DNA of 64,000 bases from Octopus vulgaris (lineage: Eukaryota), in the NCBI GenBank assembly GCA_951406725.2, contig OX597827.1, forward strand, positions 38,750,001-38,814,000. The letters are read 5' to 3'. A model generated the notes under the pieces. The model ran no database searches and was not told the DNA's origin. It saw nothing but the letters and a program-made list of their open reading frames with translations. Shown here one piece after another: positions 1-64,000 of the stretch. Position 1 is the first letter of the stretch, and every line of letters starts with the position of its first letter. A program made the translations under genes and the position numbers.

Positions 1-591
1 GTTACTTTCACTGTACTTCACCATTTCAATACTAATTCACTTGAAACCACCTCTGTTTTTACAATATTAAGCATCTCACGTTAGTGTTCATGTCTAAATT
101 AAACCTCAGGTTACTTCAGCTTAATATATCAATTAATAAAATAGTTAATTCCACTGAATTGATTAGTTTTAGAAATATATTTTTTAAACGAATAGGCAGT
201 TTATTTTCATTAGAAATATGCTTATTATTTTTTTTGAGTATTGAAACTTTACTGTTAACTATTTTGATATAAAAACCTGCCTGAGATCATCTCTAGTTCT
301 GATGATACAAAATTATTCATTTTTAAAGCATGTAGGCACTTTATTTCATTAAAATTACAGTGATGAGAAGAATCTTACTATAACCTGCAATCACTTAAGT
401 CAATATCTTGTTGGAGAAAGAGTTATGAGACCACACCACACTTGTGCTTCACTCACAATATGAAAAGAGAAGAGTTTCAGAGTTGACCCAACATTTCATG
501 GGTTATGGGATGTTTTCTCTTCTTTTTCTTTAATTTTTTAATTTGTTTGTTTGCTTTGTCATTTCTATTGCTAATGTCTCATCTGTCTCAG

Positions 592-672
592 CAGTGACAC
601 GGAAGATGAAAAAGCTTACCGCACTTGGAAGAAGTCCATCATGCTAGTATACCGGGCTGCTGCTACTCACAA
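592..672 (+). CDS. BRD8: BRD8 coding exon (bromodomain start)
   Basis: Tandem CAGCAG acceptor at 589-594; AA|gttagt donor; encodes WKKSIMLVYRAAATH. Confidence 0.85.
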
Positions 673-3600
673 GTTAGTGGGCTCTATTTTCCCTCTCTTT
701 CTCTCTCGGTGCATATCTGTGAATTATTGTGGTTATATATGGATGACTGAACATTTATTGTGTGTGTGTGTATCATCATCATACATCTGTTTTCCATGCT
801 GGCATGGGTTGGATGATTGGACAGGAGTTGGCAAGCCGAAAGCTACATTGGGCTCTATTTGTCTACTTTGGGATTGTTTCTATGACTGGATGCCCTTCCT
901 AAAGCCAACTGCTTTACAGAGTGTACTGGGTGCTTTTTACATTTCACCAGCACAGATACTTTTTAAGTGGCACCAGTACAGATACTTTATAAGTGGCACC
1001 GGCATGGGTGTATTTTACATGGCACCAGCACAGGTGCTTTTTTTGTGACCCCAGTGAGGTTGCCAAGTAGCTTGCAAGAAAAACACCTCTCAACAGGGAG
1101 GGTGTTCCAGCCTCAGGAAGTGGCTGTGGGCCAGTTATGTGTTTGTGTGTGTGTGTGTGACTGGCTTGTTATTTGTGTGTGTGTGTGTGACTGGCTTGTT
1201 GTTTGTGAGTATCTGGGTGAACATATACATTTGTGTGTAAGAATCTATTAAAATAAACTTAATGCGTGCTGTTTGTAATATCACTTTGCCTCTATGTGAA
1301 GCATGACCAAATAGCTGGGCTATTATTGCCATTGTTTTTATTGTATGTTGTTTCCTTTATTACTCTAGGTATGCTAATGTATTTCTGCATCCTGTTCGAG
1401 AGGAGATAGCTCCAGGCTATCACAGTATAGTACACAGGTAACTATAAACACAATCTCTTTCTTCTCCATCTCTTGTATTTTTGGAGTTTCCTCATGTTGT
1501 TAATTACTAGTTTATACATCAGAGTAAGCATCTGGAATTCAATAGATACGAAGTTTAAGTTGTATTAGATGAGCTTCTTTTTCTGCCCTGTCCTGTCCCA
1601 TTTTTATTAGCCATCAAAAGTTAAGGAAATTTACACGAAAGAAAGCCACAAAAAAACTTTTTCATTTTTTTTACTCTCTTGTTTATATATTTTCAGACCA
1701 ATGGACTTAAGTGCCATTAAGAAGAATATTGAAAATGGTGTTATCCGCTCTACAACAGAGTTCCAACGTGATATGATGCTAATGTTTACTAATGCCATAA
1801 TGTACAACAGCTCTGACCACAATGTGTACAAGATGGCACGAGAGATGTACAATGATGTTATGCAACACATTGAGGTTTGTACTGTTCTTCTTTTATTACT
1901 TCATGTATATTTTTTTATACAATTACTAGGATGGAGGGGAGATAAGCGGAATTGGTAGTGCAACAAACTAAATCAGTGTTTCCCAAACTTTTCGCGCCAA
2001 ATTGCAATATCGCCCACCTATTGGCCAAAAAATGCTCCATTGCCCACCTGTTTAAAAAAAAAACCCTGACGCAACCCCACCAACACAAAATCCCCTAGCC
2101 CCACTCCTGTATCATTTGACACACACACTATATTTTTCAGATGAGATTAACTTCTGGAAACCTGCATTTTCTTTTACACTGATTTTCATTTTCCCCAAAT
2201 GAACCATTGATTAGAACTACCAATGCAAAAATAATTAATGATTGATTGTATTATAAAGGAAAGGAATAAAACTTTTTAATAAGAGAACCATGTGTCTCGT
2301 GCGATTCAGCTAGTACAGATACATTTGGTTTCAAACTTGTTGACTTTAGCCACAAGTCTCCTCGTTATTTCACATCCAGTCCAATTTAACCTGGTATGAG
2401 GTAGGGAAGGCAAGCAAAAGTAATTTCAGATATTTGCACAGACTGGGGTAGGAATTCAATATACTGTTGGCATCAATACCGAGGGCACCTATAACAACTG
2501 GGATTACCTTCTGGGCGAAATGCTTTGCAGCATTTCATTCATCTTTAGTTCAATTTCTGCTGAGGTCAGCTTTGCCTTTCATCCTTTTGGGGTCGATGTA
2601 ATTGACTATCTCCTTCATACATATTACAAGCCTTGTGCCCATAGTAGAAAGGATTATTATTATATGAACCATTAGAGCATCAGATAAAATGCCTCACATA
2701 TTTGGTTGTGGTTCTTTACATGCTAAGTTCAAATCACACCAAAGTCTTTGTCTTTCATCCTTTGTGGTGGGGGGGTGTCAATAAAATTAAGTACCAGTTA
2801 AGTACTAGACTTGGTTTAATCAACTAACACCCTCCTTTCGAAATTTCTGGCCTTGTGCTAGATAAAATGCCTTGTAGTAGTTGATTCAGTTCTTTACACT
2901 ATGATTTCAAATCTCACTGAGGTCAGCTTTGCCTTTCATCCCACCAGGATTACTATAATAAAGTACCTGTTGAGTACCAGATCCTACATAGTTGACTAAC
3001 ACCTCATCTCCAATTTTTTGCCTTGTGCCAATGTTAGAAACAAGAAATGTTGAAGTGCTGAGGGGGGTAAATTGTGGCCACATATACATGTACACGCACA
3101 TACACACCATACATATGTATATATATTATATTCATTTCTTTGCAGCAATTTGTGAGCACACAGTTAATGGTGCAAACGGAACCAAAAATGCTACGGCCAT
3201 CGCGCAGGATGGAAAATATCGAGAAGGTACGTATATTGAAGATGTTTTTAACTTTTATTGTTAAACAGAAATAAAGAGAGAGACAGGGGCAGGGTAGAAA
3301 TTGAAGACATCCACAGTATAAACCATTGTGTGCAGGAGTGAAGACTAATGTGGCCCTGAGGTGCAAATGGAAAGCAACTCATAGTTAACTTACATTTAAC
3401 TTTTACAGTACTTGACAGAACCTTTTTTTGGGGTTGTTTTTAATATATTTTTTTATAGCTTAGTCAAGGAAGAAAAGGCAGCATCTTTTTGATTTTTACA
3501 GTAGCTTCAAAACTGTAGGTCTATGATGTCCTATATTGTTGGTAACTTTTAACCACTACTTTGATCTCTGTAATTAGCCATGTTTGAAGTCAGTGGCTGC

Positions 3601-5071
3601 AGATGGATCTCACACAAAAACAGGTCAGAGCTTCCAAGGTGTCACTAAAGAGGCTGAGTTTCTGTTATTTACTTTGTATATGTGTATACTCTTGTTTGTT
3701 GTGACAATTCAGCTCCTTGAAAGCTAGCTGGAAAAGGTGAGGAAGGAGGTTCTTCTTTTTTATAAATGCTAAACGAAATAAAGGCACACTAATTGCTACA
3801 CACTGGTGTGGATTTATATCATCATCTTCATCGTCGTTTAACATCTGCTTTCCATGCTGGCATGGGTTGGATGGTTTGACTAAGGACTGGTGAGCCAGAA
3901 GGCTGCACCAGACTCCAATCTGATCTGGCAAAGTTTCTACAGTTGAATGCTCTTCCTAAAGCCAATCACTCCAAGAGTGTAGTGGGTGCTTTTATGTGCC
4001 ATCAGCATGAGGGCCAGTCAGGCAGTTCTGGCAACAACCATGCTCAAATAGTGGTTTTTATGTGCTACCTGCACATGTGCCAGTAAAGTAACGCTGGCAA
4101 CAATTATGCTCAAATGATGCTTTTTACATGCCACCGGTACGGGAGCCAATCAGCGGCCCTGGCAATGATCACACTCGGATGTGCTTTTAACATTCCACTG
4201 GCATGAGTAGCTAATCAGGCAGTACTGTCATCAGCCACATCAGTGATTTTGATTTTGATTTCACTTGCCTCCATAGGTCTTCACAAGCAAAGTTTATTGC
4301 CCAATGAATGAGGAGTACTCATAAGTGGGCTGGTTACACCCACTGGCATAGGCCACGTGTTATGGTCTCATTTGGCTCGTCAGGTCTTCTCAAGAACAGC
4401 ATATCTCCAAAGGTTTCAGTCACTAGTCATTGCCCCGGTAAGGCCCAACGTTCGGAGGGTGTGCTTCACCACCTCATCCCAGGTCTTCCTGGGTCTACCT
4501 CTTCCACAGGTTCCCTCAACTGCTAGGGTGTGACACTTTTTCACACACACGATTAGCTTTCTGCATTGCTATTTTGTATATTTCCATGATAAAGAAGATA
4601 GCAGGATGGCAAAATCATTAGTGTATCAATCAACATGCTAAGCAACATTTCTTTTGACTCTTGACATTCTGGGGTCAACTTTGCCCTTCATCCTTTCAAG
4701 TTCGATAAAATAAAATACCACTGGGTTCAATGTAATTGACTAACCCTGCTTCCCCTGTAATTGCTGAGCTTGTGCCAAAATTTGAAGCCATTATAAAGGC
4801 AGCATGCCATTTGTTATTTCAGTTGTATTCTCAGTTGAATAGAAGCTCCCTTTCTGCTTCAAGTAGTCTTCCATCTTAGAGATGGTAGCAAGTCTTTCTT
4901 TATTTTAGTATATCTATCCAACACAGACATTATATTGTATCCTATTTTATGTTGTAGGAAGAAGATACAAAAAAACGAAAGACTGACCCCAATCAAGATG
5001 GTGGCAAGAAGAAAAAACGTCCCAAGCCAGTAACTCCTGAAGACACGCCTCCAAAAACACCCAATGAGTGA
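592..5071 (+). CDS. BRD8: Bromodomain-containing protein 8 (NuA4/TIP60 subunit), 3' part; join(592..672,1369..1437,1697..1874,3146..3226,4958..5071); 5' exons lie upstream of the window
   Basis: Spliced translation SDTEDEKAYRTWKKSIMLVYRAAATHKYANVFLHPVREEIAPGYHSIVHRPMDLSAIKKNIENGVIRSTTEFQRDMMLMFTNAIMYNSSDHNVYKMAREMYNDVMQHIEQFVSTQLMVQ... closely resembles the BRD8 bromodomain as I recall it. All introns are GT-AG with consistent phases; TGA at 5069-5071. Confidence 0.93.
1369..1437 (+). CDS. BRD8: BRD8 coding exon
   Basis: ctag|G ... AG|gtaact; encodes YANVFLHPVREEIAPGYHSIVH. Confidence 0.92.
1697..1874 (+). CDS. BRD8: BRD8 coding exon (bromodomain core)
   Basis: ttcag|A ... GAG|gtttgt; PMDLSAIKKNI...NAIMYN bromodomain motif. 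Confidence 0.93.
1974..2490 (-). mobile_element. hAT (Buster/Charlie-like) DNA transposon 3' remnant
   Basis: TIR-like CAGTGTTTCCCAAACT at 1974; minus-strand degenerate peptide YPSLCKYLKLLLLAFPTSY...RGDLWLK...HETHGS resembles the hAT dimerisation C-terminus. Confidence 0.6.
3146..3226 (+). CDS. BRD8: BRD8 coding exon
   Basis: ttgcag|CAA ... AAG|gtacgt; QFVSTQLMVQTEPKMLRPSRRMENIEK. Confidence 0.88.
4958..5071 (+). CDS. BRD8: BRD8 terminal coding exon (basic, NLS-like tail)
   Basis: ttgtag|GAA; EEDTKKRKTDPNQDGGKKKKRPKPVTPEDTPPKTPNE*; AATAAA near 5314. Confidence 0.8.
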   Translation, partial: EEDTKKRKTDPNQDGGKKKKRPKPVTPEDTPPKTPNE

Positions 5072-5887
5072 CTTGAATTAAGAACTGACCTGCTATGTCC
5101 CAGCTTGTTGTAGCTCTTGCCTCTCACCACATCCACCTCTCTCATTGTCCTTGAGTCCTCCTGTCATACGTTCGTAATCAATATTGCTGCTACTTTTAAC
5201 TATACCTCAATCTCTTCCAAAACAGAGAGACATGGTTGAGGTTTGGCTTGTTGGCTTCAAAAGTCACTCACACTCAACATCAGTCTTTTTTTTTCTTCTC
5301 TCCCTTTTTTTCTAATAAAAGTATTTAAAACTACAAATGAATTAACTAAGCTTTTCAATGTGAATTGACATTAGACATTTTAAACATCAATTTGCAACAG
5401 AAAAAAGAACAATGATGTTGGAACCATATATTTATTGCTTGCCAAGGGACCACATTACCAATTACACTACACAGTGTATGTCACTCTTTCTCCCTTAAAT
5501 TAGGTACTTAAATCTTATTTTTTCCGTTCTTTTTTTTTTTTTGTTTTTAGTTTTCGAAAGATAATTGGTCAGTTACTTAGCATACATAGCAGAATAGCTG
5601 CTGCATACATAAATATATTCAGCATAACAATAATGTGCCCCACCTCTTTTCTCGGTTCTATGCTTGCGAGCGATAATGATAACAATAACAATAAACCTCC
5701 GAAATCAAATAATGAATGAATGAATGAACTAAGATTTTCCAGTATGAAATTATATTTGACAGTATTTTTAAAACTATTTTCTTCAGTCAAGAGTTGTGAC
5801 CTCTTTTTATCAGAGAATTAATTCTGAAAAGTGAGGCATATTTGTTTGCTAATGAGAAATGGAATATCTTACTATTGTTATGTTATT

Positions 5888-6540
5888 AAGGTGGCAAGCA
5901 GGCAGAATCATTACCATGCTGGAAAAAATACTCAGCTGCATTTTTCCCAACTTTACATTCTGAGTTCAAATTCCACTGAGGTTGACTTTTCCTTTCATCC
6001 TTTCAGGGTAGATGAAATAAGTACCAGTCAAGCATTGGGGTCAATGTAATTGACTTACCCCTCCCCCACAAAAAAAAAATTGCTGGCCTTGTGCCAAAAT
6101 TTTAAACCATTATTATAAGTAAGGTGGTGAGCTGGCAGAATTGTTAGCATGTCAGACAAAATGCTTAGCATTATTTCTTCTGGCTTTACATTCTGAGTTC
6201 AAATTCCACTGAGGTTGACTTTGCCTTTTATCCTTTTGGGAGGTCAATGAAATAAGGACAAGTCAAGTACTGGAGTCAATGTAATCGACTTGGCCCCTTC
6301 CTCAAAATTTCAGGCTATGTGCCTGAGTAGAAAGGATTGTTATTAAGATGGCGAGCTGGCACAATTGCTAGCATGTCAGACAAATTGCTTGGTGACATTT
6401 CTTCCAACTTTACATTCCAATTTCAAATTCTGCCAAGGTTGACTTTGCCTTTCATCATTTTGGGATTGGTGATTTCAACTAACTTCCACCCCTCCTCAAA
6501 AATTGCTGGTCTTGTCCCTAAATTAGAAATCATTATTATT
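5888..6540 (+). mobile_element. Three head-to-tail copies of a tRNA-derived SINE with a MetaSINE-like core
   Basis: Repeated AAGGTGG..GAGCTGGCAGAA head, GAGTTCAAATTCC B-box, TTGCCTTTCATCCTTT..AAGTACCAG core and (ATT)n tails. Confidence 0.8.
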
Positions 6541-7265
6541 AAAGCACCAGTTGAACAATACCCCATTACCCTCGAGATTACTGGCCAAATGCCAAATTTA
6601 GAAAGAATTATTTTACTTATTTTTATTTATTTTCGTTTTTATTTTAAAATTTTTTTTTCTTGGTTTTTCTCTTATGAAGGACCCAGTTTGAATTATTGTC
6701 TTGTAAGAAGACATCTGCAATAAGTATTGATTTCTATTTTGCAGTTTATTTGAAGCATCTTCATATAAGTATTTAAAAAAAAAATGAAAACCATTTACCA
6801 ATACAAATTGTAGAGAAAAAACAAATAAATGCATTGAATATTTTCAGATTCACAATCAAAAGTTGTTAAAGCTGGAATATTTAATAAATTCATTGTGCAC
6901 CTCTTCCTGCATTCAAAATGTGCAACCATTTAAAGTATTTTAATTACCACTGTTTGCATTGTTTATTTGTTCGTTTGACTGATCAAGTGCTGTCTGTGAT
7001 ATCACAGAAACAATGGAAGCAAAAAAGTCAAAATTTCATCATCATTGTTATTTTCAGCCGGAATTCGATAGTTACAGGGTTCGATTTTCAATAGTGGTAT
7101 AAGGGTATTTGCCAGATCTTCTAAGCTGCTTTCACTATTCTTTGTTCAAGACTTATTTTCTGTAAAATATCAATATCACTTTCACTTCTGTTTTTTTGTT
7201 TTTTTTTTCTTTTTTATTCTGGCATGGATTGGGTGGAACTTTGTGAGGCAATATTTAAAAGTTGA

Positions 7266-7486
7266 AGGGCGGTGAGCTGGCAGAATCATTAGCATGCCTG
7301 GTGGTATTTCGTCTGCCGTTACGTTCTGAGTTCAAATTCCGCCGAGGTCAACTTTGCCTTTCATCCTTTCGGGGTCGATTAAATAAGTACCAGTTACACA
7401 CTGGGGTCAATGTAATCGACTTAATCCCTTTGTCTGTCCTTGCTTGTCCCCTCTATGTTTAGCCCCCTATGGGCAATAAAGAAATA
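7266..7486 (+). mobile_element. Young full-length tRNA-derived SINE with a 16-bp TSD
   Basis: TSD AATATTTAAAAGTTGA at 7250-7265 and 7487-7502; CpGs retained; tail ...GGGCAATAAAGAAAT. Confidence 0.88.
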
Positions 7487-8399
7487 AATATTTAAAAGTT
7501 GAGAAAATAAGTTGTACACAGGTAGATTGGTGATCAGCTTTGTCTTGTGTACAGTGAGACAAAATGAAATCAATAATTTTAATTTTTTTCCACATTGTCA
7601 TCATCATCATTTAACATCCGTTTTCTATGCTGGTATGGGTTGTACAGTTTGACAGGAGCTGATCAGGGTCCAATTGTCTCTTTAGGCATGGTTTCTACAG
7701 CTGGATGCATGTGGCACCAACATGGGTGTTTTATACATGGCACTGGCACAGGGATTTTTTACTTGGCACCAATGTAAGCTCACCGCCCTTCAACTTTTAA
7801 ATATTGCCTCACAAAATTCCACCCAATCCATGCCAGAATAAAAAATAAAAAAAAAAAAAACAGAAGTTTTGGTATGGTTTCTATGGCTGGATGCCCTTCT
7901 AACACCAATCATTTTACAGAGTGCACTGGATGCTTTTAACATGGCACCAGCACACACACGTGTGTATACTACAGGCTTCATGCAGTTTCTGCCTATTAAA
8001 TTTCTTCACAATGCATTGATCAACATGGAGCTTTATAGAACACACCCATGGCATTGCACAGTAGGACTGAACCCCAAACCATGTGTTTGAGAAGCAAACT
8101 TCTTAACCTTACAGCTATACCTGCGTCAGAAATAACTAAAATTCCTTACAAGACGGTACTCCAGCATGGTCACAGCCCACTGACTGAAATCAGAAAAGAA
8201 ACAAAATACATAGTTTTGATTTTTGTTTTTTAATTACTGAATTTTATTTTGTTCTTTTGCAACATTTTTGGAATATTAAGTACACAACTGAAAATTCTTG
8301 AACATGGGCAAAATATCTGAGTCTCAACAGAAAGAGCATCTTCAAGTAGACTTGATAAAGTATCCTCCCCAGAGAATGGCACAATTTATCTCATTAGGG

Positions 8400-8705
8400 A
8401 TTAGTCTACACTACTCCATAAGGAACATAGGGCCACAACCTCTTCATGCCAATGAACATGATCTTGGGTTACCTCCTTGACTTCAGACGAAGAAACACCG
8501 ACTGCTTTCACTTCATCTTCCACGCATTCTTTCCAAGTCTTCTTAGGTCATCCAACTTTCTTCTTTCCTTCAGATTGCCAGTCTAACACTTGCCTTGCAA
8601 TGTTGCTTGGAGGTCTCCTTAGAGTGTGACCAATCCAGCCCCATTTCCTTTTCAAAATTTCTGGATTGATGGGAGTTTGGTTTGCTGTGTCCCACAGAAT
8701 TTACC
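8400..8705 (-). mobile_element. RTE-type LINE 3' fragment
   Basis: Minus-strand peptide [42 protein letters not shown], typical of an RTE C-terminus. Confidence 0.7.
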
Positions 8706-9698
8706 TCATTACAGTGAGATATAGAGCTTCTAACCAATCTAGCTTAAGGCTACGAAACTGATTACCTTCATTTAATTCTATTTCAAACCATGCACCAAGT
8801 GTAAAGTAAAAAAGGTGAGAAAAGAACAGTTGAAATGTGTTGCACAAGTGGTAAGATCTGTCTGAGAACATTGCCAAAGCCTTGAAGAATGCTGCTAACA
8901 AGAATTTGAGTCCAAGCAAGTCCTTTAAAACATTTGAGCATATAACTGCATTCCAAATAACATGATTTGGAGCAAATATCCATCTAAGAAGCTAACATGC
9001 CCACTTTCAAAATCATACCAGCACCATGCAATTGATTCAGTGCTGAAAAGCACCAATTTCTGAAGTTATACTTTGTTGGTAATTTAAACAAGCAAGCAGA
9101 ACAAAGATGTGGGAATTATCATGGTTTAATGTTTGATTCAACTCTACAACTTCAAAAAATGATTCCCAGTAACACCCCATACAATTTTAAAAACTTGCAG
9201 TTTCCAGTCAGTAATATATTTTTCCATGTTCATCAACAAATCTTAAGGGCATACCTTAAAGGATGCTAGATCCTTGCTTTTCTCATGGTCAATTATTACA
9301 TGCTGCCTCACAAATCCAAGCATAAAATGACATCATTATGTGTATGATTCACAAGAGAAAACAATGAATAATATTAATCAAGGTGTACTGTAATGTAAAT
9401 AAATTACTTTGTGATATTATAATTCCCTGAGCTATTTTAGCTATTATTTTGATTATAACAGAATTTTTAAAATACAGTTTTTTTCAAATGTAACAAAAAA
9501 AAATTGATAAATCTCTTAAAGTTTATGAAATGGAAATCTGTATTGAATTGATTGAATCAAATTATGTTATTTTTGTTGGTTTTATTTTATTAATAGAAAA
9601 AAAAAAGAGTATTTCTTTTGGAATTTCCAAATCCACAAGCTGTAATGCACTGAAAGTGGTTTAAAAATTCCTAATTCAGGTGTCATTTTAGGAAAAAC

Positions 9699-9872
9699 TT
9701 AATACTTGGCCAACCCTTCACAAACAGCAAGGTTATAGAGAAAGGTTTCTGTATTTTTGGGCATTTTCCTACTTCTCAGTAGTTCTAAAGTTATATAAGA
9801 TTTCCCAGTTTCATCAGTTTCTGACAAGGAAGTCAAATTGGTAAGTAATTCTTTGGTTTTCTCAGAAATTTT
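9699..9872 (-). CDS. DENND10: DENND10 exon 8 (stop)
   Basis: tcag|AAA; KISEKTKELLTNL...ETFLYNLAVCEGLAKY TAA. Confidence 0.92.
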   Translation of the reverse strand, partial: KISEKTKELLTNLTSLSETDETGKSYITLELLRSRKMPKNTETFLYNLAVCEGLAKY

Positions 9873-12800
9873 CTGAAAAGATAAAAATTATGTGCATGTA
9901 CATGTGTGTTAACTTAAAATTAAGTGAAACTCTGATAATTCAGTTATAATCAACTCTAATACATTACAGAGCATTTCTATTCATCTTTAAAATTGTTATG
10001 AAAAACAATTACAAATGACGTCTATTACAACTGAGATGTTTGAAAGTTGAGATATATTGCAGGAGTGATTACAGCAAAGTTTTTTCATTGGCTCATATGG
10101 TCCCTACTTCAGAGACAATAGGCTGTTTGTTAAGACAGTTTTAGATGAGTGATTGTATACAGGCACCTAAATTGAGATATGTGGCTCTATTTTAAAAAAA
10201 CAGCCCCAGATTTTGCTTTACAGAGATCTTTGATTAAAAGGTACAGTTTTTATTATTCCATCTTTTTTGTTTTCAGAGAGTATATATCAAAGATTACAAT
10301 GACTAAGTTGTCTTTCCTTTTTGTAGCAATGTAAGGTATGATTTGAAGGGGATTTGGCTTCTATTCTTAGCAGATTAAGTGACTGCTTATAACAATTTGT
10401 TAGGAGAGATTTGGTTGTCACATTACCAATAATTAGGTCCAACAACAAAGAGGGTCTCATACTGACATGTAGTCATCACCATCATCATCCTCGTAATTTA
10501 ATGTCAAATGTTCCACATGTTGCACAATTTCACAAGATCTGATGAGCTACAGGGTTGTACCAAGCTCCAATGTCAGTTTTGGCATGATTTCTATAGCTAG
10601 ATGCCCTTCCTAAATCCAACACAACTTTACAGTGTGTACATTATGCTTTTTTCATGCTACTAGCACTCTACTTCACAACAACCCCTAAAACATTATGTGA
10701 AGGCGCATGGCTTATGGTTACAGTGCTAGACTCATTATCATAAGATAATTCCTTTACCAAGCAATGCATTGTGCTCTTGAGCAAAACATTTCATTTCCTG
10801 TTGCTACAGTCCACAGCTGGTAAAAAAGAGAACTCCTGCAACGGACCGGTATCTCATCCAGGGAGGAATGCATATAGCAGAGAAACCAGGAAACTGACTC
10901 TATGCTCCTTACAGAGTAATGTAGACTAACCAGCCCCTAAACAATATCAACATTTCCAGCATGGAAGTAGAAATAGTACTCACCTTGAGAAGTACGTCTC
11001 TACATGCTAGGACATCCCACTTCAAGTGTTGTATATAAGCAACTGAATGTACTGTTAGTACTTGATATAGTTATAAAGGATTTGTCTTACCTTAATTAAC
11101 TGCTGTTGCGAGCAGTCTGTATCTTCAGCACATTTCACCATAAACATTGCTATATCTTTATGTAGTTTTCCCATTGCAAGTGATTCTGAAAAGTGTAAAG
11201 GAGGACAATATCAAATACTATTACATTAAGTATTTCTAGTACAGTGACAGTAAATATTTATACAATATATCAAACTAGGAGTAACACTGCCCTCTGGCCA
11301 GTTTCCTGCTAGCATATGTAATATGTGTATGCTCTAATAACTTGTAATTCACCAAATTTGAGGGAGATTTGTCTGCCACATATATCAGAATGGACACTAC
11401 ATAGAGACTTCCTCAGTGATCTAGCCAAGAAATCATAGACACAATTAACAGAAGAAATAATGAAATAACTTTTCTAGAAATTACTAACATAACAACTTAC
11501 CTTTAGCCCCTGGGCTAACACTGATCTCACGAGTCTGTAGATTCACAAGTAAATCATAGAGGTCAGATCTATAGAGAAAATAAATCATATGTATTTTGAA
11601 GATGTACTTGTTTGGCAAGAAATACAAAGGAATATAGTGTCAATGACCATGATAAAGATACGCAACAAATAACTTCAATACTGAATAACATGTAATAATA
11701 ATACTATTACAAAATGAATCGTATAAGAGTGTATGTTTTAAATGTATTTCTTTACTGCCCACAAGGGGCTAAACATAGAGGGGACAAACAAGAACAGACA
11801 AAGGGATTAAGTCGATTACATCGACCCCAGTGGGAAACTGGTACTTTATTTATCGACCCCGAAAGGTAACGTATGTTTTAAATGGTTGGCATGACACTAC
11901 AATGATGAAATTACTTGATTATATATCAGATATCAGGTATATCTGATATACATATATATATATAAAAATTTATCTGATATATCAGATAAATTCTTGATTT
12001 ATTGAAGGTACCTCTATTTTCAGAAAGTGTAGACTATTGACCAACTGATTAGTGACAACTCGCACCTACAATAAATGAGAAGGGGAGATAACCTCAAGAA
12101 TTAGAAATTCTTGAAAATTGATATGCCATTATGGAAAAAACAATTTGCCTGTCTGAAAGGCAAGAGGACAGCTGTAGATAAGTATTTCTACCTTAGTAGG
12201 TGTCATCAGCAGAAGAGACACCTAAACATAAATAAAAAAGAAACAAGTTTACAGCCTAGGTAATTTGCATATATGAAACGAAAATGAGCTAGAGTACCAA
12301 ATATATAAAGAACAAACACATATTTATATATACTAAATAACATATAAGACATAATCATGATTTATCGAAATTATCTCTACCTCCATGGAGAGTAGGTCAA
12401 CTGCTTAGAAGCAATAGGTATGAACTCCAAATGTAGAGAAGAGATAATCTCAAGAACCAAAATCTCCCCAAAATTGATGTGCCATTAACCCATTAGCATT
12501 CATATTATTTTATCAAATCTAATGCATATTTATTCACATTTTTTTTAATCCATCATGCATTATCTCGTAGCTTTGAGATTTTGCTGATGTAATTGTTTAT
12601 TTTTAAAATGACATTATTGGGCAAGTGTTAGAGGCTAGATCTGGTCAGTTTGAACATAAAGCAGGTAGAGTATTTGCACCAGAGATAACCAGTTTAAATG
12701 CTGGAAAAAACGGTGTGATTCTCTGAAAACAAGGAGATAGATGTGGATATTGTACCGATTACCACTAAGCAATTGGTCTTGTCTCCCTGGAAGCAGAGAT

Positions 12801-13198
12801 AATTTCAATAACTCAAGAGTGTATAATGTGTTATTTAAAACATTTATCCATCTTGTGTTGTTCGAATATAAGGCACTTGCCATTCTGAGTTATTTCTCTT
12901 AACTCATTTTCATTTTATGTGTCATCATCATCATCTTTATCATTTAACGTCAGTTTTCCATGCTGGCATGTGTTGGACGTCTTGACAGGAACTGCCAAGG
13001 CCAGGAGCAATGCTTGCTTCTGTAATAGTCTGTTTCGGCTTGGTTTCTACAGCTGGGAGCCTTTTCAAAAGCTAATCTAAGTTGATCTAAATTTGCATTG
13101 CATATTCTACTCAGAGTGTGCTGCGTGCTTTTTATGTGTTCCATCACCTGTCCTTTTTACATGGCACCAACCCCAGTGCTTTTTAGATGGCACCAGCA

Positions 13199-13251
<53 letters not shown>

Positions 13252-16200
13252 GCACACACATACGCACAAATGTTGAATTGTGGTTGAATGACTGAGAGAG
13301 GAGTGCTCAAAACACGTTGCAAACATATGGTTTTATTGAAAGTGAATATTTATCTTAGGACTCAAATTTCCCACCACAGTAATTTTCAGGCTGACGAAAT
13401 CACAGACATACTAAAATTTACTTTCAGTAAACTATCATCATCATCGTCAACATTTGACATCTATTTTTATGCTAGCATGGATTGGATGGTTTGACAAGAG
13501 CCAGCTAGGTAGAAGACAACACCAGGCTACTGTGTCTGTTTTGGCATGGTTTTTACGGCTGGATGCCCTTCCTGACACCAACCACCCCATAGAGTAAGCA
13601 GTCTTTTTTACATGGCTCCAGCATAGGCAATGTTTTGGCATGACTTTTACAACTGGCTGCCCTTCCAAATGCCAACCACTTCAGTGTGAACTGGATACTT
13701 TTTACATGGCACCAGCACAAGTAGGGTCACCAAATAACTTGCAAGATAAGGAATTGTGAGAGGGGAGGGGGCATTAGAGGAGGTGATTTTGTGTCAGATG
13801 ATGAAAGATTAGAGTGTGACAAAGAGACAGAGAGGCAGAAACAGGTGTCTTGCTTTAGAGGAGGTACTTGGTTACTCAGCCAAGAGAGAGAGAGAGAGAA
13901 TTACTGAAGACAACAATACCTGTTCTGAATCAAGGCATCAGTAAAACCAGCAATATAAGATGTTCGACTTTTCAAATCAGTCTCAATATCTGTATTGTCC
14001 AGCGTGATGTAAGGAAACAAGTTGCTCCAGTCTTGACGGTGCCATGCTAGTGCTGGTAAACTCCTGTAAATTGAAAAACCAAAACAAAATTCTTATATAA
14101 TCATATATATATGTGCATGAGTATACGTAATCATGTGCACACACACACACAAGGGGGTGCTGAAAAGTTCCTGGCTTTAAGGGCATCATGAAAGGCCTGG
14201 TTGGAGACCCAACCTTCCAAATTCTTTTATAGGTATTAGAAAAAATGAAGGATCACTGCAATAAGTGTGTGAATCTGAGAGGGGAATATGTTGAATAAAA
14301 TCATAATTAACTGATCCTCTGTATTTCCTTTTATCCAAAGCCAGGAACTTTTCATCACCTCCCTCGTTTTTCAAAAATATATTACACACACACACATATA
14401 TATTTAAAAATATATATACACATACATACATATACATTCATATGCTGAACACACACATATACAGCCATATACTGGACACACACCAAAAATATACCATTTA
14501 CTCACCGAATAAAGGTCAGCAATTCACTTATTTTAGGATGGTAGACTACAATAGACTTTTTCAGTAACTGTGCAGTGTAAATTAGAATTGTTTCCACTCC
14601 AAAGATTTGTATAACATCTGGAAGAGAAAAACATTTTACTTGAGTAAAATCCAAACACTAAAAACAAAAGATTGATGACTACTGAATAAATATTACATTG
14701 TTGTTATTTTTTAATCTGTGTTTTTTTTTTTACTTTTTTTTTTACTTTTTTGTTAATAGGTTTAATAAGGAGAGACTAGCTGTGTGCATGACTTTCACAC
14801 ATTCTCTGAGACTAATGATATTGTAGTGGCTGTTGTTCTACTTCAACAGCTGCAAATTGACAACCGCAAGAAAAATGCAGGGCAGAATAAAATTTCAAAA
14901 GATATCCTGGACATGAAGGATTGGACAAAGTGGTGGGTGGGTGAGGAAAACAGTATTGGTGATAATATGAGAGACCAGGAGAGAACATTCAGATTGCTCT
15001 GTCAAATATAATGTATCTTTATTCACATTTTTCTCAATTCATCATGCCTTACCTCATACTTTTGAGATTTCGAGGATGTCATTTATTATATTTTTAGAAT
15101 GACATTGCAGAGTAGGTGTGAGAGGCCAGATCTGGCCAGTTTGAACATAAAACAGGTAGAATATTTAGGTCGGATGTGGCCGGTTTAAATGCTAAAGGGT
15201 TAATCATGGGTTCTTTACTCACTTCTCAGGTTAGATGCAGCATAAGCTTGCCTGACATCAAAGTCTTTTGATGTAAAATGCATCTTGTCTTCTGTTTTAC
15301 ATTCCCCTTTGGTCACAACATTCAAGTAACACTGTAACATTGTTGCTGGACTGGCAGATTTCATGTAGACACTGCTAAGAACTTCACACAAGGCTTTATA
15401 TTGCTCTGGTTGAAAGGTTTTGGCAACTAAAACCAAAGACACAAAGGTCACCTGTAAAAGTAAAATATTAGTCTATTTATTTATTCATTTACTCTTCCAT
15501 GCTGCATCTACTTTTTCTATTCCTTCTTGGAGAGAAATGAGGCAAGAATGTAAAGTTAACTTACAAGTGAGGTGAGAGAGTGAATGGTTATTAACGGCAT
15601 TAATTGATGCAATCATGAAGAAAAGACTGCATTGGAATTGATGATGTAATGTAATGTGAATAGATAATGAGCAAAGGAAGGATAAGATACAAGGAGAAGT
15701 GATGGAGGTATGAGGGATGCCGAAAAGTTCCTGGCTTTGGGTAAAAGAAAATACAGGAGGATCAGTTAATTATGGTTTATGCAACATGGTCCCTTATCAG
15801 ATTCACACAGTTATTGAAGTGGTCCCTTAGTTTTTTCTAAGTTCTGTAAAAGAACTCAGAAGGTTGGGCCTTCAACCAGGCCTTTCATGATACCCTTAAA
15901 GCCAGGGACTTTACTGTACCCCTTCATATATCTCAAGATGTTGTGCCTCACAGATAAGATGCATAGAATTAGGACAAATAGTGATATTCAATACTGTCAA
16001 CAAACCCAACACATACCAACATGGAAAAATGTATGTTAGAACAATGATGATGATGATGTAGTAAAAATAATAGTGGAACAAACCTTAGGTAAACTGTGAC
16101 AGTTCAGAGGTACTTGTGTTGTATAAATGTAATACCAATGTCGTTCAGACTGGCTGTACAAAAACTCTATGTGAGGAGATGCCTCTGTGGCAACATTGCA

Positions 16201-16568
16201 GCGATGCAGAAATTTCTCTTGCTGTTCACCACTAATGGATGGATATGACCAAACAAACAGGCTGTCAGCATTGTTATCTTTCTCTGCGAACCAGGGAAAC
16301 AAGAATATAAATATTTTTTTTTTAAAAACCCAAAGATATCTAATATAAAATATATGAAAATTTCTTGACATGCAAAAGATAACACTATCTGGAGATACAA
16401 AATTTATAAAGGTAGCTTGAAATAGAAAACATGTTGACAGACAAAACCTATAAAAATATTTTTAAATATATGGTGCAAAGATGTTGCAGATTGCAAGCAG
16501 GAAATTGTGATAGTAAAACAAAATCTGGGAAGGGGTTAGGAGGTCAGAGCAAACCTAAAGACAATCTA

Positions 16569-16618
<50 letters not shown>

Positions 16619-17457
16619 TATGATGTGCTTGCCCACTTGAGTGATCAATGTACAGGCATGAAATAGTAGGAATATAGCGGTACAAATTATGAATACTCCA
16701 ATGTATGTGGAAAAAGACCTCAGGGGTACACTTTTTTTTCATACTAAATACAAATATAATGAGATGGGAAACTTTGATCAACCAAGGTTATCCAAGCCTT
16801 TAGTAGCCAAAAGATCCTTGGACTGTTTAAAAATCTCAAAATAAGGGCGACAGCTGTAATAAGATCAGTTGATCTAAATTCGCATTGCATATTCTAGTCA
16901 GTTGCCAAACTAAGAGTGATCAATAGATAGAGAAATCCAAAGAATAGCTTTGGCCCAGTGGTAGAATGCCTACAATGCTTATAAGAGATGTGCATTTCAG
17001 TCCCACAAATGACCTTCAACTTTTTCTATGGGTTTCTTCAACCCAGTATATACATCCTATCATTTATATCCTTATCTGCTTCGAGATTCACCATTTCAAC
17101 AAAGAATTATTTCATGCTCTTTCAAAGGATATTTTCCTTTAGCCATATGGCTTGTATACATAATCAGTATCACACATTCTTTCTATTTCTTTGTATTTAT
17201 TGACCACTCTTAATCATGTCAGTGGAGAGGAATATACTTCACTGATGAGGTCTAATTAATATTAAAACAAGCCTGTTGTTTTCACAAGTTAAGTTTTAAA
17301 GACCAATCCTGGTTGTCTTTATTATCCAAAGGTCAACTCATCTCACTGAAGTTTTTTTTTTTAACATACTAAATTACAAATGTGGTAACTTCACCGTTTT
17401 GTATAATAAATACGCTAAACGCTTTCCTTAAATACTTTCTCCTCGTACTATATATAT

Positions 17458-17494
<37 letters not shown>

Positions 17495-18486
17495 AAGGAG
17501 GGGGGATCGAACTCATGTAGATCGGGTTTCGATCCCACAGCGTGACATCTTATGCAAGAATCTTCTCTTATAGCCTCGGGTCCGTTAATACCCCTATTGG
17601 TGAAATTTGGTAGATGAAAACTGTGCAAGTAGCTCGGCGCTATATGCGTGCGGCTGTGTTTACGTTTTCGGACTGGAAACCACTATTGCTTATATCTAAG
17701 TCTCGAAGTACTGGAAGTGTTACATTCCGCCAAACCCTTGAGGGCGGTGCCCCGGCATGAAACCAGTATAAGAATATATACACTACTTATATATCATCAC
17801 CTGATACAAAGTTAAAATTTTAATGTGTATAAACTATATATATATACATATCCTTAATGGAACCGGGAAAACAAAAACTTTTAAAAGCTTATTTTCCAGA
17901 AGGGGTGTGTTACAAGTTCATTCCGTAACCCGTTAAAATACCTCCTCTACAAGCATCAGTTGATTTCATTCATAAACCTGACCTATTGTATGAAATTTTA
18001 GGCATATTTGCGTTGCTAGCTTCTTAGACACCCAGTCCCACGTTATGATAAATAAGTACATAAATACAACCAGTTAGGAGTGTATTTACGAGTGTACGTG
18101 TGTGATATGAAATGTTTCTTCCTTAACAATAGTCATATCCAGGTTTTCTTTTCTCTAAACATCAACACCGATACAAATTTAATAAAAATGATGATGATAA
18201 TAATAATAACAAAATAGTAAACAAACATGGGTTTAACAGACGGCTGCTAACGCTTAATCGTGTAGCAATGTATTTCCTTGATGAGAGGGGAGGATGCGAT
18301 ATAATGAATATTTACAACTTATAAGGAGACCTTATATATACGAAAATAGATTTGTGTGTAAGGTTAAGAATTAACTGGGCAAAGAAGAGAAAATATTAAA
18401 AAAAAAGTATAGATATACGTAGAAAAACAAAGACACCGCCACTCACCAACCAAACCAATGGATAGCAACTGACAAGCACCCGCCAT
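9699..18486 (-). CDS. DENND10: DENN domain-containing protein 10 (FAM45A), complete, 353 aa; complement(join(9699..9872,11091..11185,11501..11568,13920..14063,14506..14617,15223..15451,16084..16283,18447..18486))
   Basis: Eight GT-AG exons with consistent phases sum to 1062 nt. The protein MAGACQLLSIGLVEKDNNADSLFVWSYPS...FQPEQY...KDFDVRQAY...SLPALAWHRQDW...DLYD...MGKLHKDI...ETFLYNLAVCEGLAKY* follows FAM45A motifs end to end. Confidence 0.94.
11091..11185 (-). CDS. DENND10: DENND10 exon 7
   Basis: tcag|AA ... AAG|gtaaga; SLAMGKLHKDIAMFMVKCAED. Confidence 0.92.
11501..11568 (-). CDS. DENND10: DENND10 exon 6
   Basis: atag|A ... G|gtaagt; SDLYDLLVNLQTREISVSPGAK. Confidence 0.92.
11745..11870 (-). 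mobile_element. 5'-truncated SINE with a 14-bp TSD
   Basis: TSD GTATGTTTTAAATG at 11731-11744 and 11871-11884; same tail as the 7266 copy. Confidence 0.85.
12486..12706. mobile_element. piggyBac-like MITE (other copies near 14985-15203, 53163-53375, 63644-63745)
   Basis: Termini TTAACCC(T/A)TTAGCATT ... AATGCTAAAGGGTTAA across copies; shared internal sequence. Confidence 0.6.
13920..14063 (-). CDS. DENND10: DENND10 exon 5
   Basis: acag|G ... AG|gtattg; SLPALAWHRQDW...YIAGFTD. Confidence 0.92.
14150..14366 (+). mobile_element. Mariner-derived MITE
   Basis: TIRs GGGGGTGCTGAAAAGTTCCTGGCTTT / AAAGCCAGGAACTTTTCATCACC; internal NKCVNLRGEYVE* mariner C-terminal motif. Confidence 0.8.
14506..14617 (-). 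CDS. DENND10: DENND10 exon 4
   Basis: ccag|AT ... CG|gtgagt; VIQIFGVETILIYTAQLLKKSIVVYHPKI. Confidence 0.93.
15223..15451 (-). CDS. DENND10: DENND10 exon 3
   Basis: acag|GTG ... A|gtgagt; VTFVSLVLVAKTFQPEQY...AASNLR. Confidence 0.93.
15711..15926 (-). mobile_element. Mariner-derived MITE, inverted copy of 14150-14366
   Basis: TA-flanked; same TIRs; internal sequence is the reverse complement of the 14150 copy. Confidence 0.8.
16084..16283 (-). CDS. DENND10: DENND10 exon 2
   Basis: cgcag|AG ... AAG|gtttgt; EKDNNADSLFVWSYPS...HSLPK. Confidence 0.92.
18447..18486 (-). CDS. DENND10: DENND10 exon 1 (start codon)
   Basis: caagATGGCG context; G|gtgagt donor; MAGACQLLSIGLV. Confidence 0.88.
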
Positions 18487-19659
18487 CTTGCTAGTCTAAC
18501 AATCATTCAGTATAACTCTACATAGAAGAACTCCTGAGAAACTGCACAGACTCAATTCTTTGAAGCAGAAATATCACACATTTAGGCTACAATAATGAAT
18601 ATTATTTTTCTTCTGTTCCACTTCTTTTTTGCTTTACAATAATACAAATGGATATATTTTTCCAGCAATATCCTTTATCACCTTAGATTTCAATAAAAAA
18701 ACCAAAAAAAGAGGACAAAATCCTTTCCCTTTCTTTGAGGAAAAAAGTAAATTAATTTTAAAATGGAAAAGTATGAATGGAAAAATAATGAATTAAAAGC
18801 AACATAATGTTTATTAATCATTGAATGTTTCATGCCTCCTCTCTAAAGAACTTTGAAGAAAAATTTTCTTTATGGACTACCATAGAAATTTTAATGTAGT
18901 TTCATATTTATTTCAATGGTAGCATCTACAGGAATATCATGATCCACCTTTGGGAAGAGGGAATTCTGCCAGAATTCCTAAACAACTAAAATGTCAAGGA
19001 ATAATTTGTGCAATTGCGTTGTGGCTGTTGCACATGATCTGCATACCATCCTACTCAAATAAATTGCGCAGTATAAACATCTCAATATATATATTTATAG
19101 ATATATATATATGTGTGTGTATACCTTATATAGACAGATATTAATACATCAATATAATCATGTAGGTTTTTTTTTTATTACAATCAGCAGAAGTAACAAA
19201 ATGACTAAAAGGTTGTATGGTTACAAAGCCTACTTCCAAACCATATGACTTCAAGTTCAGTCCTGTTATGTAGCACCTTGGGCAAGTGTATTCTACCATT
19301 GCTGCAGGTTAACCAAAGCCATGAGAGTGGATTTGGTAGATGGAAACTGAAAGAAGCCCTTCCTATATGTGTGTGTATATATACTCTGTCTGGATATCAC
19401 ATAATGGTTGTAAATGGTTGACCATCACTGTGATACAAGTTAATTTCCAATGTTTCTGTGCAAAAACATGTCTGGTCATGGGGAAATATTACCTTGCTTA
19501 GAAGCAGGTGAGGGTTGATGACAGGTAGGGCATCTGGCCATACAAAAGATGTTGGTTTCCCAACAACATGGTGTACGTGTCTTCTATTATAGCCCCAGGT
19601 CAATGAAAGTCCTGTGAACTGATTTGGTAGACAGAGTATGAAAGTCATATATATATGTG

Positions 19660-19908
19660 AATGTAATATGTGACAATTATTTGGTAGCCATGATAAAACT
19701 CCGAGTTTCAGATGCCGAGGTGGAAATCCACTCTGCCATCTCTTCAGTTATCCGGCCATCAGAAAAAATGCTATGAAAAAGATGGTCTTTTTCATAGCAT
19801 TTTGTCCGATGGTGAGATAACTGAAGAGATGGTGGCGTGGATTTCCACCTCGGCATCCAAAACTCGGAGTTTTATCATGGCTACCGAATAATTGTCACAT
19901 ATTACATT
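19660..19908. repeat. ~125-bp-arm near-perfect palindrome (3-nt loop) containing hammerhead-like motifs; probable Penelope-like LTR derivative
   Basis: Arms are reverse complements around 19783-19785; CTGAAGA...GAAA core on the minus strand at 19692-19752, mirrored at 19816-19876. Confidence 0.85.
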
Positions 19909-20014
19909 TACAGATAAATTCCTCTATTTACATAATATCGAGGTCTCTTTCATTCTTATGTTGTCTTACCATTTTTATCAATATATATATAGATATAGAT
20001 TATTATTATTGACG

Positions 20015-20840
20015 CTTGCGATGGTATGGTCATGTACTGCAGATGGATGAGGAGAGATGTGTGAAGAAGTGCCACTTCCAAATAGTTGAAGGTATCAGGG
20101 GGAGAGGTAGACCCAGGAAAACATGGGATGAGGTAGTCAAGCATGACCTCAGAGCGTTGGGCCTCACTGAGGCAATGGCAAAGGACCGAGATCTCTGGAG
20201 ATATGCTGTGACTGCAAAGACCCGGGCTGCTTCCTGCATCAGTTCTGCATAGCCCCTGCCCATTCAAAGTACCCTGGATCCCAGAACGTCCCACTGTGCT
20301 TGAGGAGACCTGTTGAGTCAAGTACATGAACATGAACGTCGAAATAAATATCAATGGAAATAGTAGTTGTGATGCCTGTGCCGGTGGCACATAAAAAGCA
20401 CTATCCGAACGTGGCCGATGCCAGCGCCGCCCCGACTGGCTTCTGTGCCGGTGGCACATAAAAAGCACCATCCAAACATGGCTGATGCCAGCGCCGCTCC
20501 GACTGGCTTCTGTGCCGGTGGCACATAAAAATCACCATCCGAACGTTACCAGCGCCGCCGCCTTGGCTGGCTTCCGTGCCGCTGGCACATTAAAAGCTCC
20601 AACCGATCATGGCCGATGCCGGACCCCCCCCCCCCCCCTGGCACCTGTGCAGGTGGCACGTTAAAAGCACCCACTACACTCGCGGAGTGGTTGGCGTTAG
20701 GAAGGGCATCCAGCCGTAGAAACTCTGCCAGATCAGACTGGAACTTGGAGCAGCCCCTGGCTTCCCAGACCCCGGTCGAACCGTCCAATCCGTGCTAGCG
20801 CGGAAAACGGACGTTAAACGATGATGATGATGATGATGAT
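20015..20840 (+). mobile_element. RTE LINE, 5'-truncated: ORF end, 3' UTR with internal ~67-bp tandem repeats and (GAT)n tail
   Basis: RWYGHVLQMDEERCVKKC...GRGRPRKTW...DRDLWR motif, then 3' UTR ending GGACGTTAAACGATGATG. Confidence 0.88.
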
Positions 20841-20841
20841 G

Positions 20842-20875
<34 letters not shown>

Positions 20876-20883
20876 ATGTATAC

Positions 20884-20917
<34 letters not shown>

Positions 20918-20920
<3 letters not shown>

Positions 20921-21170
20921 AAAAAAATACAAACTGGGACAAGAACACAAAACATTTAGAAGACGATACAAAAAACACGGACGGAAAACTCGAAGCCTTC
21001 AATCTTCAGTCAAGAACCAGATCATCCTCGCAATTTCGGCTGATTAATCTTGAAATTGCTCCGATCTGGCCAGCCCCAAAAGAAAATCTAAGCCAAGCAC
21101 ATTAGATTCCTTGGAAGAAAGCCTCGAATGTATACAAAACAATGATGGAAAAACGGACGATGTTACACCC
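20918..21170. repeat. Unclassified interspersed repeat (second partial copy at ~40805-40945)
   Basis: AAATACAAACTGGGACAAGAAC...TTTCGGCTGATTAATCTTGA is shared by both loci, each preceded by (TA)n. Confidence 0.7.
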
Positions 21171-22100
21171 CATGTTTAATTCAGGCAATGTGCGTGGATA
21201 AGTCACAAAAATGGTGAAATATCAATATTCATCACTCCTCAATTTGATGGGGACTGAGTTGTCTCAATTGTCTATGACTTTTAGGTGTTTTAACACCCAG
21301 TGTTATGAGGGAGTCATCCCCCAGGCACTAAACCACAGCAAACAAAGAAAACACACACACTGAGTATGTGAAGTTGATAATGTGTACAACACTAACTGCT
21401 GCTTTTAACTTGTTATTGAATTTAATCTTACGCATACACAGCCATGACACACTATCAGTAGATAGTTCTTACATTATTTATATATAGTCATAGACTAGCA
21501 ATTCAATTTGTCCCCTGTTTGATTCAGGTACTTGATGTTGATTAAAAAAATGGTTGAAATATTGGTATCCATCATTTCTGGAAGTTGTCTCACCTTCCTA
21601 CAATTTTTGAGTGTTTTAACACTTAGTGTTATGAGGGAGTTTTCCCCAAGCGCTATGCTGCAACAAACTGGAAAACAAATTAAAACATGCTTTGAGTATA
21701 TGTGGTCAATCATGTTTACAACACTAGTATTGCTTTAAATTTGTAATTGAATATATATTTATGCATATATGTATGTGTGTGTGGGGGGGGGGGGAGTCGG
21801 TAGGTTGTCTATGAGTGTGTATGTGTTGACATTGTGTGATAGCCATAAATTGATGTCACTGTCACTCAAGCTGTGTAATTAATTTTCAACAGACTACGGA
21901 AACATGTCTTGCCGTGGGAAAATAATACTACCTTGCTTGAAAACAGGTGAGGGTTGGTGACAACAAGGACATCCATCTGTAGAAAATCTGCCTTAATATA
22001 AACTTTACCTGACTCATGCAAGCATGGAAAAGTGGATGTTAAGATGGTGGTGGTGGTGGTGGTGATGTAGGTGGTGTCGGTGATAGTGATGATGGTGGTG

Positions 22101-22126
22101 GGGTTAGGGTTAGGGTTAGGGTTAGG
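22101..22126 (+). repeat. Interstitial telomere-like (TTAGGG) repeat, about 4 copies
   Basis: GGGTTAGGGTTAGGGTTAGGGTTAGG. Confidence 0.75.
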
Positions 22127-22900
22127 TGGTGGTGATATGTATTCTTCTTTGTATTAAAAATTATTGGCAAATTTCAAGGTGAGATGTTCATTGTGAGCCA
22201 ACATTGAATTTTTAATGAATTTTGATATTTATTTCATTGCAAATGTCCACAATAATAATATTATCCATCTTTGGGGAGAGAGAATTCTGCCAATTCTCAT
22301 CAATAACTAAAATGTCAAGAAATACTTTGTGAAATTCAACAATTATATATATATATATATAACAGATCTCATCACTCACTGTAGTCTGTAGAGACTTCAG
22401 TATATCCTACCAAAACATGTAAAGATCATCAACATCATCCTCATCATCTTCATTATCATCATTGTTGTCATCCTCACCACCACCAAAGAATAAATAGTCA
22501 AAAAGAAGAGGGAGTACAATTCGACAGCTGTTTAATAAACACTACACATGTTTCAATACAACATAGATCCACATATATACAGGATTGAAATTTTAATTAA
22601 GTAACAATTTACCTGCATAATAGGACTTAGTTGTATCTTCTCAGGTGATATATAATCGCTGTCTCCATAAGTAAATGTTTGATTTTGATGCTATCACATC
22701 CAACTGGCTCCTTTGAATCATACTCTCTCTTCTTTTTGACTATTTATTCTTTGCTTTTTATTTTCACACACGAGGAATGCCTAAGCCTAGAATTGGTAGA
22801 ATACCATAATACTGCTGGCTATCTTGTAATTCTATGAGTGAACGAGCTCTATTTTATAGTCTATTAGTACTCTAATACATTCCTAATAGAATACACCTCA

Positions 22901-22939
<39 letters not shown>

Positions 22940-23642
22940 TTATTATTTTCATCATCATCATTTAATGTCTGTTGTCCATGCTAGCATAGGTTGGACAGTT
23001 TGACCAGTGCTGGTAAGCTAAGGGGCTGCACCAGACTCTTGTCTGATTTGGCATGGTCTCTATGGCTAGATGCCCTTCCTAACACCAACCAATGGCACCA
23101 GTATCTGCCATGACTACGATTTCACTTATTTTGATGGATCTTCTTCTCAAGCACAGCATATTGAAGAAGGTCTCAGTCATTTGTCATTGCCTCTGTGAGG
23201 CCCTTCATTCGAAAGGTTCTTTTTACATGCCCCTGGCACAGTTGCTAGTTATGTGACACTAGCATTGTCCACAATGCCTCCATAAGGCCCAATGCTCAAA
23301 AGGTGCTTTTAACATCCCATCAGTATAGTTGCCAGTTACATGATGCATCGTGTTTCCTTTGTGAGGCTCAACACTTAAAAGTCGTTTTCCTGCATGCATC
23401 TGGCACAGGTACTAGTTACATGACACCAACATTGATCACATTGCCTCCTCAGTGAGATCCAATGCTCAAAGAGTGCTCTTACATGGCACCAGCACAAGTA
23501 TCAGTAACATGACACTGGCATTAGCCACAACTATGAAGAAGTTCTTGTCAGAAGTGGAATTTAAACCCTTGCTGGGAAGACCCAACTGTGACCTGAATGC
23601 AGTGCCTTAGACTGTTTGGCCATCCTATATACACACACACAC

Positions 23643-23693
<51 letters not shown>

Positions 23694-24051
23694 TGTATAT
23701 AAATATATATATATGAGTAATCCCTTGCCCTATCTTGGTTAACCTGTCACGGTTCACATATCGCGTGACAGGTCAAAGTAGTCATCTAAATGTTGACCCT
23801 TCTCCAATATAACTAGAAACAATCTAAGGGATATAACTGCATCTCACACAATAAAAATATTTGAACAGTAAACTTTCATTTCAAGATTTTTGTACACATC
23901 CCTAGCTAACCAAGATTCTTTCCCAACCCCAGTTATAGGGAGGTTATGTACCTCTGGCCACAAAATCTGAGGAGTCATCTATACTGCTATAGGTACAAAA
24001 TCAATGGTTACTCTCTGACCAGCAATAACCAACAACCCTTTAAGTATATGC

Positions 24052-24054
<3 letters not shown>

Positions 24055-24082
<28 letters not shown>

Positions 24083-24127
24083 TGTATGTATGTATGTATG
24101 TATGTATGTATGTATGTATGTATGTAT
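24055..24127. repeat. (TATG)n microsatellite
   Basis: Seen directly. Confidence 0.9.
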
Positions 24128-24518
24128 ATGAAAATAATTAGACCTCAAAAATTTCTGACCAAGATTGTTTTGTTGTATTTGATTAATCAATATACTGTGT
24201 GCTCAGAATTAGTATTTAAGTGGCTGAGTATTCCACAGAAATGTGCACCATTAATATCATTCTCAAGTGGAGTTAGCATGACACTGTGTAACAATGCAGG
24301 GCCTTTAAGTTACTGGTACAGTCCATAAGATTGGCTTCCACACAGTTTCCGTTTATGCAAATATATAATTTCACTCACAAGATATGGATCAACTTGGATC
24401 TTTATAAACATGTGTGTATATGTTCCTATATATATATATTTAAGTCACAATATATGGATTCAAGTAATCCAGTTGTACTCATAAAAAAAAAGCTTAATGT
24501 ATCATTCTGCAAAACATA

Positions 24519-24907
24519 TCTTCTTTATATATAAAAGAGAGGTTGTGTGCTGTCTGTCTCCTACGATTTAGATTCCTAACTACTCCCACATTTTGCGGTG
24601 CAGTTTAACTGCGGTGCAGTATCTTATAGTCGTGATTCATATCGAGCCCTTCTGAGTATCAGCGCATGTCTACAATAAGTCTACGATTTAAAAAAAATTT
24701 ACCATCAATTTTTCCCATTTTTGGCATATATAAGGGAAGTAACTATCTAAAAATTTATTATTAAATCTCAGAACGTAAAAAGCTACAGTAACACCACCCC
24801 CCTTTGTGGTTAGCCATATTGAGATGGCTATTATACTTTACATCTCTAAAAATGCTTATATAGTTATTTCCCTTACAAACCCGAGCAATGCCGGGTGATA
24901 CTGCTAG
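24519..24907 (+). mobile_element. Non-autonomous Helitron
   Basis: Inserted between A and T; 5' TC; subterminal hairpin ACCCGAGCAATGCCGGGT (24879-24896); 3' CTAG; no TSD. Confidence 0.8.
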
Positions 24908-25399
24908 TAGAATATATAGTACGATACAATTCTCCTCAATAAGGCTCTTATATTTGCTATGAAAATCTCTAATCTAACTAGAAATGAAATTGGTATTATT
25001 CTAACAGCTTTGAGAACTATTATCAAATCTAATGACAAACTTTGGACTAAAAAGGATAGACAAAAAGATTTTGATAATATTGATACTATGGGATCTGTGA
25101 AATTAGAATGTTTTTACTATTAAATAAAATAACATCAAACTATTTCTGTTATTTGTGACTTTACTTATATATTAAAAAGCACCCACTACACTCTTGGAGT
25201 GGTTGGTGTTAGGAAGGGCATCCAGGTGTAGAAACCTTGCCAGATCAGATTTGAGCCTGGTGTAGCCTACTGGCTTGCCAGTCCCCAGTCAAACCATTCA
25301 ACCCATGCCAGCATGGAAAATGGATGTTAAATGATGATGATGATGATGTATATATATGTGTGTGTGTGCATGTGCATATGTGTATGTATGTGTGTGTGT

Positions 25400-25431
<32 letters not shown>

Positions 25432-26069
25432 AATTTGAGAGAAAGAAAATAGAGTTTGAAATCATAAAATGGTAACCATTCTATATCTCACACTAACTCT
25501 CCAATTCTATTATCATTCCATTACAGCTACCAGTCTTTCAATACCTCTTTTTGTGACTCCAAGCTGGGTGGAAGCCTTGTATTCAGGATATTTTTCGTCA
25601 TGCCCAATCTGGGAGGATTTGGGAGGTGTGAGCAAATTTTTGAAAAAATTTGTTGTTGGTCTTAAGTTAAATAGACAAAAGTCAACACATATAGATTAGC
25701 AGATTCTACAAGAATCTGAAGAAAGATTCTTGAGATTTGAAGAGATTTATCATTCTGAACCTCAGGATAATATCTCTGTTGAGTGAATTAGTAGTGACAG
25801 GAGTGGTGGCAGCTGCGACAGTGGCATCATTTGCAGCAGCAGCAGTAGTAGTAGTAGACCAGTGGATTGGCAGAATCATTAAAACATTGAAATAAATGCC
25901 TTGCATTTGTTCTAGCTCTTTACATTCTGGGTTCAAAAACCCACCCGTGTCAACTTTGCCTTTCCTCCTTTCAGTATTCGTAAATTGAATTACCAATCAA
26001 GTGCTGGGATTGATGGTATTGACTATCCCCATCCTGCCTCAAAATTGCTGGCCTTGTATCTAAATCAGA

Positions 26070-26372
26070 AACCTCCACCTTAGCAAAGGCGGAGGTATTG
26101 TTTTCAGTCATGTTTGTTTGTCTGTGGACAAGATATCTCAAGAATCACTGGATGGATTCGAATGAAACCTTCGGGGATGTTTGGCCTCATGACTGGTACA
26201 AACTGATTAGATTTTGGGATTGATCTGATACCAAACAAGGATTCTGGGTTATTTTTCATATTTTTTACTCAATTGAGAGTGGTCAGGTTCATTTTCAGTA
26301 TTCTCGTTTGTGAGAGCAGTCGAGTTTATTTCAGATATTCTCATTTTAAAAAGCATCTCTGACTAAGCGGAG
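26070..26372 (+). mobile_element. DINE-1/HINE-like (Helentron-associated) element
   Basis: 5' hairpin ACCTCCACC...GGCGGAGGT, GTTTGTTTGTCTGT microsatellite, then GATATCTCAAG...GATGGATT..ATGAAAC core. Confidence 0.5.
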
Positions 26373-26724
26373 TGACACACAGTGACACAGAAAAATAAAA
26401 GAAGAAAGAAATATAAAGAAACAACTGACAAACTGGGGAGGCGTGAGAAAATAGAGCTTCCCAACATCAACAACAACGACATGCACTCACAACAATTAGC
26501 AACACCTTCTCCACCACTACCACCACACACACCAACACACACAGACACCACCACCACCAATACCAACGTTACAGCAACAAACACAAAAAATGAACAGCTA
26601 GTGACATACATGAAAAACAATACAAACACGAAAATTTCAGATTTTGTCATACCCACACACAACTCACCACCAGCACACAGTCACACTAATAAATTTCACA
26701 CGATAACTATGAGAAAATGAAAAA

Positions 26725-29335
26725 TAAATTTCCGGATGATGTTAGGTCACTAGGGAGAAGTTTCTCCAAAAACCTCTTTAGAAATCCGGTGGAAATACCC
26801 ACACAGAAGCACAAGGAAGCCATCCCAGCCATAAGTAGAGCCTTTTCTCCTTGATAAATACTTTTTTTACAACTTGGTCGTGCTCAGAATTGGTAGTATA
26901 AATGTGAGAGGCCTTGGATCGCCTTGGAAACAAGGTCACCTGTTAAACGACCTGAAGTGTTACAGTGTGGATGTAGTAGCCATTAGCGAAACCAGGCTCT
27001 CCGACCCATGGGAACTCACGGCCCTTTTTGGCAGATATGAGATTTTTCTATCTCCATGTTGGCCAGGAGCAGGCGGTGGTGGGACTGCAGTGTTATTTCG
27101 GAAACGCCTGGATTTGAAAATAAAGACAGTCTTCCTGGATCCAGAGGGTAAAGTGGTAGTCCTGGACATGGATGGTAATGATGGTGGTCCTGGACGTGGA
27201 TGGTAATGATGGTGGTCCTGGACGTGGACGGTAATGATGGTGGTCCTGGACGTGGACGGTAATGATGGTGGTGCCTTCAGACTGCTAGCAGCCCACACTC
27301 TGACAGGAGCAGGGCAGTTGTATTATTTCAAGCATCTGGAGGTTTTCTTGGGCACATCACGCACTTTAGTATTAGTTGGGGATTGGAACATCTGATAGGT
27401 GAAGTGAGTGCAAAAGCCTCACTAACCTGCTCAGACGCTTTCAGCTGTCTGAAAGGTATCGACTAGACAACCCGAATGTGCCAATGTGGACTTGGACTAA
27501 TCGCATCGGGTCGACTAGATTATACTTAGATAGAGTTTTCTGTAGGCCAGCAGATAAGGACAGTTTAGGGTGTCCACAATTCCACATATTCGTGATCTGT
27601 ACAGTCGACTTAGATAGGCTACATAGACAGAGTCCTAGTTACTGGAATCTAAACGCGTCGTTAACGGCATGCAAAGCCTACAGAGACCGGATTAGTTTAT
27701 TAGTTGAGTGGGCATTGACAGGGGCAATCATCAATAACAACTGGTGGTTTGCTGTGAAGAGGGCAATTAGAGCAAAATCAATTAGATTTAGTAAGGCCCT
27801 AGCTGTAAAACGTAAGAAAACAGAGCAGGATCTAGTTAGGAAACTAGATGAGGCTCTTGGGACAGGCATCGCAACCAATGTGTTGGCAGCCAGGTTGGCC
27901 CTCAACCAACAATTTGACACCAAACACAAAGGTTGCATTGTCAGAGCTAAGGCACGTTCGGTAAGCAGAGAGGGGACTAAGGCTGCTTGATGGGCCCACA
28001 TGGCGGAGGCAAAATGAAGCAACATTTAGCCTTTGGTGGACCAGAACGGGCGTGAAGCAGATGTGTGCGATCTTTCAGCAGCACTTTGCTCGACTGCTCA
28101 GGATGAACAGTGGGACAGATAACGGGACAGACTTCGGTGTGTACCTGGACGGCCTGCCGCAACTCTCAGCCAGAAAGGTGGAGTGCTGTGAAAGACCGAT
28201 ATCTGCCTGGAAAGTAGAGGAAGCGATGCAAAGCTGCACAAGAGGTAGATCGCCGGGTTTGGATAGTCTGCCCTATGAGCTTTACACTTCAATGCCAGAC
28301 TTGTTTGTGGGCTTCTTGGTGAACGTCTACTGCAACTGGCAACAAAACAGAAGAATTCCTGCTTTTGTTTGTCGAGGAGTGGTGGCATTGCAAAGGAAGA
28401 AACCAAACAAGGGGGACTTGATAGGGAACTTTAGGTCCATCACTCTGCTCAATGCAGAGTTGAAGATTTTGGCCAAGGTGCTAGCCAAGAGGTTGGCGCC
28501 TGTCATGGACAAGCTGATTTGCAAGGTGCAGACATGTGCTGTAACCACCCGGTCTATCCACAATAACCTCCATCATCAGAAGAACTTTCAGGCCAGGGCC
28601 TTCAGATAACTTCCAAAGGTCCCTCGCCTGGCAGTGCTACCGAGGGGTGCTGCCTGTTCAAGATAATCTCTACTGGCATGGAAGTGCCGTCAGCTGGGCC
28701 TGCCCAAGGTGCACTCAGAGCGACGAAACTGTTCTGGACGCACTCGTCCAGTGGCTGAGTATTGCTGACCTGTGGGTTTATGTCGAACAGCTACAGTTGC
28801 ATGTAGGACGGATCCGGCTATCAACTGAATCCATAGATTGTCCCGCCAACCTCCTTTAACCGGGAGGGCAAGGCAATTTTCTGTTGTCTAGTGGCTGTAG
28901 TGAAAGAGGTGTTATGGTGGACCCATTTGAAAGGCCTAAAGTCAGATACTTTCCTCTTTGGCCAAGGCCTCGTCAACTTTCTCGAGTTCTACTTGAAAAG
29001 GAAGATGAGAGTAGAGAGGGAAGTGCTGTCTCATAACAAGTTATTGAAAGGTGAGTGAATGTCGGTAAAATGGCCAGTATGAACGGACTAATTCTGAGGT
29101 TACACCTGTAAAAAAAAGGTAATATAAAAGGAGAAGGGTCTCTCTACCCCTTTTTGACTAGGCTCCTGTGGCTGGATTTTTCCTTTCAAAGCGCCTCCCT
29201 TTATTGGGAGTTTTATTTGTTATATATTTCACTGCTATTTTAATGTTTGCACGGACCTTTTTTGTACTTTATGTCCTGTGTTTGTCCTTACATGTTTTTG
29301 ATTTATGTTAGCTCTTGTGGCCAATAAAACCAGAA
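26725..29335 (+). mobile_element. Degenerate L1/Tx1-clade LINE (APE endonuclease, partial RT, C-terminal Cys region, 3' UTR) with most of the RT core deleted
   Basis: IGSINVRGL...VVAISETRL (APE); VGDWN; SPGLDSLPYELY; NFRSITLLNAELKILAKVLAKRL; LPVQD..CPRC..ETV; frameshifts and stops; AATAAA at 29323. Confidence 0.88.
27155..27272 (+). repeat. 28-bp tandem repeat x4 inside the LINE endonuclease
   Basis: Unit GGTGGTCCTGGACGTGGACGGTAATGAT starting at 27155, 27183, 27211, 27239. Confidence 0.92.
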
Positions 29336-29349
29336 TTAATTAATTATTA

Positions 29350-29404
<55 letters not shown>

Positions 29405-29456
29405 CATTATTATTAATATCACCATCATCATCATCATCATCATCATCATCATTATT

Positions 29457-30805
29457 AAGGTGGTGAGCTATTAGAATGGTTAGCACACTAGGCAAAATGC
29501 TTCACAGCATTTCGTCTGTCTTTATGTTGTGAGTTCAAATTTGGCCAAGGTTGATTTTGTCTTTCATCCTTTTTGGGGTCAATGAAATAAGTACCAGTTG
29601 AACATTGGGGTCGATGTGATCAACTAGCCCCCTCCTCCAAAATTTCAGGCCTTGTGCTAATAGTAGAAAGGATTGTTATTATTAAAGAGGTGAGATAAGG
29701 CAGCGAGCTAGCAGAGTCATCAGCACGCTGGGCAAAATGCTTAGCTGTATTTCATCTGCCGCTATGTTCTGAGTTCAAATTCTGCTGAGGTCGACTTTGC
29801 CTTTCATCCTTTTGGGATCGATTAAATAAGTACCTGTTACACACTGGGGTCGATGTAATCGACTAAATCCCTTCCCCTAAATTTGAGGCCTTGTGCTTCC
29901 AGTAAAAAGAATTATTACGGCAGTGAGCTAGCAGAATGGTTAGCATGCCAGGCAAAATGCTTAGCAGCATTTCGTCCGTTTTTATATTCTGAGTTCAAAT
30001 TCCACCAAGGTCAACTTTGCCTTTCATAATTTCAGGATCGACAAGACAAGTATCAGTTGTGTACTGGGGTTGATGTAATAGACTTAGCCCCTTCCCCGAA
30101 CTTGGTGGCTTTGTGCTAAAATTTGAAATCATTATTATTGTTGTTATTCAAGCAGTGAGCTGGCAGAATCATTAGCATGCCAGACAAAATGCTTCGTGGC
30201 ATTTCGTCTTTACTCTCTGTTACTCTTTACTCTTTTACTTGTTTCAGTCATTTGACTGTGACCATGCTGGAGCACCGCCTTTAGTCGATTGAGCAAATCA
30301 ACCCGAGGACTTATTCTTTGTAAGCCTAGTACTTATTCTATCAGTCTCTTTTGCTGAACTGCTAAGTTACGGGGATGTAAACACACCAGAATCAGTTGTC
30401 AAGCAATGTTGGGGGGACTTTCACAGACACACAAACATATACACACATATACATATATATATATATATATATACATATATACGACCAGCTTCTTTCAGTT
30501 TCCATCTACTAAATCCACTCACAATGCTTTGGTTGGCCCAAGGCTATTGTAGAAGACACTTGCCCAAGGTGCCACATAGTGGGACTGACCTGGAACCATG
30601 TGGTTGGTAAGCAAGCTACTTACCACACAGCCACTCTTCAGCCTATAATTTCTGACTTGAAAATCCACTAAGGTCAAATTTGTCTTTTATCCTTTTACGG
30701 GGGTCGATAAAATAAGTACCCATTGAGTACTGTGGTCAATATAATTGACTTTTCCCCCTCCCTCAGAATTGCTGGCCTAGTGCCAAAATTTGAAATTATA
30801 ATTAT
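29457..30805 (+). mobile_element. Head-to-tail array of four MetaSINE-like copies, the last interrupted by an antisense SINE of another family (~30212-30637)
   Basis: Heads near 29457, 29697, 29917, 30149; shared B-box and core; ATT-rich spacers. Confidence 0.82.
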
Positions 30806-32632
30806 TACAAAATGTTAACAAAATTAAATAAAATAGTCTATATATGTTTTTAATGTCTACAATCACTCTAGCAGAATGTAATATATTTTTAGCATAGTTC
30901 TAAAATAATTTTGGGGTTATATCCACTACAGAGAACTGAAGAAATGAAATTTCAATGTGTTTGGGTTTTGTTCAGCTTTAGTACAATTAGAATCATGCTG
31001 GTTTATGAATCAATCAATATTCAGATTGTTTATGTACCAATCAATATTCCGAATATATAATGCTGGCCGTATAGATTTGTGCAAGGAAGATTACATAACA
31101 CAACATAGTCTGTATGAATTCATTTATTTTATGCAAGAATGCATTTCTAGACTGGCTCTACAGCTATAGTCAACAGCTTTGACATAGTTGGGTCTGAACC
31201 TAAGTAAAAATTAATACTGTAGTTACTAGAACTGCATGTTATAACCACAAAATTACTTTAGGATAAGGCTAAGAATAAGGCTAAAAATAAATTTTTTGTA
31301 TAGCTTGATTAATTTTGTGTTATATAATAGCTATATATATCTATCTGTTTATGTATCAAGCGTCTCTTTCCTTCACTGTATCAAGATGCCATGCAACAAA
31401 GGATGGTACAAGACCTACCTATATTTCAGTACCCGTTTTTATTTCCATCCTTGTTACCTTACCTCTTTCTTTCATTACAAAGCATACATATGATTGCATC
31501 AGATTTGCTTGTAGCGAATACATTTTACACTCATCCTCTCTGTCTGTCTGTCTGTCTGTCTGCCTCTCTCTCCCTCCCTCTCTCTCTCTCTCTCTTACAG
31601 GTCCATTCTTTACTGACATCCCTCATTCCCTCTTCCCACTGTATACCTGCATTATCATCTCTATCATGACCTCCCCCTCTATCTCCTCTCACCCCCACCT
31701 AGTTACTCTCTTTGTACCTTCATAATCTTGCACCCTTCATCCATCCATCTTTGGGCTTTGCACTCTCTTCTTTATTCTCCTCCTTTCTTTCTCTTGGTTT
31801 GCCTTGAGCAGATTAACGCATCATAGAGTAATGAGAACACTTTAATTTCTGGGGTACAAAGCAACCCCACTAGTGCTATGGTAATATGTATCCAATATCC
31901 TGTTTAAAGCAGTTCATGATAGGAAGTGTTGAGATGTAGAAACCAGATCCAAAGCGGAAAAGAATGAGCAGGATATGAACCTCCATCCTGTCTAGAATAG
32001 AAATTCTGAATAAGAACTGACTTGGATAATATGTCAAGCTCACACCAGATGTATGGTGATAATGATGATGACCACACACACACACACATTTACATTTATA
32101 CAAATATATAAATATAAACATAAACAGAGCCCACTGGGTCTTTGCATTTATAAACAAGTTTTAGCAAGCCATAAATGGAAGATAATCAAATGCAATGTTA
32201 TGGAGCATGCTTCAAATTTTAGCTTTCATATTTCTCTTTCGGATGTATCATCTGCATCAACATGGCACATTCCAAACTGACACATGAAATGAAATGGCAT
32301 GCCATACTTGTCAACCATCCAACCACCAAACATAGCAACTCAAAGATCACCAGGTTTTTGAATGTGGCCCTGTCAGTCATGTTCAGGGTCAGGAAAGATC
32401 TAAAAGCTTCTAGAGGGGACACGTCATTTCATAACTGAAGAAATATTGGTGCAAGGCCAACAATTTCAGAGGTAGGGGTAAGTTGATTATATTGATCCCT
32501 GTGCTCAACTGGTACTTATTTTATTGAGCCCCGCAAGGATGTAAGGTAAAGTTGACCTTGGTGGCTTTGAACTCAGAATGTAAAGATAGACAACATACCA
32601 CTGTGCATTTTGCCTGGTGTGCTCACAATTCT

Positions 32633-32869
32633 TATTTCTTTATTGCCCACAAGGGGCTAAAAATAGAGGGGACAAACAAGCACAGATAAAGGGATTAAGT
32701 CGATTACATTGACCCCAGTGCATAACTGGTACTTAATTTATCAACCTGAAAGGATGAAAGGCAAAGTTGACCTCGGCAGAATTTGAACTCAGAACGTAGT
32801 GGCAGACGAAATACCACTAAGCATTTCGCCCAGTGTGCTAACCATTCTGCCAGCTCGCCACCTTTACTT
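32633..32869 (-). mobile_element. Young SINE nested in an older SINE of the same family (~32440-32892)
   Basis: 13-bp TSD TGCTCACAATTCT at 32620-32632 and 32870-32882. Confidence 0.85.
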
Positions 32870-33039
32870 TGCTCACAATTCTGCCTGCTCACTGTGTTCT
32901 CAGGATGTTATCAGGACTGATGGATGAATTTAGTAGGTCCAGTTCTTCATCAGTGACAACCTTAGCAGAACAATGTGGGACTTTATCAAGCATCTCAATG
33001 TGGTGGAGTCTGCCATGAGATGTGTGGTGCCTGAGGGCA

Positions 33040-33460
33040 AGTGCAGTTGTGGCTGTGTGATAAGAAGTTTGCTTTGCTTCCTAACCACATGATTCCAGGT
33101 TCAGCCCCACTGCATGGTGCCTTGGACAAATATCTTCTATAATAGCCCCAGTGAGTGCATGTGCATGTGTGTGTGTGCGTGCAAGTGAGTGCGTGCATAT
33201 GTATGTGTCTGTTTCTTTGCCTTGACATCATGTGATGCTCATATATGAGTTTTACCATCATACAAGTGTTGCCCTTTATTTCCAATATTCTGGGGAAAGA
33301 TGTTTGGTTATTAGCCAATATTATCTTACTGGGAAACACATGGGGCTTGGTGATAGTAAGGGCATCCAGCCATAAAAAATCCACCTCAAAAAATTCTGTC
33401 TGACCAATACAAGCATGAAAAAGCATACATTAAAATGATGGTGATAATGATGATGATGAT
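33040..33460 (+). mobile_element. tRNA-derived SINE (second family) with RTE-like 3' tail
   Basis: TGGCTGTGTG A-box, GGTTCAG B-box, internal (TG)n, tail AAGGGCATCCAGCC...GCATGAAAA...(GAT)n. Confidence 0.7.
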
Positions 33461-34742
33461 GGAGCGATTCTATAAGATGAGGGGAGGACAGTTCATGCCT
33501 AACAAGATCTTGGAGACCTTGCAATCATGTGAATGTCATGTGTGGTATCTTGATTCTCCTGATTAGATTTGAACCTCTTCAATTATTACTTCTGAGCCAT
33601 TGTCAATGTGTGTGTGTGTGGCGGGGTCCTGGTCAGTAGATCTATGGTGCTATGGACTAGTCGGGAACTTTTGCAGTGGGCATAAGGAAGGGTGTCATGG
33701 TTGGAAGCGGGTGGGTGGCATCTGACTTAGTAGTCCACTTCTTCTGTGGCTGCTTGAGGTTGAAGGTGGTTTTGTTCAATAGCCAGTATCTTTGAGGTAT
33801 CTAGCTAAAAACATGTACCATTTTCCTTGGGGTGTTGTTTTTTTCCATTTAGTGATTCATTTTTCTTTGTGTTTAGTATAGTTCTCAGTTACCTGAAACC
33901 ACTGTATGCATGTACACACACACACACATGCACACACACACATGCACGCACACACATGCACACACACATACATGCTGGCGCCATGCAAAAAGTACCCATG
34001 CAAGTGCCATGTGAAAAGTACCGGTGCTGGTACCACGTAAAGGACCACCCTTGCCAGCACCATGTAAAAAGCCTCTGTGCTGGTGCCTCATAAAAAGCAC
34101 CTGTACCTGCACCAAGTAAAAGAGCACCCATGCCGGCATCATGTAGAAAGCACCCAGTACACTCTGTAAAGTGGTTGGTGTTAAGAAGGGTATCCAGCTG
34201 TAGAAATCGTGCCAAAACAGATGAATGGAGCCTGGAGCAGCCCTCTGGCTTGCCAGCTTGTCAAACTGTCCAACCCATGCCAGCATGGAAAACAGACATT
34301 GAATGATGATGATGCACACACACATACTCATCTACTATAATAATACTCTTGTGCTTTTCTCCATTACAATATTTGAATGAGAAAGGAAGGGGTGATAAAT
34401 GAATAAGGAAGGAAGAGGTGATGGCAAAATGGTGGTGGGAGCATTTCAACTCTGTGAGTATATGTGTGTGTATGTAAAAGGGAGGTACGTGAGTATGTGT
34501 GTGTGTGTGTATGTGCAATGGATGTGGGATGGTGAAAATCCAATGCTGAAAAATGTGAATATTTGTATGTGTGAACCAGCATTCTCTCAGTAACAAACAA
34601 TCATTGATGTCATAGCTAAAAAGACAACCACTTGATAACATTGACAAGTGTATTAATTTGATTTACCATTCACATTTGTATATAAGATACTACAATTAGC
34701 CATCACTTTTGATGGCACGGAGCCAGCTAGTATGTATATATA

Positions 34743-35629
34743 CATGGTCTGATCAATAAGTATCTGGACTGTTGCTATAGTAACAAAGCTAAAGCACTGA
34801 GAGTGAAGCCTCTTGGCACAGATTGACCTTGAACTCTGCTGTGTGTGTGTGTACTAAGTTTTAACATTCTAGCTTACTTCTGCTGTTTACAGCAGTGCTT
34901 GGAAGGAAGGTGTGTAGCATGTGATTGTTGCATTGATCATGACAGAAAAAGTTGAGCAGAGAATCTGCATCAAATTTTATCAAAAACTTGGCGATACCTG
35001 CTCAGAGGCCTATGCAAAGTTTTCAAAAAGTTCTCATTGATCTCAATAACAATCAAGGAAATCTTGTGCAACTGAAACCCGGGTGTCTTTTTGGTCAGCT
35101 GGAAGCAGTTTTGGCATAAACTTGGCAGACACGCATCTCATACCCAAATCTTCAGTGATAATGGACGGTGGTGAATCATAACTAATCTGCACATCCTGTG
35201 ATAACTCACTGATGGTGATTTGACAATTCTCCCTCAAAGCTGCATGCACGTCTGCGATATTTTTCACTGGTTGTGGGTCTCCCTGAACATTCGTCAAAAT
35301 CGACGTTTTTCAGCTATCTTGGAAATGTCTGAACCAGTCATACACTTGTGTGCAGTTCATACATTCATCTCCATACTCTTCCTGCAACTTTGTGTAAGCC
35401 TCTGAGCAGGTATTGCCATGACAGCTTTGTCATGGTCAATGCAATGATCACATACTACACACCTTCCTTCCAAGCACTGCTGTAAAAAGCAGAAAAGAGC
35501 TAGAATGTTAAAACTTAGTGCACACACACACAGCAGAGTTCAAGGTCAATCTGTACCATGTGGCTTCACTCTGTGTGCTCTAACTTCGTTATTATGGCAA
35601 CAGTCCTGATACTTATTGATCAGACCTCA
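34743..35629. mobile_element. Mariner-derived element with two left ends (~280-bp inverted arms)
   Basis: TA-flanked TIR GGTCTGATCAATAAGTATC; transposase N-terminus MTEKVEQRICIKF on +; HTH/linker fragment ITISELSQDVQISY...LGMRCVSAKFMPKLL on -. Confidence 0.88.
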
Positions 35630-36662
35630 TATACACACACATACACATACACACATTATAGTGTTTATTCTTCTGTTTGTACTTTTCCCACTGCTTTCAC
35701 ACTTTACCATCCAATATTTCAACTTTCATCCCCTTAAGCCCTTCTCCCTTCTCAGTATTATTTCTGTTGAGCCGTTTTTAACTACAGATTTCCTCCTCTT
35801 CATTGCAAACCAGACCATTGGTCTCTTGTATTTGAGCACTTCTGCAAAAGGCGGTGAGCTGGAAGAAACTTTAGCACGTCAGGCAAAATGCTTAGCAGTA
35901 TTTCATCTGTCTTTACTTTCTGAGTTCAAATTCCACCGAGGTCAACTTTGCCTTTCATCCTTTCAGGGTCGATAAATTAAGTACCAGTTGCGTACTGGCA
36001 TCAATCTAATTGACTGCCCCCCCCCGCCCCCAAAATGTCAGGCCTTGTGCCTAGAGTAGAAAAGAATATTGTTGCATATGACTTCAATTCTATCTGAAAT
36101 AAGAACCTCTTGACTAAGTTGTTTTCCTGTGGTCTTCATTTCTTAGAGCAAAAGTTTCTTGCAAACTGCTCAATTACAGCATAAGAGGTTAGGGCTCTCT
36201 TCCACTCTGGTCTATTCTAAGTTTATGTTACATCTGATACATTCTTTCTTTTATCTATTAATGACTTATTAGCTATCAGTTCTAATGACAGACACTCCAA
36301 GACAGATGAAACCATGCTTCATATTTCCTTAACCATTTGTGTAGAGGTATCATCCCCATGCAACTCAGAGATCTCAATTCATGCCAAGCAGACAACAACT
36401 CCCTGAAAAGAAGCGTTGACCATATCCCAACATCAGCAGTATTAAGTCCAATGGGAATTTACATTGGTAATGGAGATCCCTAAAGATTCATGAGATCAGT
36501 GGCCTGGGAACAAAATTTGTTTAGGGAGTGCAAACTCAGGTCCAATTTTTTTTTACAAATAAGGCTGATTTTTCTTCAATCTTAATATCAAAACAAACAC
36601 AGGTATGATAATATCTATTATTATTATCATTATTATTGTTGTTGTTGTTGTTGTTGTTATTG

Positions 36663-37110
36663 AAGGCAGCGAGCTGGCAGAATCTCTAGCATGCTGGGTG
36701 AAATGCTTAACAGTATTTCATCTGCCATTACATTCTGCATTCATATTTCATCGAGGTTGACCTTGCCTTTCATCCTTTCGGGATCGATAAATTAAGTACC
36801 AGTGAAACACTGGGGTTGTTGCAATCGACTGCCCCCCCCCTCTAAAATTTCAGGCCTTGTGCCTTTAATAGAAAGGATTATTATTATTATTTTTACAAGT
36901 TGGTGAGCTAGCAGAATTGTTAGCTCACCAGGTGAAAAGCTTAGTCTGCTACTACATTCTGAGTTCAAATTCCACCGTGGTCAACTTTGCCTTTCATCCT
37001 TTTGGGCTTGATTAAATAAGTACCAATTATGCACTGGGGTCAATGTAATCGATTTAATCCCTTCCTCCAAATTTGAGGCTTTATGCTTCCAGTAGAAATA
37101 ATAATAATAA
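36663..37110 (+). mobile_element. Two head-to-tail MetaSINE-like copies
   Basis: Same head, B-box and core as the other copies. Confidence 0.78.
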
Positions 37111-37149
37111 TAATAATAATTATTATTATTATTATCATTATTATATATG

Positions 37150-37950
37150 GTAAAGTAATGCTTCAAATCATACCAAACATTTTTCTATGCTTGCACATTT
37201 TGGCAATGAAGTTTTCCAAGAGGATGTCCAAAGTGTTTTCATTGCACAAGTTTTATGTACATGAATTATAGTACAGTGTGTCAGATGGTGTTGCATCATT
37301 GTGTGCTGAACATACTTTTGCTTGATGCAATGGACACTGGTTGCAACATGATGTTCTCATCACAAAGGCTTATCCATAGCACTTTCAGAAGAATGGTGCA
37401 TTGGTGTACAAAGTTCAATGCATCAGTGATTATGGCAACTGTAGATACAATTTCTTGGAGGACAAGGTCCAGAGAGTGGTTTCTGCATTGTACAAAATAT
37501 GCCAGAAAACATGTCTTTTAATCTCTTTTGTATGTCTGAAATATTTCTGCTAATAGTACATGCCCAATCAAAGGCAAAAGCAACATAATTTTGAGTCCAG
37601 AAAAATGTTTAGGCAACAAAAATATCCAGAATAATCTTAGTCAGTGTCTCCAAAATGTCAGGAGGGTTATAAAAGCTGAGAAAATATTTGTGGACATTCT
37701 GGTTTTCAGAAACATAGCAAAACTTCTGATTCTTGTTCCATGTCAGAGCAACCTCATATAACATCAATAAACATGGAATCTTCAACATTTTTTCTTATCT
37801 CATGCTGGATGTTATGAGCATATGCCTCTAGGATTTCATTTTGTATGGTATCAGATAGGAAATTAACTCGTCGTTTAAGCTGCTGACTTATTTCTGCAGC
37901 ATATTATTCTGCAACTTCTTTTTGGGGATTTACAAAGTTTGCTGTGACAT
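37150..37950 (-). mobile_element. Degenerate hAT (Tip100/ZMYM1-like, DUF4371) transposase remnant
   Basis: Minus-strand LSDTIQNEILEAYAHNIQHEIRKNVEDSMF resembles the S..IQNE motif; heavily disrupted. Confidence 0.5.
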
Positions 37951-38351
37951 GTGTTAACTATCTCTTCAAAGATGGAACTAGTAACTTCCTTTTTTTTTTA
38001 CTAAGTATATTCCTCAATCCATCAACAATGGAACTGTGAACTGCTGTTATCTCTCACTAAGGATTTTCTTAATTCTCTTATCTTGAAGGTGCTAACCACT
38101 ATTATCTTTCACTAAGTATGTTCTTTAATTCTTTGATAAACTGGTAATTACTAATATCATTTATTAAAGATATTCCTTAATTCTTTTTATCCAGAGAAAA
38201 GTTGGTTTACATGGAAGTCTTTGCTCAGTGATATACGATCTATATGTTCAGCTGTTCTAGAAACAACAACAAGAAACTTCACAAATTATTTTTTTAATCC
38301 CTTATTTACTATAACTACTCTGTTTATTTGTTCATTTCTCTTTCTAATATA

Positions 38352-38646
38352 TCAAGTCATCCCATAAGTAATGTCCAAATTTTGGGTAAGAAAAAAAAGT
38401 GATCTAAGTTTACATTTTATTTAAATGAAGTCCTCTTTTACTCTTTTACTTGTTTCAGTCATTTGACTGCGGCCATGCTGGAGCACCGCCTTTAGTCGAG
38501 CAAATCGACCCCGGGACTTATTCTTTGTAAGCCCAGTACTTATTCTATCGGTCCCTTTTGCTGAACTGCTAAGTGACGGGGATGTAAACACACCAGCATC
38601 GGTTGTCAAGCAATGCTAGGGAGACAAACACAGACACACATACATA

Positions 38647-38706
<60 letters not shown>

Positions 38707-40058
38707 CATATATACGACAGGCTTCTTTCAGTTTCCGTCTACCAAATCCACTCACAAGGCATTGGTCGGCCCAGGACTATAGCAGAAGACACTTGCCCAA
38801 GATGCCACGCAGTGGGACTGAACCGGGAACCATGTGGTTGGTAAGCAAGCTACTTACCACACAGCCACTCCTGCGCCTATGTCCTGTATATAATTCCCAT
38901 CATTATTGATGACTTCCTTCCATCTACTCATCAGTTTTTAAATTCTATTGGTGAGAAACTTTTCTGGTTTTGATGAGAAGAAGGAAGAGAGGTCAGTTTT
39001 AACCGCTTTGGAGATTTTGAGTACTAATCCATCTAAATGATTTTCTAAGCATTGAAACGAATAGTAATCAGAATGAGTGAGGTCCAGTTGATATGATGTG
39101 TGAGGGATTTTTCCCAGCCAAGTTCCATGATGTTTTCTGATGTACTTTTTGCAGTGTAAAGCCTTGCATTATCATGATGAAACACCACTTCCTTACGATT
39201 CATCAAAGCAGTCCTTTTTTAAAATCAAAGCATCATCCAAACACTCTAATTGTTGGAAATAAGTTTGAACAGTAATTATTTTTTTTAGTTGGTGGATCAC
39301 TCCGATGCAATCTCACCAAACAGAAAGAACATTTTTTGTTTGGATGCCCCTTTTGGGTTGTGGTTTAACGTGTTCCCCATTGCCTACATCACTTAACATT
39401 TACAAAAAAAAGTCCATTTTTCATTACCTGTCACTAATCTGTTCAAAAACGGTGAGATACATTCAAAAGAGTGAAGAGACGAGCAAATGTTCACGTGTGA
39501 TTTTCGGATGGCATCTGTCAAATCATGGGGAACCCATTTTCCAAGTTTGGTTACCTTTCCAAGCTGTAGAAGATGGCGGTGAATAGTTGAATGGCTTGAA
39601 TTGAGCTTGCTTGACAATTCTTTAACTGACACAGCATTATCCTTTTCAATCTCTGACAAATGAAGCTAATGATAAAATTAAACAGGGTGTCCTGTTTGTG
39701 ACCTCTCTCTTCAGCTGAAATCACCATTTATGAACTTTGCAAACAATCTTCTGCAACTTCAAGCACTCTTACTCACAAACAGAATGGATATTTTGAGTTG
39801 CTTCTGCTGCACTGTTTCCCTTTTTGAACTCACAAAGCATGACTGTGCCTTAAATACTCCTTCGATACACCCATCTTTGAGGGGTTAATGTTAGTAATTA
39901 TTTCAGTAAGATTATTTTGTAAAAAGAAGTTATATTAAGTTAAAGATTTTAAAATTCATATGAGTCTCAATTAATACCATTTGACCTTTTAGAATACTGT
40001 AAAATTTGATAGAAATTACATATATGATATTTCAGACATTATTTATGGTATGACCTGA
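38352..40058 (-). mobile_element. Degenerate full-length mariner transposon with a nested SINE
   Basis: TIRs TCAAGTCATCCCATAAGTAATGTC / GACATTATTTATGGTATGACCTGA; motifs GKWVPHDLT, LVTGNEKW, HHDNA on the minus strand. Confidence 0.82.
38433..38878 (-). mobile_element. Full-length tRNA-derived SINE (second family) with internal (TA)n and AGTAAAAG tail
   Basis: Head AGGCGCAGGAGTGGCTGTGTGG, B-box GGTTCAGTCCC; near-identical to 30212-30637 and 63150-63504. Confidence 0.87.
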
Positions 40059-40237
40059 TGTATCTACTAGCTCAATGACGAACCACTTATAGCCATCTTT
40101 GATAGGAAACATTAATGACACCTTTGTTTCAGCTGCTGTTGAAACTGGAGTTTTAGTGGTAAACCACCCTGAGCACTTATAGTACATACCTATTACAATA
40201 TATTGTTAGACAAAGTTTTTTTAAATATATATACACA

Positions 40238-40295
<58 letters not shown>

Positions 40296-41414
40296 CACAC
40301 ACACACACACATTAATCAATGAAATTCCAACTTGGTCTGATTTTTATGTTTTATTATTTGCAGGTATACTTTCAGATTGAGGTGGACAGTGGGAGTGGGG
40401 GGAGTGATTGTTTACTACTTGGAGTATTAGTGGTGGTAATGGTAGCAGCATTTGAATAGGATGACAATAATGATAATGGACCTCTTGTGTCATTCTGAGA
40501 AGAATTTGAGTGGCCTGACTGTGGAGAAGAGCTAGGGACTGTTTTGTTTAAAGGGTCATTAATTGTTCTAGTATTGACTTCCAGTGCTCATCTTGTTGTT
40601 GTTACTACTGTTTAATTGTGATAAGGGTAGTAGCAGTAGAACATAATGAAAATGATGATCATAGGTCACTTGTAGTATTCCAAGGAAATAAGGAAGTGAA
40701 TATCCAAACTGTGAAGGACTCTTGATTGTGGAGTTTAACAGTTCATCAATTGTGCTGGTATTGAGGAGTGGCCATGGTTATTGTTTATATATATATATAT
40801 ATATGTAAATGTAAAAAAATACAAACTGGGACAAGAACGTGAAACATTTAGAAGACGATACAAAAAACACGGACGGGACATTCGAAGCCTCCGATCTTCA
40901 GTCAAGAACCGGATCATCTTCGCAATTTCGGCTGATTAATCTTGATAATCTATCTATATATATATATATATGTATATATAATATATTATAAAGTTTGATT
41001 TAGTGTGCTAAATTGAATTTTTTCTCTGTTGGCTTGGAATTATTATATTCCCTAACTATTAATAATAATAATAATAATAATAATGATATATATATATAGT
41101 CTTAGTTTGAGGATGTAGTGTCCTCTTTAGGGATTATAAAATCTAGAGATCAACTGGTGTTATCAATGATATATTGGGAGAATTCTCTCAATATGTAGGG
41201 ATAAACAGTCTAATTTACATTTATTACAATAAGAAAATATTGTGGATACTTATTTTATTTGTATCACAATTTGAATATAGCAAACAGTTTAATACAAATA
41301 AAATTCAAATGAGCAGACATTAACATAAAATAAAATAAGCTTAAGAAGCGCCTACACATTTCAATCTGGTCACTATGTAAACGGTGCTTCGGAATATTTG
41401 AACCATGTTAAGAG

Positions 41415-41710
41415 TTTTAGATGTAAAAAATATAACAACAAAGTGTCCAGATCACTTCAGGGCTGCCTCATTTAAAAGGCTAATGCTTACATGTTTTTCA
41501 CAGGAATTCAAGTTAGTGGTAAAGAACTTTCTAAATAAGATGGATGAGGACTACATATTCATATGTCGAGTATCTATGTAATAGATCTTATGTAGAAAGT
41601 TCTTTACCACTAACTTGAATTTCTGCGAAAAATATGTAAGCATTAGCCTTTTGAATGGGGCAGCCCTGAAGAGATTGGATACCTTGCTGTTATATTTTTT
41701 ACATCTAAAA
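41415..41710. repeat. Long inverted repeat (~126-bp arms, ~43-nt spacer)
   Basis: 41415-41541 is the reverse complement of 41585-41710 with scattered mismatches. Confidence 0.88.
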
Positions 41711-41732
41711 ATATATATATATATATATATAT

Positions 41733-42266
41733 TAGGTGACTAAGTCAGTAGCGGGGTGGATGTTCTGAGAGTGTAGCTGCAAGAATAAGAACAGTCTGGG
41801 CAAAGTTCAGAGAGCTCCTACCTTTTCTAGTAACAAAGGCCTCTCGCTCAGAGTGAAAGGTAGACTGTATGACACATGTGTGTGAATAGCCGTCCTACAT
41901 GCAGTGAAGCATAGGCTGTGACCGCTGAGGACATGTGTAAGTTTGCAAGAAACAAAGCTAGTATGCTCCACAAAATGTGTAATGTCAGTGTGCATACACG
42001 ACAGAGTGTAAGTGCCCTGAAAGAAAAGTTAGACATAAGAAGCATCAGATGTAGTGTGCAAGAGAGATGACTGTGCTGGTATGGTTATGTGTTACATATG
42101 GATGAGGACAGCAGTGTGAAAAAGTGTTCCTGGAGGGAACCTGTGGAAGAGGTAGACCCAGGAAGACCTGGGATGTGATGGTGAAGCATGACCTTTGAAT
42201 GTTGGGCTTCAAGGAGGCAATGACAAGCAACTGAGCCCTTTGGAGATATGCTGTGCTTGAGAAGAT
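41733..42266 (+). mobile_element. RTE LINE fragment (same family as 20015-20840)
   Basis: ESVAARIRTVWAKFRELLPFLVTKGLSLRVKGRLY...GRGRPRKTW motifs, degenerate. Confidence 0.82.
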
Positions 42267-43841
42267 CCTTACTGTTTAAATCAGGTTTGTGTTCTCCCAG
42301 TCAACAGCCTTATCATTACTGGTACTTTAAACTCTTCGGTTGTATATTTGTGTGAATAAAATCGTTTTTCTTTGGAATAGAAAAAAGTCTATCTTTATTT
42401 CTACTTTTGCTGGTGTCTCAAATTTAGGTTAAATCAGTGTTTCTCAAAGGGGAGGCCTGTGGGACGGTTGGACAAGTTGTTTTGAGAAAATTTGGTTTAA
42501 ATGTTCAACAACTCAGCACCATCTATTGGACGGGGGGTGGGTGGTGTTTTGCTTGTACTTATATAGAATCTCTATATAACTGCCTATTACAGATGGAATA
42601 TTTTACTAAACCAGAGTTGACTTTTCATGAAACAATAACAAAATTATGCATACTGTTCCTTTTTGAGATAAACATCTTTCAGTTTCAGTCTTTAACTTAC
42701 CTATTCTGCTCAGATTAATCTTTTTTTCTCTAATGGTGAAGTTTGAATTTACATAGAATCCGTTTTCCTCATCTAGACATTAACATTAAAGACTTCCAGT
42801 TATTCTGGTTCAGTCTTACTTCCACATTCCTCCTAGATTCACCTATTATTTCTTGTACTCTCTGATATCCTAAACCCCACAACTCTTTTCTTGCATTGAG
42901 GATATCTATTTCATGTTACTTCCTCTCTGAAATCCTTATTCTTCATGACTTCAATGTAGACAAACCTTTTGACTATCTCTTGCATGAACTTTGTACATTT
43001 ATTAAACTATTTGATAAAGCATTAGTTGTCTGAAAGCTTATCTATGTCTTCTTGGCCATTTATAACTACACACCGTATCTGTTTTTACACTAGTCAATAT
43101 AAAATATATTGTAAATGCAACTGCCGATGGTGGTAGAAACTATGGAGTACTTAAGCAAACATATTACAATAATTTGGTTTCTTCTCTTGTTTCTGACATT
43201 GAATCCAAGCAAATTCATTTTACTTTTATTACCACCCTGACTTTAATGAAGAAATCAAAATCAATGTAACAAATATTCAAGAGTATGAGGTGAAGGCTAT
43301 AAGCTAGTGCAAGGAGCAGATGGCACTGTATTGTCTATGTAAAAGATAGTAAACTCTGAACAGTTCAATCCACCTAGCTGGATAGTTTTCTATATAGCGT
43401 ATGTGGTTAACAGTCAAGTACAAACAACACTGCAAGCAGATACCATAGTGTGGTATAATTTTCTGTCCAGCGTCTGGGGCCAATGCATTCAACTACCTTT
43501 TTGAACGAAATTAGCACAAGACGGTGTAATTCACTGCTGTAAACAGCTGCAACATGAATTGTTAAACGCTGCAGAATTTATAATTCTACAGCGTTTATGC
43601 CATTCCACTAATTGAACACTATTCGAAATATTAAAAATTTATTCTATCCTCGACACCTCAGATATTACTTCTTGTTAAGAAATTACTAGCCTCCTCAAAT
43701 CGTAATGATGTTTATGTTTATAAGTGGTTATAATTTATCTATTCATTCATTTATCTAAAGTAACGTGCGCATAAAAATGTGAAGTAAAAAAATATAATTC
43801 TTCGTTGCCCGCCATGAGGACAATAAAGCCGGATGGTTTAG

Positions 43842-43880
43842 TGCGCATGCGTGGATGTAGAATTCTTGACGGCGCCATTG
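43842..43880 (+). promoter_or_regulatory. Putative SRSF10-like core promoter: NRF1-like TGCGCATGCG and YY1-like CGCCAT motifs
   Basis: Motifs lie 40-75 nt upstream of the ATG at the start of a locally CpG-rich stretch; function is inferred. Confidence 0.45.
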
Positions 43881-43916
43881 TTAGTTCATACCACGGCTTT
43901 GGCTTTTACGGGGAAA

Positions 43917-59724
<15,808 letters not shown>

Positions 59725-59825
59725 TGTATTATATATATTTTTTCATAGGTTCATGTATTTTTAATTTCTTCTAGACTGTCTGTCTCATGCTGTAAATTAC
59801 ACAATCCCCCTCCATGTTTCATTGA

Positions 59826-59831
59826 AATAAA
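59826..59831 (+). terminator. Candidate polyadenylation signal of the SRSF10-like gene
   Basis: AATAAA about 100 nt after the stop, followed by T-rich sequence. Confidence 0.5.
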
Positions 59832-60954
59832 ACTTTTATTAAAATTAAAACTTGTGAGACTCTTTTACAACTTCTAATTTTGCTTTTATAGTTTGCTTGG
59901 CTACAGCCATTTCAAAATAAAAATATTCATGTAATGAATGATTGGTCTAACACCAATATATGAATTCAATCCCATGAGCCTCCTTCACCTGAATTAGCAA
60001 TCTCCTTACTATCATAATATAGGTACAATTAATGGGGTACCTGGGACTATGATAAATTCTAAAGTAACTGAATTTGTTTGTACATCTAAATATGTCATTG
60101 AAGCACTGCCAAGCACCTTCATCTCATTTATCATACTCCATTAGCATTTTAATCTTTTCTATAGACTTGCATGAATGAGAAACAATTCAGAGGCAGGTTT
60201 TCTACAAAACAGATGCCCTTCTCGTTGCTAACACATCATTTGTTTTCAAGGTAATACTTCCCCTAAGGCCAGACATGTTTTTCATGAAAGATTGGAAATT
60301 TGTAACTGCTTATTGGAAGACAGTTACAACAGGTTTCTTTCAGCTTCTGTCCACCAAAACTATGTGCTTGGTAAGCCAACTTCTTAACCCCACAGCCATG
60401 CCTGTACCTAAATACCATATCTTACACCACCCCTCTCTCTGAGGGAATGAGAACCATTTTTTGGCAGCCAGTGGTTTACCTACTGCCACCATTCATCTCT
60501 CCCTATATAACATGAGTATGTTGGCTTGTTAGTTGTGTTCCACTAAAAATATTCTCCACATGATCATTTAGCAGGCTTGAAATAGCATCCACAAATCAAA
60601 CTGTCTGAAAAAAGGTCACAACTAATATTGTGCTAAAGATATATTGAGAATGAAAAAAAATTTGTATTAGGGATGTATTTATAGACAATGAAGAACCCAA
60701 CATTGCAAAATGAGAAAGGATGGTCACATGGACACCTTTTACAAATCTGATCATGGTTGATCTAGAGGCAAATAGCCAACAGTTTTCCTTAAATTACAGC
60801 CATTTGATATTAGTAAAGCAAAAGATATGGTCAATGTAGTCATATATAAAATTACAGTGTCAGCAATTATAATAGTACCATGTGAGTAAATCATAATATA
60901 ATTTATGGCAAAAACCTTAATTTCATCCAGTTCATATTTTGTTTTGATTACCCT

Positions 60955-61281
60955 GTGGAGGTGCAATGGCCCAGTGGTTAGGGCAGCAGACATGCGGTTT
61001 CGATTCCCAGACCAGACATGTTTATTGAGCGAAAACACGTGAGGCTCTGGCGAACCCTGCTGTACGCTTTCACCACAATTTTCTCACTCTTTCTTCCTGT
61101 TTCCGTTGTACCTGTATTTCAAAGGGCCAGTCTTGTCATGCTATATCTCCCTGAGAATACGTTAAGGGTACATGAGTCTGTGGAGTGCTCAGCCACTTGC
61201 ATGTTAATTACATGAGCAGGCTGTTCAGTTGATTGGATCAACTGGAACCCTTGTCATTGTAACCGATGGAGTGCCACGACA
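60955..61281 (+). mobile_element. tRNA-derived SINE (third family) with an 11-bp TSD
   Basis: TSD TTGATTACCCT at 60944-60954 and 61282-61292; A-box TGGCCCAGTGG, B-box TTCGATTCCC. Confidence 0.8.
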
Positions 61282-61819
61282 TTGATTACCCTACAATATT
61301 AAATGAAAGGTCAAATGAGTTTCATGTCAAGTAGGGTCCAGTCTAAATTCTGGAAATTGCTTTCACTGCTGAATGTTAAAGTGGAGACTAGAAGGAAGGC
61401 TGGTCTGAAGATGCTGCTTCCCATAGGTAAGATGGACAAAGCACTGTCTAGATTGGTGTTACAGAAGACCTGTCTGCTTCTGGAAGAACTTACCTTGACA
61501 TGAGGTTAGTGTTTTAGAAAGCATGGATGTATATTTGTTCCTCACCTTCTACGACCACTTACAGAATGGCAGTGTCTTTAGAAGCTGTTATGTTAGGCTT
61601 AAGTTGTGAAATATAAAACTATTAGTGCAACAGTGGATGCATCACTATCCCTGACTTGTTGCTTTACTAGTCATAGACTTTTACCTGTCCCTCTACTACT
61701 TGGACGGTCTACACTGACTTCTTTGTCCTTCTCTGGCTCGCATATAAAAGGCTGCATTGGGCCTGCCATATTCAATACACTAGCTTCATGTATCACCCAA
61801 CACATTGTTCCTTCTCGAG

Positions 61820-62030
61820 CCATGCCTGGCTCATAAAGGCCATGTTTTCTGGTTTCCTTGGTGTATAGGATGGGACGCCGGTTCATGCAGGAAGAAAGAG
61901 TGAGGGGAAAGTTGAGGCGAAAGAATCAGCAGATGTTCGCCATTACCTCGCTCATAAACACACATTGCCTGGTCTGAGATTTGAACCCACGAGTCAACTG
62001 CTCTAACTACTAGGCCATGTGCCTCCACAA
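61820..62030 (-). mobile_element. tRNA-derived SINE, antisense
   Basis: Minus-strand head GTGGAGGCACATGGCCTAGTAGTTAG...GGTTCAAATCTC. Confidence 0.6.
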
Positions 62031-63149
62031 CACACACTCTTACCTTAATCTCTACCTGTCCATATACCTCCTGAGTGTCCTTCAATTATTTCTATTCCCC
62101 CTACAGTCGTGTCTATTCTGTTACTCTATGCTTTACGCCTGCTCCTATTCTTCAATTACAGGGGTCATGAAAAATAGTACTCCGTATATATTTGAAAACT
62201 GGTTGCATTAGGAAGGGTATCTAATTGCAGACATTAGTGCACAGTGCAGTTCTCTGATTTATTGGATGCTGTCAAATGTAACAACCATTGCCAGTATGGA
62301 AGATGGATGTTAAAATTGGTGATAACTTAGAAATTGAAACGTCGTTACATTTAATGCATTTTTTTCATTTGCTGCAAATTAAAATCATTCATAATTACCA
62401 TTATAAAACCTGAAGTTTATTTTTCACAGAAAAGGAAAACCTTGTTTTTACCTAGTGGACTTGCATAACTTTTTTTTAAGTACTATGTCCAGAATGTAGG
62501 ACATAGGTGATGTCCTGCCACAATTCTCTCTTTACTTTGTCATAATTCCACCTCCTGATGTTTAATGCTTCTTTTCCAACCAGTTTGCCAAGCTTGACAA
62601 CCATATCACCCTTCTGCTTCTTTTCCCTTCAATCTTTTCAAATATATATATACAGGGTGCTGCTTATCACTAAATTCTCCTGGCCACCTTACCTCATCTA
62701 ACGACCAAGATATCTCAGTTGTTTGGCCCTTATCTCAACAAACCAATTGCCTATTTACTACAGCCTGGGTCATCTTCATTAGACACTTTGACCATGTTAC
62801 TCTCAGTATTTTCCTTAAGAACCACAATTCACAGCTCTTCAAGAACCTCAGGTAGATTGAACTGCTGTGTCTGTCTGCCTTATATCACTACTAGTCTAGG
62901 ATTGAGATAGATGTTGGTCTTTTGATTTAAATGTGATATTTCTTGAGTTGGTGACCAAAGAAGGGATTTAAAATATTTAATAACTGACTGGGCTAGCTTT
63001 TTTGGTTAAAGGTTTGTCACCTTAGGGTTCTAAATTTGATCATATCCTCAGTATCGGTGCAAAACTGTCCCACTAATACAGAACCCCTCAAACCTGGGCA
63101 GTGAAAGATTATCAAATATGTTAATGCATTGAAACTTGGTTGCAGTATA

Positions 63150-63504
63150 CTTTTACTTGTTTGCCATTTGACTGACCATGCTGGAGTACCGCCTTTAGTT
63201 GAACAAATCGACCCCAGTTCTTATTCTTTGTAAGCCTAATACTTATTCTATTGGTCTCCTTTGTCGAACTGCTAAGTTTCGGGGACGTGAACACATCAAC
63301 ATCAGTTATCAAGCAGTGGTGGAGAGACACACACACAAACATATATGACGGGCTTCTTTCAGTTTCTGTCTTCAAAATCCACTCATGGCTTAGGCCAGCC
63401 CTAGGTTTTAGAAGACACTGGCCTAAGGTGCCATGCAGTGGGACTGAAACTGGAACCATGTGGTTGGAAAGCAAGTTTTTTATCACACAGTCACACCTGC
63501 ACCT
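63150..63504 (-). mobile_element. tRNA-derived SINE (second family)
   Basis: Homologous to 38433-38878. Confidence 0.8.
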
Positions 63505-64000
63505 GATTTTTTTTCCTAACTATTTCTGAGTAGCCATGATTTAGTATTTCTAAATGTTACAAATCTGCAATATTCCAATATTTGGTAATTGCTTGATATT
63601 TTCAATAAAACCAATAGTTCTGAAATTCCCACTTAGGGCTGCTTAACTCTTCAGCACTCAGATTACTCTGTCAAATCTAATGCATCACAATTGTTTTGAA
63701 TTGATCATGCATATCTCAGCTTCACAATTTTGATGATGTGGCTTTTCTATTCTTTCTTTTACTTCTTTCAGTCATTTGACTGGCCATGCTGGAGCACCAC
63801 CTTCAGTCGAACAAATCGACCCTAGGACTTATTCTTTGTAAGCCTAGTATTGTTTCTATCAATCTTTTTGCGGACGTAAACATACCAACATCGGTTGTCA
63901 AGTGATGGTGGTTGGGACAAACAAACACACAAATATATATATATACACAGGCATACTTTGGCTTAAGTCATTCTCGATTATACGTCGGCTTTCAAAAATA

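What the first reader, a model, noticed from the sequence alone, without database searches (positions are those of the whole stretch)
19660..19908. Foldback palindrome built from two mirror-image hammerhead-ribozyme-like motifs
Seen: ~125-bp arms with a 3-nt loop. The minus strand of 19692-19752 reads GATAA-CTGAAGA-GATG(..GTGGATTTCCAC..)CATC-T-GAAA-CTCgGAG-TT-TTATC. That is stem I (GATAA/TTATC), the CUGANGA core, stem II, GAAA, a minimal stem III and a GUU cleavage triplet. The mirror copy (19816-19876, +) has CATC-CAAAAC where the other has CATC-TGAAAC, so the two copies show opposite CpG decay of an ancestral CATC-CGAAAC. Known: Penelope-like elements carry minimal type I hammerheads with a short stem III that act as dimers, and often have inverted LTRs. 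Inference: a PLE- or retrozyme-derived foldback carrying a ribozyme motif on each strand, 1.2 kb upstream of the DENND10 start, and a strong dsRNA/ADAR or cruciform substrate. One extra base precedes GAAA, so activity is uncertain.
Basis: partly seen in the sequence, partly recalled or inferred. Interest (0 to 1): 0.72.

Follow-up and report, generated by a model that had tools for sequence, protein, structure and literature searches.

The report
Octopus Penelope retrotransposon end, doubled back-to-back
The hairpin is two back-to-back, cut-short tail ends of a common octopus Penelope-type jumping gene, each carrying that family's hammerhead ribozyme motif; at this spot one motif has lost a catalytic base and the other is predicted to be trapped in the hairpin, so it is likely an ordinary insertion scar.

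Summary
The palindrome and both hammerhead motifs are real. They are the head-to-head 3' ends (pseudo-LTRs) of a Hydra-clade Penelope-like element (PLE) inserted in (TA)n. Longer copies run into an RT + GIY-YIG ORF with the clade's RWK, DKT and CxCX5C motifs. The genome holds 915 exact core-intact motif matches of this subfamily. The family is not the published Hydra-1_Obim. The 'extra base' before GAAA is the canonical C11.1, and the real oddity is a bulged C in stem II. A sister family keeps the fold with different stems. Here the plus copy has G12A, and the minus copy is predicted to be locked in a 134-bp hairpin. Foldback, tail on one end and (TA)n targeting are all published. One detail is worth keeping. 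In 22 of 22 classifiable foldbacks one arm has the tail and the other lacks it, and either arm can reach further 5'. That favours two separately primed cDNAs over self-priming. Verdict: new member of a known kind, low interest.

The parts
19653..19982 (.). Whole insertion: head-to-head pair of 5'-truncated 3' ends (pLTRs) of a Hydra-clade Penelope-like element, between (TA)n runs
19653..19782 (-). Left arm: pLTR fragment ending at the family's 'short' end (no tail)
19692..19752 (-). Hammerhead motif, minus copy: stem I 19752-19748 / 19696-19692, core 19747-19741, G10.1 19740 with U11.1 19710 (C-to-T at a CpG), G12 19709, palindromic stem III, predicted cut after U17 at 19697
   Evidence: positions read from the sequence
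19783..19785 (.). Junction of the two truncated arms (the 'loop'); belongs to the right arm, which reaches about 3 nt further 5'
19783..19915 (+). Right arm: pLTR fragment up to the 'short' end site
19816..19876 (+). Hammerhead motif, plus copy: core 19821-19827, G10.1 19828, C11.1 19858, G12 changed to A at 19859 (core broken), U17 19871
19916..19982 (+). 67-nt PLE tail, on this arm only; in full-length tandem copies it runs on into the leader and ORF; holds a small bulged hairpin
19647..19656 (.). (TA)n target, left side (overlaps the arm end by microhomology)
19983..19991 (.). (TA)n target, right side
18447..18825 (-). Neighbour: DENND10 exon 1 (ATG 18486), spliced to exon 2 at 16283-16082; longest 5' contig end seen 18825

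Best explanation
This is a 330-bp insertion scar of a Hydra-clade Penelope-like retrotransposon: two 5'-truncated copies of its hammerhead-bearing 3' end joined head-to-head in a (TA)n run, likely made when both nicked target strands primed reverse transcription at two fixed sites of the element's RNA. Shown: family, linked RT + GIY-YIG ORF, two fixed end sites 67 nt apart, one site per arm, (TA)n flanks, short microhomology or filler at junctions. Inferred: the endonuclease cuts both strands of (TA)n; one 3' end primes at the long site and the other at the short site; both cDNAs stop early and are joined at their truncated ends. The hammerhead belongs to the parent element and is predicted to work as a dimer through its palindromic stem III, or with the element's protein. 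At this locus it is likely silent: the plus copy lacks G12 and the minus copy is predicted to be sequestered in the long hairpin.
For: Family: 1973 first-look candidates, 40 scored, best 30 at 93-100% identity including the window itself; 915 exact core-intact matches, 0 for the reversed control. ORF: two of the first 30 loci, once extended, run upstream through about 1 kb of UTR into GIY-YIG and RT. Tandem copies show pLTR, tail, leader and an ORF with RWK, DKT, GSYDG/YxDD, CxCX5C, YVG, CxxC, the Hydra diagnostics in PMC8557442 section 11. The best 120 homologues are 41-52% identical and are mostly 600-750 aa; 115 have CxCX5C and 108 have DK[TS]. Hammerhead: the family majority meets the core and core-adjacent pair criteria of PMC3088659. 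Its stem III (ACTC-G-GAGT) is the same as in Hydra-2_aMil and Penelope-16_HM, and U cleavage sites are common in that table. Sister family C swaps the 2.1/1.1 pair from A-U to G-C, has a different stem II with no bulge, a different centre of the palindrome and a GUA triplet. Architecture: 22 of 22 classifiable outward pairs are long + short; 8 of 8 in the set found with a tail-free query. The long arm reaches further 5' in 11, the short arm in 8, 2 are ambiguous and 1 unclassified, of 22 (read by eye). An inverted truncated copy, a tail on one end and (TA)n targets are described in PMC8557442; two RT start sites and two-strand priming in vitro in PMC11167929. Silencing here: about 86 kcal/mol penalty in either read-through RNA.
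Against: Rfam finds no hammerhead. Only one core-adjacent pair shows a two-sided change, which is one evolutionary event; 490 of 500 shuffles reach that count, although percent paired (94.1) and the covariation score exceed 500 and 499 of 500 shuffles. As a monomer the hammerhead fold is 4-8 kcal/mol less stable than a competing fold even in intact copies. About half the sampled arms carry U4C in the core, so cleavage may matter little. No tree with named PLE references was built. Pfam gives only a weak GIY-YIG hit (E = 0.045) and no RT hit. The estimated full length, about 3.3 kb, is above the 'generally <3 kb' given for Hydra. Junction positions come from BLAST against several references and are approximate. 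Loci are best hits, not a random sample.
Confidence: 0.9

Rival explanations
1. Same element, but the inverted arm arose by self-priming: one cDNA (or an antisense template) folded back and was copied, as proposed in PMC3846280 for head-to-head Penelope repeats.
For: The two arms of an insertion belong to the same subfamily in 22 of 22 pairs and, in subfamily B, are closer than shuffled partners (2.6 vs 4.6 differences, 0 of 10000 shuffles; not significant in A, p = 0.15). Junction microhomologies of 2-7 nt are common. In the window the tailed arm does reach further 5', as foldback predicts.
Against: A foldback copy cannot hold more than its template, so the tailed arm should always reach further 5'; the tail-less arm does in 8 of 22 pairs, five of them by 50 nt or more. 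Shared subfamily is also expected if both primers use RNA from one source locus.
Confidence: 0.2
2. The foldback was co-opted as a regulatory RNA or DNA structure for DENND10 (dsRNA, editing substrate, cruciform or switchable ribozyme).
For: It lies 0.83-1.17 kb upstream of DENND10 and would form a 134-bp duplex if transcribed.
Against: The arms have each decayed from the subfamily majority (7 and 6 differences, 7 of 13 CpG transitions), about the average for sampled copies (5.7%). G12 is lost in one copy. Foldbacks are common in the family (23 pairs in 67 loci), so one near a promoter is expected by chance (inference). DENND10 exon-1 contigs are colinear with the genome and join exon 2 in 4 of 4 runs.
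Confidence: 0.04
3. A non-autonomous retrozyme, or a TIR/foldback DNA element (MITE) with a chance hammerhead look-alike.
For: The local copy is short and non-coding, and looks like a hairpin element.
Against: The same sequence is the 3' end of RT + GIY-YIG copies. Most copies have one arm, and 5' ends and arm lengths vary while 3' ends are fixed. The one tandem array inspected is a local duplication that includes host flanks. The motif keeps its fold across families.
Confidence: 0.02

Closest known systems
Hydra clade of C-terminal EN+ Penelope-like elements (Craig et al. 2021, PMC8557442), including Hydra-1_Obim
   Same: RWK, DKT, CxCX5C linker, C-terminal GIY-YIG with CxxC and CxH; (TA)n targets; type I hammerhead near the 3' end with a 9-nt palindromic stem III; inverted 5'-truncated copy; tail on one end.
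   Different: A different family from Hydra-1_Obim: other hammerhead stems; three motif searches find 0 hits in that paper's supplement; Hydra-1-like copies in this genome (104 motif matches) match this ORF at only 29-43% in pieces over 40 aa. Longer stem II with a bulged C next to G10.1-C11.1; 67-nt tail against the usual 30-40; about 1 kb of 3' UTR.
Minimal PLE hammerheads (Cervera and de la Pena 2014, PMC4209133)
   Same: Type I motif in pLTRs, short stem I, long stem II, G10.1-C11.1, palindromic stem III suited to dimers; dual motifs 100-700 bp apart on opposite strands were already noted there.
   Different: No unpaired base between A9 and G10.1; instead a bulge on the 3' side of stem II. 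Sister subfamilies carry U4C.
Poseidon element of the green anole, PAc (Frangieh et al. 2024, PMC11167929)
   Same: Two RT start sites bounding the tail; both target strands cut and extended; AT-rich target; hammerhead upstream of the tail.
   Different: Other clade. In PAc the ORF starts inside the hammerhead; here the long ORF's first ATG lies about 105 nt past the tail. In vitro they saw no strand difference in start site; here each foldback uses one site per arm.
Non-LTR retrozymes (bioRxiv 10.64898/2026.07.22.740005; abstract start and passages seen)
   Same: Hammerhead-bearing, PLE-related, non-coding at this locus.
   Different: Not a tandem non-autonomous unit; a dispersed, truncated end of a coding element.

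Membership tests
Penelope-like element | Single ORF with RT and GIY-YIG endonuclease linked to this repeat | tested here: met
   sampled copies are broken by stops or frameshifts; Pfam GIY-YIG only E = 0.045
Penelope-like element | Pseudo-LTR in partial tandem, with optional inverted 5'-truncated copy | tested here: met
   read-through pLTR-to-ORF copies; 23 outward pairs in 67 loci
Penelope-like element | Tail on one end of the insertion | tested here: met
   67 nt, one arm only in 22 of 22 classifiable pairs
Hydra clade | RWK and DKT motifs N-terminal to the RT | tested here: met
Hydra clade | CxCX5C linker; CxxC and CxH around the conserved E and N of the endonuclease | tested here: met
   CxCX5C and CxxC; the CxH position reads CSY in the copy translated, and the DNA of two other copies encodes CP(H) there (read by eye)
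Hydra clade | CCHH motif absent from the endonuclease | not tested
   no reference alignment of CCHH-bearing endonucleases was made
Hydra clade | Insertion into (TA)n | tested here: met
   most arm ends are followed by (TA)n or a derived microsatellite
Hydra clade | Generally under 3 kb | tested here: inconclusive
   about 3.3 kb, summed from overlapping loci; long low-complexity 3' UTR
Hydra clade | RT groups with Hydra in a phylogeny | not tested
   named reference proteins were not available as usable sequences; homologues are unnamed
Hydra-1_Obim family | Same hammerhead and near-identical ORF | tested here: not met
Type I hammerhead (family majority) | Core C3 U4 G5 A6 N7 G8 A9, G12 A13 A14 A15, U16 H17 | tested here: met
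   30 of 93 arms fully intact with U4, 31 more intact but for U4C; 915 exact matches
Type I hammerhead (family majority) | Core-adjacent pairs 1.1-2.1, 10.1-11.1, 15.1-16.1 | tested here: met
   16 of 17, 17 of 17 and 17 of 17 paired
Type I hammerhead (family majority) | Stem covariation | tested here: inconclusive
   one two-sided change plus a re-paired stem II between families A/B and C; few independent events
Type I hammerhead (family majority) | Self-cleavage | not testable with these tools
   needs in vitro assay; only contigs, no raw reads, were served
Type I hammerhead (window plus copy) | G12 present | tested here: not met
   A at 19859
Type I hammerhead (window minus copy) | Core intact and able to fold | tested here: inconclusive
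   core intact with G10.1-U11.1 wobble; predicted penalty 6.6-12.5 kcal/mol alone and about 87 in the foldback RNA
Non-LTR retrozyme | Non-coding tandem unit without its own ORF | tested here: not met
MITE / TIR element | Fixed-length copies with both terminal inverted repeats | tested here: not met
   22 of the first 30 loci have no full second arm; junctions differ between insertions

The most novel reading that the evidence does not exclude
These foldbacks record the Penelope insertion step itself: a dimeric RT-endonuclease primes both target strands, always one at each of two RNA start sites, and each site is marked by the same short motif just 3' of it (AT then AAATTWCCTC, seen at both the short and the long site in read-through copies). 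This would explain PLE tails and head-to-head inversions by one obligate two-site priming step rather than by self-priming, and gives thousands of natural junctions to test it on. A side reading: the lineage amplified for long periods with a U4C hammerhead core, so the fold, not fast cleavage, may be what is kept.
Probability: 0.45. Interest if true: 0.5.

Novelty: new member of a known kind. Interest (0 to 1): 0.22.

Why it matters
The locus itself is ordinary transposon debris. The family is an abundant octopus Hydra-clade PLE that I did not find in the one paper defining the clade; Repbase and Dfam could not be checked. Its value is as a natural data set on a still open question, how PLEs make inverted ends and tails: the strict long + short pairing fits the two start sites found in vitro and is hard to get from simple self-priming. 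The U4C subfamilies offer a direct test of whether PLE hammerheads need to cleave.

Tried and rejected
Rfam scan: no hammerhead model among 33 matches; the miRNA hits are generic hairpin matches below gathering score, rejected. Pfam on the RT and EN pieces: no useful hit. Expression: no RNA holder listed. Contigs from runs guessed to be RNA cover the arm heavily, but as short pieces with differences, that is from other family copies; no locus-specific piece was seen, which is no evidence either way. Editing and cleavage ends could not be read from contigs. Retrozyme-like array: three motifs about 1.38 kb apart on C2 are a local tandem duplication with host flanks, rejected. A reading frame starting at the ATG in stem II, as in PAc, stops after 20 codons (read from the sequence). 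An intron ending at the TTTACAG short site was considered and not tested. My first tail classifier mislabelled several arms and was replaced by an alignment score with a clear gap (13-23 vs 40-116). A full dimer fold was not computed, only the stem III duplex (-7.4 to -9.7 kcal/mol). Lunse et al. 2017 on dimeric PLE hammerheads is not held and is recalled only; one search fetched an unrelated paper. Searches for prior description: hammerhead + Penelope + octopus, Penelope-like + twin priming + inverted + tail, Penelope + pLTR + tail + microhomology + inverted, octopus + Penelope + genome + repeat. None of the listings, or of the passages read, describes this family's hammerhead or strict long/short pairing. 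PMC13282606 lists 31 Penelope-like families in O. vulgaris with no mention of ribozymes in its main text; its library and supplements were not seen and may hold this family.

Full report
Observation. The inverted repeat is real: arms 19649-19782 and 19786-19919, 134 nt, 90% complementary, folding at -201.1 kcal/mol with z = -29.5. The plus copy differs at the CpG before GAAA as stated. Rfam finds no hammerhead among 33 matches at E<=10; minimal PLE motifs were found with relaxed descriptors in the papers read, so this is weak evidence against.

Family. The right arm has 1973 first-look candidates in the 2.8-Gb genome; 40 were scored and 30 fetched. An exact core-intact pattern gives 915 matches and its reversed control none. 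Copies share fixed 3' ends and ragged 5' ends, and nearly all end in (TA)n or a derived microsatellite. From 88 loci (four duplicates left out) I recovered 93 arms covering the motif, in 67 loci; shorter partial arms were not counted. They confirm the ancestral CATC-CGAAAC (C in 74, G in 85 of 93). The window's arms differ from the subfamily majority at 7 and 6 places, 7 of the 13 being CpG transitions.

Parent element. Two of the first 30 loci, extended, run upstream through about 1 kb of UTR into a GIY-YIG region and an RT. An RT-based search (1064 candidates, 30 fetched) reached tandem copies in which pLTR, hammerhead and tail continue into a leader and an ORF. The protein has RWK, DKT, a CxCX5C linker, a YVG endonuclease motif and CxxC. 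PMC8557442 section 11 (read whole) gives these, with (TA)n targeting, as the marks of the Hydra clade. The best 120 of 283 homologues are 41-52% identical, and 115 of the 120 carry CxCX5C. No tree was built. The family is not Hydra-1_Obim: its hammerhead differs from the one in supplementary file S2, three motifs find nothing in that supplement, and Hydra-1-like copies here (104 matches) match this ORF at only 29-43% in pieces over 40 aa. 'Octopus' rests.

Hammerhead anatomy. Stem III is a 9-nt palindrome identical to that of Hydra-2_aMil and Penelope-16_HM, and a U at the cleavage site is common in that table. A third, older family C, found by chance and sampled, settles the register. There G10.1 pairs with the C directly before GAAA at the end of an unbroken six-pair stem. 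The window's family lacks one A on the 5' side and has a bulged C. So the 'extra base' is the canonical C11.1. On 17 chosen copies (4 A, 4 B, 7 C, 2 window), 94.1% of cells in the nine core-proximal pairs are paired; the 2.1/1.1 pair switches from A-U to G-C in family C. That is one event: the pair count does not beat shuffles (490 of 500), while percent paired and covariation score do. Family C also has a different palindrome centre and a GUA triplet. By the criteria in PMC3088659 (passages) the subfamily A majority qualifies. As monomers intact copies prefer another fold by 4-8 kcal/mol, while stem III can pair between two molecules at -7 to -10 kcal/mol. This fits the dimer model of PMC4209133 (parts 1-2 of 4 read), which found only low activity, and the protein-assisted, dispensable hammerhead of PMC11167929 (parts 1-2 of 4).

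At this locus. The plus copy has G12A. The minus copy has an intact core with a G-U wobble at 10.1-11.1. Any RNA crossing the foldback holds one sense motif downstream of its own complement; forcing the hammerhead costs 85.5 (plus) or 86.8 (minus) kcal/mol. The two motifs are on opposite strands and cannot dimerise in cis. DENND10 starts at 18486 on the minus strand; exon 1 joins exon 2 in 4 of 4 runs and its contigs are colinear with the genome, the longest reaching 18825. The insertion is thus about 0.83-1.17 kb upstream. Whether it is transcribed or edited is untested.

How the foldback formed. The family has two end sites 67 nt apart; the window's right arm has the tail, the left does not. 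Of 23 outward pairs, 22 could be classed and all are long + short; two loci are near-identical duplicates, so 21 are independent. The second query contained the tail and so favours one long arm, but the first did not, and gave 8 of 8. With 15 of 22 single arms long, independence predicts about 44% mixed pairs, or about 0.001 for 8 of 8 (my arithmetic). The two inverted partners that a regex found among 12 Hydra-1-like loci follow the same rule by eye. At the junction the tailed arm reaches further 5' in 11 pairs and the tail-less arm in 8; 2 are ambiguous and 1 is unclassified. Junctions show short microhomology or filler (positions approximate). A single cDNA folding back cannot give a tail-less arm that is longer at the 5' side, so two primed cDNAs joined at their truncated ends fit better than the self-priming proposed in PMC3846280 (passages). 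Both arms come from the same subfamily in 22 of 22 pairs, which both models allow. In the seven read-through copies, the sequence just 3' of the long site repeats the motif just 3' of the short site (5 of 7 closely). The inverted copy, the one-sided tail and (TA)n bias are published, as are two RT start sites. The strict pairing was not found in the searches named under Tried and rejected.

U4C. 47 of 93 sampled arms (subfamily B, enriched by the second query) and family C read CCGA in the core; 742 exact matches exist genome-wide. The sampled copies that read through into the leader and still hold the motif are of this type. The window's subfamily may have regained U4 through CpG deamination (inference). 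PMC3088659 notes that U4C lowers activity in vitro yet supports viroid infectivity.

Earlier scan notes reach the same class for other octopus foldbacks; they are unreviewed and were read after my own assignment. Look-ups by place and by sequence were empty.

Verdict. Observation confirmed, interpretation partly supported. A new family of a known kind; this copy is likely inert. Interest 0.22; about 0.5 if the obligate two-site priming reading holds.

Noticed in passing
G000 genome-wide; L064-L092, L106-L129: Subfamily B and family C carry U4C in the hammerhead core (742 exact matches); a few listed matches suggest a further subfamily with U4C and the same stem II bulge.
   Followed up: partly
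window 19920-19945; L040, L047, L052, L056, L058, L059, L078: The tail starts with a small bulged hairpin (CCTC...GAGG) kept in families A, B and C, with a varying loop; both end sites are followed by a similar AAATTWCCTC motif.
   Followed up: partly
L131:900-1800, L064, L071, L079: Compound insertions: a further arm faces the foldback tail-to-tail across a (TA)n run; in L131 it shares private changes with its neighbour.
   Followed up: no
L130 (G000:C2:102041830-102046170): Three copies of the motif about 1.38 kb apart are a local tandem duplication including host flanks.
   Followed up: yes
window 17180-17198 (DENND10 intron 1): One low-depth contig (run X1, depth 3.3) shows four clustered T>C changes, that is A>G on the gene's strand; could be A-to-I editing or alleles.
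   Followed up: no
window 20013-20252: Fragment encoding what looks like the C-terminal end of an RTE-type LINE protein (label from recall), directly right of the insertion, followed by 67-bp tandem units at 20376-20671.
   Followed up: no
window 19300-19640: Very abundant short repeat (contig depth up to 10^5 in runs guessed to be RNA) left of the insertion; likely an octopus SINE (recalled, not tested).
   Followed up: no
window 54282-54346: 65-bp, 77% match to the tail region of a Hydra-1-like locus; possibly another PLE end.
   Followed up: no
L010:600-700: A 5'-truncated copy begins right after what looks like an antisense U2 snRNA fragment (recognised from recall), a possible template switch.
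   Followed up: no
L023:198-249, L044:333-384, L012:2745-2809, L054, L062: Other unrelated hammerhead-like motifs turn up in flanks of fetched loci, some with a CCGA core.
   Followed up: no
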